A stretch of DNA of 64,000 nucleotides, taken from contig OY821645.1 in NCBI GenBank assembly GCA_963682135.1, positions 1,248,001 to 1,312,000 on the forward strand. Reading direction: 5' to 3'. The notes under the pieces were generated by a model. It was given only the letters and a program-made list of their open reading frames with translations. It did not search any database and was not told the origin of the DNA. Below, piece after piece: positions 1 through 64,000 of this stretch (position 1 is the first letter of the stretch; each line of letters begins with the position of its first letter). The position numbers and the translations under genes are program-made. This DNA is from Methanothrix sp. GTDB taxonomy: Archaea > Halobacteriota > Methanosarcinia > Methanotrichales > Methanotrichaceae.

Positions 1-1
1 C

Positions 2-724
2 TCTCGACACGGCCAAAAAGGGGTAATCGGATTGATCGTGCCCCAGGAGGATATGCCCTTCACGGAATCCGGCATGGTGCCCGACCTACTGCTGAATCCT
101 CATGCTATTCCCTCTCGAATGACTGTGGGCCACGTCCTGGAGATGATCGGTGGAAAGGTTGGATCATTAGAGGGCAGATTCGTGGACGCCACCGCCTTCC
201 TGGGCGAGAACGAGCCGGATTTGCGCGGCGCTTTGAAGAAGTTCGGCTTCTCCCATACCGGCAGAGAAATCCTTTACAATGGAGCTACGGGTATGCAAAT
301 CATGGCTGACCTCTTCGTGGGAGTGATTCTCTATCAGAAGCTCTATCACATGGTCACCGGCAAGATGCATGCCCGTTCCCGCGGACCGGTGCAGGTCTTA
401 ACCCGCCAACCCACTGAAGGTCGTGCTCGCGAGGGTGGTCTGCGGTTTGGTGAGATGGAGAGAGATGTGCTCATAGCTCATGGCGCAGCCTTGGCTCTGA
501 AAGAGCGTCTGGTTGATGAGTCGGATAAAGTTACGGAGCTTGTTTGCAGCCACTGCGGCATGATCGCTATCCATGATAGGCGCAGAAATGCGGACTTCTG
601 CCCGACCTGCGGTGCGGATACGGAGATCTACCCCGTGGAGATGAGCTATGCCTTCAAGCTACTGCTCGACGAGATAAAATCATTAGGTGTAGCACCGCGG
701 CTAATCCTGGAAGACGCGGTTTAG
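2..724 (+). CDS. rpoB1: DNA-directed RNA polymerase subunit B' (Rpo2 C-terminal part), 5'-truncated by the window edge
   Basis: Frame is open from position 2 (SRHGQKG...). Motifs [26 protein letters not shown] and a C-terminal Zn ribbon. Confidence 0.97.
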
Positions 725-732
725 GTGGAAAT

Positions 733-3360
733 ATGACGGTCCCCAAGAGAATTGGCAAGATCCGCTTCGGCCTCATCTCGCCACAAGAGTTTCGCAAGAT
801 GAGCGTAGTAAAGATCATTACCGCGGATACATACGACGACGATGGTTTTCCTATTGAAATGGGTCTCATGGACCCCCGGCTGGGTGTCATCGATCCGGGG
901 CTGCGCTGCCGATCCTGCGGCGGTCGGCCCGGTGAGTGTCCCGGACACTTCGGCCATATCGACTTGATTGCCCCTGTTATTCACGTGGGCTTCGCTAAAT
1001 TGATCAGAAAGGTGCTGAGGGGCATCTGCAGAGATTGCTCGCGTCTCATGCTCAAAGAAAATGATAAGAAGATGTACCTGGGGCAAATTCAAGAACTTGA
1101 GCGATTGGGGCAGATGACTGACGACACAGTCAATAAGGTCTTCTCAGAGGCACGCAAGAACAAGACTTGCCCCTATTGTGGAGCACCCCAGAAGGAAATC
1201 AAATTCGAACGGCCCCTCTCGTATATCGAAGATGGCCACAAGCTCACTGCATCAGACATTCGTGATAGATTCGAAAAGGTCCCTGATGAAGATATTGCCG
1301 TCATGGGCATGAATCCAGCGACTGCACGCCCGGAATGGATCATCCTAACTGTGCTGCCCGTGCCGCCCGTTACCATGCGCCCCTCCATCACTCTGGAGTC
1401 CGGCCAGAGGAGCGAAGATGATCTCACTCATAAGCTGGTGGACATCATCAGGATCAACCAGCGTTTCCAGGAGAACCGCGAGGCAGGCGCACCCCAACTG
1501 ATCATTGAAGATCTTTGGGAGCTACTGCAGTATCATGTTACCACATTCCTGGATAATACCGTTTCCGGCGTGCCGCCCGCCCGTCATCGCAGCGGCCGGC
1601 CACTAAAAACGCTCTCCCAGAGGCTGAAGGGTAAAGAAGGACGTTTCCGAGGATCACTATCAGGAAAGCGCGTCAACTTCAGCGCCAGGACGGTCATCTC
1701 TCCTGACCCCAATCTCAGCATTGGTGAGGTAGGCGTGCCTATGGAGATAGCCATGGAGCTGTCCGTGCCCATGATTGCCAACGCCCGAAACATGGAAATT
1801 GTTAAGACCTTTGTGAGGCGTGGACCGGAACGACATCCGGGCGTGAATTATGCCACCAGGCCCGACCAGAGGCGTGTCAAGGTCACAGAAAAGAACTGCG
1901 AGGAGGTTGCCGAGCAGATCGACATCGGCTGGAAGATAGACAGACAGCTTGCCGACGGCGATATAGTCCTCTTCAACCGCCAGCCCTCCCTGCATAGAAT
2001 GTCCATCATGTCCCATCGCGTCAAGGTCATGCCCTACAAGACCTTCCGGCTCAATCCGGCCGTCTGCCCTCCCTACAACGCAGACTTCGACGGGGATGAG
2101 ATGAACATGCACGTGCCTCAAACCGAGGAGGCGCGTGCCGAGGCCGAGATCCTCATGCGCGTGCAGGAGAACATTCTCTCGCCCAGATTCGGCGGTCCTA
2201 TCATCGGCGGTATACACGACTATGTGACAGGCTCATTTCTGCTCACACATGGCAGGAAGCCCATCGATCGGCGGGGTGTTATGGAGCTTCTCAAGAAGTT
2301 CAATATTCCCGAGCTGCCGAAGCCCGAGGGTGTAATAGATGGCAAGCCCTACTGGACAGGAAAGCAGGTATTCAGTCTCGTCCTGCCGCGGGGCCTGGAC
2401 CTATCGTTTAAGGCCGATTTCTGCTATAACTGCGATGTCTGCAAAGGTGCTGATTGCGAGAACGATGCCTTTGTGATAATTGTTGACGGCCAGCTCTTGA
2501 AGGGTACCATTGACGCCGAGGCAGTGGGCGCTTTCAAAGGCAAGATAACAGACAGAATAATAAAGGAGTACAGTCCCTCCGTGGCAAGCGAGTTCCTGGA
2601 TCGGATGACCCTACTTGCGCTGCGGGGCATCATGCATGCGGGATTCTCCTTCGGTATAGATGATGAGGACATCCCCAAGGCTGCCGTGGATCAGATTGAG
2701 GAGACAACCAGAACCGCTCGCGAGAAGAGCCGGCAACTCATCGAGGCCTACAACGCAGGCGAACTGGAGCCCCTGCCCGGCAGGACTCTTGATGAGACCC
2801 TGGAGATGAGGATCATGCAGACACTGGGAAAGGCCAGGGATACAGCAGGTAAGATTGCCGGCCGTCACCTGGGACTGGACAACTCCGGAGTGGTCATGGC
2901 TGTGAGCGGAGCGCGAGGCAGCATGCTCAACCTCACCCAGATGGCAGCATGTGTCGGCCAGCAATCGGTGCGCGGCGAGCGCATCATGCGTGGTTATGCC
3001 GGCAGAACGCTCCCTCACTTCCGACCAGGAGACCTCGGCGCAGAAGCGCACGGCTTCGTGGAGTCAAGCTACAAAGGCGGCCTCAATCCCACAGAGTTCT
3101 TCTTCCACGCCATCGGTGGTCGCGAGGGTCTGGTGGATACGGCCATCAGGACATCCCAGAGCGGATACCTGCAGCGCCGGCTGGTAAATGCTCTGCAGGA
3201 CCTGGAGGTAAGGTACGACGGCACAGTCAAGGAGACGAGGGGCATGATTGTCCAGTTCCAGTACGGCGAAGACGGCGTGGATGCATCCCGGCGAGACTAC
3301 GCCAGTACAGACAACGTCAAGCGCATCATCAAGAGTGTGCTGAAGAAGGAGTCGGCATGA
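733..3360 (+). CDS. rpoA1: DNA-directed RNA polymerase subunit A' (Rpo1N)
   Basis: Catalytic NADFDGD motif, [27 protein letters not shown]; 875 aa. Confidence 0.98.
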
Positions 3361-4496
3361 TCCTCACAGAAAAAGACATCACAGAGAAGCTAGTGGAGCT
3401 TGACCTTCCCCCGAGCATCAAGGAAGCAATAGAAAACGGGCTAAAAGGAGCTACAATAAGTTCAGAGCAACTGGAGGATATCACATCCCAGGTGGCCTCT
3501 GACTACGAGCACTCCAAAGTCGAGCCATGCGAAGCGGTGGGCGTTGTCGCGGCCCAGTCCATTGGTGAACCCGGCACTCAGATGACCATGCGTACTTTCC
3601 ACTACGCAGGCGTAGCTGAGATCAACGTAACCCTGGGTTTGCCGAGACTCATAGAGATTGTGGACGCGAGAAAGATTCCCTCCACACCTACTATGACCAT
3701 AAAGCTTAATCAGGATTATGCCCACGATCGTGACCTGGCAAGAGAAGTGGCCTGGGCCATAGAGTCCACCTCCATTCTCCACCTGGGATCCATAGCCACC
3801 GATCTAGCAGAGATGAATGTAATCATTGAGTTGAATCCCAGTGCAATGGAGCAGCGCAAGATCACTGCAGAAGAGGTCGCTTCAAGATTGAAAGAGGAAA
3901 CCGGTCTTAATGTAGATCAAAAAGAGAACCTGCTGGTGATGGTCCCCAAGGAACCCTCTTACCGTGAGCTACTACAACTGGTGGAGAAGATCAAGAGGCT
4001 ATCGCTCAAAGGCGTGGAGGGCATCAAGCGCGTCGTCATCCGCAAAGAAGGCGATGAATACATCCTTTACACAGAAGGCTCTTCGATCAAGAAGGTCATG
4101 CAGTTTGAGGGAGTGGACCCCGCTCGCATCAAGACCAATAATATAAGTGAGATCGGAGAAGTGCTTGGCATCGAGGCGGCACGAAATGCCATCATAAATG
4201 AAGCCACGGACACGCTACGCGAGCAGGGTCTCTCAGTAGATGTGCGACACATCATGTTGGTGGCGGACATCATGACCGTAGACGGAGAGCTAAAACAGAT
4301 AGGACGACATGGCGTCTCAGGCGAAAAGGCCAGTGTGCTGGCCAGAGCTGCCTTCGAGGTCACGGTCAACCATATTCTGGATGCGGCCATTCGCGGGGAC
4401 GTAGACGATCTAAAAGGTGTGACGGAGAACGTAATCGTTGGCCAGCCCATACAGCTTGGCACGGGCGACGTTACCCTGGTGGCAATAAAGAGATGA
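3357..4496 (+). CDS. rpoA2: DNA-directed RNA polymerase subunit A'' (Rpo1C)
   Basis: [18 protein letters not shown] and GLPRLIE motifs. Start is taken at ATG 3357, overlapping the rpoA1 stop (ATGA), not the ORF-track start at 2949. Confidence 0.97.
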
Positions 4497-4506
4497 GGTA
4501 ATAACG

Positions 4507-4815
4507 ATGATAAACGTAGATAGAGCCCTAAGAAGTTCCATCAGAACCGGAAAAGTGGTGCTAGGATCGAATAGGACCGTTGAAACAGGACTTGACGGAC
4601 AGGCTAAACTCATAGTGTTCGCGGTAGACTGTCCTATGGATGTAAGGATGCAACTGGAGACCATAGACGTCCCAGTCTACGGTTACCAGGGTATGGGCAA
4701 GGACCTCGGATCTGCCTGCGGGAAACCCTTCTCCGTGGCCGCCTTGGCCATCATCGAGCCAGGTGACTCGGAGATAATGGCACTGCAGCGCGAGATCCGA
4801 GGTGTTGAGGCATGA
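4507..4815 (+). CDS. rpl30e: 50S ribosomal protein L30e
   Basis: TGKVVLGS...LGSACGKPFSVAALAIIEPGDS; canonical position after rpoA2. Confidence 0.95.
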   Translation: MINVDRALRSSIRTGKVVLGSNRTVETGLDGQAKLIVFAVDCPMDVRMQLETIDVPVYGYQGMGKDLGSACGKPFSVAALAIIEPGDSEIMALQREIRGVEA

Positions 4816-5243
4816 GTGAGTTTAAGCTCACCACCGAAGGAATCAGATATATTGCTTTGTTCGAGAGCCTGACGGGCGGCATGGCCAGAGATTGCGTCGT
4901 AGATGCGGAGAACGAACGCATCATTTTTGTCATAAAAAAAGGAGATATGGGCGCAGCCATAGGCCGAAAGGGCTCAAACATCAACCGGGTCAAGAAGTCG
5001 GTAGGAAAGCAGATAGAGATCGTCGAGTACAGCGACGATGTAAAGGAATTCTTGGAGAACCTCTTCCAGCCGGCGGCCATAAAGAATGTTATGGTCGTTG
5101 ACAAGAACAATAAGCGATTGGCTTATGTAGAGGTAGCAAATAAGGACAAAGGCATTGCCATCGGCAGAGATGGCAGAAACATACTAAAAGCCAAGATGCT
5201 TGCGCAGAGGCATCACGGCGTTGATGATATCATAATTCAATAA
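4812..5243 (+). CDS. nusA: Archaeal NusA (KH-domain transcription factor)
   Basis: Two KH motifs (AIGRKGSN, AIGRDGRN); conserved operon position. Confidence 0.94.
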   Translation: MSEFKLTTEGIRYIALFESLTGGMARDCVVDAENERIIFVIKKGDMGAAIGRKGSNINRVKKSVGKQIEIVEYSDDVKEFLENLFQPAAIKNVMVVDKNNKRLAYVEVANKDKGIAIGRDGRNILKAKMLAQRHHGVDDIIIQ

Positions 5244-5272
5244 CGGTTTGCGATTTACTCAAGGTGAAATAA

Positions 5273-5701
5273 ATGGGAAATGGAATCTATGCCGCCAGGA
5301 AACTGGAGAGTGATAGGAAGGCGCTCCGGTGGAGCGATCCTAAGTATATCCGAAGGATGTCGGGGAGCAAGATGAAGGCTGACCCCCTGGGTGGAGCGCC
5401 TATGGGACGGGGAATAGTTCTCGAGAAGGTCGGAATTGAGGCTAAGCAGCCCAACTCAGCCATAAGAAAGGCGGTGCGCATACAGCTCATCAAGAATGGC
5501 CGTCAGGTTACAGCTTTTGCTCCGGGCGATGGAGCCATCGGATTCATAGATGAGCATGACGAGGTCACTGTCGATCGTATCGGCGGTCGTCAGGGACGGT
5601 CCATGGGAGATATCCCTGGAGTCAGATTCAAGGTTATCGCTGTCAATAATGTCTCCTTGCTGGAGCTTGTCCGAGGGAGAAAGGAAAAGCCGGTGAGGTG
5701 A
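5273..5701 (+). CDS. rps12: 30S ribosomal protein S12 (uS12)
   Basis: [11 protein letters not shown] and [10 protein letters not shown] motifs. Confidence 0.97.
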
Positions 5702-6264
5702 TTATTGTGAAGCTATTCGGCAAGTGGGATGCATCTGAGGTCGAGGTTGCAGACCCGAGCACCAAGGGCTATATGAACCTGGCATCCAAGTCAGTCATGA
5801 TTTCGGGCGGCAAGCATGCCAAGCAGCAGTTCAAGAAGTCCGAGCAGCACATCGTAGAGCGCCTGGTAAACAAGATGATGAGAACGGAGAAGAACACAGG
5901 CAAGAAGCTCAAGGCCTACGGCATAGTCGAGAGTGCGTTCGAGATAGTTGCCAAGAAGACCAAGGAGAACCCGCTATCCGTTCTGGCCAAGGCCATAGCC
6001 AACGCCGGACCGCGAGAAGAGGTTGTCCGTCTCAAGTACGGCGGCATTACTGTGCCCAAAGCCGTGGATACATCTCCTCAGAGACGTGTGGACACGGCCC
6101 TCATGTTCCTGACCAAGGGAGCACATGCTGCATCCTTTAAGAAAACCAAGAAGGCTGATGTCGCTCTGGCGGATGAGATCATATCCGCAGCCAACCGCGA
6201 TGTCAAGAGCTACGCCATCAACCACAGGGATAGTGTGGAGCGCGTGGCCAAAGCAGCCAGGTAA
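5698..6264 (+). CDS. rps7: 30S ribosomal protein S7 (uS7)
   Basis: [29 protein letters not shown]; follows S12. The start may be GTG 5698 or 5707. Confidence 0.96.
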
Positions 6265-6283
6265 TCCGATTTCTAGCGAGAAA

Positions 6284-6324
6284 GATAGGCGCGGGAAAGG
6301 CCGCGTCTGTCAAGTCATTTTTTT
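6284..6324 (+). terminator. Putative terminator of the rpo/S12/S7 cluster
   Basis: 11-bp stem GATAGGCGCGG/CCGCGTCTGTC (two G-U pairs) followed by a T7 run at 6318-6324, about 20 nt after the rps7 stop. Confidence 0.6.
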
Positions 6325-6331
6325 AGCCGTT

Positions 6332-6617
6332 TAGATTTCCAGACCGGCAGGAACGAGTTGATTTACCCAGGTACTCAAGTCTGCATCAGCTTCACCCTTC
6401 TTTCTATCGTCAAGAATGCACTTGACCGTTATTGCATCGTCATATGTCTCCGGATCCGTGCAAAGTACTTATGTGGTTCATCTGGAAGAGACATGGCAGA
6501 TATTTCCATTAAGCCCAGCATTACTTCGTCTTTGGACATATCAGCATCAGATCTATAGGAGATCGTTCTCCTTGTCAGTTTTTCGTCATGCTCGCACGCG
6601 AGGATGGCAAAAGTCAT
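6332..6617 (-). pseudogene. Probable degraded hypothetical gene, third in the nuclease/glycosylase cassette
   Basis: ATG 6617 overlaps the frame-restored stop of the upstream gene. A 62-aa ORF plus a protein-like stretch in another frame (TDPETYDDAITVKCILDDRKK...GLEI*) suggests frameshift decay. Confidence 0.35.
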
Positions 6618-7458
6618 GGGCTGGCCATATTTGACCGGGCAAATTTTATAAAGTCTTCCTGACGGCGTCCGATAGATCCAATCTCCGGATCGGCATAAAG
6701 TTCCCGCTACCGATCAGCCAGAATATTTTATCCAAGGCATATGGTGTGACTTTAGCATTTCTAGCCACGCGGATGATTGCCTTAAACAATTTATAGTCAT
6801 CAATACCCTCATCACATAGCGCAAGAGCCGTGAATATATCTCGTAAATGTACGTCCGGTTTGGGAAAATTGACGTATCCGAGTTCCTTTAGGAAATTGCA
6901 GGAAAGGGCAAATCCGAATCCTTCGATCTCATGATCCAGAAGCATGGGCAGGCATGCCCTTGATCGATCGTCTCGATCAAAATAGTCGGCCCATTTGAAG
7001 AATTCATCTGCTGAATCAAACTGATCGATAAATTCAGCAGCAGAAAGGATTGTTTGGCAGTAGCGGGGCCAAATGCTTCTCGAAGTTCTGCGAATCTTGC
7101 CCCGTGGTTTTAGCTTTTCCACGATCTGATCGAGGACTGCTTCCCAGTTACTTGCATATGTTTTCAATACATATTCCGGGTCGAAACCATTTGAGATCAA
7201 GGCCAGCCTGTCCACTCCACCGATCGCATCTCCAATAACATTGGCTTTCATATTGGCATTCTGCGCGGAGTCAAGCAGTCGATGGTAAAGGTCATTCTTC
7301 GACGATGGTTTGGGACGGGAAGATGGTAGATTCTGATATTTCTCGACAATTATTTCGGTAACACCAGGTATCGTCAGCAGATAGCCTCTTGCTAGTTCGT
7401 AAGCCTTCCGATCCATCTCAGGAGTTGTATTCATCTTATTCGACCTTGCATTCTTCAT
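6614..7458 (-). CDS. HhH-superfamily DNA-glycosylase-like hypothetical protein, apparently frameshifted near the C-terminus (ORF as written ends at 6646)
   Basis: HhH-like IEGFGFALSCNFLKELG followed by KPDVH and a later LDKIFWLIGSG. Adding one T at about 6698 gives ...GNFYADPEIGSIGRRQEDFIKFARSNMASP*, ending in an ATGA overlap at 6614-6617. Confidence 0.55.
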
Positions 7459-7871
7459 TTGGGAGCATCATCGCCACGGCCAATGCGATCCCACTTATTG
7501 CGATAATCATCCTTATCATATGCCGCTATTTCGAGCCAATGAGAAACCTTTCCATTCTTCTCGCCTCTATGAATCCCTCCCAAAACTTCCGAGGGAAGCA
7601 TAATAAATGCACACGGCTCCTGAACTACATTTATTACTATGATCCAAAAATCACCCATGATCTTGTCCAAACTGGCACCGATAGGAACTGGGTTGCACTT
7701 GCTCAATGCCTTGACTTGCAGCTTCAAAAAGCGCAATCCGTCTGTGCTATATGCTATAATGTCGATACCGCGCGCATTACGGGATGTGGGCATGACATTC
7801 CAGCCCATGCGAGACAGTTGATAACACGTATAAAATAGACCGGAGTTTCCTGTTATTTGTTTTTCAGGCAT
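7455..7871 (-). CDS. PD-(D/E)XK-superfamily endonuclease-like protein
   Basis: GWNV...GIDIIA...LQVK pattern typical of small restriction-like/Hjc-like nucleases; overlaps the next gene by 4 nt. Confidence 0.65.
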   Translation of the reverse strand: MPEKQITGNSGLFYTCYQLSRMGWNVMPTSRNARGIDIIAYSTDGLRFLKLQVKALSKCNPVPIGASLDKIMGDFWIIVINVVQEPCAFIMLPSEVLGGIHRGEKNGKVSHWLEIAAYDKDDYRNKWDRIGRGDDAPK

Positions 7872-7938
7872 ATTCTTGATCTCTCCTTCAGTCAGATCTC
7901 GATACTCGTAGGCTAGAGTCTGTGTTCTTCCGGAATAT

Positions 7939-9003
7939 TTATTTAAACCTCTTTATAAACGACTTATCAATCCAGCTCTTCAGCGAGTAGATCAGCCTCG
8001 TCGGCACGCCGATGCAGGTCTTGCCCACCACGCCAACAGCGCAATCCGCGCCCAAGGATATCAGCGCCACCTGGCTGTCTGTGCTGGCCCGAACCGAATA
8101 TTTCTCGAAGGTTTGGCCTTTGATCATGTTTCTGAAATGGCGGGCCAGGTACTTGGCCTGTCGCTCCGCTTCCAGGCCGGTCTTGGTGGCAAGCCTACCA
8201 TCGACCTCGATCCAGGCGCAGTCGCCCATAGCAAAGATATTGCCTTTGGCATTGAGGTGATCGTCCACCAGTATCCAGCCATTCTTCTTGGGCAGGTCCA
8301 GATCCTGGATGAATGGAGAAGGTTTGACTCCTGCCGTCCAGATGGCCATGTCGCAGTCCAGGCTGGAGCCGTCCGTGAAGTTGATGCAGTCCGGCTTGAC
8401 CTCGGCGACCTGGGTGGAAGTGAGGATGTTTACACCCTTCTTGGAGAGCGCCTTTTCCACAAGCCCGGAGGTCTGCGCTGAGAATAGGGGCAAGACCCGC
8501 TCCCTGGCTTCGATAATATAGATGCTGGCGTCCATGCTTTCGGCCAGAATAGACGCTGCCTCCACGCCGGTGAGGCCGGAACCCATGATCATGATGCGCT
8601 CAGGATAGTTATCTTCCACGTAGCGACGCGCCCTTTTAGTCTCCTCGAGAGTGTTGATGGAAAACGTATTCTCGACGCCCTTGATGCCGAAGTAGTTCTG
8701 AGCAGCGCCGGTAGCCACCACCACATAGTCAAACTCAACTTGCGACTTCTCACAGACAACGGTGTTGCCCTCCAGGCGCAGGGCCTTTTCTTGAATGTGT
8801 ACGGCACCCAAGCGCTCGCAAAATGGCTTGAGAGGGGCTGCCAGATCCTGCAGCCTGGCCACTCCCCCCAGGTATTCGGGATACAGGGCCTGCATCTCCA
8901 CCTGCTTCTTGGGCTCAATCAATGTGAACTGCAGAGGGCAGGGTGAGGCGACTCTAATCAACTCTGCACCGGCTATGCCTCCTCCAATGACAGCAACCTT
9001 CAT
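7939..9003 (-). CDS. FAD-dependent pyridine nucleotide-disulfide oxidoreductase (NDH-2-like)
   Basis: Two Rossmann motifs (VIGGGIAG, MGSGLTGVE), VATGA, IWTAGV, FAMGDCA. Confidence 0.85.
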   Translation of the reverse strand: MKVAVIGGGIAGAELIRVASPCPLQFTLIEPKKQVEMQALYPEYLGGVARLQDLAAPLKPFCERLGAVHIQEKALRLEGNTVVCEKSQVEFDYVVVATGAAQNYFGIKGVENTFSINTLEETKRARRYVEDNYPERIMIMGSGLTGVEAASILAESMDASIYIIEARERVLPLFSAQTSGLVEKALSKKGVNILTSTQVAEVKPDCINFTDGSSLDCDMAIWTAGVKPSPFIQDLDLPKKNGWILVDDHLNAKGNIFAMGDCAWIEVDGRLATKTGLEAERQAKYLARHFRNMIKGQTFEKYSVRASTDSQVALISLGADCAVGVVGKTCIGVPTRLIYSLKSWIDKSFIKRFK

Positions 9004-9111
9004 GATCTCGAAACCTCTCTGTTTTAGGTTTGAAACAAATCGGTTATAAATGCATCGTGCTCGGCAATTGCATACAATTTTATAATGGCATATTCATATC
9101 AGGCCGTTGAA

Positions 9112-9540
9112 ATGATCACCGTTTACTTCGACGGGCTGTGCTATCCCAAGAATCCCGGCGGGGTGGCCGCTTATGGCTATCTTGTCTACAAGGATAGCGA
9201 GCCGATCTGGCGCGGATTTGGCGGCGTGGGTGAGGGCAAAGGCATGACCAACAACGTGGCTGAGTATGAGGCGCTTATGGCAGCCGCTCAGTGGCTGGTC
9301 GATGAGGAGATCGAGGATAAGATCCTCATCAAAGGCGACTCTGAGCTGGTAATCAAACAGATGAAGGGCCAGTACAAAGTCTCTTCCGCCACCTCCAAGA
9401 AATATGTGCCCGAGATCAAGAGACTTCTGCAAGGAAAGGACGTCAGCTTCTCCTGGGTGCCGAGAGAGGAAAACGAGGAAGCGGACAAGCTCTCCCGGAT
9501 GGGTTACGAGAGCTACCTGCGCCGGAAAAGAGATAAGTAA
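9112..9540 (+). CDS. rnhA: Ribonuclease HI (archaeal type)
   Basis: Acidic catalytic residues in YFDG, NNVAEY, KGDSELV and NEEADKL; SWVPREEN. Start taken at ATG 9112. Confidence 0.92.
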   Translation: MITVYFDGLCYPKNPGGVAAYGYLVYKDSEPIWRGFGGVGEGKGMTNNVAEYEALMAAAQWLVDEEIEDKILIKGDSELVIKQMKGQYKVSSATSKKYVPEIKRLLQGKDVSFSWVPREENEEADKLSRMGYESYLRRKRDK

Positions 9541-9656
9541 CTCGCCTCAGGTGAGCGCATTCACACACAACAGCGCGTCCATCTGCGCTCGCGCGCCCTA
9601 CCGCGGGTACGGGGACTCAACGGGCAGGCCAGGGACACAATTAGAGCCACTGGCTA

Positions 9657-10367
9657 CTACTCATTTCTGCTTGTCTTCGTGCACAGATAGAGCGCAAAGA
9701 ATCCATGGCTTTGCTTCGCTTGTTCTATCTCAAAGCCCGCCCTCTCGATCATGCCCTGCATAATCCAGTCCATGGTGGAGTACTCCTTCTTTACATGATC
9801 AGAGATGCTGCTGGAAAAATTGGTCCCGGCCTTCTCTGCAGCCTTCGAGATAAAATCATCCAGGAATTTTTCGTGGCTTCTGGGATCAAAGGAGAAGACC
9901 ACATCCCGCAGGCAGAGCTTGCCGCCATCTGCCAGCAAGTCTGCCATTCGCAAGAGCGCGATCTGTTTCCAAAAGTCAGGAAGATGATGCAGAGCAATCT
10001 GACTGACGATGCCGTCCAGCGGCTCGCCCTCATGGCGGTAGGTGAGAAATCCGCCCGACAGAAATTCAACATTAGCAACGCCACGCGCCCCGGCCTTCTT
10101 CTCGGCATAGCGCAGCATGCCTGCCGAGAGGTCTACGGCGTAGACTTTGCGACAGCTACGGGCGGCGGCCAGGGCGAACTCGCCTGTGCCCGTGCCTATC
10201 TCCAGGATGCTCTGATCGGAACGCAAGTCGAGGAAGTTCAGGATCTCATCGATCTCGCCCTGAACATCTCGAAACTTTTGCATATTGCGGTCGTAAATCT
10301 CTGCCAGGGCGTCGAAGTCGGCGCCGGGGTGGTCGGGTTCGTGGTACTGCCAATCGGGGGAGGACAT
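9657..10367 (-). CDS. Class I SAM-dependent methyltransferase
   Basis: Motif I ILEIGTGTG, AVDLSAGML, ALHHLPD. Confidence 0.9.
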   Translation of the reverse strand: MSSPDWQYHEPDHPGADFDALAEIYDRNMQKFRDVQGEIDEILNFLDLRSDQSILEIGTGTGEFALAAARSCRKVYAVDLSAGMLRYAEKKAGARGVANVEFLSGGFLTYRHEGEPLDGIVSQIALHHLPDFWKQIALLRMADLLADGGKLCLRDVVFSFDPRSHEKFLDDFISKAAEKAGTNFSSSISDHVKKEYSTMDWIMQGMIERAGFEIEQAKQSHGFFALYLCTKTSRNE

Positions 10368-10477
10368 TTTTCTAAATCTCCATTGTATTTTTCACCATTA
10401 CTTTTGCGGATGGCATCAGGTCAATAAATTCTAGGATTCCCTAGACTCCATAGATTTAAATCATATTTATCCCGCGA

Positions 10478-11038
10478 TCAACGCACTCCAATCCAATCTT
10501 TGGTCTCAATCACCCTGGCAAAGCGCATCGCCTGGGTCACCATCACCGCACGATGCAGATCCGGGGCCGAGATAGCTCCCGCGCTGTTCTGCACAGCCAG
10601 AGTTCCTATGGCATCGGAGAGAAAGTCCACATGAAAACCCAGATGAAAAGCCTGGCGCGCCGTCGTATCGCAGCACATCTGCGCCAGGTAGCCGCAGATG
10701 GCAACCCTTCCCGCGCCCGCCTCCCGCAGCCACTTCTCCAGCCCAGTTCCCGTGAAGCTGCCCGGCAGGCTCTTTTCAATCAGAATATCGCGCCTCCTAA
10801 GCTCAATTTCCGGGTGCAGTTTCCATCCCTCGCTGCCTCTTCGAAAAGTCGGCGAGTCCTTACCGGCTGCACTGTGCTGGATGATGGCTACGGGCACACC
10901 CGCGCTGGCGGCATAGTCCATCGCCTTCAAAATATTGTTGAGACTGCCTTCCGGAAAGGTCACGGGCAGACGGCCTGTGAAGTATTCGTTCTGCACATCG
11001 ATGACCAGCAATGCCTCATTAACCTCAGTCGTTGTCAT
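10478..11038 (-). CDS. Isochorismatase-family cysteine hydrolase
   Basis: ALLVIDVQNEY, IEK..PGSF, MCCDTTARQA (Asp-Lys-Cys triad). Start taken at ATG 11038. Confidence 0.9.
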   Translation of the reverse strand: MTTTEVNEALLVIDVQNEYFTGRLPVTFPEGSLNNILKAMDYAASAGVPVAIIQHSAAGKDSPTFRRGSEGWKLHPEIELRRRDILIEKSLPGSFTGTGLEKWLREAGAGRVAICGYLAQMCCDTTARQAFHLGFHVDFLSDAIGTLAVQNSAGAISAPDLHRAVMVTQAMRFARVIETKDWIGVR

Positions 11039-11528
11039 GACCCATCCATCCTTTGAAATTCTCTTTTTCCAACTCCATCTCCTGGAAATCCACCACAATA
11101 CCGTTAACCTCTTTGCGGTACTCTCCAGTATCCTTAAAGCCGCAATGCAAATAGAGCTTTCTGGCGCGAAGATTGCTCCTTCGCACTATGAGATAGATTC
11201 TCTTTAGCCCGAGCTGCTCGAATCCATTCCTTATCGTCATTCGGGCGAGCTTCTCCCCTGCACCCTGCCCCAGGATATGCGGATGAAGCGCAATGCGAAA
11301 CTCGGCTCGGCTGCTCTTGCCGTCTGCATCATCTATTGAGAGAATTGTAAAGCCGATCAAAACGCCCCGCTCCTCGGCAACGTAAATCGTGGCTCCTTCC
11401 TTTCCGAGGTATTCGCTTATCCATCCAGCCTCACGCAGGGCATAATCAAGATCCTTGAACTCCTCCGGATAGACTGGCCAGCTTTGGATGACGGAAACAT
11501 CCTGCTCGACAATTTCCCTGAGAATCAT
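11025..11528 (-). CDS. GNAT-family N-acetyltransferase (RimJ/SpeG-like)
   Basis: LGQGAG acetyl-CoA motif A; NLRARKLYLHCGF motif B. Confidence 0.85.
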   Translation of the reverse strand: MILREIVEQDVSVIQSWPVYPEEFKDLDYALREAGWISEYLGKEGATIYVAEERGVLIGFTILSIDDADGKSSRAEFRIALHPHILGQGAGEKLARMTIRNGFEQLGLKRIYLIVRRSNLRARKLYLHCGFKDTGEYRKEVNGIVVDFQEMELEKENFKGWMGHDND

Positions 11529-11572
11529 CGTTCTCGTCCATGGAGAGCTGCCAATTAAAAGAGTTGGCTTGC

Positions 11573-11692
11573 CTAATGCAGATAGGTGAGAGATCCGCCA
11601 TGCGGGAACTCGGCGTTAACCACGCAGAGCGCCTGGGCCTTCTTTTCTGCATGGCACAGCTTGCCAGCAGAGAGTGCCACTGCTTGTACATG
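11573..11692 (-). pseudogene. Degenerate internal fragment of a SAM methyltransferase paralogous to 9657-10367
   Basis: Translates as HVQAVALSAGKLCHAEKKAQALCVVNAEFPHGGSLTYLH*, against KVYAVDLSAGMLRYAEKKAGARGVANVEFLSGGFLTYRH in the intact gene. Confidence 0.8.
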
Positions 11693-11696
11693 TGGC

Positions 11697-14600
11697 TCAA
11701 CGAAAAATCTCCCCTAAACGATAAGTGAGTCGTCGGGCACTGGGCCAACCAGCTTGGACAAAAACATCAAGAATCTCGACCAGGATTATTCTGCATTTCT
11801 CGTCTTCACTTAGAAGTGTCCGGTATTCTGCCAAATAGCGCTCGACGAGCTTGACCACGAGATCGACAGCTAAAGACTCGTGTTGGTACCCTGCCTGCTT
11901 ACCTGAGCGAACAACTCGGCCGATACGAAGAAACACTTCATGGGGTTCTAGCGGGATAAAAAATCCTAACGTTTCAAGTAGACGATGCGCAACGCTTGGT
12001 ATGCTCACATCGGCGAGTTCGTCGAAGATCGTGCTTGCTTCTCGATAAAAACGTTCTGATTCGGGTTTTATGGTGCGAACTGTTCCCGGCTGTCCATTGC
12101 GCTCACGATCATATGCACCAGAAGCAAAATAAAATTCGCTTCCAAGACTATCCATGAGTCTCACGAATGATTTGGCCCTATCTTTGTCGTGCTGGGACCA
12201 TTCGTTGAACGTAATCATTTTGTTTTGTTTCTCAAGCTCCTGCAGATTTTCGCGCCCGGAACGCAGGAGAGTTGCAAGCAATTCGAAGGCACGCATGCGA
12301 ATGGCTTCAGCATCTGGATCATAGCGATTCGTAGGCCCGTGCGTTAGCGGCTCGCGTAAGTTCATTAAGACACGGTGCGCCTCATCAGGGTATGTAGCGG
12401 GATTGGAGGCAATTCCTCGAACGATTTCACTGCAGGGGAAATGACCACGCCAAATGCAGAGACCTGAAAAGATGTTCACGCATTGCCCCCTAACCTCAGT
12501 AGCACCAGGTCCCTCCTTTACACGGTCGAAGATCGCTTTTGTAAGACCTACAATTCGATCCGGTTCAACATCTGCAAGCCTGCCAATCGGTCCACCTAGG
12601 AGTCCACAAAGAACTCCTCTGCTTAGTTCGTCACAGCACATGCTCTCAATGATTTGCCACATAGATTCCCGTGCCGTTTGATAAAGGGCATTTGTGTAGG
12701 ATGCTATCTGAAAACGCACTGCAGGAACGGGATCTTTGCTTAACCGCTCAATTGCGTCTAGAACATCGGAACTTGCACAGGTCGGGTTACGAGCAAGCAC
12801 AACCAGCCCCTTTGCCGCCTCAATTCGTGGTGCTGGAAATCCCCACGAAGGATATTGGTCAAACTGATCTTTGCCTTCCGGATTCAAGGTGGGTTCGAGA
12901 TAATGACTAGCTTCGAGAAGAACTCTTTTTATCAATGCGCATATCTCATCGTCATTTGAGGGCATCTCAATTTTTGCGATGCAGGCACATGCGTCTGTAA
13001 GATATCCCCAACCAAAGTCTCGCTGCTTTGAATGAATCCAATCAGCATCGGCGCTTGAGAGAGCGCTATGAAGCTCTCGAAGAGCCGAGTGTATATTGTG
13101 TACTTCCTCTAATGTGGGATCTGAATTGCGGTGCTCGTCCACAAACACCTTGACTGGACGCTCCAATTCTCGGATCTTTCGGTTCACCTCTGCTTCGACT
13201 GGCGCACCTATGTCCGCTGGATATTCCTCCTCACCGTAAGGCACGTCCATTACCCCACCGAAACTCACCATCGGCTCATTAGCCGGGACTGCATTTTTGC
13301 TCCTCAGCTCCTCAAGTATGTGCCATGCCTCTGCGGTGACGATGCTCTCATTTTCCAGGCATCCGAGGAGGCGATTTCGTATGCGTTCGCCTGCCTCTAT
13401 ATGTACAGTCTCTGGGATTCTCAGAATCGCCTGCTCGATATGCTTGCGCTCCTGGCGGTCCAAAGTAGGAAAGATGACATTGAGAAACTCACCGACCTGC
13501 GTTGTTGTATCATAACCAGTGAGGATCGGCATAGTCCAGCTGAGTTGAAGGATTTCTCTGCCGAGTGTGCTCGGGAAGCGACTGCCCATGATAAGGAGAC
13601 GCCTCCAGAGAACTGCTAGGCGGTTTTCAGAGGCTATTATTTGGACCAGTACGCGAAGTTGTTCAATACGGTCATGTTTCTTTGCAAGTTCCTCAAGATA
13701 TCGCTGAAACTCGTTGAGCATCTGGAGGGGCTTATGATGACCGTAGACACTATGGTCCCAGATAGTGCTGTAATCCTTGAGGAGACGTGCCTGGATACCA
13801 TTGAAGTCGAATACCACTTCATGCCCTTCAACCGAAGACATTGAGTGATCATGGGCCACATATGCTTCCATCACTGCGATGAGAGCATGGGTCGCCTTTT
13901 CTGGTGCGCACTCTAGAAATTGCGGAAAAACTTCCGCGAGCTTGTATAGCGCCATATCATAGTCTTGCCGACGATTAGAGGTCAACGGCAGGATACGACT
14001 CTGACCGATGGGTGTTGTCTCATTTGAGGTTTCATGGTGGCTAAAGGTTGCGCGGTAAATCTCCTCGACTAGCTGCGGATCAAGGGAAATTAACAGCTTG
14101 ACCTCTTCGGCCAGAAACGGTATCTCTTCGAATCCAAACTGCGAAAGGTGTAGGGGCTCCAGGCATTGCCGAATCAGCCTGGCCGATGAGCCAGGATTGC
14201 TCTCAAAAGTACGGCAGACACATTGCAGGGCATTGATTACTAGCCGTCGGTCTCTAGGCATCTGAGACCATGCAAATTCGAAAAGCTGACGCGCGGTCTG
14301 CCCGGCCGCAATACGTTGTTCAGGAGGGAGATCTTCAGTGTGCTCGCTGATGATTGTTAGAAGAGACTGAACCGTGTAAGCCACATGCAGGCAGAGGCTC
14401 CTGCTAACGCACTCGATGAATTCACACCAGGGACCTGCATCGCTCCCAACGAGTCGTTTTTCATTGTGGGTGACTTCTGATAGTGCCCCAAAAAGGTGCC
14501 ACAGCACTTGCTCAGAAGTGCTTTTGGTCTCTACATGTGGATTATTCAGAGCCGAAAACAACGGCTCAAGATCGGACAGCGCTCTGACCAATTCCGCTGC

Positions 14601-16676
14601 CACGGAGGGACCGATCAGCTTACCAATCTCAGGTATACCGGCTGCCCGATTGACTCGAAATACGAGATCCCAAAACTGTGGGATGCCAATATTCCACAAG
14701 TGACGGAAGTGTAGCATGAGACTGGGCCGAATCACGATCACCAGGTCTGGGTCGTCAAGAAGGCGATGTACCACTCGCTCAGCACTACCACGCAGAAGTA
14801 GTCTTGCGACCGCGTAATCGAAGAGAATGTTGTGCCCAAACGCTAGGATATCGCGGTCTGGTGATCTTATCGGTGATGACTGCCACTCGATGAGGACTTG
14901 CATGCTGAGAAGATCCCGAAGCAGGCCACTGGTATCCGTGCGTGCCACAGCAAATCGGTCAACATGGAGTGCACGTTTTGCAACCATCTTTTCGCATACT
15001 TCCCTCAGAACAGCTTCACGGGCGTCCCCCTGCGTGTCATCGTTTGAATGGATCACTCTACGCAACCAATATTGGTCCAGTAATCCGAGCTGCGTTCTAA
15101 TCGGCAATAATTCGTTGTAGCTATCACCAGTGCCAAGTAATTCAGCTCCGAGCTGTAGGTTGAATGGTACACTCAGAAGATTATATAATTCGGTGGGCGC
15201 GCTCTTGATAAGTGCATAGAGCTCGGAAGACTGGGAGGAGATTTGATTAATTTCATCCACAGAGAGACAGGGGATGTTCAGATGACGAACATGGCTGAAC
15301 TCAGCGTCCTGGAACTCCGACAGTGGATCTCCAACGAAGAGCGACTTGATCTCTTCGCCGTAACGCAGATCGAACTTGCGAATGGAGGCTATTACGTGCC
15401 AGCGCCCGTTTCTTTCGACAATCCGGCGGATTAGATCCCTAATCATTCTCCCGGCAGGATCCACACGGGCAGTGTCCAGAGCATCAATGACAAGGAAGGC
15501 AGGTTGTAGTCCCGGCCAATTGTCAAGCACCTCAATTAATTCGTGATTCAGACCAATCTCACCCCGAAGGCCACCAAGACTCCGTGCGTCGAGGCGATCG
15601 ACCGCAAGGAAGATGTAATCTCGTACCTGCTCCTTTAGGGTCTCAACGAAATCATGCAATGCGCCGGACTTTCCGGCACCAGGTTCTCCGACTACAAGAA
15701 TCGACTTCTCTTCGACTGCCAGTTTCAGCACTTCAGTGCAGTGACGCCTAATTTTTACCTCTGTGGAGCCAACGCGAATTCTCGCCAGATGAGCGAGCGA
15801 TTCGAAAATTGACTCTGAGTGCTCCTTGAGTCTTTCAATATCATGGCGGTAGCTTCGGACAGTTTGGAGTTCGATCCCTGCATCTAGGAGTTCTCGCTGG
15901 AGATTCTTTCGATCGGTTTCTGACCGGTGCACCGCAAAGCCTGCACATAAGCTGATGAGTTGTGACCATGCTACGTCAGCCTTTTCTGGGTCACGTAATA
16001 CGGCAGTGCGTAGGAGATTTTTCGCTTCGTTTTCATTGGTACATCCTTCATCCAGGTCAAGTACCTGCACATGGATTAAAGATAGGAATTGCCGGAACTC
16101 ATCGTCAGAAGGATCTGCACCTGAAGCATTTTGCCAAGATCTAGCCACATGCGTCTTCACAACCGAGAGAACATCATGGTCCTTGTAGTTTCTTTCGGCT
16201 TTATCCATTGAATGGTTTGAGAGGAGGTGTCGCACCCGACCAAGTACCTCTTTAAAGTGAAGCCGGATTTTCTCTGAGCTGGTAGGTGAAGTGACAATAA
16301 CGAGGCGATCCTTTTCAGGATCGAGGGGCCGGTCCAAAGCCTGCGTCCCCGTGGTTTTGCTCTGGCGAACGATGAACTGACGAACAAACTGGTCGAGGAC
16401 GGAGGCCAGATCCGATTTGTCCCCCTTCAAAAGCTTAAGTGTTCGCTTGCATTGGACAAACAGTAATCTGTTATCCGAGGTCCCTATCTGCAGATCATCT
16501 ACCGGCTGTTTGGTCTCGCATTGAAGCCACTCGAGAGTCGTCTCTGCTGAGAGATTCCAAGGAGCGGTTGCATCTTTTTCGGCCAGAATGTAGACGGTTG
16601 CCCAAGCTGCTACGCGGTGTTGAAAGTCCATGCCGCCTGCTGTGGCTGCTCCTCCGGCTACGGCTTTTACCTTCAT
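11697..16676 (-). CDS. Avs-like STAND NTPase: N-terminal Cap4/DUF4297-like PD-(D/E)XK nuclease, P-loop NTPase, long helical (HEAT-like) C-terminal region
   Basis: N-terminal GMDFQ...ETKQPVDD...FVQCK nuclease pattern; Walker A GEPGAGKS; Walker B LVIDALD; PFNL motif; 1659 aa. Confidence 0.75.
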   Translation of the reverse strand: MKVKAVAGGAATAGGMDFQHRVAAWATVYILAEKDATAPWNLSAETTLEWLQCETKQPVDDLQIGTSDNRLLFVQCKRTLKLLKGDKSDLASVLDQFVRQFIVRQSKTTGTQALDRPLDPEKDRLVIVTSPTSSEKIRLHFKEVLGRVRHLLSNHSMDKAERNYKDHDVLSVVKTHVARSWQNASGADPSDDEFRQFLSLIHVQVLDLDEGCTNENEAKNLLRTAVLRDPEKADVAWSQLISLCAGFAVHRSETDRKNLQRELLDAGIELQTVRSYRHDIERLKEHSESIFESLAHLARIRVGSTEVKIRRHCTEVLKLAVEEKSILVVGEPGAGKSGALHDFVETLKEQVRDYIFLAVDRLDARSLGGLRGEIGLNHELIEVLDNWPGLQPAFLVIDALDTARVDPAGRMIRDLIRRIVERNGRWHVIASIRKFDLRYGEEIKSLFVGDPLSEFQDAEFSHVRHLNIPCLSVDEINQISSQSSELYALIKSAPTELYNLLSVPFNLQLGAELLGTGDSYNELLPIRTQLGLLDQYWLRRVIHSNDDTQGDAREAVLREVCEKMVAKRALHVDRFAVARTDTSGLLRDLLSMQVLIEWQSSPIRSPDRDILAFGHNILFDYAVARLLLRGSAERVVHRLLDDPDLVIVIRPSLMLHFRHLWNIGIPQFWDLVFRVNRAAGIPEIGKLIGPSVAAELVRALSDLEPLFSALNNPHVETKSTSEQVLWHLFGALSEVTHNEKRLVGSDAGPWCEFIECVSRSLCLHVAYTVQSLLTIISEHTEDLPPEQRIAAGQTARQLFEFAWSQMPRDRRLVINALQCVCRTFESNPGSSARLIRQCLEPLHLSQFGFEEIPFLAEEVKLLISLDPQLVEEIYRATFSHHETSNETTPIGQSRILPLTSNRRQDYDMALYKLAEVFPQFLECAPEKATHALIAVMEAYVAHDHSMSSVEGHEVVFDFNGIQARLLKDYSTIWDHSVYGHHKPLQMLNEFQRYLEELAKKHDRIEQLRVLVQIIASENRLAVLWRRLLIMGSRFPSTLGREILQLSWTMPILTGYDTTTQVGEFLNVIFPTLDRQERKHIEQAILRIPETVHIEAGERIRNRLLGCLENESIVTAEAWHILEELRSKNAVPANEPMVSFGGVMDVPYGEEEYPADIGAPVEAEVNRKIRELERPVKVFVDEHRNSDPTLEEVHNIHSALRELHSALSSADADWIHSKQRDFGWGYLTDACACIAKIEMPSNDDEICALIKRVLLEASHYLEPTLNPEGKDQFDQYPSWGFPAPRIEAAKGLVVLARNPTCASSDVLDAIERLSKDPVPAVRFQIASYTNALYQTARESMWQIIESMCCDELSRGVLCGLLGGPIGRLADVEPDRIVGLTKAIFDRVKEGPGATEVRGQCVNIFSGLCIWRGHFPCSEIVRGIASNPATYPDEAHRVLMNLREPLTHGPTNRYDPDAEAIRMRAFELLATLLRSGRENLQELEKQNKMITFNEWSQHDKDRAKSFVRLMDSLGSEFYFASGAYDRERNGQPGTVRTIKPESERFYREASTIFDELADVSIPSVAHRLLETLGFFIPLEPHEVFLRIGRVVRSGKQAGYQHESLAVDLVVKLVERYLAEYRTLLSEDEKCRIILVEILDVFVQAGWPSARRLTYRLGEIFR

Positions 16677-16760
16677 GGGTCACACACCACTTTGTTCAAA
16701 ACTCGTAGACATGAGACGAATTCGCTTATCTTAAAACGCAGAAACCACACCTGCAAGAAC

Positions 16761-16919
16761 TCACCTTCTGTTCAGAAGTGGCGTCTCCAGCCGCAATAGC
16801 ATCTGATGTGGTCGATCCAGAAGCATCACCTTTCCACGGACAGGTAAGACGCTCGATGGCGGCACGGGCTCGCCCTCCCAAGTGGTCTCTACAGGATAAA
16901 GGGTCTCATCGATTCGCAT
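16761..16919 (-). CDS. Possible 52-aa small protein between the two STAND genes
   Basis: ATG 16919 to TGA 16761 (MRIDETLYPVETTWEG...LLNRR); co-oriented with its neighbours and downstream of an AT-rich TATA-like tract. No recognisable motif. Confidence 0.25.
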   Translation of the reverse strand: MRIDETLYPVETTWEGEPVPPSSVLPVRGKVMLLDRPHQMLLRLETPLLNRR

Positions 16920-17010
16920 CTTATACCCACATTGCAGCTTTCGGATTTAAGGAACTATAGTATAATACAATCATAAATATAATGCACTTATAAAGATCTA
17001 AAGATCGATT

Positions 17011-20000
17011 TCACTTGGATCTCAAGGCCTCTTCAAGCTCGGTGATCAGATTTTGTGTTTCCTGTACTTCTTTGGCCTCGGCCGGTCCGCAAGCCTCGAA
17101 CTTTTCCCGGGCTGACATGGCATATTCCAGGGCATCGGATAGCCGACCGGCGTTCTTAAGGCACAAGGCTACATTGCGGCGAAATCTTGCCATAGCGTAA
17201 AGATCACTTAACTCATCTGCATAGCGAATGGCCTCCTGGAAGTTTCTCAGAGCCTCGTCGAACATGCCGGCATAATAATAAACACTGCCTAGTCCATTAT
17301 TGATAGTTGCTAGATCATCCACAGCATTCTCCGGCAGTATCTTCAAGGCTTGTTGGTAAAACTGCCGTGCAGCCTCAATATGCTTGCCTTCGGGTTTGCC
17401 TGCAGTTTGAGTATCCAAAAAGCGCTCACAAGCCAACCTCCCCATTAAGGTAAGGCCCTTACTGCGACCTAGCCAGTCGGACTTGATGATCATATCCAGG
17501 TAGCTCAGACACCAATATTCAGCCTTATCCAGATTACGGATTCCAGCCATATCCATGTACATATTACCAAGCCTCATGGATATAACTGCAGTCTCCTGCC
17601 TGAAACCATGCGCTTCACTCTTTTCGATAGCCTCCTCATAACTCTGAACGCATTTCGTATCGCCTATTTCGTTTTGAATTTCAGCCAAATCGGATAATAA
17701 GATAATATAATTCCGGATAACGTTTCGACCTCTCTCATCCGTCTTATGAGGGGCAGCGACTAGGGCCGGTCCATCCTTTTTCCAAGCCCATTCTATGGAT
17801 TTTTTCTGTATTCTCAATGCCTCATCCCATTGACGATACTTGATGGCTAGTTTTACTCGATAGTCAGAGACTACGCTCCACTCCTTCTCCCGGCCTGCAA
17901 TGGGGCCATCCGTTTTCAGGTCCACACATAATGGCACGATCTCCTCGACCAAGTGTCTCCACTCCATCCACTGTCCAGTCTGATTGTAGAAATGAAGTAG
18001 GCCTTGCATGGTAAAAACGACTGCGTCCCACCATCCTTTTTTCAATGCCATCTGCCGGGCAAAGCGCAAATTAGCCTCATCATCAGCCAAAGCTGACACG
18101 ACATCTGTATGACCAACCTCATATTCCTGCTTATGGATGCCCCCCATAAGACCTACAGCCATCACGAAGGCCCTGGCAACCTCGTCTTCCCGGCCTTTGA
18201 AGTACTTTTGGAATAGATCCCGGAAGAACCAGGGCAATGCAGGATGAATACGGTATACTCTCTCGTCAAATCTGGTGAGGATTCCCACCTCCTTGGCCCT
18301 GTCCAGGAACTTAATACCAGTCTCGTAATCAAGCCCTCGTACCTCTTCCAGAGAGAAAGAATTATAGCCCATGAGCATTAATACACCCACATCCACGTAC
18401 CCCTGGAAGAAGCTGAGCAGCGCCAGGATACGCCTTTCCTTTTCGTCAAAGGCATTTTCCGACCCGTAGCGAAGCGATGCCCCCAGGGACCTGGACCGGC
18501 CCTGGCTTTCATCATCCTCGATCTCCTTCTCTCCGGACCTCAGTTGCTCCACGAACCTTTCGATCTGCTCTTTTGTGCCCAGGCCCTCTCGCAAAACCTG
18601 ACCCACCAGGACAGTTATGGTCAGAGGGTTACCTTCAGTGTACCTCAGCAGCGGCCTCCAGTTTTCCACATCGATCATCCTGTGCCCCTGCTTGTCGGCT
18701 ATGGCTCGGGCCAGCTCCATCCTCTCAAACATAGGCATGGGCGGGACTGGAACTCTGCGAGGCAGATCGCCCAGCCACTCTCGCTCCTCTCGCCGAGACG
18801 TGAGCAGGAACTTGGCCCGGGTGTCTCTTGCCGCCCGCAGGAAGTTGGCAAGATCCTGTTGCTCCTCTGTGCTCCAGGCCGATTCAGTTCCTATGGGAAA
18901 GCCAGCCACCGTCTCGACGTTATCCCATATCCAGAGCACGGGTATTTGCTTCAGCACCTGTATGGCCAAAGACCGTCTCTGTTCGTCATCCAGGGTCAGC
19001 CAGTGGATGCCCTGCTCTTCCAGAGTCTTGCCAAATACCTGTCTAATCTTATCCAGCACACGAGACAGCGGCATATGCCTCTCGAAGGACGTGAACAGGA
19101 CCGGTCCATCCACACCGCCAGTCAGAGAATACCACCGGGCAAACTCAGCGGCAGTGGCAGTCTTGCCGTTGCCGGCATAAGCATGCAGTAGGACAATTTT
19201 ATAAGAGTCAAAGGCGCGATCGATGGCCATCAGCGTCTCGTCCCTGCCAAAGAAGCCTGTATCAGGACTGGTGGGCAGAGTTGGGTCCAAATAGCTCCGC
19301 TTAGGTATGGCCTCGTTCTCACGTATCTTGATCTCAAACATCTTTTCGCCTTTCTGTCGGGAGAAGAGGGCCAGAGTGCCGGCTTCAAAGACCACGGGCA
19401 CAGACCAGTCCAAAAGCTCACGTTCCCGGAAGGCTATCTCACGCTGTGGCTGGTCGTGAAGATGCTTTCTGCCCAGGTTTACCGCCTCTTCCAGAGTCCT
19501 GCCCTGCACCAGAGCATCATAAAGCTCGGCCACGAACTGGGCGGCAGTCACCACATAGACCACATACCTCATGGCCACCACTCCAGCCGAGCCAGAATGC
19601 ATCACCTCCTGGGCCAGGGAGCCGAAGGCTCTAACCCGCGAGTGAGCATCCATCTGCTTTGCATCCTCAGCGGATGCTGGCTCGTTGGAAGATTCGGTAT
19701 AAGCGGAACGGCATGCATTGAGCACCAGAATGGGGACCTCGGCCTCTCTCAGAAGGTTTCCGAGGCTAGTTCCATCCACCAGCTCCATGTTTTCCTTTTG
19801 ACGAGGATTCTCGAAGAGAAGATAGCCGCATGGACCGGGCCTTCGAGAGTCGAACGTGTTTCTGTTCACTCCGCCAAAGCCACTTGAACCGCCCAGATCT
19901 GCATAAGTTCCGTGGCCGTCAAAATGCAGCACATGATAGGGCTTGCCCTCGTCTTTGGCCTTTCTCAGTACCCGCCCCAATTGGTCGAAGGTGGGCGGAC

Positions 20001-20640
20001 GGAGAAGATCCAACTGGAAACGAGAGCCACCTTCCTTGCTCAGGCCGCTTATGACCCGGCTGGCTACCGATCGGAAGGGGACGTCATTATCTCCGGCTGG
20101 CCGGCATATGGCCAGAAGAATGCGTATTGAACCTTTGGTGGTTCTTTTAAATTTAGGAGGCACAGCTGCCTGGTTATAGGTGCGCAGGAATGAGGCGGTA
20201 CTGAGTGCCAGGGGCTGAAGCGTATCGGGATTGCAAATCAGCTCCCAAGGTATGGTGGTGGCCTCCTGGACATCGGTTACTATCTCTACGCGAGTATCGT
20301 TAAGTTTGGGAAGAGCATAGGACCAGATCTTGTGAGCATCGAAGTTGGACTTGAAGATTTTATCGAAGAGTTCGATGCCGATTTTTCTCAGTTGCCCCTC
20401 TACTTGACCAGCGATACTTGGGGCAGGATCCTGGGGATATTGAAGATAGTCCTCGAAGTACCAGCGGAGACGTTCCTGGTCCTGGAGGGACAGATTGAAC
20501 TCAAAGGATACATCAGTAGTCTGAGGGAATTCATCTTCTCTTAGCAGTTCTATTCGAACGTTGTATTTGCCCAGAGAGGGAGGGCTTTGGGTAAGGCGTA
20601 GGATTTGGGTCATGCAGATTGCCCATTTAATTCTGACCAT
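17011..20640 (-). CDS. CHAT (caspase-like) protease + STAND/NB-ARC-like NTPase + TPR protein
   Basis: CHAT His/Cys dyad in HFDGHG and LNACRS; Walker A AGNGKT; Walker B LWIWDNVE; GNPL motif; C-terminal TPRs (NGLGSVYY...ALRNFQEAI). The start may be the internal Met of MTQILRL. Confidence 0.88.
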   Translation of the reverse strand: MVRIKWAICMTQILRLTQSPPSLGKYNVRIELLREDEFPQTTDVSFEFNLSLQDQERLRWYFEDYLQYPQDPAPSIAGQVEGQLRKIGIELFDKIFKSNFDAHKIWSYALPKLNDTRVEIVTDVQEATTIPWELICNPDTLQPLALSTASFLRTYNQAAVPPKFKRTTKGSIRILLAICRPAGDNDVPFRSVASRVISGLSKEGGSRFQLDLLRPPTFDQLGRVLRKAKDEGKPYHVLHFDGHGTYADLGGSSGFGGVNRNTFDSRRPGPCGYLLFENPRQKENMELVDGTSLGNLLREAEVPILVLNACRSAYTESSNEPASAEDAKQMDAHSRVRAFGSLAQEVMHSGSAGVVAMRYVVYVVTAAQFVAELYDALVQGRTLEEAVNLGRKHLHDQPQREIAFRERELLDWSVPVVFEAGTLALFSRQKGEKMFEIKIRENEAIPKRSYLDPTLPTSPDTGFFGRDETLMAIDRAFDSYKIVLLHAYAGNGKTATAAEFARWYSLTGGVDGPVLFTSFERHMPLSRVLDKIRQVFGKTLEEQGIHWLTLDDEQRRSLAIQVLKQIPVLWIWDNVETVAGFPIGTESAWSTEEQQDLANFLRAARDTRAKFLLTSRREEREWLGDLPRRVPVPPMPMFERMELARAIADKQGHRMIDVENWRPLLRYTEGNPLTITVLVGQVLREGLGTKEQIERFVEQLRSGEKEIEDDESQGRSRSLGASLRYGSENAFDEKERRILALLSFFQGYVDVGVLMLMGYNSFSLEEVRGLDYETGIKFLDRAKEVGILTRFDERVYRIHPALPWFFRDLFQKYFKGREDEVARAFVMAVGLMGGIHKQEYEVGHTDVVSALADDEANLRFARQMALKKGWWDAVVFTMQGLLHFYNQTGQWMEWRHLVEEIVPLCVDLKTDGPIAGREKEWSVVSDYRVKLAIKYRQWDEALRIQKKSIEWAWKKDGPALVAAPHKTDERGRNVIRNYIILLSDLAEIQNEIGDTKCVQSYEEAIEKSEAHGFRQETAVISMRLGNMYMDMAGIRNLDKAEYWCLSYLDMIIKSDWLGRSKGLTLMGRLACERFLDTQTAGKPEGKHIEAARQFYQQALKILPENAVDDLATINNGLGSVYYYAGMFDEALRNFQEAIRYADELSDLYAMARFRRNVALCLKNAGRLSDALEYAMSAREKFEACGPAEAKEVQETQNLITELEEALRSK

Positions 20641-20933
20641 TCAACAGCCTAAACTGTTAAAGCTCTTTTGCTGGGATCGCAGATCTTGATAATCTGGCCG
20701 CGCAGCTTGAGGTGCGAGCAGTCCTCCACGCCCGGAAGTATCTTGATGTTGATCCTGCAATAGATTCAAGTGCATGGGGGTGGATCGAGACGATCAAGCT
20801 ACCCGAGTTAAGCAAGATCTCTGCAAGACCAGGCGAGCGGACGTCTCATTCTCGTTGAAGAAGCAATTCAAACAGGAAAATATATCTGCCATTAAGCTTT
20901 AAATTTAGACCTAAGGAGCAGATCAGCGAGCTT

Positions 20934-21119
20934 ATGACCAAGCTCTCGCCACAACACCAGCAGGAGGTTTTGGATTTCGCATTATACCTCGCCGAAAAGA
21001 ATAACCGACCTAAGCGAAAAAAGCTCAGGCTGGACTGGGCAGGCGGATTGGCTGAGTTCAAAGAAAAATATACATCTGTGCAATTGCAGAAAGAATCCCT
21101 GAATTGGTGGGGCGATTGA
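20934..21119 (+). CDS. DUF2281-type antitoxin
   Basis: LSPQHQQEVLDFALYL...LDWAGGL pattern; directly upstream of and overlapping a PIN gene. Confidence 0.8.
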   Translation: MTKLSPQHQQEVLDFALYLAEKNNRPKRKKLRLDWAGGLAEFKEKYTSVQLQKESLNWWGD

Positions 21120-21535
21120 GCTACCTTGTTGATTCCAACGTCTGGCTGGAGCTGCTTTTAAAGCAGCAGCGAGCCGATGAGGTCCGCCAATTCTTGCAGA
21201 TAGTCCAACCAAATGAAATAGCTCTAACTGAATTTACGCTCTATTCAATTGGTATCATAACTTGCCGCCTTAATAAGGAAGACATATTTGCTACCTTTCT
21301 ATCAGATATCCTGCTAGAAACGGGGGTAAGGAGAATCTCCTTGAGCCTTGCAGATCTAAGGGATTTGCTATCTGTTATGCGAGAGCTAGATTTGGATTTC
21401 GACGATGCTTATCAATACGTTGCTGCTAGAAATAACGATCTGATCCTTGTAAGCTTCGACAAAGACTTTGATACAACTGATATGAAGGGAAAGACGCCCG
21501 CAATGGCCTTAGCCCAAAGAGCAGATTATAATTGA
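21116..21535 (+). CDS. vapC: PIN-domain (VapC-like) toxin
   Basis: YLVDSNVW, LDFDDAYQY, VSFDKDF acidic motifs; TTG start overlaps the antitoxin TGA. Confidence 0.88.
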   Translation: MSYLVDSNVWLELLLKQQRADEVRQFLQIVQPNEIALTEFTLYSIGIITCRLNKEDIFATFLSDILLETGVRRISLSLADLRDLLSVMRELDLDFDDAYQYVAARNNDLILVSFDKDFDTTDMKGKTPAMALAQRADYN

Positions 21536-21551
21536 ATAAAATTTGGAAATA

Positions 21552-22358
21552 TCATCTTCCTATCTCCGTCATCGCCCTCTCCATCACCCTAGCCACGCTC
21601 GCCCTCGCCATCCTGCTCTGCACCGTCACTGCCAGCGCATTGGCCGCCCTCGCCCGGGAGTACTCGTCCACCTGCCAGTCCAGCCCCTCGTAGCCCACAT
21701 CCATGAGGATCAGCCCATCCGCCGGAGCCGTTGGCGCGCCATGGTTCAGCTCAGGCCGGAGCAGGTCGGAAAACCAGCTCATCTCCTTCTGGCCAGCCCC
21801 CACCTTCTCCAAAGCCCCTACGATCTTGCGCACCATATTCCAGAGAAAGCCGTTGGCCCGAATGTCGAATATGAAGAGACCATTCTCCTCTGAAATCTGC
21901 AATTTTTGCACAGTCTTCACCGTATCCACCTTGGCTGAGGAGAAGTTTCGAAAGTCGTGCTCGCCCAGGAGCAGCGCTGCTGCGACTTGCATCTTCTCCA
22001 TGCTCAGGCCAGGATGCCACAAAAGATAGCGATACTCTCGCCACTGGGCATTCCAGCGGGCGCTAAAACCGATGGGAGCTTTTGCCCAGGCCCAGGTCCA
22101 GATATCTCGTGGCAGCCGGCCGTTTACGCAGCGCGGGCGGGTCAACTTGGCCTTGTCCTCATCGATCCAAAAGTCGATCACCTGACCCAAAGCCGAGACG
22201 CCACGATCCGTTCTGCCGGCGTAGCAGAAGTCGCCATGAATGACGCCTATTTGTGATAGCGCCTTACGAACCTCGGAATCAACAGTGATCAGATCCGGCT
22301 GCTTCTGAAAGCCGTAGTAGTTGTCGCCCAGGTAGGCGAGCTTGAGTGCAACCTTCAT
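21552..22358 (-). CDS. truA: tRNA pseudouridine(38-40) synthase TruA
   Basis: AYLG..YYGFQ, AGRTDRGVSA, GEHDFRNF, FLWNMVRKIVG, APADGLIL. Start taken at ATG 22358. Confidence 0.95.
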   Translation of the reverse strand: MKVALKLAYLGDNYYGFQKQPDLITVDSEVRKALSQIGVIHGDFCYAGRTDRGVSALGQVIDFWIDEDKAKLTRPRCVNGRLPRDIWTWAWAKAPIGFSARWNAQWREYRYLLWHPGLSMEKMQVAAALLLGEHDFRNFSSAKVDTVKTVQKLQISEENGLFIFDIRANGFLWNMVRKIVGALEKVGAGQKEMSWFSDLLRPELNHGAPTAPADGLILMDVGYEGLDWQVDEYSRARAANALAVTVQSRMARASVARVMERAMTEIGR

Positions 22359-22382
22359 CCAATTTATCCTGGAAATTGTCGT

Positions 22383-22448
22383 CTTTGTGACTTTGTGTCT
22401 TTGTGTGAACGGAACAATTCCTAACCACAAAGGCACAAAGACACAAAG
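22383..22448. repeat. Inverted repeat built from 3+3 octamers (CTTTGTGN x3 / NCACAAAG x3)
   Basis: ctttgtga-ctttgtgt-ctttgtgt ... ccacaaag-gcacaaag-acacaaag; 23-bp stem with 2 non-Watson-Crick positions and a 20-nt spacer. Confidence 0.9.
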
Positions 22449-22465
22449 CGAAATAATTATCTGAA

Positions 22466-23734
22466 CTAAATCTCCCTGGGGTCGGTGATGTACCCGGTGA
22501 TGGCGCTCGCTCCCGCCGTGGCTGGCGAGCAGAGGTAGACAAACGCCTGGGGGCTGCCCTGCCGGCCCACGAAGTTGCGGTTAGATGTAGAAAGGCAGCG
22601 CTCGCCCGCACCCAGCAGGCCGAAGGACCCACCCATGCACGGCCCGCAGCAGGCCGACTCAAACATGGCCCCTGCCTCCATGAACTTCTCGATGAGACCG
22701 GCATGCAGACATTTCATGTACTCCTCCCTGCTGGCCGGCACCACGATCATGCGCACGCCCCTGGCAACGGGCTCGCCCTTCATCATCTGCGAGGCAAGCA
22801 GAAGGTCCTCGAATCTCCCGTTGGTACACGAGCCCAGGAACACCTGATCGAGCTTGGTCTGTGGCACCTCGCTTATGGGCAAAACATTGTCCACATTGTG
22901 GGGCAGAGCAATTTGCGGCTCCAGATCGCTGACATTCCAGCTCTTCCTGGCAAAGGAAGCATCCTCATCGGTTCGCACTATTCCCTCACGAATGGAAGCC
23001 TTGTCCTTCACCCGGGTCTCCAGGTACTTCGTAGTTACCTCATCCACCTCGAAGATGCCTGCCTTGGCCCCCATCTCAATGGCCATGTTGGAGACAGTCA
23101 TCCTCTCCGGGATGCTCATGCGCCTTGCAGCCTCTCCCAGGAATTCGCAGGCCAGATAGTTTGCTCCGTCCGCGCCGATATCACCAATGATTCTGAGCAC
23201 AGCGTCCTTGGAGGTGACGCGAGAAGGCAGCCTTCCTTCTATCATGAGCTGCAGTGTCTTGGGCACCATAAACCAGAGCTTGCCTGTAGCAAAGACGGAT
23301 GCCATGTCCGTGGATCCGACCCCGGTGGCAAAGGCCCCCAGGGCGCCGTAGGTACAGGTATGTGAATCAGTGCCCAGGATGATTTGCCCGGGCAGCACAT
23401 GCCCCTTCTCGGGCATAACCTGATGGCATACCCCGCAGAGTATGTCGTAGTTTAAGATGCCCTGCTCCTGCGCGAATTTGCGGAGCATGATGTGATTTTC
23501 CGCTGCCTTCAGGCTATCCGCGGGAACCTGATGATCAAAGAGCAGGACGATTTTCGCAGGATCCCATACCCGAGCATCCTTGCCCGCGATCTCGTAAAAT
23601 CCCTTGACCGCCAGCGGACCGGTGATGTCGTGTATCATAGCGCCGTCTATGTCCGCCATGACGAACTCGCCCGCATGTGCCTCTTTTGCTGCCGCATTGG
23701 AAAATATCTTCTCAGACAGAGTTTGGCCACTCAT
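22466..23734 (-). CDS. leuC: 3-isopropylmalate dehydratase (isopropylmalate/citramalate isomerase) large subunit
   Basis: [47 protein letters not shown]. The homoaconitase paralogue is not fully excluded. Confidence 0.88.
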
Positions 23735-23893
23735 GGCAAGGTCCATCTCATCCATGATAAATAAATCCTTACCTCGAAGCCGGATTGATATCATGCAAAA
23801 AATCATCAGACCCGTTCAAAGCCTTTAAATAAATCCGATAACACCAACGATGTACAGAAGATTGCATCATAGTTTAAAGATGGAGTGTCCCCG

Positions 23894-25246
23894 ATGAAGA
23901 TCAAGTACTTGCTCGACGAGGAAGAGATACCCAAGAAGTGGTACAACGTAGCCGCCGACATGCCCACGCCCCTGGACCCGCCTCTGCATCCCGGTACGCT
24001 TAAACCGCTCTGTGCCGCAGACATGGAAATGATCTTTCCAAAAGCTCTCATCCAGCAGGAGATGAGCACAGATCGCTGGATAAACATCCCGGAAGAAGTG
24101 CGCGACATCTACCGGCTCTGGCGGCCTACTCCCCTTTACCGAGCCGCAGCCCTGGAGAAGGCTCTGCAAACTCCTGCCAAGATATACTACAAATATGAAG
24201 GCGTGAGCCCCGCCGGCAGCCACAAGCCCAATACTGCCGTCCCTCAGGCCTATTACAACATGAAGGAGGGTATAGAGCGGCTGGCCACGGAGACCGGCGC
24301 CGGGCAGTGGGGATCGGCACTCTCTTTGGCCACCTGCCTCTTCGGCCTGAAATGCACCGTTTACATGGTTCGATCAAGTTTCGACAGCAAGCCCTACCGT
24401 AAGAGCGCCATGCGCGTCTGGGGTGCTGAATGCTTTGCCAGCCCATCCGATAAGACCAATTTCGGCAGAAAGATACTGGCAGAGATTCCGGACACACCGG
24501 GCTCTCTGGGCATAGCGATCTCCGAAGCGGTAGAGGATGCAGCCAGCCACAGTGATACCAATTATGCCCTTGGCTCGGTGCTAAACCATGTTCTCCTCCA
24601 TCAGACCATCGAGGGTCTGGAGCTTAGGAAGCAGTTCGATCTGGCCGACGACTATCCGGATATCATGTACGGCTGCTGCGGCGGAGGAAGCAATTTCCCG
24701 GGTATGGTTTTCCCATTCGTACCTGACAAGATGAAGGACAAGAAGGATCTGCGCATGGTGGCCTGCGAGCCATCTGCCTGTCCCTCGCTCACCAAGGGAC
24801 TTTATGCCTATGACTTCGGCGATACCGCCGGCATGGCACCGGTGATCAAAATGTTCACCCTGGGACATGACTTTATCCCGCCCGGCATTCATGCTGGCGG
24901 CCTGCGCTATCATGGAGACGCACCCCTGCTCTGTAATCTGGTGCATGACGGCCTTATCGAGGCCACAGCCCTGCAACAGACAGAAGTCTTCGAAGCCGCC
25001 ACACTATTTGCGCGCTGCGAAGGCATAATTCCAGCGCCGGAGGCGGCTCATGCCATCAAGCCGGCGATAGACGAGGCACGAAGGTGCAGGAAGACGGGCG
25101 AGACAAAGACCATCTTCATCTCCCTTACCGGTCACGGCCACTTCGACCTGGCAGCTTATGATGCCTACAACGATGGCAAGCTTGTGGACTATGAATATCC
25201 GGCGGATCTGGTGAAGCAGTCTCTTGCCAAGCTACCCCAGGTCTAA
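23894..25246 (+). CDS. trpB2: Tryptophan synthase beta chain 2 (TrpB2, stand-alone PLP enzyme)
   Basis: GSHKPN (PLP lysine), [23 protein letters not shown]; no trpA nearby. Confidence 0.93.
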
Positions 25247-26363
25247 GATTGGCTTCCTGATCAACCCCATAGCCGGCATGGGCGGTTGTGTCGGGCTGAA
25301 AGGCACGGACGGCCTGGCGGGCCAGGCTTTTGCCAGAGGGGCAAGGCCTCAGGCGATAGAGAGAGCTAAAGCATGTCTGCGGCTGATATCTCGGGAGGCG
25401 GAAGGCCTCCTCTTTTTTGCCGCCAGCGGCGAGATGGGCGAAAGCGCATTGTTGGAATGCGGTCTGCGTTGCCAGACAGTCTACCCGTCCCCGCCAATCT
25501 CAGGGTCCTCTGACACAAAGGTCGCTTGCCGGACTTTCCTGGAAAATGGCGTTGATTTAATCTTATTTTGCGGAGGCGACGGAACGGCACGGGATGTAGC
25601 CAGCGTCGCCGGTCAGGTGCCAATTTTGGGCATCCCTGCGGGGGTCAAGATGCATTCCGGCGTCTTTGCCATCAGCCCTCAGGCCGCTGCGGAACTTACT
25701 CTTGGCTTTGCTCGGAGCGAACTGTTGGCCCGGGAGACAGAGATCGTGGATGTGGACGAGGAGCTTTACCGCGCCGGAGAGCTGCAGACAAAGCTTTATG
25801 CTACCGCTAAGACGCCCTACAAATCAGTTCTAGTGCAGGAGCGAAAGAGGACCTATGTTTCCGGCGATGAGGAAGAGTTCAAGTATCAGATCGCTCTCTT
25901 TGCCTCCGAATTCATGAGGGACGGATCCGCGTATATTCTGGGCGCAGGAACTACTACCAGCAGGATTGCCGAACTTTTGGGATTGGAGAAGACGCTGCTT
26001 GGCGTAGATGTAATTCAGAAGGGAAAGCTACTCCTCAAGGACGCCTCTGAGAGGGACCTCCTGGCTTTGCTGGACAATGAGAAAAATGTCAAGGTCATTG
26101 TCAGTCCCATAGGTGCCCAGGGCTTCATCCTTGGACGGGGCAGCCAGCAGATCAGCGCCGCTGTCCTGCGGCGCGTGGGTGAAGAGAATTTGATAATCAT
26201 ATCCACGCCCCATAAGCTGGCGGAGCTGTCACGACTACTGGTGGACACAGGCGACGAGCAGATGGATAGAATCCTGGCAGGCAAAAGGATGGTTGTCACA
26301 GGCTACCGCATTGCGCAGAAAAAAGAGACTGCTGCGGCATCAGTTCTTCCAGAATTTCCATAG
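25224..26363 (+). CDS. ATP-NAD kinase family protein
   Basis: [38 protein letters not shown]-like motif. Confidence 0.85.
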
Positions 26364-26404
26364 ACACTCGTTTATGTGGAAATAGTAAGGATAACCGTAA
26401 GAGT

Positions 26405-26430
26405 CATATACCTAAATTAGTTAGGATATG
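26405..26430. promoter_or_regulatory. Imperfect palindrome, candidate MarR operator
   Basis: CATATACCTAA-attag-TTAGGATATG at the start of the MarR gene. Confidence 0.4.
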
Positions 26431-26985
26431 CTTACTACTATGAACACATCAATAATTCAACTCAGAAAATCCATTGCCCTTTTGCAGGTGAGCATGAACA
26501 GGATCCTGGGCAAGGATAAGGGAAAGAAGGATGAGATCTCCTCAATAGGCATATCTATTCTCCACTTCTCATATTACCGGAAAATGAGAATGAGCGATAT
26601 TGCCAGAATACATAACGTCAGCAAGAGTACGGCCACAGATTATATCGACAACCTGGAGAGGCGGGGTTATGTGCGCCGAATGAGAGGTGCAGACGATATG
26701 AGAGATGTCTTCATCGAGCCTACCCGCAAGGGCAAGGAGTGGGTTGAAGGAATGGATCAATTGATTCACGATTATATGCAAGAGGGGCTTTCCCGACTTG
26801 ACACGGAGGAACAGGTACAATTCATCGCCCTCTTCTCGAAGTTTGTCGGGGTCAGAGATGATATCCCCTACGATAAAGTGATGGAGAATCTAATGAAACG
26901 CCCTCTGAGAAAGGATGAAAAAGGCTCGAATTCTGCTTTGACAAACTCGGTCAAGAAACTGGCGGATGATTCTCCCCATGATTGA
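26428..26985 (+). CDS. MarR-family transcriptional regulator
   Basis: wHTH MSDIARIHNVSKSTATDYIDNLERRGYVRR...DMR...TRKG; upstream of an MFS exporter. Confidence 0.88.
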   Translation: MLTTMNTSIIQLRKSIALLQVSMNRILGKDKGKKDEISSIGISILHFSYYRKMRMSDIARIHNVSKSTATDYIDNLERRGYVRRMRGADDMRDVFIEPTRKGKEWVEGMDQLIHDYMQEGLSRLDTEEQVQFIALFSKFVGVRDDIPYDKVMENLMKRPLRKDEKGSNSALTNSVKKLADDSPHD

Positions 26986-28441
26986 GTTGAATAGAGAAAA
27001 CGAGAGCCATAAAGAGGATAGAGACCCCGGTGGCCCTCAGGTATGGGAAGGACATCCCCATCGGTACCCAATATTGTTTGTAATCCTCATTGGCATATTG
27101 ATGTTCGTGGTGGACGCCGTAGTAGTAAGCATTGCCCTTCCTACCATGACAACATACTTTCATGCCAGCGTAGCTCTGACTCAGTGGATTATAACCGCGT
27201 ACCTCATTTCTATCACCAGCCTGCTCCTCATTTGCGGCAGGATCTCAGAATATACGGGTAGGTCCAGGATGTTCCTGGTAGGCATCATCCTATTTACCAT
27301 CAGCTCTCTTGGCTGTGGCATCTCCTCTAGCCTTTCCATGCTAATTCTCTTCAGAATCCTTCAGGCTGCTGGCGGGGCAATGGCCTTCTCCATCAGTGCA
27401 GCTCTTATCTTTCAGACCTTCCCCAAGGGTGAGCTGGGAAGAGCTATGGGATATATTGGGTCTACGATTGCTGTGGGGAGCATAGCTGGACCCGTCCTTG
27501 GTGGCTACGTCGTGGATCTCCTGGGATGGCAGTACATATTCCTCATAAACGTTCCAATAGGCATTACGCTTCTTCTGCTTGCCATGAGGTACCTGAAGAT
27601 AGACGAGATAAGGCGAGATCGGCTGGAGATGGACTGGATAGGGGCAGGAACAATGATCTTCTTCATGGTCGCCTTGATGCTCTTCCTGGGAGAGCTGGCA
27701 TCTCATATCAGCCTAGGCCTGAGAACTGCAGCCTACGCCTTGATGTTCTTTGGCGGATTTTCGGCCTTTATTGCAAACGAGCGGATACACAGGCGGCCAT
27801 TGCTGGATCTATCAGTATTTAACGAGCTGAAATTTACCTTGCCAGGCATTAGCATGATGCTCTACTTCGTATGTAATTTCATGATGGTAATTGCAGGTCC
27901 TTTCTTCCTTCAGGGTGCGATGAAGCTCTCGTCGTCACAGGTAGGTACAATATACTTGATAGTCCCGACGATAGTTGTAATTGGGTCACCTCTTGCGGGC
28001 TGGCTTTATGATAGATTTCACTATAGATATCATGCTGCCATCGGCATGCTGATAATGACAACTGGCTTCCTGCTCATGAGCTATATGTCCCGCAGAATGG
28101 ATCTCGCTCATTATATTCTGGCATATCTGCCCTTGGGTATAGGCAGTTCCCTCTTTCAGAGCCCTAACAATGCAGAGATCATGAGTGCTCTGCCTCCGGA
28201 AAAGCTGGGCATGGCTTCAAGCCTCACCGCCACTATAAGAAATCTCGGCATGGCCCTGGGAACCTCTGCATCTGGCATTCTGGTATCCTGGCAGCTCAGC
28301 CAGGCAGATTATTACGGTCCCATCTTACAGGCAAGTCCAGAGTTGCTTTCTGCTACCATAAGCAATATAATCTTCATAGCAGGGGCTATATGTGCGCTAG
28401 GAGCTATGGCATCTTTGATGCGAAATATGAGAACTGAATGA
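26966..28441 (+). CDS. MFS drug:H+ antiporter (DHA2/EmrB-QacA-like)
   Basis: Many hydrophobic segments; VSIALPTM, GRISEYTGR, GPVLGG, WQYIFLINVPIG motifs. Confidence 0.9.
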   Translation: MILPMIELNRENESHKEDRDPGGPQVWEGHPHRYPILFVILIGILMFVVDAVVVSIALPTMTTYFHASVALTQWIITAYLISITSLLLICGRISEYTGRSRMFLVGIILFTISSLGCGISSSLSMLILFRILQAAGGAMAFSISAALIFQTFPKGELGRAMGYIGSTIAVGSIAGPVLGGYVVDLLGWQYIFLINVPIGITLLLLAMRYLKIDEIRRDRLEMDWIGAGTMIFFMVALMLFLGELASHISLGLRTAAYALMFFGGFSAFIANERIHRRPLLDLSVFNELKFTLPGISMMLYFVCNFMMVIAGPFFLQGAMKLSSSQVGTIYLIVPTIVVIGSPLAGWLYDRFHYRYHAAIGMLIMTTGFLLMSYMSRRMDLAHYILAYLPLGIGSSLFQSPNNAEIMSALPPEKLGMASSLTATIRNLGMALGTSASGILVSWQLSQADYYGPILQASPELLSATISNIIFIAGAICALGAMASLMRNMRTE

Positions 28442-28480
28442 GGGCATGAGCATCCCGGCTTGCCGCGGCTTCCCTTCGAT

Positions 28481-28545
28481 TCAATGGGAAGCAAGAGCGC
28501 TCTCTTTCGAAGCCCCAACAACACCGAGATCATGAGAGCGCTGAC
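28481..28545 (+). pseudogene. Short remnant of a second MFS gene
   Basis: GSKSALFRSPNNTEIMRAL resembles GIGSSLFQSPNNAEIMSAL in the adjacent MFS gene (about 28135-28192), with DNA-level similarity as well. Confidence 0.65.
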
Positions 28546-28580
28546 AATACATTTATATTGGCATTACTGTATTTCTCTTC

Positions 28581-28925
28581 ATGAATTCCCTTGCTCTAAT
28601 TCCCGTAATTTTGTTGCTGCAAGCGTCATACTTCGATATGCAGGGCACTATTGTGGATGTCATCTCGCCGTCCAGCCTCTTGATTGGAAATATCACGGTT
28701 AATTTGGCGGATGTGGACGCCTCCGGTCTCACTACAAGACAATATGCTTATCTGATGAATGATCTCAAGAGCAGCCTGCCAGGAAAGGATGCATTCGTCA
28801 AAGGCGGATATGTATTTTTTGATTTAACAGGAAGCTACAATTCACACAGCATCAATGAGATGACTGCAAAAGAGATCTCAGACCTAAAGGAATCATGTAA
28901 ATTCGTCTATGATGAAGACTGTTAA
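28581..28925 (+). CDS. Hypothetical exported protein (possible degenerate thermonuclease-like OB fold)
   Basis: Hydrophobic N-terminus; GTIVDVISPSSLLIG..VNLADVDA resembles an SNase N-terminus lacking the DGDT motif. Confidence 0.5.
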   Translation: MNSLALIPVILLLQASYFDMQGTIVDVISPSSLLIGNITVNLADVDASGLTTRQYAYLMNDLKSSLPGKDAFVKGGYVFFDLTGSYNSHSINEMTAKEISDLKESCKFVYDEDC

Positions 28926-29121
28926 AGCCTATTGCGTATAATATTGCCACGCTCTAATAATATATTTTCCGTAGAGAACCCAGATAAGAACGAAAATCCC
29001 AAAAATAATATAGAGGTTGGTGATATACACCAACCACTGAAGAAGACGCATCTTCTTCTCAGCCGTTCCAAACCAGCCCTCTGCTTTTCGCTCAAACCAG
29101 TTGGACATGGGCTTTAGACGA

Positions 29122-29817
29122 TCAAGCTGAAGCCTTGTCAGCAGCTGCTCTCTCTGCTTCCTTCTTGGCTTCTTCTGCTGCGGCTTTCCTCTCGGACTTG
29201 CCCTTCAGCATCTTCATCTTGACCAGGTTGTCCCTTTCCATCTCCTCCAACGCCATCGAGATGAACTTGATGGTGTCCTTGACTTCTGGAATCACCTTGA
29301 ACTCCAGAGCATTGACACGCCTCTTAGTTTTGTCGATATCCTCGACAAGCCTTATCATGGCGGTCTCTACCTCTGCAGCCAAAATGATCTTATCCAGCAA
29401 GCCCTCATAGGCATCGGCGGCCTCATCGATGGCTGCACCGGTCCCAATGATGCCGTAGCCTCGCTCGAACATCTTCTTATGCACGGCCTCTGCCGCGATC
29501 TTGGGAACCACTACACCCATGATGTTTCTGGATTCAAGCTGGATGGCCGGCTCTTTTTGCAGGGAATAGGCCACGCTTCCGATGGCAACTGTTCCCTCGA
29601 TGGCCATAGCCATTTGAAGTCTCTGCTCGGCTACGAGCATAGATTCAACCAGCTCTTTCCTGACCGTCTTGGCCTTATTTAGCACCTCGAAGAACTCAAT
29701 CATGAGGCCGTCGCGCTTCATTTTGAGGAGCGAGTGACCGGTCTTTGCGAGCTTCATCCTTTTCTTGAGAGCGATCAGGACTGCCCTGGTCGGTTTTGTT
29801 CCTCGAATTACGGCCAT
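29122..29817 (-). CDS. atpD: A1Ao (V/A-type) ATP synthase subunit D
   Basis: KPTR, GHSLLKMKRD, TKRRVNALE. Start taken at ATG 29817. Confidence 0.96.
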   Translation of the reverse strand: MAVIRGTKPTRAVLIALKKRMKLAKTGHSLLKMKRDGLMIEFFEVLNKAKTVRKELVESMLVAEQRLQMAMAIEGTVAIGSVAYSLQKEPAIQLESRNIMGVVVPKIAAEAVHKKMFERGYGIIGTGAAIDEAADAYEGLLDKIILAAEVETAMIRLVEDIDKTKRRVNALEFKVIPEVKDTIKFISMALEEMERDNLVKMKMLKGKSERKAAAEEAKKEAERAAADKASA

Positions 29818-29821
29818 GTTC

Positions 29822-31207
29822 TCACTTCTTCGCTGTGCTTGCGTACTTGGGATGGTAAGCCTTGATGTATTTATCGTCAATCCTGGTGAGCATAGCTTCA
29901 GGCAGATCTGCCAGCAGTTCCCATCCGATCTGGAGGGTATCGAAGATAGACCGGTCCTCATCTCTGCCCTGATTGACGAATCTCTTCTCGAACTTATCAG
30001 CGAACTCCAGCACCAATTTATCGCGCTCAGAGAGAGCCTCTTTGCCGACAATGGCCGCGAGACCGCGCAGATCGTTGCCCTCTGCATAGTAAGCATAGAG
30101 CTGATCCGATACTGCCCTGTGATCCTCGCGAGTGTGGCCCTTACCGATACCGGAGTTCATAAGCCGGGAAAGGGAGGGGCGAATGTCGACGGGCGGATAA
30201 ATGCCCTTTCTATGCAGCTCTCGGGAAATGAGGATCTGACCCTCGGTGATGTACCCGGACAGATCCGGGATGGGGTGAGTGATGTCGTCGCCGGGCATGG
30301 TCAGGATGGGGAACTGGGTGATGGAACCCTTTCTGCCCTTGATGATTCCGGCTCTCTCGTACTGAATGGCCAGATCGGTGTACATGTATCCTGGATAGCC
30401 GCGTCGTCCGGGCACCTCTTCACGAGCAGCGCCCATCTGTCTGAGCGACTCGCAATAGTTGGTCATGTCCGTGTAGATGATGAGCACGTGCATGTTCAGA
30501 TCGAAAGCCAGATACTCGGCTGTGGTCAGTCCCAGCCTGGGTGTGAGAATCCTCTCCACAGCCGGATCATCGGCCAGGTTGAGGAACACCACTGCTCTCT
30601 CCAGAGCGCCTGTTCTCTCGAAGTCAGCCAGGAAGTGCTGAGCCTCTTCGTTGGTGATGCCCATGGCGCAGAAGATAACTGCGAAGGCCTCGGCTTCACC
30701 GAGAGCCTTGGCTTGCCTTGCAATCTGCAGAGCAAGATCGTTGTGGGGCAAACCTGCACCAGAGAAGATGGGCAGCTTTTGGCCGCGCACCAGTGTGTTT
30801 GTGCCGTCGATGGTGGAAATGCCGGTCTGGATAAAAGCGCGCGGCTTCTCACGGGAAGCTGGATTGATGGCAGCTCCTGCAATATCTCTCAATACCTCAG
30901 GCACAATCTCCGGGCCGCCGTCTCTGGGCTTTCCGGATCCGGATAGAACGCGTCCCACTATGGCGGGAGACAGAGGCATCTTGATGACGTCTCCGGTGAA
31001 ACTGACGGCAGAATCCTTGGACAGACCGCCGGTTCCTTCGAATACCTGGATAACCACGATCTCATCGGAGGAATCCAGCACCTGTCCTCTCTTCAGCTCT
31101 CCGCCAGTTCTGATCTCGACGAGCTCCATGTAGCCCACAGGCTCTGTCTTCTCCACGAAGAGGAGTGGTCCGGAGATCTCAGTAATAGTCTTGTATTCCT
31201 TTGTCAT
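29822..31207 (-). CDS. atpB: A1Ao ATP synthase subunit B
   Basis: [32 protein letters not shown]. Confidence 0.97.
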
Positions 31208-31219
31208 TTTGAACCCACC

Positions 31220-32950
31220 TCACTTCAGCGCCTTGAACTCGGCGTCCATCTGAGCCAAAACCTTTGCAAGGATGGGCTCATACTCGGCTTCCAGCCTCAC
31301 CTTGGCCAGGGCATCCTTGGATGGAACGGATATGATCTGCGCCACGGGTATGCCCTTCTGGACCGCATCGAAGGCATAATCTCGGAACTTGAGGATGGCC
31401 TCCAGAAGGTCGAACTGCTTCTTGTAGGGAGCAAAGGTATCCACCGGGTGGAATGCGCTCTGTGCCAGCCAGAAGTTGATGATCATCCTGGCGACTTCCA
31501 GCGTGACCTGCTGGTCCTCGGGCAAGGCATCGGAACCGACGAGCATCACGATTTCTTCCAGCTCGGCGTTCTCCTGGAGTATGGCCATAGCGCGCCTCTT
31601 GTTCTTGTTCCAGTTCGGACTGACGTTCTCCACGAACCAGGGTTCCAGAATCTGGTCGTATAGAGAATAGGAATCCAGCCAGTTGATGGACGGGAAGTGC
31701 CTGCGCTGTGTAAGCTTGGAGTCCAGTGCCCAGAATACCTTGACCATTCTCAGGGTGTTCTGAGTGACGGGCTCGGTGAAGTCTCCGCCGGCAGGGGACA
31801 CAGCACCCACGATGCTGACTGAACCCTGGCCGCCGTTGAGAACCTCGGCACGCCCGGCGCGCTCGTAGAAGTCTGCGAGTCTGGCGCCAAGGTATGCAGG
31901 ATATCCTTCCTCACCAGGCATCTCTTCTAGACGAGAACCCATCTCTCTCATGGCCTCTGCCCACCGGGAGGTGGAGTCAGCGGTCATCAAGCAGTCATAG
32001 CCCATATCTCTGTAGTACTCGGCTGTTGTCATTCCGGTGTAAATTGATGCCTCACGAGCAGCTACAGGCATGTTAGAGGTATTGGCATAAACGATAGACC
32101 TCTCCATGAGGGGCCTGCCGGTCCTGGGATCCTGCAGCTCGGGGAACTCATGCAGCAGATCGGCCATCTCATTGCCGCGTTCGCCGCATCCCACGTAAAT
32201 CACGATGTCGACATCTGCCCACTTGGACAGGGTCTGCTGCATAACCGTCTTTCCGGTACCGAATCCGCCGGGAATGGCTGCAGTTCCACCCTTGGCCAGG
32301 GAGAAGAATCCATCCACTACCCTTTGTCCTGTTCTGAGAGGGATGGTTGGTGCCAGCTTTGCGGTAACAGGCCGAGCCTGTCTTACCGGCCACTTGTGCA
32401 TCATGGTGAGCTTGCTTCCGTCCTCTAAGACGAGCACAGTCTCATCGACATTGAAGTTTCCGGAATAGATCTCTTTGACCGCTCCGCCCTTATGCTTTGG
32501 TGGGACCATGATCTTATGCTTGATGAGCAACTGCTCCTGAACCTCACCGAAGCATTGGCCGGGCTTGATTACATCGCCCTTTTTGACTACTGGCTTGAAC
32601 TCCCACTTTTTCTTGTGATCAATGCCGTCAACGAAAAGGCCTCGGCTGATGAAATCACCCGACATCTCTGCCAGCTTTGGCAGTGGCCTTTGGATACCGT
32701 CGTAAATTTGGGTCAGAATGCCTGGACCCAGTTGTGCTACGAGTGGAGCTCCGGTCTCCTTGACGGGCTCGCCGGGCCGCACTCCGCCCGTATCCTCGTA
32801 TACCTGAATGATATGTTTATTGCCGGAAATGCCGATGACTTCGCTCATCAGGCCTTCCTCGCCGACCAGGACCAGGTCGTACATGGAAGCCTTCAGGCCT
32901 GTGGCCTGAACTAATGGTCCGGCAACTCGCTTTACTTTACCTACTTCCAT
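31220..32950 (-). CDS. atpA: A1Ao ATP synthase subunit A (catalytic), no intein
   Basis: Walker A GGFGTGKT, GCGERGNEM, EEGYPAYL. Confidence 0.97.
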   Translation of the reverse strand: MEVGKVKRVAGPLVQATGLKASMYDLVLVGEEGLMSEVIGISGNKHIIQVYEDTGGVRPGEPVKETGAPLVAQLGPGILTQIYDGIQRPLPKLAEMSGDFISRGLFVDGIDHKKKWEFKPVVKKGDVIKPGQCFGEVQEQLLIKHKIMVPPKHKGGAVKEIYSGNFNVDETVLVLEDGSKLTMMHKWPVRQARPVTAKLAPTIPLRTGQRVVDGFFSLAKGGTAAIPGGFGTGKTVMQQTLSKWADVDIVIYVGCGERGNEMADLLHEFPELQDPRTGRPLMERSIVYANTSNMPVAAREASIYTGMTTAEYYRDMGYDCLMTADSTSRWAEAMREMGSRLEEMPGEEGYPAYLGARLADFYERAGRAEVLNGGQGSVSIVGAVSPAGGDFTEPVTQNTLRMVKVFWALDSKLTQRRHFPSINWLDSYSLYDQILEPWFVENVSPNWNKNKRRAMAILQENAELEEIVMLVGSDALPEDQQVTLEVARMIINFWLAQSAFHPVDTFAPYKKQFDLLEAILKFRDYAFDAVQKGIPVAQIISVPSKDALAKVRLEAEYEPILAKVLAQMDAEFKALK

Positions 32951-33240
32951 AAATCAACACCTATTGCCCTTTTAATTTTCTCTCTCATCTCTGTACTCTG
33001 CTCGGTTCCGATGGCAATAACGGTAGGTTTGATAGACTCGGAGAGCTGCTCCTGAAGCCTCTTGGGCAGCTTATTATAATCCGATTGCTTCAACACCAGA
33101 ATTCCCACATTGGAATCAGCCATGACAGTGCCAATCTTTGAGACCATCTCCTCTTCGGTGTTGGCCGCATAAGATTTCTTGATTCCTGCCAGATTGAACC
33201 CGAGGACGCTATCGCTACCACCAACAAAAGCAATCTCCAT
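32941..33240 (-). CDS. atpF: A1Ao ATP synthase subunit F
   Basis: GFNLAGI and IKRAIGVDLW motifs; operon position. Confidence 0.94.
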   Translation of the reverse strand: MEIAFVGGSDSVLGFNLAGIKKSYAANTEEEMVSKIGTVMADSNVGILVLKQSDYNKLPKRLQEQLSESIKPTVIAIGTEQSTEMREKIKRAIGVDLWK

Positions 33241-34290
33241 TTAAGCCACCACCACTTGCTCCTCAATGAGTTCGGCAGGAAGGCCGGCTTCTTTTCCTCT
33301 TACGATCTTCCTGATGTTGGAGACTTCAGTCTCTTTGCTCACCATATATCCGAGCACAGGCAAGATGGATAACGGATGATAGTTAGAAAGAGCCCACGCA
33401 TACCGGATGAGATACGCTCTCAACCTGGCCTCGATCCTGCTGACCGCATCGAGATCTGCGGATGCGATATCCGAAATGGAAGACCAGAAGGGATATCCTT
33501 CAAGCCCGCGCAGGAACTCGCCGAATGGCTGGCCGGCCATGCGGCTCAGCTCTCCATGCAACTTGCCTCCGGGGATGAGATTCTCCAGTATCACGGCTGC
33601 ATCGACGCCCGCCTTGTTCATCCTGAAGAGGGTGATCAAATTTCTTATATCGACCTCTCTTCGGACGTACTTGAGCAGCAGGCCTCCGCCCACAGACAGA
33701 GTGCCGCCCACGGCCAGCTCCATTCTGAAGTAATAGAGCTTGTCGAGAGCATTCTCCAACGATGCCAAATTCTTGCCGTCGTATTGCGCCAGTGCGCTGG
33801 AATAGTCGGTTCCATCAAAGGCAGATATGATGTCGGTTATGGACTCCTTTTTGGCCAGCTCATCGAGGCGCTCTGCGGATAACTCACCAGCAGGCACGAG
33901 ATGTTTTACTATCTCAGTGTCGGTGGCCCCGTAGAACTTGCCGCGCAGGAGGGTCTTGATGTTCCATACATCCCAGCGCCGGAGGTACTCCAGAATCAGG
34001 AATGATGGCTCGTCTATTGAGACTTCTTCAAGCCTCCTGAAGGTCTTTGCCATATTGGCGAAGGTGGCGTGTTCAATGAGGTCCACACCAGAGTAGTCCT
34101 TAGATAGCGCGTCGATCTCATCCTTATACTGGGTCTCTTCCAGGTAACGAGCGATCTCAGACATATCCATGTTCATCATCCTGGCGTACATCTCCGCCGG
34201 GACGAGCTTTGTCTTCATCGCCCGGACTCTGCCCGTGATGTAAGCATACTTCACCGGTGAACCGAACTTCGGCAAACGTAGTACAGGCAT
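33241..34290 (-). CDS. atpC: A1Ao ATP synthase subunit C
   Basis: [39 protein letters not shown]; operon position. Confidence 0.93.
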
Positions 34291-34295
34291 CGTCC

Positions 34296-34844
34296 TCACC
34301 CGAATAAGATCCTGGAAACCTCTTTCATGCGGTTATTAAATACCTCACGCGCAAGAGTTTCGTAGGTTAAATCGTAACGTAGAGCTCCATCACTGCTCTC
34401 AACCACAGCGCCGCCTATGATGTCCAAGTTCCCGCCGTATTTTGAGGCGAGAGAGGATATGAAGGCCTCATCTCTCTTGTTGGAGAAGACCTTCATTTCC
34501 TTGAGATCGTGAGGCTCGAGCAACTTCTTGAGCATGGCTTCATTATCCTTCTTAGGAAGGTTCTGCAGCTTCTCAAGCAGCTTCGTCCTGGCCTGCTCAA
34601 GGAGATCCTTGTGAACATTCAGCTCCGCTCTCTTGACCTCGAGATTGGCGCTGGAGATCTCCCTGCGCTCGATGCCCTCAACCGTGTGTCCAACCTCAGA
34701 TTCTTTCTTGGACTTTATCTCTGCGGCACGTTCCCTAGCTTCATTGAGTGTCTTCGCAACCTCTTGGTCGGCTTCACTGGTTATCTGAGCGACCTTGTCC
34801 TTGCTGGTTGCTAGGACTGACTCAATCACTGCATCTAGTGCCAT
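34296..34844 (-). CDS. atpE: A1Ao ATP synthase subunit E
   Basis: Coiled-coil N-terminus; [17 protein letters not shown]-terminus. Confidence 0.92.
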
Positions 34845-34874
34845 TGCCTCTTACACTCCTTGTAATTGGCTAGC

Positions 34875-35141
34875 TTAGGGTGTCACGATGCCAGAGAAGG
34901 GTGTCCAGGCGAACATCAGAATCAGCGATACGGCGAGACCGAAGATGATCAGTGTCTCGGGCAGAAGCATAAGGAAAAGACCCTTGCCCAGAAATCCAGG
35001 CTCCTCAGCCACGACGCCAACCACAGCAGCGCCGATACCCTGTTCACCCATGCCTGCACCAATGCCTGCTAATCCAGTAGCGAGGCCTGCACCGACAGCC
35101 AACAATCCATACAACGTTCCTGCATCTGCTACAACTGCCAT
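34875..35141 (-). CDS. atpK: A1Ao ATP synthase subunit K (c, proteolipid, single hairpin)
   Basis: Gly-rich helix GLAGIGAGMGEQGIG; ion-binding LPET motif. Confidence 0.93.
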   Translation of the reverse strand: MAVVADAGTLYGLLAVGAGLATGLAGIGAGMGEQGIGAAVVGVVAEEPGFLGKGLFLMLLPETLIIFGLAVSLILMFAWTPFSGIVTP

Positions 35142-35208
35142 TTTCCTCAATCCTCCTTTATATGAATATTACAATTTGCAATAGATCTTTCAATTCGTTC
35201 TATCGAAT

Positions 35209-37251
35209 TCATGCTTTCAAGAACCTCCGGACATGTCCGAAGGGACTGTACTCCACTCCACCGCCATGATTGCTGTAGAACTTCGTGAACATCTCCACAT
35301 AATGCAACCTGAGAGGATGCATGAAGGGAGAGAGAATTCCCAGCAGGAAGTTGATGAAGTGAACTGCCAATAATACCACAAGACCCGCAATGATCGCAGG
35401 TATTGTGAACTCAGCGCTATCAGTTGCTCCACCACTCAGCATGGGCATGACTACATAGAAGGCCAACTGGTTGGCAGCGAATGCCAAGCCTACTGAAGCA
35501 AGGCCAATAGCTAATAACCTGAGATAGGATATCAGATTGCTCACATAGAATGGCAAGTGAGCAAGACCCATAGGCCCTTCCGGTCCCATTACCAGCATCA
35601 CCATGGCGACTAAAATTACGACAGCACTTGCGATTACCAACATCATCTGACCTATGACGAGTCCAAGTACAAGCAACCCAAAGAATACTTGGATGAGCAT
35701 CACAGGAAGTTTCTCGAAATAAGCATGCTTCTTCTCGCCGTAGGCAAGCTCCGTCTTGATACCCAAGATAGAACCGACGCTGCAGTGAATAATGCCTATG
35801 ATGACACTAGTACCGATCAACAACAAAACAGCGTTGCTTGCCAGCCGGTCCATGGGGAAAATATCAATTCCCGGCCAAAATCCGATCCTTCCCAGCGAGC
35901 CAAAAACACCTTCACCGAAATAGAGACCTGCCGCCTTTACAGCCTCGAGCTCATGTTCAGGCAATTGTCCCATGACCTTGCCCCACAAACCGAGCGGGCC
36001 AAAGATCTCGCCGAAGAATATACCGAATATGATAGCCCACACGCTGGAAATCAGAACTACGTTGATCAGCTGCTGCCAGCCAGGAGTCTTGAACTTCTTC
36101 TTGAGAAGCACCATAGTCAGAAGCGACATGACGCCATAGCCGATATCACCCAGAATCATGCCAAACATGATTGGGAAGAATACGAATATCAGCAATGACG
36201 GATCGAACTCCTTATACTCGGGAATGGCGAACATCCTTGTTACCAGTTCGTAAGGCTTGACCAAGCTGGGATTATCCATCAGGGTCGGTATGTCTTCGCC
36301 CTTCTCTGCAAGTTCGTCTGTCTCTTTATCTGCGATCAACGAAACTTCAAGCCTGCCGCCGGCAGCACTCTCCAACTCGCTCTTGAGCCTGCTGAACTGA
36401 TCTGCTGGAACATACCCATCTATAACGAAGGCGTTATCCGTCTCAGCAAACCTGAGTGGTGCCTCTGTTTTGCGGGTCTCCATGGACAGGTACTCGTCCG
36501 TCGCCAGCATAAGATCTTCATACTGCTTCTTCATGTCGGACAGCTTCTTTTGGAGTGGCACTTTTTCGCCTTCCAGAGATTTAACGCTGCCTTCAAGAGT
36601 AGCAATAGCCGAGTCTACATTGCCCTCCAGCCTGGGTACAGACAATTCAGAAAACCCATGCTCAGAAAGGACTGAAGATACTTCGCCGGCCTTTTCTGCA
36701 GGCACAAATACCGCTACAAAAGTTGCATTCTTGGCACTTCCGGAATAAACCTCATTTACCGGAGATACCTTCGCTACATCGGCATCTACTGGAGTTTTTG
36801 TTGTGCCGACGAAGGTCGCCAGAGAATCATAACCATAATAAGCATCTAAAGGCAAAGGCAACACTGCCAATGGAGTCAGAGACTTGATCTGATCCTGTTT
36901 GGATTTTACTTCTGCGTCGATGGCAACGATGCGCTCGTATGTAGCAGTAACATCTGCACCGACGTTATTGAGAAGATTATCCAGCTCCGATAGAACCTGG
37001 CTCTCGGGATATGCCTTATCAGGAAACTTCTTATTTAATTCAAGATACCTGGTGACAGATCTGAGCTTAATGAGATCCTCGGAGTATTCTTTGGCTTTGC
37101 CGATGGGCTTGCCCATCTCAAACTGAGGTTGGTTGCCATTATAGTTGACAATATGGAGCAAGCGCAACTCATGCAGCTTTTCTACGACTGGAGATATTAC
37201 GTTCTTTGACCCGGCGACTACTACACGACTCATTTTCACGGGTCTAAGCAT
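35209..37251 (-). CDS. atpI: A1Ao ATP synthase subunit I (a)
   Basis: FGMILGDIGYG, SYLRLLA (essential Arg), LRLHYVEMFTKFY. Confidence 0.96.
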   Translation of the reverse strand: MLRPVKMSRVVVAGSKNVISPVVEKLHELRLLHIVNYNGNQPQFEMGKPIGKAKEYSEDLIKLRSVTRYLELNKKFPDKAYPESQVLSELDNLLNNVGADVTATYERIVAIDAEVKSKQDQIKSLTPLAVLPLPLDAYYGYDSLATFVGTTKTPVDADVAKVSPVNEVYSGSAKNATFVAVFVPAEKAGEVSSVLSEHGFSELSVPRLEGNVDSAIATLEGSVKSLEGEKVPLQKKLSDMKKQYEDLMLATDEYLSMETRKTEAPLRFAETDNAFVIDGYVPADQFSRLKSELESAAGGRLEVSLIADKETDELAEKGEDIPTLMDNPSLVKPYELVTRMFAIPEYKEFDPSLLIFVFFPIMFGMILGDIGYGVMSLLTMVLLKKKFKTPGWQQLINVVLISSVWAIIFGIFFGEIFGPLGLWGKVMGQLPEHELEAVKAAGLYFGEGVFGSLGRIGFWPGIDIFPMDRLASNAVLLLIGTSVIIGIIHCSVGSILGIKTELAYGEKKHAYFEKLPVMLIQVFFGLLVLGLVIGQMMLVIASAVVILVAMVMLVMGPEGPMGLAHLPFYVSNLISYLRLLAIGLASVGLAFAANQLAFYVVMPMLSGGATDSAEFTIPAIIAGLVVLLAVHFINFLLGILSPFMHPLRLHYVEMFTKFYSNHGGGVEYSPFGHVRRFLKA

Positions 37252-37570
37252 GTAACAACCCCATAAACTCCTTTATCAAATATTCAACAGCTTTGTCCAG
37301 CTTTGCGTTGGCGCTGCCGCTCATTGAGTTTACGTTCTTCTCACCGCTGCTAACGATCGATGCCTTCTTGACTTTCACATCGCTCTCAGCTTTGGCAACG
37401 CTCTTGTTATAGTAATCCTGTGCATCAGTCTCGGCGGATTTGACGAGGTTTGCAGCTTCAGTAGTGGCAGCGGCTATCCTTTTTCCCTTTTCATCCAAGG
37501 CTCGCTGGACTGCTGCCTTGGCTTCAGCCTCTGCCGATTTAATTTTCGATAAGATATCGTCTCTAGCCAT
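37244..37570 (-). CDS. atpH: A1Ao ATP synthase subunit H
   Basis: Small Ala/Lys/Glu-rich coiled coil (ILSKIKSAEAEA); first gene of the HIKECFABD operon. Confidence 0.88.
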   Translation of the reverse strand: MARDDILSKIKSAEAEAKAAVQRALDEKGKRIAAATTEAANLVKSAETDAQDYYNKSVAKAESDVKVKKASIVSSGEKNVNSMSGSANAKLDKAVEYLIKEFMGLLHA

Positions 37571-37672
37571 CTGATCCCTCTACTTCTTCCCTCACTACAC
37601 CTCTTCCGTTTTTCAAACAGCGCTACATCACTTTTGGCTCGTGATAAACGTTCAGATCCATCCTCATCTACC

Positions 37673-37688
37673 AATATAAACTCTTCGG
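37673..37688 (-). promoter_or_regulatory. BRE-TATA candidate for the ATP synthase operon
   Basis: Minus strand reads CCGAAGAG-TTTATATT about 100 nt upstream of atpH. Confidence 0.5.
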
Positions 37689-37726
37689 TTTTGATTTGAG
37701 GAGAGGGCCAAGTATGAGCTTTCGCC

Positions 37727-38890
37727 TTATGATCCCCAAAATTTCAAGGCTGTTTCCAGCTCTTTGTGGTCTTTTGCGTATTCTTTTAAGGGAATTTGCA
37801 TTCTCCAGGCCTCCGCCGCCTGCACCATAGCTCTTGCACCGGCCACAGTTCCGTCAGGATGGCCGTGCACCCCTCCACCTGCTTGGACGATGCAATCAAT
37901 GCCGTAGCCATCGAGGTTTCCATGAACTTTAGCAGGATAGACCCCGCCCGAGGCAACCGGGAAGACTCTCTTGTAGCCGTGCCAATCCTCTCGCAGAGCA
38001 TCACGGGAGAAGTCGTTTTCCAGGGTTTCGCGCGCCATCTTGCCCATGTAGCTTCCAGTATGCAAGTTAGTGCCGCCCGTCATGCGCACCAGCTTGGAGA
38101 TGACCAGCATGGAAATGCCATGTCCTTTATCACGAGTGAAGGCTGCATGCATCGTTCTGTGTACGTGTATGGGGACACTAAGGTGAGTTGAGAGAATCTC
38201 CAGAGCAGAAAAGCCGCTCGTCAGGACATCTATCATGACCATATTGGCGCCATGATCAACTGCCTGCTCCGCACGCTCCAGGATTTTATCTGGGCCGACG
38301 GTGACATTCACCGCATAGAAAGCTTTCTTGCCCGTCTGCGTCTCCACCTTGTCGAGAGCCGCCATGACCGCCTCAAGGCGGGGGATGAGCGGGCAGAAGC
38401 TCTGATCAGTCAGAGTCTCATCATCCTTGACCAGATCCAGCCCACCGCGAACGGCTGCTGCCGCCACCTCTGCTGTACCGGACGGGTCCAGACCGACCTT
38501 GGGCTTGACGATGGTGCCAATCAATGGACGGTCGTAAACTCCTAATATTTTTCGCGCATCTTCAATGCCAAAGCGAGGACCCTTATGCGCACAGAGCAGG
38601 CTCTCCGGGAAGATTACATCCTGCAGGCGCACCTTCTTCAAGTCGCCCAGACCGAAGAGATTTCCTGCCACCACAGAAAGGTACTGGGGGATGTTTCCCG
38701 GCTCAAATAGCTCCTCGGGAAAGCCTATCTCCACATTGTTGCCCTCCGCCAGGATCACCCTGGCCGCGAGAGAGTTGTCCTGGCCGCGCACCGCGGTCCA
38801 GGTGCCGGTGGACTGCTCGGCTGCAATAGCCTCCGCCGCCCTCCGGATGGGAAGGTCTGTTTCTACATGATATTTTGCAATAAGTTCCAT
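37727..38890 (-). CDS. rbcL: RuBisCO large subunit, archaeal form III-type
   Basis: Catalytic-residue motifs present: [45 protein letters not shown]. Start taken at ATG 38890 with an AGGAG Shine-Dalgarno site. Confidence 0.9.
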
Positions 38891-38917
38891 ATTACAGCTC
38901 CTGGGTGTTCTACGAAA

Positions 38918-38988
38918 GGCCAGACGGGCACCTCTGCCCTGGGATGACTGAAATCCCTCCTCAGAACAATATTGAGGCATAATTGGCC
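38918..38988 (-). ncRNA. Candidate cis-regulatory four-way-junction RNA in the rbcL 5' leader
   Basis: Four perfect 5-bp helices: GGCCA/UGGCC closes CCUCA/UGAGG, GGGAU/AUCCC and GGGCA/UGCCC. It lies between a TATA-like box (39016-39023) and the Shine-Dalgarno site. Confidence 0.5.
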
Positions 38989-39235
38989 GATTCCGGTCAT
39001 AGATGATCTCTGACAGATATAAGATCTACGCAGCCGGGCAAGACTTTTGGCGGACGCCTCCCTTCCGCAAAATTAGTGGCATGGGCACTATTCGCTGGGC
39101 GAACGGAATATTTCTCTTTGGAAAAAATCCTGCAAACCGCAATTAGAAGATAAAAACAAATTATTTCGGTGCGGGGGGTAACAGTTTTATTATCGAAGAA
39201 ACCCTTTCAGACTGCTAAAAATATCAGGTGAATAT

Positions 39236-40174
39236 ATGGGTGAATGCATAAATGATGAAACTCGATATATCGTCGATCTGAGGCGCCACATGTGGATGGA
39301 TGGCATCGAGGTGGAATTGCGACGGCTCATCTGGCAGATTGCCGTTGTCGGGAAATACATTTCTGCAAAGATCCACGAATCCAACCGCAAGCTGGCCGGC
39401 TTCAAGAATGTTTATGACGAGGATCAGTTGGCACTGGACCGCATTTCCGACGACATATTGAAAAATATGCTGCACAACTCCGGATTTGTTCGCGAGTATG
39501 CCTCCGAGGAGCTCGAAGATATCGTAACCATCGGTCAGGGGGGGGAAAAATATATTGTTACCGCCGATCCAGTGGATGGTTCGTCTCTGGTGGATACTAA
39601 TCTGGCCATCGGAACGATCATCGGCATCCATAAAAATTCGATATTTGACAACGGCCACAATTCAATGGTCGCCGCTCTTTATATTACCTACGGCCCGCTC
39701 ATCACCATGATTTATTCGGCCGGAAAGGGCGTGCATGAGTTTGTATTGGATCGCGAAGGAGAGTATGTCCTGTCCGAGGAAAATATCCGGCTCAATGAGA
39801 AGGGGTCGATCTTTTCACCTGGTGGTCTGCGCAAGGACTGGACGGACAAACATCAGAATTACATCAATAAGCTGGAGGCAGACGGCTACAAGTTGCGCTA
39901 CAGCGGAGGTTTTGTTCCCGACATCAATCAGGTGATCATCAAGCGGGGAGGCGTATTCACGTATCCCGCACTGAAAAAATCTCCCCAGGGGAAGCTTCGC
40001 TTGCTGTTTGAACTTCAGCCTATGGCTTTCATTGTAGAGCAGGCCGGCGGCAGAGCAACGGACGGGAAAAATGATATTCTTTCCATTAAAGTGACATCCG
40101 TTAAACAACGGTCACCCATATACATTGGTTCGACCGCGGAAGTGACAATGGCGGGGGAATTTCTGTCGCAATAA
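39236..40174 (+). CDS. fbp: Fructose-1,6-bisphosphatase class I
   Basis: ASEE, DPVDGSS, LRYSGGFVPD, GKLRLLFE motifs. Confidence 0.93.
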   Translation: MGECINDETRYIVDLRRHMWMDGIEVELRRLIWQIAVVGKYISAKIHESNRKLAGFKNVYDEDQLALDRISDDILKNMLHNSGFVREYASEELEDIVTIGQGGEKYIVTADPVDGSSLVDTNLAIGTIIGIHKNSIFDNGHNSMVAALYITYGPLITMIYSAGKGVHEFVLDREGEYVLSEENIRLNEKGSIFSPGGLRKDWTDKHQNYINKLEADGYKLRYSGGFVPDINQVIIKRGGVFTYPALKKSPQGKLRLLFELQPMAFIVEQAGGRATDGKNDILSIKVTSVKQRSPIYIGSTAEVTMAGEFLSQ

Positions 40175-40194
40175 ATTCATTCAATGGGGCAGCA

Positions 40195-41589
40195 ATGATT
40201 TACGAGAATTATGATCTGCTAAAAAAAGGATGCGAATCAATACTCGCCTATGACGATGGTGATGTTCGTGTCTTGGATGAAGCCAGGTTTCAGGAAAAGC
40301 TGATCGATGATTTAATCTATACAGTCGTTTTCAGTCCCGACCCTGCGACTTCGGAAGCGGCGGGGTTTCTGATTCGCCGGAGTGCTGCAACGCTCGGGAT
40401 TATGTCTGCGTCGATCCAATCCCTTTACGAAGCAATTGGAAGGAAAGAGATCGGCGGATTTACTGTTCCGGCGATCAATATCCGCGGCATTACCTACCAT
40501 GTGGCGCAGGCAGTATTTCGTGCTGCAATAAAAGGGAATGTGGGACCTGTTCTTTTTGAGATAGCCCGTTCGGAAATAGGCTACACAAAACAAAAGCCGC
40601 TGGAATACACCTGTGCCGTGATGGCGGCGGCGATTAAATCCGGCTGGCGTGGCCCGATCTTTTTGCAGGGCGATCATTTTCAGATAAACGCCAAGAAGTT
40701 TGCAGCGGACGCAAAAAAGGAAACGCAGACCGTTAAGGATCTGATCCGGGAAGCTATCCAATCCGGTTTTTACAATATCGACATCGATACTTCCACACTG
40801 GTTGATCTGTCGCAGCCCACAGTCAAAGATCAGCAAAGAACGAACTTCACACTTGCTGCAGAGCTGACCGCTCTGATTCGTGATCTGGAGCCGGAAGGCA
40901 TCACTGTGTCCGTGGGTGGCGAAATCGGCGAGGTTGGCGGCAAGAACAGCACAGTCGATGAGCTGATGATTTTCATGGACGGTTATCTGGAAGAACTCAA
41001 GAAACGGGGCGAGGCTTTCAAAGGAATCAGCAAGATCAGCGTCCAAACCGGTACGACTCATGGGGGTGTGCCGCTTGCCGACGGAACGGTTGCAAAAGTC
41101 AAAATTGATTTTGACGTGTTAGAGAAACTTTCAGAGACATCCCGCGAGCAATACGGTTTGTCCGGAGCCGTTCAGCACGGCGCTTCAACGCTTCCCGATG
41201 AAGCATTTGATCGCTTTCCTGCCACCGCAACCGCAGAGATTCATCTGGCTACAGGCTTTCAGAACATGATCTATGACAACAAAGCTTTCCCGGCGGATCT
41301 GCGATCAAATATTTATGATCTTCTGTTAGCCGACATGAAAGGCGAATGGAAAGAAAAGGACACGCAGGAGCAGTTCATCTATAAAACCCGCAAAAAAGCC
41401 TTCGGACCGTTCAAGCGAGAACTGTGGCACCTGCCATCAGTTGTCCGCACCGAAATCTGCACTGAGCTGGAAAGGAAATTCGCCTTTTTATTTGACAAGC
41501 TCAAAGTAAACGGCACACGTCCTGTTCTGGATCAATTCATCAGGCGGGTTGATGTGCCGCAGAAAATGCCCGATGCGCTGAAAGGCTGA
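40195..41589 (+). CDS. fba: Class II fructose-bisphosphate aldolase (long form)
   Basis: VPAINIR, QGDH, GEIGEVG, GTTHGG, VQHGAS Zn-ligand motifs. Confidence 0.88.
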   Translation: MIYENYDLLKKGCESILAYDDGDVRVLDEARFQEKLIDDLIYTVVFSPDPATSEAAGFLIRRSAATLGIMSASIQSLYEAIGRKEIGGFTVPAINIRGITYHVAQAVFRAAIKGNVGPVLFEIARSEIGYTKQKPLEYTCAVMAAAIKSGWRGPIFLQGDHFQINAKKFAADAKKETQTVKDLIREAIQSGFYNIDIDTSTLVDLSQPTVKDQQRTNFTLAAELTALIRDLEPEGITVSVGGEIGEVGGKNSTVDELMIFMDGYLEELKKRGEAFKGISKISVQTGTTHGGVPLADGTVAKVKIDFDVLEKLSETSREQYGLSGAVQHGASTLPDEAFDRFPATATAEIHLATGFQNMIYDNKAFPADLRSNIYDLLLADMKGEWKEKDTQEQFIYKTRKKAFGPFKRELWHLPSVVRTEICTELERKFAFLFDKLKVNGTRPVLDQFIRRVDVPQKMPDALKG

Positions 41590-41594
41590 AAGCA

Positions 41595-42710
41595 ATGACC
41601 AAGATCACAATCAGCTTAATAAAAGCCGATGTGGGCGGCTATCCCGGCCACTCCTCGGTCCATCCCGCATTGATTGAGACCGCAGAGTCGAAGCTTGCTC
41701 AGGCCAAGAAGTCCGGCGCACTGATAGACTTTAGGGTGCTTGCCTGCGGCGACGACCTGGAGCTTCTCATGAGCCACACGAAAGGCTGCGACAGCGGCGA
41801 AGTGCATGCTCTGGCCTGGGAGACCTTCGAGGAGGCCACTGAGGTCGCCAAGAAGCTCAAGCTCTACGGTGCGGGTCAAGATCTCTTGGCGGACGCCTTC
41901 TCCGGCAACATTCGCGGCATGGGTCCAGGCGTGGCGGAGATGGAGATAGAAGAGCGAACCAGCGAACCAATAGTCGCTTTCATGATGGACAAGACGGAGC
42001 CAGGGGCCTTCAATCTGCCCATCTTTAAGATGTTTGCCGATCCATTCAACACCGCCGGTCTGGTGATAGATCCTGCCTGCCATCATGGCTTCACCTTCGA
42101 GATCTGGGATATCATGGAGCACAAGAAGGTCTTCATGGACTGTCCGGACGAGATGTACGATCTTCTGGCCCTCATCGGCGCCAAGAGCCGCTATGTGATT
42201 AAGAGAGTATTTTGTAAGCCCAACAGCAAGATCTCCGAGCAGGAGGCTGTGGCGGTAGTGAGCACAGAGAAGCTCTACCAGACGGCAGGAACATACGTTG
42301 GCAAGGATGACCCCGTGGCCCTGGTGCGCTGCCAGTCCGGGCTGCCCGCTCTGGGCGAGGTACTGGAGCCCTTCGCCCTGGGACACCTGGTCTCGGGATG
42401 GATGCGCGGCAGCCACAACGGCCCCCTCATGCCCTGCTCCTTTGAGACGGCGCACCCCACCAGATTTGACGGCCCGCCCCGCGTCATTGCCGCCGGCTTC
42501 CAGATGGCTTACGGAAACTTCATGGGTCCCGTCGATCTCTTCAAGGATGTGGCCTTCGACCGGGTTCGGCAGAAGTGCCTGGAGATTACTGACTACATGA
42601 GGGCGCACGGCCCCTTCGAGCCGGGAAGGCTGCCCATGGAAGATATGGAATACACCACTCTGCCCCACGTCATGAAGCTGCTGGCGGACAGGTTTGTGAA
42701 GGCGGAGTAG
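41595..42710 (+). CDS. fbp: Bifunctional fructose-1,6-bisphosphate aldolase/phosphatase (FBPase class V)
   Basis: IKADVGG..GH, GDD, YGAGQDLL.DAFSGN, DKTEPGAFN, YVGKDDP, GWMRGSH, MEYTT. Confidence 0.95.
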   Translation: MTKITISLIKADVGGYPGHSSVHPALIETAESKLAQAKKSGALIDFRVLACGDDLELLMSHTKGCDSGEVHALAWETFEEATEVAKKLKLYGAGQDLLADAFSGNIRGMGPGVAEMEIEERTSEPIVAFMMDKTEPGAFNLPIFKMFADPFNTAGLVIDPACHHGFTFEIWDIMEHKKVFMDCPDEMYDLLALIGAKSRYVIKRVFCKPNSKISEQEAVAVVSTEKLYQTAGTYVGKDDPVALVRCQSGLPALGEVLEPFALGHLVSGWMRGSHNGPLMPCSFETAHPTRFDGPPRVIAAGFQMAYGNFMGPVDLFKDVAFDRVRQKCLEITDYMRAHGPFEPGRLPMEDMEYTTLPHVMKLLADRFVKAE

Positions 42711-42774
42711 GCGCTTCGCTAGTTTGGAATCCAACACGGATAAGAAAGTGATTGTTGCAAGAGTGGATAATTAG

Positions 42775-43254
42775 ATGCTAGAGAGCCAGGTCGCTGAAGA
42801 GATAAAAGAAGCTGAGGCCACCCCTGCAAAGCCAAAATCGCGCCGCCGCCTCAAGGTGGCCCATCCTGAACGCTGCATCGGCTGCGATAGCTGCATGTTT
42901 GCCTGCAGCCGCACGCGCACAGGCACCGTCTCCCTGCAAAACAGCGCCATCAAGGTGCAGACGCAGGGCGGAATTGAAGGCGATTTCCGTGTGATCGTCT
43001 GCCGGGCCTGTCAGGATCCGCCCTGTGCCCGAGCCTGCCCCACGGGCGCTATGGAGAAGAGGCCAAACGGCAGTGTAGTCTTTCACAAAGATCGCTGCAT
43101 CGGCTGCGGCAGCTGCGAAAAGGCCTGCCTGGTGGGGGCAGTAACCCTGAACAAGGATAAGAAGCCCATCAAATGCATTCACTGTGGAGCCTGCGTAGAC
43201 TTCTGTCCGCATGGCGTGCTCCAGTTGGAGGAGATCCCAGCCTCGGGAGGATGA
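42775..43254 (+). CDS. 4Fe-4S dicluster protein, probable small subunit of the downstream oxidoreductase
   Basis: Four Cys clusters (CIGCDSC, CRACQDPPCARAC, CIGCGSC, CIHCGACVDFC). Confidence 0.9.
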   Translation: MLESQVAEEIKEAEATPAKPKSRRRLKVAHPERCIGCDSCMFACSRTRTGTVSLQNSAIKVQTQGGIEGDFRVIVCRACQDPPCARACPTGAMEKRPNGSVVFHKDRCIGCGSCEKACLVGAVTLNKDKKPIKCIHCGACVDFCPHGVLQLEEIPASGG

Positions 43255-43255
43255 A

Positions 43256-44992
43256 ATGCTGCGAAAAGTTCTGTATATCGATCTTTCCAAAGGAGAATCA
43301 TGGGTTGAAGAGAAGCAGGAACTCTTCGAGAACTGGATGGGCGGGACGGGCGTGGGAATTCGGCTCCTCCAGGAGGAGTGCCCCCCAGGCACAGATCCTC
43401 TCTCGCCCCAGGCGCCCATAATCCTCTCCATTGGTCCCCTCAACGGCATATTTCCCGTGGCCACCAAGACGGTAGCCACCTTCAAATCCCCGCTTACAGG
43501 TGAATTGGGCGAATCTTATGCAGGAGGTAGGCTCTCTTTAGCCTTGAGGTTTGCCGGGCATGAGGCCGTGGTCATCCGCGGCCAGGCAGAGAAGCCTTCT
43601 TACATATCCATTAACGATTCAATCGTATTGATCAAAGACGCCACATCGATTTGGGGCATAGATGCTCAGACCTCGGGCGTGATCCTACGCGATCGCGAAC
43701 CGGGTGTGGGCAAAAGAAGCATCATTCGTATCGGCCCGGCGGGCGAGACTGGAGTAAGATATGCGGGTGTGGTAGTGGACACCTACCGCCACTTCGGGCG
43801 ACTGGGCCTTGGCGCCGTTTTCGGCTCCAAGAGACTCAAGGCCATGGTGATCTCGGGAACGGAGACAATCGATGTTCCTGATATCAAACGCTACAAAGAG
43901 ATCTACAACAGGCTCTACAAGATCACAGTGCAGACGGATGTCATGGAGAAGTACCATGATATCGGAACTTCCGTAAACATTAAAACCTTGAATTGGCTCA
44001 AGGGTCTGCCCACCAAAAATTTCCTTCTCTCCAGCTTTGCAGAAGGCGAAAAGATCAGCGGGGAAGCCTTCGCAGATAATCAGCTCATTCGCAGGCTCTC
44101 TTGCGCCGGCTGCCCCATCGGCTGTGTGCATATCGCCGCTATGAAGACGGCCTTTTCCAAACATCACGAATTCGAGGTAAGAAAGGTCTCCTATGATTAC
44201 GAGCCCATCTACTCCCTGGGCTCGAACCTGGGTGTGGACCAGGCGGAAGGAGTGTTGCAGCTCATAGATGTCTGTGAGAGGTTGGGCCTGGATGTCATGT
44301 CGGCGGGAGTGGTCCTCTCCTGGGCCACCGAGGCTCTGGAAAAGGGATTGATCACGAGCAAAGAGACCCAGGACGTTTTGCTACAGTGGAACAACGTGGA
44401 AGGCTACACAAGAGCTTTAGAGAACATAGTCAAGGCTCCCAATGAGTTCTACGCCGCACTTGCACGAGGAGCGGATTATGCTGCGCAAAAGTATGGCGGC
44501 ACCGAGTATGCCATGACTCTAGGAGGAAACGAGGTCTCAGGCTACCATACCGGCCCTGCTTCCATCGTAGGCCAGCTGGTGGGCGTGCGCCACTCTCATT
44601 TGGATAACGCCGGGTATGCCGTCGACCAGAAGGCGATCAAAAAGCACATGGATGCAGAGGTGATGGTCGATGAGATCATCAAGGAGGACAATTCCCGCGG
44701 CGTCTTCAACTCCCTGGTGGGCTGTTTGTTCGCCCGGGGAGTTTACACGGAAGAGAACATCATCGACTCATTGGGAGCGGTGGGCATAGTCAAGACAAAG
44801 GAAGATCTGCAAGAGCTGGGCCAAAGGATCTTTGAGGAAAAGTATAAATTCAAGGTGCAGGAGGGCTTCGATCTCTCCCGCGCCAGCATTCCCAAAAGGT
44901 TCTATGAGACCGTCTCTGCTGCGGGATTGGTGGCACCCGAGACGGTGGAAGAGATGCTCAAGATCTATCGAAAGAAGAGAGGTTGGAGCTAA
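43256..44992 (+). CDS. Aldehyde:ferredoxin oxidoreductase family (W/Mo-pterin) protein, GOR-like
   Basis: KSPLTG, GRLGLGAVFGSKRLKA, CAGCPIGC, GLDVMS; starts 2 nt after the Fe-S gene's stop. Confidence 0.88.
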   Translation: MLRKVLYIDLSKGESWVEEKQELFENWMGGTGVGIRLLQEECPPGTDPLSPQAPIILSIGPLNGIFPVATKTVATFKSPLTGELGESYAGGRLSLALRFAGHEAVVIRGQAEKPSYISINDSIVLIKDATSIWGIDAQTSGVILRDREPGVGKRSIIRIGPAGETGVRYAGVVVDTYRHFGRLGLGAVFGSKRLKAMVISGTETIDVPDIKRYKEIYNRLYKITVQTDVMEKYHDIGTSVNIKTLNWLKGLPTKNFLLSSFAEGEKISGEAFADNQLIRRLSCAGCPIGCVHIAAMKTAFSKHHEFEVRKVSYDYEPIYSLGSNLGVDQAEGVLQLIDVCERLGLDVMSAGVVLSWATEALEKGLITSKETQDVLLQWNNVEGYTRALENIVKAPNEFYAALARGADYAAQKYGGTEYAMTLGGNEVSGYHTGPASIVGQLVGVRHSHLDNAGYAVDQKAIKKHMDAEVMVDEIIKEDNSRGVFNSLVGCLFARGVYTEENIIDSLGAVGIVKTKEDLQELGQRIFEEKYKFKVQEGFDLSRASIPKRFYETVSAAGLVAPETVEEMLKIYRKKRGWS

Positions 44993-45025
44993 ACATAGTC
45001 AAATAATTATATCTAGATTCAGCCT

Positions 45026-45697
45026 CTACTTTGCCACTTCTTTTTCAGGCCGGGGTTTTGCTCCGTTCCTCTTTTTAGGGGAAGGCCTCACTCTTGCGGC
45101 AGAATTCTTCTCCACCTTCTTCCCTTCCAGGACATTTTCCACCTGGTCAGTCCCGAGATCCCGGATCATGCCCCTTCTGGCCATCCTATCCTTGATCATC
45201 CTCCGGACCTCATCTCCTCCCACAGAGAAGACCTCCCCGAGCAACTCCACGGCCACATCCAGCTCCCGGCCCACCTGCGGGTCTCCGGACGCACACCGGC
45301 CAGCCAGATCGCTAAGATGATCCAGGGGCTTATCTACCAGCTGTGAGGAGTATTTGTCAGGCTCTTCCCGGTAGATTTTGAGCATGCCGAAGATGTAAGG
45401 ATAGAGGGGCGTCTCGGGACTGATCCGGTAGAAGGTGTTGGTCTTCTTCTTGGCCTCATCACGAGGCGAGGGCAGTATTCGCCGCTCCATGGAGACGACC
45501 CCCAGGCGCTCCAGCTTGTCCAGTTTGTTCATGAGAGTGGTCTGGTTCCAGAAGGGGCCGCCCCCAGTGGGTCCATTATCCCGCCAGATCTGATTAAGCT
45601 GTACGTACCCGCCCTTTCGCTTAAGGTAAATCAGGAGAGAAGCCAGAGGAGCTTGATCGCGCTGCAGAGCGGAATAACGGATAAACTCATCCAACAT
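45026..45697 (-). CDS. Hypothetical protein with a possible winged-helix domain
   Basis: TTLMNKLDKLERLGVV...TFYRI resembles a wHTH recognition helix and wing; basic C-terminal tail. Confidence 0.55.
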   Translation of the reverse strand: MLDEFIRYSALQRDQAPLASLLIYLKRKGGYVQLNQIWRDNGPTGGGPFWNQTTLMNKLDKLERLGVVSMERRILPSPRDEAKKKTNTFYRISPETPLYPYIFGMLKIYREEPDKYSSQLVDKPLDHLSDLAGRCASGDPQVGRELDVAVELLGEVFSVGGDEVRRMIKDRMARRGMIRDLGTDQVENVLEGKKVEKNSAARVRPSPKKRNGAKPRPEKEVAK

Positions 45698-45789
45698 GTA
45701 CGTAGTTAGGGCGAATATACTCCATATTCTTTTCGGCCGATTTCCATACTCAAAGCATTTTTAATCCACCTCGCTATTTGTATACATTC

Positions 45790-46995
45790 ATGCAAGCGAT
45801 CATTCTCGCTGCGGGCGAGGGGAGCCGCATGCGTCCCTTGACCACCAATCAGCCCAAGGTAATGCTGCCTGTGGCAGGAAAGCCTCTGCTGGAGCACATA
45901 ATCTTGCGGGCTCACGACGCAGGTGCGGACCGTTTCGTTCTGGTGGTAGGATACGGGGCGAAGAGCGTGCGATCATACTTCGGTGACGGCAGCCGCCTGG
46001 GCGTGAAAATAGATTATGCCGACCAGGATAAACAGCTGGGCACCGGTCACGCCCTTATGGCCGCCCAAAGAAAGGCAGAGGAACGATTCCTGGTTTTAAA
46101 CGGTGATGTGCTACCTGATGGGGCATCCCTGCGGAAAATGGTGCGCGGCAGTACTGCCGTCTCGGCTATCAAGGTTGATGACCCCCGGAGATACGGTGTA
46201 TTTCAGGCAGAAGGAGATATATTCAAATCAGTAGTAGAGAAGAGTGCCAATCCGCCCTCCAATTTGGCCAATGCCGGCATCTACTTTTTTGAGAGAAGCA
46301 TCTTCGAAGCGATGCGATCAGCGCCGCTATCAGAGAGAGGAGAGTACGAGCTGACGGACGGCCTGAACCGACTGGGCTGCCAGGAGAAGATCAGAATCAT
46401 CACACTGAAGAGCTGGCTGGAGATCGGCCGGCCCTGGGATATCCTGGACGCCAACATGGTCATGCTCCCGGATATCAAGCCAGGCATCTTTGGCGAGGTT
46501 GAACACGGCGCGACTTTGTCTGGCGATGTGTCCATCGGCCGAGGAACAATCGTTCGCTCTGGAGCCTACATCGTGGGACCGGTCTTGATCGGAGAAGACT
46601 GCGACATTGGACCCAACTGCTACATCCGGCCCACGACCTGCATAGGCGACAAAGTCCGCATAGGAAATGCTGTCGAGGTTAAAAACAGCGCCATCATGAA
46701 CGGTAGCAAGATCGGCCACCTCTCCTATGTTGGAGATAGCATTATCGCAGAGAACTGCAATTTCGGGGCGGGAACCGTCTGCTCTAATTTGCGTCATGAC
46801 AAGGGCAATATAAAATCGTTCATCAAAGGAGAACGAGTGGATAGCGGCAGGCGCAAATTGGGCGTGATCATGGGAGACGATGTCATGACAGGTATCAATA
46901 CTTCGATCTACCCCGGAACGGTCATCACGTCCGGGTTCCGGGGACTGCCGGCAGCCATTCACAAAGGCCTGGTACAATCCGGCAAAGAAGGCTGA
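45790..46995 (+). CDS. glmU: Bifunctional sugar-1-phosphate nucleotidyltransferase/acetyltransferase (archaeal GlmU)
   Basis: ILAAGEGSRMRP, PKVMLP, hexapeptide repeats, HLSYVGDS, NFGAGT. Confidence 0.9.
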   Translation: MQAIILAAGEGSRMRPLTTNQPKVMLPVAGKPLLEHIILRAHDAGADRFVLVVGYGAKSVRSYFGDGSRLGVKIDYADQDKQLGTGHALMAAQRKAEERFLVLNGDVLPDGASLRKMVRGSTAVSAIKVDDPRRYGVFQAEGDIFKSVVEKSANPPSNLANAGIYFFERSIFEAMRSAPLSERGEYELTDGLNRLGCQEKIRIITLKSWLEIGRPWDILDANMVMLPDIKPGIFGEVEHGATLSGDVSIGRGTIVRSGAYIVGPVLIGEDCDIGPNCYIRPTTCIGDKVRIGNAVEVKNSAIMNGSKIGHLSYVGDSIIAENCNFGAGTVCSNLRHDKGNIKSFIKGERVDSGRRKLGVIMGDDVMTGINTSIYPGTVITSGFRGLPAAIHKGLVQSGKEG

Positions 46996-47072
46996 ATATG
47001 ACAAGCCTTTTCAAGGCAAAGGATGATCAGAGGACAGAAATGAAAAAAATCGCAGCTACGAGGAGAACCAGG

Positions 47073-48176
47073 ATGAGAGATTTTATTCCCATAGCCAAGC
47101 CCATCATAGGCGATGAAGAGATTAAAGCAGTAGGTGAGGTGCTGAAAAGCGGTATGCTCGCCCAGGGCGAAAGCGTCAAACGCTTTGAAGATGAATTCTC
47201 CGGCTATCTGGGTGTGAAAAATGCCATTGCAGTAAACAACGGCACCGTAGCCCTGGATCTGACCATCAAGGCCCTGGGGTTGAAGCCTGGGGACGAGGTT
47301 ATAACGCCCGCCTTCACATTTATTGCTACCGCCAACTGCGCCATCTATAATGGCCTGCGACCCGTCTTTGCTGATGTGGACCCGAAGACCTTCAATATCG
47401 ATCCCGATGACCTGCAAAGAAGAATAACTCCCCACACCAGGGCCGTGATCGGCGTTCACCTCTACGGCCAGCCCTTCGACCTCTCGGCAGTATCGGATAT
47501 CTGCCAGGACGGGAATATAGCCCTGGTAGAAGACTGCGCTCAATCCCATGGAGCCGAATACCATGGCAAGAAGGTCGGCTCATTTGGCAGTGCAGGCTGC
47601 TTCTCCTTCTACCCCACCAAGAACATGACCACCGGCGAGGGTGGCATGATCACCACCAACGATGATGCCCTGGCCGCCCGTCTGCGCCTGCTGAGAAGCC
47701 ATGGAGACACGGGCAAGTACAACCACGCCACATTGGGCTACAATTACAGGATGATGAATTTACAGGGAGCAATCGGTCTGGTGCAGCTGGGGCGACTGGA
47801 GGAGTTCACGGCCAAGAGGATTTTGAATGCCGCATTTTTAAATGACAACATCAAGATCAAGGGCATCACTACTCCATTTCAGGCCAAAGATGTCAGGCAC
47901 GTTTATCATCAGTATGTGGTGCGGGTGGAGGAGAGCTTTGCCTCTTCCCGGGAGAAGCTGATGGAGTACCTTCAGGCTAAGGGAATAGGCAATGCCGTTC
48001 ACTACCCCAAGGCGGTTTACGAGCAGCCCCTCTACCGGGAGTTGGGCTATAACAACGAGAGCTGCCCTGTGTCCGAAGAGGTCTCCCACAAGGTGTTGAG
48101 CCTGCCTGTGCATCCCTCTCTCAGCAAGGAAGACTTGTTGTACATCTGCGAGACCATAAATTCCTTCGAGGCCTGA
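47073..48176 (+). CDS. DegT/DnrJ/EryC1/StrS aminotransferase (WbpE-like)
   Basis: VHLYGQ, EDCAQSHG, SFYPTKNMTTGEGG, GYNYRM. Start taken at ATG 47073. Confidence 0.92.
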   Translation: MRDFIPIAKPIIGDEEIKAVGEVLKSGMLAQGESVKRFEDEFSGYLGVKNAIAVNNGTVALDLTIKALGLKPGDEVITPAFTFIATANCAIYNGLRPVFADVDPKTFNIDPDDLQRRITPHTRAVIGVHLYGQPFDLSAVSDICQDGNIALVEDCAQSHGAEYHGKKVGSFGSAGCFSFYPTKNMTTGEGGMITTNDDALAARLRLLRSHGDTGKYNHATLGYNYRMMNLQGAIGLVQLGRLEEFTAKRILNAAFLNDNIKIKGITTPFQAKDVRHVYHQYVVRVEESFASSREKLMEYLQAKGIGNAVHYPKAVYEQPLYRELGYNNESCPVSEEVSHKVLSLPVHPSLSKEDLLYICETINSFEA

Positions 48177-48178
48177 AC

Positions 48179-49102
48179 ATGGACGTTGGAGTCATCGGCG
48201 TAGGGGCCATGGGCCGAAATCATGTGCGGGTCTACTCGGAGATGAAAGGGGTAGGAACTGTTTATGTCTATGATCCGGTCTCTGAAAGCGCAGAGCACTC
48301 CCGGGAGTTTGCCACAATATGCAATTCATTGGAAGAGCTGCTGCGCCAGGTGGATGCAGTCAGCATCTGCGTGCCAACCAGGTACCACTTCGATACAGCC
48401 AAAAAAGTAATCGAAGCCGGGATTAACTGCCTTATTGAGAAACCCATCACATTGACAGTTGCTGAGGGGGTGCAGCTCACAAGAATCATCGATGGCAAAG
48501 AGCTGGTCGTGGGAGTGGGCCACATCGAGAGGTTCAACCCCATCGTGGCGGAGATGACAAAGATTGCCCAGCGACCTGATTATGTGTCCATCAAGAGACA
48601 TAATCCCACCTCCAGCCGCATCACCGATGCTTCTGTGGTAGAGGACCTCATGATCCATGACATCGACATTGCCTTCAATGTGCTTTTCAAGGGAGAGAGC
48701 GACTACAAGATATTCAGTGCGGGAAGCACAAACGTCTGCGAGGCTCTGGCCGTCTTCCCGGGCTGTGTGGTCTCCATCTCCGCCAGCCGCTTATCCTCCA
48801 AGAAGTTTCGTACTTTTTATGTTGAATCCGAGGACTATACGGCGGAAGGCGACTTCATGACCCAGGAGGTTTACATCTATCGTAAGCCCGGCAAGTACGG
48901 CGTGGAAAATGAGCGATACACCCAGGAGAACATCATCGAGAAGGTTCTGGTAAACAAGGTCGAGCCCCTGAAGGTAGAGCTGAAGACATTTTTGGACTGC
49001 GTCAAGAACAATAAGAGCTTCCCAGTCACGCCGCAAGAAGCCCTGAAGAACCTGCAAATTTGCGAGCAAATCAAGCAGGGATTGCAAATAAATAAGCCAT
49101 AG
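48179..49102 (+). CDS. Gfo/Idh/MocA oxidoreductase (WbpB-like UDP-sugar 3-dehydrogenase)
   Basis: GVGAMG, EKP, GHIERFNP, DLMIHDID. Confidence 0.9.
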   Translation: MDVGVIGVGAMGRNHVRVYSEMKGVGTVYVYDPVSESAEHSREFATICNSLEELLRQVDAVSICVPTRYHFDTAKKVIEAGINCLIEKPITLTVAEGVQLTRIIDGKELVVGVGHIERFNPIVAEMTKIAQRPDYVSIKRHNPTSSRITDASVVEDLMIHDIDIAFNVLFKGESDYKIFSAGSTNVCEALAVFPGCVVSISASRLSSKKFRTFYVESEDYTAEGDFMTQEVYIYRKPGKYGVENERYTQENIIEKVLVNKVEPLKVELKTFLDCVKNNKSFPVTPQEALKNLQICEQIKQGLQINKP

Positions 49103-49118
49103 GACGAGAAGAGGGGAA

Positions 49119-49700
49119 ATGCAAGGAGAAAACAATAGCTACTATGTCCATCCCACGGCCATTGTCGAGAGCCTGGCAATTGGTGAGGGCACAAAGATCT
49201 GGCATTTCGCCCATGTGCGCCGGGGCTCTAAGATCGGCAAGAGCTGCAACATAGGAAAGAGCGTTTACATCGACATCGATGCCGAGATCGGCAACAATGT
49301 GAAGATCCAGAACTTCGTCTCGGTTTATAAGGGCGTGATCATCGAGGACGATGTCTTCGTCGGACCTTCTGCCACCTTCACCAATGATTTGTATCCGCGT
49401 GCATTTATCTGGAATGAAAGCCACGTTTTTGCGACGCGCATCTGCCGGGGGGCCAGCATTGGGGCAAATGCCACAATAGTCTGCGGCATAACCGTAGGCG
49501 AGTATGCCATGATTGGCGCGGGAAGCGTCGTGGCGAAAGACGTGCCGCCCTTTGCTCTCGTGCTGGGCAATCCTGCCCGCCAGAAGGGTTATGTCTGCTA
49601 CTGCGGAGGCAGGCTGAAAGAGGATGCCACACAATCGGTCTACAAATGCCCGGCCTGCAAAAAGAGTGTGGAAATTAGGAAGGATAATAGAGATGTCTGA
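49119..49700 (+). CDS. Hexapeptide N-acetyltransferase (WbpD-like) with a C-terminal Zn ribbon
   Basis: IWHFAHV, VKIQNFVSVY, FTND.YPR, GNPAR; CYCG...CPAC. Confidence 0.9.
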   Translation: MQGENNSYYVHPTAIVESLAIGEGTKIWHFAHVRRGSKIGKSCNIGKSVYIDIDAEIGNNVKIQNFVSVYKGVIIEDDVFVGPSATFTNDLYPRAFIWNESHVFATRICRGASIGANATIVCGITVGEYAMIGAGSVVAKDVPPFALVLGNPARQKGYVCYCGGRLKEDATQSVYKCPACKKSVEIRKDNRDV

Positions 49701-50880
49701 AGAGTATGCAAAGATTGCAGTCATTGGCCTTGGCAACGCCGGGCTGCCTCTGGCTGCAGTTATGGCGGACAGCGGCATTATGGTCATGGGCGTGGATATT
49801 AATGTTGAACGCTGCCGGATGATCAACCGAGGGGAAAATCCCATACCAGAGGAAGCGGGTTTAGAAGAGCTGATAAAAGAGCACGGCGGAAAAAGGCTCG
49901 TGGCTACGCCGCGATTCGAGGACGCGAGCGGCTGCCAAGCATTCATAGTGATCGTGCCCGTCTTTGTGGACGGCGGCAACAACCCCGACTTTTCAATTAT
50001 GGAGAAGGCACTGCATTCTCTGGGCAGGATCCTGAAGAAGGGAGACCTGGTCGTTTTAGAGACGACCTTTCCGCCCGGCACAACCCAAGGCATGGTGCAG
50101 GACTGGCTATGCGAGTCAAGCGGCCTTTCGGAGAGTGACTTTTTCCTGGCCTATTCACCCGAGAGGATAATGACCGGCTATAGCATCTCCAGGCTTCGAG
50201 AATTTCCCAAAGTGATCGGCGGCAGGGACGAAGAGAGCGGGATAATTGCCTACCAGGTCTATAAAAAATTCATCTGCAACCTTCATCTGGTCTCCTCGGC
50301 CAAAGTGGCAGAGATGATCAAGGTCATGGAAGGCTGCTATCGCGATGTAAATATTGCTCTGGCCAATGAACTCTTCAAGATTTGCGACGATTTGGGGGTC
50401 GACTTTTTCGAGGCCAGAGACAACGCCAACCACCAGTTCTGCCACATCCATCTGCCATCTACCGGCGTAGGCGGCCACTGCATTCCAGTATACCCCTGGT
50501 TTCTCATAAAAGAGATGGAGAAGAGAGAGCACTTCAGCAATTGCCGCTTGCTTCATGTCTCACGAGAGATCAACGACGAGATGATCCGCTACTGGGCGCA
50601 AAGAATATTGCAAGAGTGCATGAAAATCAATAAGCCGCTCTTTTGCATTAAGATCTGCATCAAGGGCATAACCTTCCGAGCAGGCGTAAAAGAGTTCTAT
50701 CACAGCCGCAACCTTGCCTTAGCCAGACTGCTTATGGAAAAGGGACTTGATGCTTACGTATATGATTCCATGCTAAGCGAGCAAGATGTGCAGACAAAGG
50801 GCCTGCGCTACATCGATCCAAAGATGGCGGATCTGCTCTTCGATCCCTTCCGTCTTACCTTTGAGTATCCAGAAAAATGA
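49693..50880 (+). CDS. UDP-sugar 6-dehydrogenase (WbpA/WecC-like)
   Basis: IGLGNAGLP, SPER, catalytic GVGGHCIP. Start taken at ATG 49693. Confidence 0.9.
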   Translation: MSEEYAKIAVIGLGNAGLPLAAVMADSGIMVMGVDINVERCRMINRGENPIPEEAGLEELIKEHGGKRLVATPRFEDASGCQAFIVIVPVFVDGGNNPDFSIMEKALHSLGRILKKGDLVVLETTFPPGTTQGMVQDWLCESSGLSESDFFLAYSPERIMTGYSISRLREFPKVIGGRDEESGIIAYQVYKKFICNLHLVSSAKVAEMIKVMEGCYRDVNIALANELFKICDDLGVDFFEARDNANHQFCHIHLPSTGVGGHCIPVYPWFLIKEMEKREHFSNCRLLHVSREINDEMIRYWAQRILQECMKINKPLFCIKICIKGITFRAGVKEFYHSRNLALARLLMEKGLDAYVYDSMLSEQDVQTKGLRYIDPKMADLLFDPFRLTFEYPEK

Positions 50881-50910
50881 TAAGAACAGAGGATAGAAAG
50901 GACGAAGAAA

Positions 50911-51903
50911 ATGAGGATACTTCTTCTCTCCAATCAGCCGGAGAGGACTACAAGGCTCTTGATGTTCAAAGCAACCCTGGAGAGCCAGGGCCAGCAGGTC
51001 ATCGTGCCCCGATTCAGCTCGCATAGCTGGCTGCAAATAGCCAGGGAAGCCAGAGAGATCCTGCAAAAGGAGAAGCCTGATGTGGTACATCTCTTCAATG
51101 TGCCGGATATCATCTTTCATGGGTTAGGCAAGCTGAAGGGTTCCTGCTACAAGAAGCTCATTTACGATTACCGTTCCCCCTGGGGAGTAGAACTGCAGAT
51201 GAGCTTCGGACCGCTGGCCAGGCCCGCAGGCGAATATTTTGAGCGAGAGCTGGCAAGAGTGGCTGATGTGATCACAGCCGTCAACCGGCCTCTGGCAGAT
51301 AAGGTGCGCTCTTACGTTCATGGAATGGAAAAGCCTCTCTTCATTGTGAACAACTATCCGGCAAGAAGTTTCCTGCAAAAGAGCAAAATTTCTGACACTT
51401 CAGAGTCTGCCAGTGAGAAGCCCATCGTCTTCATGGGGAGAATCAGCCGCCAGGAGGGCATAGGCAATCTGCTCCGCCTTATTCGAAATATTCCGAAGCA
51501 GCCCTTCTGGATCATAGGCGACGGGCCTTTTTCTCGCTGGTATCTGAGAAAGCTTCCCAAGAATGCTCGATTCTTCGGCTGGCAGCCGCATGATAAGGTG
51601 GCCGGGCTGATCAGCCAGGCCAGGATCTGCCTTATTCCTCACAGCGAGAGCCTGCTCACGCCCTATGCCACAGACAGAAGCGTCTGGAAGCTGAATGAGT
51701 ACCTGCTGCTGGGAAAGACGGTGGTGGCTTCCGGGGTGACAGAGGAGGAGAAGAGGAAGAACCTGGTGGTTGTGAAGGCAGAAAAGCTGGAGGAAGCGGT
51801 GCGGGAGAATCTCCTGCGTGAACCGGAAAAACTCGCGGCAGAGGATTACAGGTTCTGGGACAGAAACGACCGGACGATCCAAGAGGCTTACGAGAGCCTT
51901 TAG
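50911..51903 (+). CDS. Glycosyltransferase, GT-B/GT4-like
   Basis: KPDVVH, FMGRIS, IIGDGP, KLNEYL..GK.VV. Confidence 0.8.
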   Translation: MRILLLSNQPERTTRLLMFKATLESQGQQVIVPRFSSHSWLQIAREAREILQKEKPDVVHLFNVPDIIFHGLGKLKGSCYKKLIYDYRSPWGVELQMSFGPLARPAGEYFERELARVADVITAVNRPLADKVRSYVHGMEKPLFIVNNYPARSFLQKSKISDTSESASEKPIVFMGRISRQEGIGNLLRLIRNIPKQPFWIIGDGPFSRWYLRKLPKNARFFGWQPHDKVAGLISQARICLIPHSESLLTPYATDRSVWKLNEYLLLGKTVVASGVTEEEKRKNLVVVKAEKLEEAVRENLLREPEKLAAEDYRFWDRNDRTIQEAYESL

Positions 51904-51922
51904 AATACAAAAAAATGTGGCC

Positions 51923-53728
51923 TCACTCCACAGTCACGCACTTGGCGAGGTTGCGAGGCTTGTCAATAGGCAGGCCGAGCTTGTTTGCCGTATAATAAGA
52001 GAGAAGCTGCACGGCCACGGTGCACAGCACTGCAGAGTAGATGGGCTGCGTCTGGGGCAGCTCAATTACATGGCTGGCCACCTTGGCAATATCCGGATCG
52101 CCTTCCGTAGCGAAGGCTATTACCTCAGCACCGCGCGCACTGACCTCTTTTATGTTGGACTGAATCTTTTTGCCGCAGGTAGCCAGAGCCACCACGGGCG
52201 TCTTTTCAGTAATTAACGCCAGCGGCCCGTGCTTAAGCTCGCCTCCGGCATAGCCCTCGGATGGTATATAGGCGATCTCTTTCATCTTTAAAGCCCCTTC
52301 CAGCGAGATGGGATAGAGATAGTCCCTGCCGATAAAGAAATAGCAGCTTGCGCCCACATATTGCTCAGCGATCTCTCTGATCTCCTCCCTCTTCTCGAGG
52401 ACCCTCTGCACCAGGCCGGGTAGTTTGGTCAGCTCAATCAGCATCTTTCTGGCCTGGTCGGGAGTAAGATGGCCGCGGGCTCTGCCCAGACGTACAGCCA
52501 GCAGAATGATGGCCACCAGCTGAGAGGTGAAGGTCTTGGTTGCGGCCACGCCGATCTCCGGGCCGCAGCGAGTGTAGATGGTGCCGTCCACAAGCTCGGC
52601 CACCGTTGAGCCCAAGACATTGGTGATGGCCAGGCTGCGTCCACCGCAGGTCTTGGCCTTCTTCAAAGCGAGCAGAGTATCTGCGGTCTCTCCGGACTGG
52701 GTGATGCCCAGGAGCAGAGTCTTGGGCCGCACCTGAAGATTCAAAAACTCGGATGCCACCTCTACATCAACCGGCAGACCGGCCACACGGGCAAAGAGGT
52801 TCTTGGCCAGCATTCCGGCGTGGTAGGATGTGCCGCAGGCGATGATAGTTGCTCTTTCCAGGCCTTTTGTCTCCTCATCGCTTATACCCAGCTTGAGCCG
52901 CACATCCCCCTCGATCTCCGAGATCCGGCCCGCGATGGTCTCGCGAATGGCCCGCGGCTGCTCATGAATCTCTTTGAGCATGAAATGCGCATAGCCACCC
53001 TTCTCTGCAGCATCGGCACCCCAGTTAATGCGCTCGACCTGCACCTGGCGGGGTCGGCCCTCTTTATCACTTATCTCAACTCGGTCCGCAAAGATCCGAG
53101 CGATCTCGCCGTCTCTCATGCGGATGACGTCTTTAGTATAGGGAAGGAGAGCAGGAACATCAGATGCCACATAGATTGCAGCATTGCCTTTGCCCAGCAC
53201 CAGAGGACTGTCCTTTCTGGCACAGACCAGATAGGGTGAACTGGCTGCGAGCACTGCCACGGCATATGAGCCTTCCACATGCTCCAAAGCCTCTTGAACG
53301 GCTGAGTAAAGATCGCCCTTATAATGAGAATGAATGAGATGCGCCAGAGCCTCGCTATCTGTCTCGGAAGTAAATACATAGCCCGATTCAGTAAGCATCT
53401 CTCTTAGCTCCAGGTAGTTTTCAATAATGCCGTTATGAACTATGGCGATCTCCCCGGAAGTGTGTGGATGCGCATTCTGATCGCTTGGCCTCCCGTGAGT
53501 TGCCCAGCGTGTATGGCCGATGCCCATGCACTCTCCCGGACAGCCTCTGGATTGGTAGACCTTTTCCAGATCCACGATTCGACCGGCTGACTTTAAGACC
53601 TCAATTTCTCCCCCAGACTTGAAGGCCACACCAACCGAATCATAACCTCTGTACTCCAGCCGTTTCAGAGTATCAAAAAGGATCGGCCCTGCCAACTGGT
53701 CGCCTATATAAGCCACAATTCCGCACAT
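51923..53728 (-). CDS. glmS: Glutamine--fructose-6-phosphate transaminase
   Basis: MCGIV, GHTRWATHG, QSGETADT, VAATKTF, PRNLAK.VTVE. Confidence 0.97.
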   Translation of the reverse strand: MCGIVAYIGDQLAGPILFDTLKRLEYRGYDSVGVAFKSGGEIEVLKSAGRIVDLEKVYQSRGCPGECMGIGHTRWATHGRPSDQNAHPHTSGEIAIVHNGIIENYLELREMLTESGYVFTSETDSEALAHLIHSHYKGDLYSAVQEALEHVEGSYAVAVLAASSPYLVCARKDSPLVLGKGNAAIYVASDVPALLPYTKDVIRMRDGEIARIFADRVEISDKEGRPRQVQVERINWGADAAEKGGYAHFMLKEIHEQPRAIRETIAGRISEIEGDVRLKLGISDEETKGLERATIIACGTSYHAGMLAKNLFARVAGLPVDVEVASEFLNLQVRPKTLLLGITQSGETADTLLALKKAKTCGGRSLAITNVLGSTVAELVDGTIYTRCGPEIGVAATKTFTSQLVAIILLAVRLGRARGHLTPDQARKMLIELTKLPGLVQRVLEKREEIREIAEQYVGASCYFFIGRDYLYPISLEGALKMKEIAYIPSEGYAGGELKHGPLALITEKTPVVALATCGKKIQSNIKEVSARGAEVIAFATEGDPDIAKVASHVIELPQTQPIYSAVLCTVAVQLLSYYTANKLGLPIDKPRNLAKCVTVE

Positions 53729-54936
53729 CAGCTAATCACCCTGCTCTCCCTCTCAATCCAGCCGCGAATTGATGCTCCCGAGCCTATGCGCGCACCAGTT
53801 CCCACAACCGTTCCCGGGCTGACCAGAACTCTGCTTCCCAGGGTTACATCATCGGCAAATATCGCTCCGAACTCCGTCCTCTCAAAGGCATCTTCCAAAT
53901 CTACTACCGATGGGCCCGTCTCGATGACCAGTTGGTCGCCCAAAGTGCAGCTTGCTCCGATTACCGAATCGGAAATAATAGCAGCCGTGCCGATCCGGGA
54001 ATCATTCATGATTATGCTGTTTCTCACCTCAGAATGTGAACCAATCCTTACAGAGTCGCCTATGGAAGTGGACGGCAGAATTGTGACAGACGGGCCGATA
54101 TCGCAGTCCTCGCCGATACAGACCGGGCCCACCAGATAAGATCCGGAGCGGACAATACTGCCCCTACCTACTTCCACCGGGCCTTTGATTATTGCGCCCT
54201 CTTCCACCTCCCCCGAGATTGTTGTATCCTTCATACTCAGAGCAAGGTTATTGGCATTAAGAAGATCCCAGGCAAATACGGCATCGGACCAGATGCCTTT
54301 AGTGATCTGGGGCACAACCTCTCTTCCCTCTGCAATCATCTGAGACAGAGTCTGGGTCAGCTCATAAGACCCCCTCTCAGATATAGGTGTATGACGAAGA
54401 TCGTCAAAGATGGCCGGGCTGAATTTGTAGGCTCCCGTATTGAGAATTCCGGAACAGGGCCTCCCAGGCTTCTCAATTATTGCCTTTACCCTCTCCTGTT
54501 CTACCATTAAGACACCATAGTCCCCGGAATGACGACGAAGAGCTGCCAATATCACGTTCTCTCCTTTGGCCGCAATCAGTTCCTTGACTGCTCTCGCATC
54601 TATAAGATTGTCCCCGTTGACCACGAGAAATTCCTCATTTACATAGCTTTCAGCTTTGCGCAGGGCATGGGCCGTTCCCAAAAGCTCATTTTGTTCGAGG
54701 TAAGTGATCTTTACGCCAAAATCAAGACCATCCTCAAAATAGTCCATAACTCTTTCTTTCTGATAGCCCACTACTATGTAAAGATCTCGAATGTCGTTTG
54801 CAGCCAGAGCCGAAATGACATGCTCCATGAAAGGGCGGTTTCCCACGGGAAGCATAACCTTGGATCTGGTCTGGGTAAGCGGCCTGCATCTGCGGCCTTC
54901 TCCCGCCGCCAATATGACTCCCTTCAAATCTATCAC
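53728..54936 (-). CDS. Second GlmU-like sugar-phosphate nucleotidyltransferase
   Basis: ILAAGEGRRCRP, LGTAHAL, NGD, hexapeptide C-terminus lacking the HLSY motif. Confidence 0.85.
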   Translation of the reverse strand: MIDLKGVILAAGEGRRCRPLTQTRSKVMLPVGNRPFMEHVISALAANDIRDLYIVVGYQKERVMDYFEDGLDFGVKITYLEQNELLGTAHALRKAESYVNEEFLVVNGDNLIDARAVKELIAAKGENVILAALRRHSGDYGVLMVEQERVKAIIEKPGRPCSGILNTGAYKFSPAIFDDLRHTPISERGSYELTQTLSQMIAEGREVVPQITKGIWSDAVFAWDLLNANNLALSMKDTTISGEVEEGAIIKGPVEVGRGSIVRSGSYLVGPVCIGEDCDIGPSVTILPSTSIGDSVRIGSHSEVRNSIIMNDSRIGTAAIISDSVIGASCTLGDQLVIETGPSVVDLEDAFERTEFGAIFADDVTLGSRVLVSPGTVVGTGARIGSGASIRGWIERESRVIS

Positions 54937-55051
54937 ATTCCGGATATCTATAACTCATTTATGTTGCTCAGCCCGGCTTTAGATCTTTTCGGTCAAATAT
55001 TCATATATACATGCAGAGATCAAGAGGTGCTTTACGAGGAAGACAGGACAA

Positions 55052-56188
55052 ATGAAAATACTTGTAATACCCACTACGGATTGGATCAGGCATCCTGTTC
55101 CCAATCGGCTCAATTTCATCTTTGACAATCTGGCCGAGGAGCATGATGTGTATGTGCTGCATTTCGGCCTGTTGAGGTTTTCAAAGCTGCAGGCAAGGGA
55201 AACAAAATGCAAGCTGGTAGCGGCAAGCTGGATAAATGCGGAGGACCCTTCACTATATTACCTCCTAAACTTCCCATATCACTTATGGAAGATCAGAAAT
55301 ATTGTGAAGAAGCTGGACATAGATGTAATCCTGTCCACCAATATCTTGCCATCCTTTGCTGCAAACTTCGCGCACTCGCCCGTCGTATTCGACTACCTGG
55401 ATCATCTTGAAGAATCGGCATCGATTTACTATCCCGGATCGGCCCTTGGAGAGATCGTCAAGCAGGTGGTAAGCCTCATCACCAGATACAACCTGCGCAC
55501 GGCACGCTGTGTCATTACAGTAACCAAAGAGCTTTCCGCTTTTCTGCATGACCTGGGTGTAAAAGACCTAACTGTGATTCCCAATGGCGTGGACACAAAG
55601 CTCCTTCGGCCACTCTCCATGCAGGAGGCCAAGAAATCTCTGGGCCTGACGGGCGTGGTCCTGGGCTATGTGGGATCGCTCGAACACTGGGTGGATCTGG
55701 AGACTGTAGTGTCGGCTCTACCGCAGATCGATGCCACGTTGCTGGTTGTAGGGCCGGGGCTTTTTACCGATTATGGGGACGAGATTAAGAAGATGGCTAG
55801 GGACCATGGCATTCTGGATAGAATCGTCTTCACGGGCGCTGTGGAGTATGCCAGGCTCTCCCGCTATATCTCTGCCATGGACATCGGCCTTAACCCACTG
55901 AAGATGATGAAGAAGAACGAGTACGCTGCCGGAGGAAAGGTCTTCAATTATCTGGCCTGCGGCAGGCCGGTGCTCTCCAGCCGCATGATATCTCTGGAGA
56001 AGCTGCTGGGCGATGAGATTTACTACTACGATGATGTAGAGAGCTTCATCATGCAAGTCGAGAAGATCCTGTCAGATGGTGGCGACGAGTTGAGATACAG
56101 GTCCCTGGCCGAGAAATATGACTGGAGAGAGATAGCCCAGAGTTACGAAAAGGTTCTGCAAAAGGCTTCGCAGCTCGACTCAAAATGA
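55052..56188 (+). CDS. Glycosyltransferase family 4
   Basis: VIPNGVD, GYVGSL, KVFNYLACGRPV. Confidence 0.88.
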   Translation: MKILVIPTTDWIRHPVPNRLNFIFDNLAEEHDVYVLHFGLLRFSKLQARETKCKLVAASWINAEDPSLYYLLNFPYHLWKIRNIVKKLDIDVILSTNILPSFAANFAHSPVVFDYLDHLEESASIYYPGSALGEIVKQVVSLITRYNLRTARCVITVTKELSAFLHDLGVKDLTVIPNGVDTKLLRPLSMQEAKKSLGLTGVVLGYVGSLEHWVDLETVVSALPQIDATLLVVGPGLFTDYGDEIKKMARDHGILDRIVFTGAVEYARLSRYISAMDIGLNPLKMMKKNEYAAGGKVFNYLACGRPVLSSRMISLEKLLGDEIYYYDDVESFIMQVEKILSDGGDELRYRSLAEKYDWREIAQSYEKVLQKASQLDSK

Positions 56189-57153
56189 AGATCGCATTTA
56201 TATATTACGATTTTTCGTCCTTCGTTAAACAGGACTATGAGATACTTTCCAAGCATTTTGACGTGGAAAAGGTCAGCTACAGAAGGCCCAAAGACGTATT
56301 CAAGATAGCAAGAGCCATATTCAATTCAGATCTAACCTATTCCTGGTTCGCCTCAGGACATTCGTTTATTGCCGTGCTCATATCAAAAATGTTGAACAGA
56401 CGATCCATAGTTGTGGCGGGCGGCTATGATGTGGCAAACGTGCCAGAGATCAATTATGGGCAATATACCCTTGGTAAAGATAAAAGACTGTATGCAGACT
56501 ACGTCCTGAAGAATGCGGATATCATCCTGGCAGTATCGAAGTTCACAGAGGGAGAAGTCCTTGCCAGGACAAAGCCCCGCATGGTAAAAGTCATCTACAA
56601 CGGGATTAACACCGATAAGTTCGTGCCGGGAAGCGAGAAGAAAAATCTGGTGATAACTGTAGCTTCAGGGACAAAAAATGTAATTAAACTCAAAGGCATA
56701 GACACCTTCGCCAAAGCAGCTGAGCATATTCCGGGCACCAGATTTAGGGTATTGGGACTGTCCGACAGAGACCGGAAGATACTGGAAGGAAAATACCCCT
56801 CGCCAAATCTGGATCTTTGCGGACATATGTCTCAGAAGGATTTGATAAAATGCTACCAGAAAGCACGAGTTTATTGCCAGTTGTCATATCGTGAGTCCTT
56901 TGGGGTTGCCCTTGCCGAGGCGATGTCTTGCGAGTGTGTCCCCGTGGTTACGGAAAGGGCCGCTCTGCCGGAAGTTGTGGGAAATACGGGCATTTATGTG
57001 CCCTATGATGATGAAAAGGCAACTGCAAAAGGAATAGGAGAAGCCCTCAGCTCGGATAAGGGGAAAAAAGCCCGCGAGAGGGTGGAAAGTGACTTTTCTG
57101 TGAAGAAAAGAGAGACCGAGCTGGTAAAGGCGATCAGGATGATAGCTAAATGA
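56185..57153 (+). CDS. Glycosyltransferase family 4
   Basis: IYNGIN, ESFGVALAEAMSC (EX7E motif). Confidence 0.9.
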   Translation: MKIAFIYYDFSSFVKQDYEILSKHFDVEKVSYRRPKDVFKIARAIFNSDLTYSWFASGHSFIAVLISKMLNRRSIVVAGGYDVANVPEINYGQYTLGKDKRLYADYVLKNADIILAVSKFTEGEVLARTKPRMVKVIYNGINTDKFVPGSEKKNLVITVASGTKNVIKLKGIDTFAKAAEHIPGTRFRVLGLSDRDRKILEGKYPSPNLDLCGHMSQKDLIKCYQKARVYCQLSYRESFGVALAEAMSCECVPVVTERAALPEVVGNTGIYVPYDDEKATAKGIGEALSSDKGKKARERVESDFSVKKRETELVKAIRMIAK

Positions 57154-57166
57154 TTTGCAGGGATAG

Positions 57167-58288
57167 TCACGCATCAAAGGACTTATCGAGAAAGCTCTCG
57201 ATATCAGAAAAGGATTTACTCCAGTTGAATTGAATGGCCAGCCGATAATTAGATTCGCCGAAGCTGCGCCTGAGTTCAGGGGATTCTATCAGCGTTTTTA
57301 TCGATTCGGCAAGCTTTTCTGAGTCTTTGACAGGTACCAGGATGCCATTTTCTCCGTCTTTGACAAGAAAAGGTATTGCTCCGGCATTGGTTGCTACTAT
57401 TGGCAGACGGTTATACATAGCCTCTATCAAGACCATACCGAAACCTTCCCAAAGAGACGGAAAGACGAAGATGTCCGCCATTGCATAAAGCTTCTCCAGC
57501 TCATCAGAGGCAACCCGACCGTGAATGCGGACTTTATCCCCAATTCCTGCAGATTCACAACTATGTGAAATCTCACGAAAAAAAATCGGGTCACGGGTTG
57601 TATCGCCAACCAGGTCCAATATCAGGTTAGGAATGCCATAGTCAATAACCAGAATCCGGAAGGAGTCGATAAGCGTGTCCACACCCTTTCGAGTGGTAAT
57701 GTATCCCACAAAAAGCAGATGCAAATTCTCTTTATCCTTGGCTCTCTCACCAGACATTCTGGAGGAAGAGACGTTCAAGCCGGGATAGGCCACAACCATA
57801 TCCATGGAATGGCACATGAGGTTTTCCACGGAGTGTCTCGTAAATTCGCTGATGACAATAATTCCGTTTGCGCAGTTGAGGAATATGCGCTCTTCATAAA
57901 GCTTGAGCCACTTATTCAATCGCCCTTTCGCCAGGGGTGCGTAAAGGTGAGTGACGATTGGTATCACACGGACTTCTTTGCCCAGAAGCTGCCTTGTAAG
58001 CAGGGTCATCAAATTAAAAAGGAATAGGTCGGAGCTGGTAGAAATGTCCTCTATGATTATCGTTCTGCCTTCGAGCCGCCAGAGCAATTTCAATAAAGAC
58101 AGATTTTGTTTCAAGGAATTCAAGAAGAACTGAAGCCTAGTATTGTGAGGTTTGGTTTGCCAGGTGATATTTTCCACTGTAGAGTACCTGGATCTCAGAT
58201 AATCGTATAACCTGCGATTATAGATCTCTCCACCAGTAACAGGGCTCTGGCAAATGGGCATCATCATCAGGATTTTGCAGTTAATCAT
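57167..58288 (-). CDS. Glycosyltransferase family 4
   Basis: FVG...RKG, FPSLWEGFGMVLIEAM. Confidence 0.9.
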   Translation of the reverse strand: MINCKILMMMPICQSPVTGGEIYNRRLYDYLRSRYSTVENITWQTKPHNTRLQFFLNSLKQNLSLLKLLWRLEGRTIIIEDISTSSDLFLFNLMTLLTRQLLGKEVRVIPIVTHLYAPLAKGRLNKWLKLYEERIFLNCANGIIVISEFTRHSVENLMCHSMDMVVAYPGLNVSSSRMSGERAKDKENLHLLFVGYITTRKGVDTLIDSFRILVIDYGIPNLILDLVGDTTRDPIFFREISHSCESAGIGDKVRIHGRVASDELEKLYAMADIFVFPSLWEGFGMVLIEAMYNRLPIVATNAGAIPFLVKDGENGILVPVKDSEKLAESIKTLIESPELRRSFGESNYRLAIQFNWSKSFSDIESFLDKSFDA

Positions 58289-58294
58289 CGCTCA

Positions 58295-59359
58295 TCATCT
58301 CGATGCAGATTTTGCCATTGGTTTTAACTGCTTTTTCGGAATAATGCCATGCAAAACTCCCTTCAAGAATGATGATAAATTCGCAAATTCCCCTCGATAA
58401 ATGTATCCTGCAATGGTTGCCCAAAACTGTAATAAACAAAAATAGCAGAGAAAAGAGACAAGCTCCTCTTTTGTGGCATGACTTTTCACAAACCAGAGCC
58501 GGTTCCTTGTCTTATAGTATGTTACCATTCCGCGGGGCTTCGACGTGGAGACCTTATGCCATATGCCAGTGGTTGGAACAATTATGCAACCAAAACCTGC
58601 TTCGAATCCCCTCCGGCATAGATCGGTCTCTTCCCAATAGAGAAAATAGCTTGTATCTAGAAGACCTATTTTCTCCAATGCGGTTCTTCTTACTAATAAG
58701 CACGATCCTTCAAGACTATCCACCCTTGCGATGGAATGATACTGGCCCCGGTCGACCTCTTCCGAGCCAATGCGTCGATAGCTACCTCGGTTCATGATGA
58801 GATTTACGCCCGCCACGCTGATAAGATCAGTCCGGCCATTGCTATCATATTTATAAATGATTGGCCCAGCAAAACCAATACGCTCATCGCTGTCCATGGC
58901 GTTTACGAGTTTATCTAGAAGGTCACTCTTGACCACGGTATCATTGTTTAACAGCAAGATATATTCAGGGTTTTGGGATTTTAGTGCATATCTTATCCCA
59001 ATATTATTTCCCTCGGCGAAACCGTAGTTCTTATCGTTTCTTATAATTACTATCTTTCTGCGAGAAGGCAGATTGGCAATTTCATTCTCTCTGCCGCCTC
59101 CAGACGTGACATCATTATTTGTATACTCCAATATCTTTACCGGCTTATTCTCGGATGTATATTCGAAGTATTTGGATGCGATTGGTCTTTTTCCACCCAG
59201 ATAAGCTTTTATCTCTTCCAGAGAACAATTCACAGAACCGTTATCTATTAATATTATATGATAATTATCGTAATTGATTTGGTATAATGATTCTAAGCAC
59301 TCAATGGTATCCTGCCAGCCATTCCAGTTTAGAATTATGATAGAGACTCTTGGATTCAT
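58295..59359 (-). CDS. Glycosyltransferase family 2 (rhamnosyltransferase-like)
   Basis: IIILNWN, DNGS, NYGFAEGNN, LLNNDT, YWEETD. Start taken at ATG 59359. Confidence 0.9.
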   Translation of the reverse strand: MNPRVSIIILNWNGWQDTIECLESLYQINYDNYHIILIDNGSVNCSLEEIKAYLGGKRPIASKYFEYTSENKPVKILEYTNNDVTSGGGRENEIANLPSRRKIVIIRNDKNYGFAEGNNIGIRYALKSQNPEYILLLNNDTVVKSDLLDKLVNAMDSDERIGFAGPIIYKYDSNGRTDLISVAGVNLIMNRGSYRRIGSEEVDRGQYHSIARVDSLEGSCLLVRRTALEKIGLLDTSYFLYWEETDLCRRGFEAGFGCIIVPTTGIWHKVSTSKPRGMVTYYKTRNRLWFVKSHATKEELVSFLCYFCLLQFWATIAGYIYRGEFANLSSFLKGVLHGIIPKKQLKPMAKSASR

Positions 59360-59461
59360 ATGATTAAAATCACCAATTGATTGCCAATTCGCGCCATGTC
59401 GGTGTCCCACTATTTAGAATTAGCGGACAAAGGTACTGCCTACCATCCCTGCTATCACGGT

Positions 59462-60658
59462 TCATTGCATTTTTATAGAATATTGCATATGCTGAATTAG
59501 TCTTTGAACAGCATATTCACATGTCCAAAAGTTCGCGACTATTTCTATGGCCTTGCCACTCATATACTGATACTTTTCTTTATCCAAAAGAAGCTCGGTT
59601 ATTGCATCAGCAAATTTTTGCTCATCTCTGTCAGTAAGCAGGCCGCTTTCATTGTGAACCACGCTCTCCCTTACTCCGCCTTCTCTAACGGCGACAACTG
59701 GTGTTCCACAAGCCATAGCTTCCAATGGTACAAGGCCGAATGGCTCGAGAAATGGCGCATATACACATAATTGAGCCTTATTGTAAAGCCTGGTAAGCTC
59801 CAAATCATCAATGAGGATTTTAATCTCGAGATTTACCCCCATTTCAACCGCTAATCTTTCAAGGTAGTCCCTGTATGCAGCCCTAGCGACATTACCTACA
59901 ATAATGAGAGCCGGGCGAATTGCTTTGTCAACCAACCCCAACGCCCTGATAATGAAATCAAATCCTTTCTCTGGAGCCATGGAACCAACCGATAAAACAT
60001 ATGGCTCTCGGTCCATATTTAAGGGCTTGAATAGCTGCGTGTCCACCCCTAAATAGGATACAAAAGAATTCTTGCCATATGCTCTGAGAATTGCTTCACT
60101 CGAAAAGCTCGAATTCGAGAGGATCATCTTAGCATGGGATGCGTTCTCCCTATCAATAGCATCAAGTCTCGGAATGCAATATTCTGTCCAAACCTTTTCC
60201 AGCAAATTTGTCTCGATTTTATCTCCGAGGATTTTTAATATAGCTTCATTAGACCGACGAGGTTGTTGGCAATAATATACATATGGCAGGATAAGATATT
60301 TGAGAATAAATGGCGACATCGTATACCGATCTTGCTCTACAAACACAATATCATATTCACCTCTATTGATAATATCAGCTAACCTCTTTTGTGCCTCTTC
60401 TTGGTCAGCTAATGATAAGAATCCTCTGGGAAACAAATACTTAATCGCGGACTTTGCCAAGCTAAAAGGCGTGGTATGAAGAGGCATCACGGTTACACTA
60501 TTGGCAAATTGTCGTAGCGGCAAGAAATCCTCGTTCGCCGTTGATGGGACAAAGACATCGATGGAGCATCCTGCTCTACGCAAATACTTGACAGTCCCCC
60601 ACAAAGCCCTTTTTGCGCCACCAGAGGGTAGGTTATGAAAAATAGCGACTCTCATCAT
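59462..60658 (-). CDS. Glycosyltransferase family 4
   Basis: SGGAKR, EPFGLVPLEAMACGTPVV. Confidence 0.9.
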   Translation of the reverse strand: MMRVAIFHNLPSGGAKRALWGTVKYLRRAGCSIDVFVPSTANEDFLPLRQFANSVTVMPLHTTPFSLAKSAIKYLFPRGFLSLADQEEAQKRLADIINRGEYDIVFVEQDRYTMSPFILKYLILPYVYYCQQPRRSNEAILKILGDKIETNLLEKVWTEYCIPRLDAIDRENASHAKMILSNSSFSSEAILRAYGKNSFVSYLGVDTQLFKPLNMDREPYVLSVGSMAPEKGFDFIIRALGLVDKAIRPALIIVGNVARAAYRDYLERLAVEMGVNLEIKILIDDLELTRLYNKAQLCVYAPFLEPFGLVPLEAMACGTPVVAVREGGVRESVVHNESGLLTDRDEQKFADAITELLLDKEKYQYMSGKAIEIVANFWTCEYAVQRLIQHMQYSIKMQ

Positions 60659-60675
60659 TTATGATCTAGTCCTCC

Positions 60676-62142
60676 TCAAGTCTCCTTCCTGTTGCCATGT
60701 GCCTTCACTCCATTAATTAGCTGCCTTGCCATCTGAATATCGATCTTATCCGTCACGCCCGTGAGGACGATTATGATAAGATAGACAATTGCGGCCATTA
60801 GTATCAGGAGCAATAGAGGAATCCCACTGAACAGTTTGATGAATAATGCCATCATAAAGCATGCAAATAGGACCTTAGATAAGTGAAGGATCATAACCCT
60901 GGGAAACGAATAACCTTCCAAGGAAGCGAAATACAACAAAAAGCAAAAGGCAAAAGCCTGCGTAGCTACGGTTGCCGCGCTTGCGCCTACATAACTGTAT
61001 TTTGGTATCAAGACAAGATTCAAGATTATATTCAATGCCGTGGCAAGAATGGTCTGTTTTGCAACTATCCCCTGCCGGTTAATGGAGTTAAAGAGATTGC
61101 CAAACACAGCATTTAAGAAGATCAAGACTTCGGACCATATTAAGATCTGGAGCGCAATAGTAGAAGGCGCAAAGTCCGACCCATATATCAAGAGGATTAA
61201 TTGATTACCTAATAGAGTAGTTCCCACGCCGATAGGAATGGCTATTATCATCAGATACTTGAAGGACCGCTCAAATATAAAACCAAGATATTTATCAGAA
61301 GTGACATAAAAGTTGGACATGATAGGATATATCGATCCCAAAAAGGTTACGGGAATAAAGGCTAAGACCAAAACCATGCGATAAGCTGCATTGTACCATC
61401 CCATAGCCTCATTGGGATTTGAGATCATTAGAGAAATCATAACAGTATCTATATAATAATATACTCTCACAAATACCAATGATAGGCCAAATGGTATGGC
61501 CTCCTTTACAATATATTTCCAGAGCGCAAAATCGATATCCCATTTCGGTAGTGGGATCTTCCTTAAGGCTACCACCGCATAATAACCTAGAAAAATTAAG
61601 CTTGAGATCAGGTAAACGTATGAAAACCCATAGACATCCATGGCAGAATGGATCGCTAGCAAAGCCAAAATCAGCATGGTTAAATTATAGATTATACTCC
61701 CCAATGAGAGATATTCCATCACTTCATACGCCTGCAGAATTGAACTGATGATACCGGAAAAGGAGACGATGATGAGTGAGAGTGATATTACAAGCACTAT
61801 TTGCATGGTAGATGATGGATAGTTCAAGGCAAAGCCAATGGCAGCCGTGCTCACAAGGGTTACTGCAGCCAAGATAATTTTTAGAAATAAAGAATTTGCA
61901 AGATATTTCTGTGTTCGGGCTTTATCTCGGGCAACATCTCTGATGATCACAGATGCTATGCCGATATCTGCCAGAAAGAGAGTAATGGAAGCAAAAGCAA
62001 TCGCAAATGATAATATGCCGTACTTTTCCGAGCCGAGATAGCGAGTGGTATACATTAAAAAAAAGAAACTTAACACGAAGCCAATGACGTTTGAGATCAA
62101 CAAAAAAAAGGTATTCTTGGCAATCCTCTGGATGGTATTCAC
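60676..62142 (-). CDS. Oligosaccharide flippase (Wzx/MOP family)
   Basis: Polytopic membrane protein; RYLG..YG, IDTVMI, GWYNAAY, LNLVLIPKY..GA..AT. Confidence 0.9.
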   Translation of the reverse strand: MNTIQRIAKNTFFLLISNVIGFVLSFFFLMYTTRYLGSEKYGILSFAIAFASITLFLADIGIASVIIRDVARDKARTQKYLANSLFLKIILAAVTLVSTAAIGFALNYPSSTMQIVLVISLSLIIVSFSGIISSILQAYEVMEYLSLGSIIYNLTMLILALLAIHSAMDVYGFSYVYLISSLIFLGYYAVVALRKIPLPKWDIDFALWKYIVKEAIPFGLSLVFVRVYYYIDTVMISLMISNPNEAMGWYNAAYRMVLVLAFIPVTFLGSIYPIMSNFYVTSDKYLGFIFERSFKYLMIIAIPIGVGTTLLGNQLILLIYGSDFAPSTIALQILIWSEVLIFLNAVFGNLFNSINRQGIVAKQTILATALNIILNLVLIPKYSYVGASAATVATQAFAFCFLLYFASLEGYSFPRVMILHLSKVLFACFMMALFIKLFSGIPLLLLILMAAIVYLIIIVLTGVTDKIDIQMARQLINGVKAHGNRKET

Positions 62143-62148
62143 TAGAGA

Positions 62149-62649
62149 TCACTTAAAGGCCGGTCCAAACCAGTCCCAGGGCTTACCACAACGATCGTCC
62201 TTGCGGCCATTAATCGTGGCAGGAATAATTGCCGAATCGTCCCATGGCCGCCTGATCTCATCCGGACTCGAATAATCATACAGCCGGTTCACGAAATAGA
62301 CCAGTGTAGCAGGCTCATTACCCACGACCCGAAATCCATGCCAGTAGTGCCCTGGCATCCTGACGATCTGAGGATTGTCCCCCGTAGATATGATCTCGTC
62401 CAGCTCCCCTGTTTCATCATCATAGGCACAGATCTTCAGCGCTCCGCGCACGGCCAGGAAATGATCGACCTGTCCTCGTTCGTGCCGATGCCATGCTCGC
62501 ACCATTCCCGGATAGCTTACGGACATATTGGCCTGAACGATTTCGTCCTGGATCACATCCTTCCAGTCCGCTCTCATAATCTCTGTAAAGAATCCACGCT
62601 CGTCCGCAAATCGCCTTAAAGGCTTTATCCCAATTCCTGGCAACATCAT
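62149..62649 (-). CDS. rfbC: dTDP-4-dehydrorhamnose 3,5-epimerase family protein
   Basis: DERGFF.E, RAWHRH, WHGF cupin motifs; lies after rfbB-rfbD. Confidence 0.88.
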   Translation of the reverse strand: MMLPGIGIKPLRRFADERGFFTEIMRADWKDVIQDEIVQANMSVSYPGMVRAWHRHERGQVDHFLAVRGALKICAYDDETGELDEIISTGDNPQIVRMPGHYWHGFRVVGNEPATLVYFVNRLYDYSSPDEIRRPWDDSAIIPATINGRKDDRCGKPWDWFGPAFK

Positions 62650-63527
62650 TTGACCTCATTCTTTTCTATCTCTGCTCTTAGAATTTGCAGGGACTCTGCG
62701 AGCCCAAGCGGTTTATTGGCCAGCATTTTGCTGGCTTTGGATGTATCCAGGGAAGAATCCATCGGTCTTTTGGCGATCCAAGGAAGATCTGCCATCCTGG
62801 AAGGCAGGATGAGATCTGCATTCAGATCGAAAATATCGGCAACATGCAGGGCGAAATCGTACCTGGATATCCTGGTTGCCCCTGCCATATGATATATTCC
62901 AGAAAGCCTTCTATCTGCCGCTTCCAGAACCATTCCTGTGAGGTTGGTATTCAATGTGGGAGTGACGAACTGATCAGTGACCACGGAAACCTGCTTTCCG
63001 GATCTGAGGCGATCAATCAGCCATAGAGCGAAATTGGTCTTGCCGCTGGCAGGCTGCGAGCCGTATATTACGCAGGTCCTGGCAATGCAGCCCTGACAAA
63101 ACTGCTCTCCCAGCAGCTTGCTTGTGCCATAATAGCTAATGGGATTGGTCAATTCATCTTCCCGGTACATTCCCCGCACTCCGTCGAAGACATAATCGGT
63201 GGAGATATAGACGAGAAACGCCCCGACATCCTGGCATGCTTGGGCAATTGCCCTTGTGCCCTCAACATTCAACCTATAGGCAAGCTCTCTCTCGCGTTCA
63301 CAGCGATCCACATCCGTCAGAGCTGCACTGTGGACTATGACGTCCGGTCTCAGCCGATCCAACAGCTCACGAATGCCGCGCTCATCTGCCAGATCGAATC
63401 GGACCGCACTTCCCTTCGCGGGCTCGTTATGGGCATATCCGCAATAGACGGCATCCCCTCGAGCCAGGGCATTCTCAGCGACCTTACTTCCTAAGAGCCC
63501 GCTTCCACCGGTTATTAATAGTTTCAT
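62646..63527 (-). CDS. rfbD: dTDP-4-dehydrorhamnose reductase
   Basis: TGGSGLLG, AALTDVDRCE, ISTDYVFDG, YGTSK. Confidence 0.93.
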   Translation of the reverse strand: MKLLITGGSGLLGSKVAENALARGDAVYCGYAHNEPAKGSAVRFDLADERGIRELLDRLRPDVIVHSAALTDVDRCERERELAYRLNVEGTRAIAQACQDVGAFLVYISTDYVFDGVRGMYREDELTNPISYYGTSKLLGEQFCQGCIARTCVIYGSQPASGKTNFALWLIDRLRSGKQVSVVTDQFVTPTLNTNLTGMVLEAADRRLSGIYHMAGATRISRYDFALHVADIFDLNADLILPSRMADLPWIAKRPMDSSLDTSKASKMLANKPLGLAESLQILRAEIEKNEVK

Positions 63528-63532
63528 AGATG

Positions 63533-64000
63533 TTACCAGTCCAGCTTCCAGGGCGCAGGACTCAGTACCTTATCATCCATAAGAGGCCTCCACCATGAAA
63601 CATTCTGCAGATACCAGTTCACAGTCTTTCGAATTCCATTGGCAAAATTCTCCTGAGGACGCCAACCCAATTCGTTTCTGATCTTTGTAGAGTCCAGGCT
63701 GTATCTGACATCATGACCTGGCCGATCTTCCACAAATTCGATCTGATCAACGTTCTTGCCGAGCATTTGCAGGATGGTCCCTGCAACCTGCAGATTGGTC
63801 TTCTCCTCAGCCGCAGAGATGTTGTAGATCTCGCCCTTTGAGCCATTCATGAGAACCTGCTCCACAGCGCGACAGTGGTCGATTACGTAGATCCAGTCCC
63901 TCACATTCTGGCCTGTTCCATATATCGGAATCATCAGGCCATTTCTGGCTCGCAGGATGGTCTTGGGGATCAGCTTTTCCGGGAACTGATAAGGGCCATA
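63533..64000 (-). CDS. rfbB: dTDP-glucose 4,6-dehydratase, 5'-truncated by the window edge
   Basis: Frame is open from the window end: YGPYQFPEKLIP...GQNVRDWIYV.DH...DRPGHD.RY. Confidence 0.95.
   Translation of the reverse strand, partial: YGPYQFPEKLIPKTILRARNGLMIPIYGTGQNVRDWIYVIDHCRAVEQVLMNGSKGEIYNISAAEEKTNLQVAGTILQMLGKNVDQIEFVEDRPGHDVRYSLDSTKIRNELGWRPQENFANGIRKTVNWYLQNVSWWRPLMDDKVLSPAPWKLDW

Follow-up and report, generated by a model that had tools for sequence, protein, structure and literature searches.

The rbcL locus and its upstream region

The window, that is, the whole stretch of 64,000 nucleotides of the Methanothrix sp. contig OY821645.1 that was analysed, harbors on its minus strand a RuBisCO large-subunit gene, rbcL, together with the promoter, leader and ribosome-binding site that precede it. 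The features of this locus are as follows.

39016..39023, minus strand: TATA box CTTATATC of the rbcL promoter, read in the sequence
38991..38995, minus strand: predicted transcription start, at about 38993, placed by promoter geometry and by the TATA-to-ATG spacing of leaderless relatives
38891..38993, minus strand: predicted 5' untranslated leader of about 103 nt, with homologues in 30 of 63 distinct rbcL upstream regions
38903..38917, minus strand: conserved pre-SD box, UUUCGUAGAACACCC here and GAGAAUAGACAUC in most relatives, conserved in alignments A3 and A6
38898..38902, minus strand: Shine-Dalgarno (SD) sequence AGGAG, 7 nt 5' of the ATG at 38890
37727..38890, minus strand: rbcL, type III-like RuBisCO large subunit of 387 aa, by TIGR03326 and Pfam

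The rbcL product matches both Pfam RuBisCO_large and RuBisCO_large_N, and it scores 386.6 bits against TIGR03326, which is below the cut-off of 497.45; its best PDB matches include 2cwx and 1geh, which we take to be archaeal type III enzymes. The motifs KDDE, HRTMHA and GGGxHGHP can be recognized by eye in the translation and suggest that the protein is a true carboxylase. The enzyme is unusually short, at 387 aa versus 430-444 for the solved type III enzymes, in which the alignment begins near residues 25-37. Parts of the coding region are covered by metatranscriptome contigs from two runs in Logan.

Divergent from rbcL, at 39236-41589 on the plus strand, are located the genes of a class I fructose-1,6-bisphosphatase of 312 aa (Pfam FBPase and FBPase_C) and of a 464-aa class II aldolase-like protein (F_bP_aldolase, with a weak GatZ/KbaZ match), and a sugar-phosphate gene pair thus adjoins the RuBisCO gene. 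Directly 3' of rbcL and on the same strand (35209-37570, minus) are A/V-type ATPase genes, which encode a subunit I-like protein of 680 aa and a V-ATPase_G-like protein of 108 aa, both with Pfam scores just under the cut-offs.

The preliminary description of this DNA had located a TATA-like element at 39023-39016 and an AGGAG about 16 nt 3' of the structure; both are found there, the AGGAG at 38902-38898, and the ATG lies at 38890. Read along the minus strand, the region comprises CTTATATC, about 23 nt, GGCCA, three 5-bp hairpins, UGGCC, 15 nt, AGGAG, 7 nt and ATG. Most of the Methanothrix regions examined 5' of rbcL keep the promoter motif (AAGTY)CTTATATC, and many of those that keep it carry no such leader. 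Archaeal TATA boxes are centred near -26/-27, and in the leaderless-type relatives L004 and L052 the ATG follows 24-27 nt past the promoter, from which we infer that transcription would start at about 38993, 5 nt before GGCCA. The SD sequence reads AGGAG in 28 of the 30 homologous leaders, the exceptions being L002 (AGGTG) and L107 (ATTAG).

The rbcL frame stays open for 30 codons 5' of the ATG at 38890, up to an ATG at 38980 within the structured region (38891-38980, minus strand), which yields an ORF of 417 aa. This is a trap for start-codon annotation across the RNA element, as the Logan gene call adopts 417 aa and NCBI/ENA 387 aa. The RuBisCO profile match begins at residue 31 of the longer ORF; the ATG at 38890 and its SD sequence are conserved among relatives, in contrast to the two ATGs further upstream, at 39000 and 38980. 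An upstream ORF or an N-terminal extension was ruled out by the start of the profile match, the non-conserved ATGs and the 387-aa form of NCBI/ENA, the same three observations on the strength of which the leader element is regarded as non-coding; no conserved upstream ORF was seen in the homologous leaders.

Predicted fold of the leader in this genome

The 71 nt at 38918-38988 (minus strand) had been drawn in the preliminary description as a four-way junction of four perfect 5-bp helices with single-A linkers, and each of these helices is present as drawn. In the list below, P1 to P4 are the helices of that drawing, while P2' and P3' belong to the rod, an unbranched fold that is predicted for most relatives.

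38984..38988, minus strand: 5' arm of the closing helix P1, GGCCA; P1 occurs in the minimum-free-energy (MFE) structure of 28 of 30 orthologues
38974..38978, minus strand: C/U-rich block GCCUC, at the 5' arm of P2 (38973-38977) here; in relatives it serves as 5' arm of the rod helix P2'
38959..38963, minus strand: 3' arm of P2, UGAGG, which pairs in this genome
38941..38957, minus strand: P3 hairpin GGGAU-UUCAGUC-AUCCC, at the apex position in the four-way model and in the relatives' rod
38926..38939, minus strand: P4 hairpin GGGCA-GAGG-UGCCC, refolded in the rod
38918..38922, minus strand: 3' arm of P1, UGGCC, with the same evidence as the 5' arm

RNAfold returns exactly this four-way junction as the MFE structure of the isolated 71 nt, at -26.9 kcal/mol and with 39% of the ensemble. 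Measured against dinucleotide shuffles, the 71-nt fold has a z-score of -1.89, with 10 of 200 shuffles as good (-2.04 and 7 of 200 in a second run). When the context is extended to 151 nt, the MFE structure is a different fold, with a z-score of -0.74, and 44 of 200 shuffles reach its stability. Of 18,266 stretches of 71 nt sampled across the 64-kb window, 394 equal or exceed the element in stability, and 54 of those 394 adopt a closed fold of at least three branches (next best, -24.9). The four-way fold is therefore only marginally better than chance.

The rod can also be formed by the sequence of this genome. When forced, it reaches -25.1 kcal/mol, 1.8 more than the four-way junction, and the pair probabilities amount to about 0.12 for the rod and about 0.88 for the junction. 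The forced rod leaves the closing helix unchanged and has a shorter apical hairpin; the 5' arm of P4 pairs with 38962-38968 to form P3', and the P4 loop together with the first base of its 3' arm (38930-38934) pairs with GCCUC to form P2'. A third fold, designated alt-2, is the MFE structure (-35.5 kcal/mol) of the predicted whole transcript with tail and start codon; in it the 5' half of the leader pairs with the pre-SD box, the SD sequence and the AUG, and the SD sequence is left with an unpaired probability of 0.35. An upstream GACCGG had been proposed to compete with the closing helix, and such a pairing does exist as a CCG/CGG hairpin of only 3 bp, the site of which lies upstream of the predicted transcription start.

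The element matches no described RNA family. An Rfam 15 cmscan of 38000-40000 at E<=10 returned three chance matches, none of them on the element; the preliminary description had recognised no known family either. The absence of tRNA features had been remarked as well, and a tRNA or tmRNA identity was rejected, since ARAGORN detects no gene in the 64 kb and no Rfam tRNA or tmRNA model matches.

Distribution, copy number and loss of the leader

A protein search recovered rbcL orthologues from 19 of the 24 congeneric genomes searched. When the leader was used as a DNA query against 59 genomes of the genus, 39 gave a match, 23 of them over nearly the full length and 16 over the SD sequence and gene start only. 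Every matching genome has a single locus, the two places reported for G071 being parts of one deleted locus, and neither BLAST nor two covariance models detected a second copy in the present genome. A miniature mobile element of the MITE type was rejected on the grounds of this single locus per matching genome and of the single copy found here by covariance model. All 30 leader-bearing upstream regions belong to Methanothrix/Methanotrichaceae.

Metagenomes were scanned with the promoter pattern, which gave 99 matching stretches; 80 of these were returned as loci and searched with covariance model R1. Nine full-length and two partial matches were obtained, one of the latter being the deletion variant L132. 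Four of the nine are identical to leaders already known, and the other five, though new, are near-identical to known ones (94-98% similarity); the comparison gained no power from them.

The distribution within the genus is patchy. Besides L004 and L052, two further relatives (L006 and L051) have the promoter about 36-55 nt before the ATG, which implies leaderless or very short-leader rbcL mRNAs in all four, close kin of leader-bearing species. Others carry unrelated leaders of up to about 170 nt behind the same promoter. Two independent internal deletions (L044:1290-1334 and L132:4604-4650, the latter on a metagenome contig) keep the first 20-30 nt or so and the SD region, and remove most of the element including the 3' arm of P1. 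The leader types are scattered among each other on a quick tree of rbcL proteins, where the label of having no leader needs 11 changes, at least four of which are forced by well-supported branches. With about half of the Methanothrix rbcL genes having an unrelated leader, a deleted one or none, the leader is evidently dispensable; because close relatives have lost or exchanged it and still keep both promoter and gene, it would be useful rather than essential.

The fold across orthologous leaders

When each of the 30 orthologues was folded alone, one four-way junction, that of this genome, two three-way junctions and 27 unbranched rods were obtained; even the leader of L024, the closest relative, with 91% identity in the element, is a rod. 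In a MAFFT alignment made without regard to structure, all 20 pairs of the junction are present here, versus 7-17 of them in the other 25 leaders. Orthologous leaders thus do not conserve the pairing of three of the four helices, and the closing helix alone is kept. The C/U-rich block illustrates the difference, as it pairs with a distal G-rich segment beside the 3' arm of P1 in 29 of the 30 MFE structures and with the nearby UGAGG only here. On an alignment fitted to the four-way model, the outer pair of P2 is unpaired in 19 of 26 sequences and the homologous cells of P3 are only 46% paired, the relatives having a different, shorter apical hairpin. As read from the printed sequences, P4 cannot form in L014 and retains 3 bp in L013. 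In these models the four-way junction is a coincidence of one genome, a nearly isoenergetic alternative conformer of the rod, and the element otherwise resembles an ordinary structured leader.

All rods share the closing helix GGCCA/UGGCY. P1 is paired in 97.7% of cells across 27 aligned sequences, mostly by invariance: its GC/CG pairs never vary, and the first pair is GU in 16 sequences, GC in 5 and AU in 4. Since P1 is mainly invariant, its conservation does not by itself prove the pairing. The arms of the distal helix differ between leader types (GCCUC/GAGGC, GACUC/GAGUC, AACUC/GGGUU, UCCUU/AAGGA and GCCCC/GGGGC), and their complementarity is kept. A chimera test gave -13.5 kcal/mol for cognate inner 5' and 3' halves versus -10.6 for cross-type combinations, the cognate being better in six of only seven leader types, which are not independent of each other. 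The evidence for the inner helices of the rod comprises this test and the per-sequence energy minimisation. By eye on the folds, no consistent pattern of a 3-nt bulge with G.A pairs, as in a K-turn or tandem G.A motif, was seen in the internal loop.

The MFE z-scores of 26 orthologues average -1.46 and range from +0.74 to -4.29. Column-wise statistics support P1 only: RNAalifold retains this helix alone, without a compensatory pair. On alignments fitted by covariance model, 79.4% of cells are paired for the rod versus 72.4% for the four-way junction, and neither shows covariation above shuffles (rod score 0.159, with 98 of 500 as high; junction, 119 of 500). Such tests fail because the inner helices sit in different registers in the different leader types.

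Possible pairing with the Shine-Dalgarno region

It was considered that the leader might be a bistable translational switch, specific to Methanothrix, in which the 5' half either closes the rod (here, the four-way junction) and leaves the SD sequence free or pairs as alt-2 and masks both the SD sequence and the AUG, the balance of the two functional states being set by temperature, a protein or a small-molecule ligand that would tune RuBisCO translation. That alt-2 is the MFE structure of the whole transcript is consistent with such a switch. Its pairs are 81.7% formed on a structure-blind alignment of 30 leaders, although the structure was itself derived from the majority type. Its double-change cells number 11, a count reached by 9 of 500 shuffles, and its covariation is 0.179 (reached by 20 of 500), but shuffle counts of 9-20 in 500 also arise in unconstrained related sequences. 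Compensatory changes are seen in L077 (GAUAUC/GAUAUC) and L047 (GAUGCC/GGCGUC); if the switch were true, selection on both states would lie behind these changes and behind the strong conservation of the sequence.

Other observations speak against it. The duplex z-score lies at about -1.5 to -2.4 in many leaders of types A, B and B2, yet the mean is -0.6 and no signal was detected in types C, D, E and F, four of the seven types. In nine sequences the central pair has undergone a U-to-C change without a compensating one, and the register of alt-2 in this genome differs from that of its nearest relative. The mean unpaired probability of the SD sequence is 0.467 in 29 real leaders versus 0.469 with the element shuffled, so that no masking signal is discernible. 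Taken together, these findings leave the switch an unlikely explanation, if one with some positive evidence on its side. A separate anti-SD pairing of UCCUGAUG with CAUCAGGA was also tried; it is confined to a few type B leaders (L002, L005, L055 and L077), mismatched in the others, and was rejected as a general feature.

Probable selection on the leader

Within leader types the identity of the element is 0.88, and from one type to another it is 0.64; the corresponding values at four-fold sites of rbcL are 0.56 and 0.49, near saturation. Between this genome and L024 the element is 0.91 identical and the four-fold sites 0.54, while 5' of the promoter the DNA can hardly be aligned at all, with 280 gap columns to 60 aligned positions. 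Conservation being thus localised, the leader is probably under purifying selection and functional. The synonymous sites of rbcL and the leader type disagree in their grouping (L001 versus L003/L005 and L024/L014/L013), and the coding sequence of this genome resembles that of type B genomes (0.65-0.68) more than that of genomes with the same leader type, A (0.43-0.54). Such a mismatch hints that leader and coding region have recombined, and a possible recombination of leader alleles would weaken the selection argument somewhat.

Selection of this kind might act on the DNA, through operator sites for a transcription factor 3' of the start site, with the RNA fold being incidental. In favour of this, the sequence is strongly conserved with little covariation, the most conserved part is the promoter-proximal block CTGCCAGAGA..CATCTATG with the first 17 or so transcribed bases, and type B leaders contain a palindrome, ATTGGCCAAT, at about +4 to +13. 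That palindrome, however, is absent from the other leader types; the 5' arm has its complement, in nearly all cells, in the conserved 3' arm CUGGCY some 60 nt further on; and in the chimera test the 5' half co-varies with the 3' half from type to type. The promoter-proximal pattern has one exact site in the genome, at rbcL, and three sites with two mismatches versus two for the reversed control; since the promoter-plus-operator pattern occurs once, no regulon is visible. An action at the level of DNA is accordingly rated as improbable, and the leader would more readily act as RNA.

The possibility was likewise weighed that the leader has no function and that a chance fold sits in a drifting sequence on its way to being lost. 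The marginal z-scores, the comparable folds elsewhere in the window and the repeated deletion and replacement in relatives are what such a view would predict. Drift, however, would have erased the element, because the four-fold sites and the flanks diverged while the element was kept, and the absence of any function is therefore held to be quite improbable.

A metabolite-sensing riboswitch, with the four-way junction as the aptamer that controls RuBisCO expression, finds support in the MFE structure of the isolated 71 nt, in the purifying selection and in a position between promoter and SD sequence outside any known family, but it is very hard to reconcile with a junction seen in one of 30 orthologues, with helices P2-P4 that are 46-75% paired on their own fitted alignment and lack covariation, with a single copy that occurs in only part of one genus and has been lost several times from genomes that keep the gene, with the missing SD-masking signal and with listings of the full-text literature in which no paper linking a riboswitch to archaeal RuBisCO was found.

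Proposed role and comparison with known systems

The explanation that we prefer, at about even chances, is that of a lineage-restricted, selectively maintained and structured 5' leader on the type III RuBisCO mRNA of some Methanothrix species, one that adopts a rod and may serve in mRNA stability or the binding of a factor. The rod is predicted to be an extended imperfect hairpin of about 60-74 nt, starting some 5 nt inside the predicted 5' end and followed by the pre-SD box and the SD sequence. The leader would act post-transcriptionally, as a 5'-proximal stem-loop and/or as the binding site of a trans-acting factor, and might thereby set the stability or the translation rate of the rbcL mRNA; the binding of a metabolite has no part in this proposed mechanism. 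A stabilising or factor-binding leader is favoured because SD masking is unsupported, the element is single-copy and the promoter-proximal motif is unique in the genome. Of the earlier reading as an undescribed cis-regulatory RNA, a non-coding element under probable purifying selection, set between promoter and SD sequence and outside the known families, is retained, while the four-way junction and the riboswitch are abandoned.

The listings of the full-text literature returned no report of a leader or riboswitch of archaeal RuBisCO, and the element is regarded as undescribed. To our knowledge, the cis-regulatory RNAs of archaea are few, and we know of nothing on the post-transcriptional control of archaeal RuBisCO. 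Methanothrix is a globally important methane producer, and its conserved leader would offer a small but concrete entry point to RuBisCO control in archaea.

Among known systems, leaders that turn expression on or off by an alternative anti-SD pairing include the RNA thermometers and the expression platform of the add adenine riboswitch. The Methanothrix leader resembles them in that its 5' half can pair either within the element or with the pre-SD box and SD sequence; it differs in a predicted SD accessibility equal to that of shuffled controls and in an alternative pairing that is missing from more than half of the leader types.

Four-way junctions are known from the SAM-I and cobalamin riboswitch aptamers and from the tRNA cloverleaf. 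Here too, though in this genome alone, the 71 nt of a 5' leader can close into a junction of four helices that is comparable in size. Unlike those RNAs, the Methanothrix leader has no match in Rfam or by ARAGORN, does not keep the junction across orthologues, is devoid of conserved junction and loop nucleotides of the aptamer type, and is single-copy and narrowly distributed.

The leader may further be compared with the stabilising stem-loops at the 5' termini of mRNAs, as in the E. coli ompA leader and the 5' UTR of chloroplast rbcL. In those cases, as is predicted here, a stable hairpin lies a few nucleotides from the 5' end, apart from and 5' of the ribosome-binding site, and is conserved but non-essential to the gene, and the chloroplast stem-loop even concerns the same gene product. 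There is no homology, the archaeal decay machinery differs, and, in comparison with a minimal protective hairpin, the Methanothrix leader is much longer and is conserved in its sequence beyond the pairing alone.

The natural deletion and replacement variants of the leader constitute a ready-made comparison set. In L083, L087 and L090, all of the Methanotrichaceae, a different leader of about 100 nt, composed of repetitive AAUAGCAAUAAUGGCGGUAA-like units, stands behind the same promoter.
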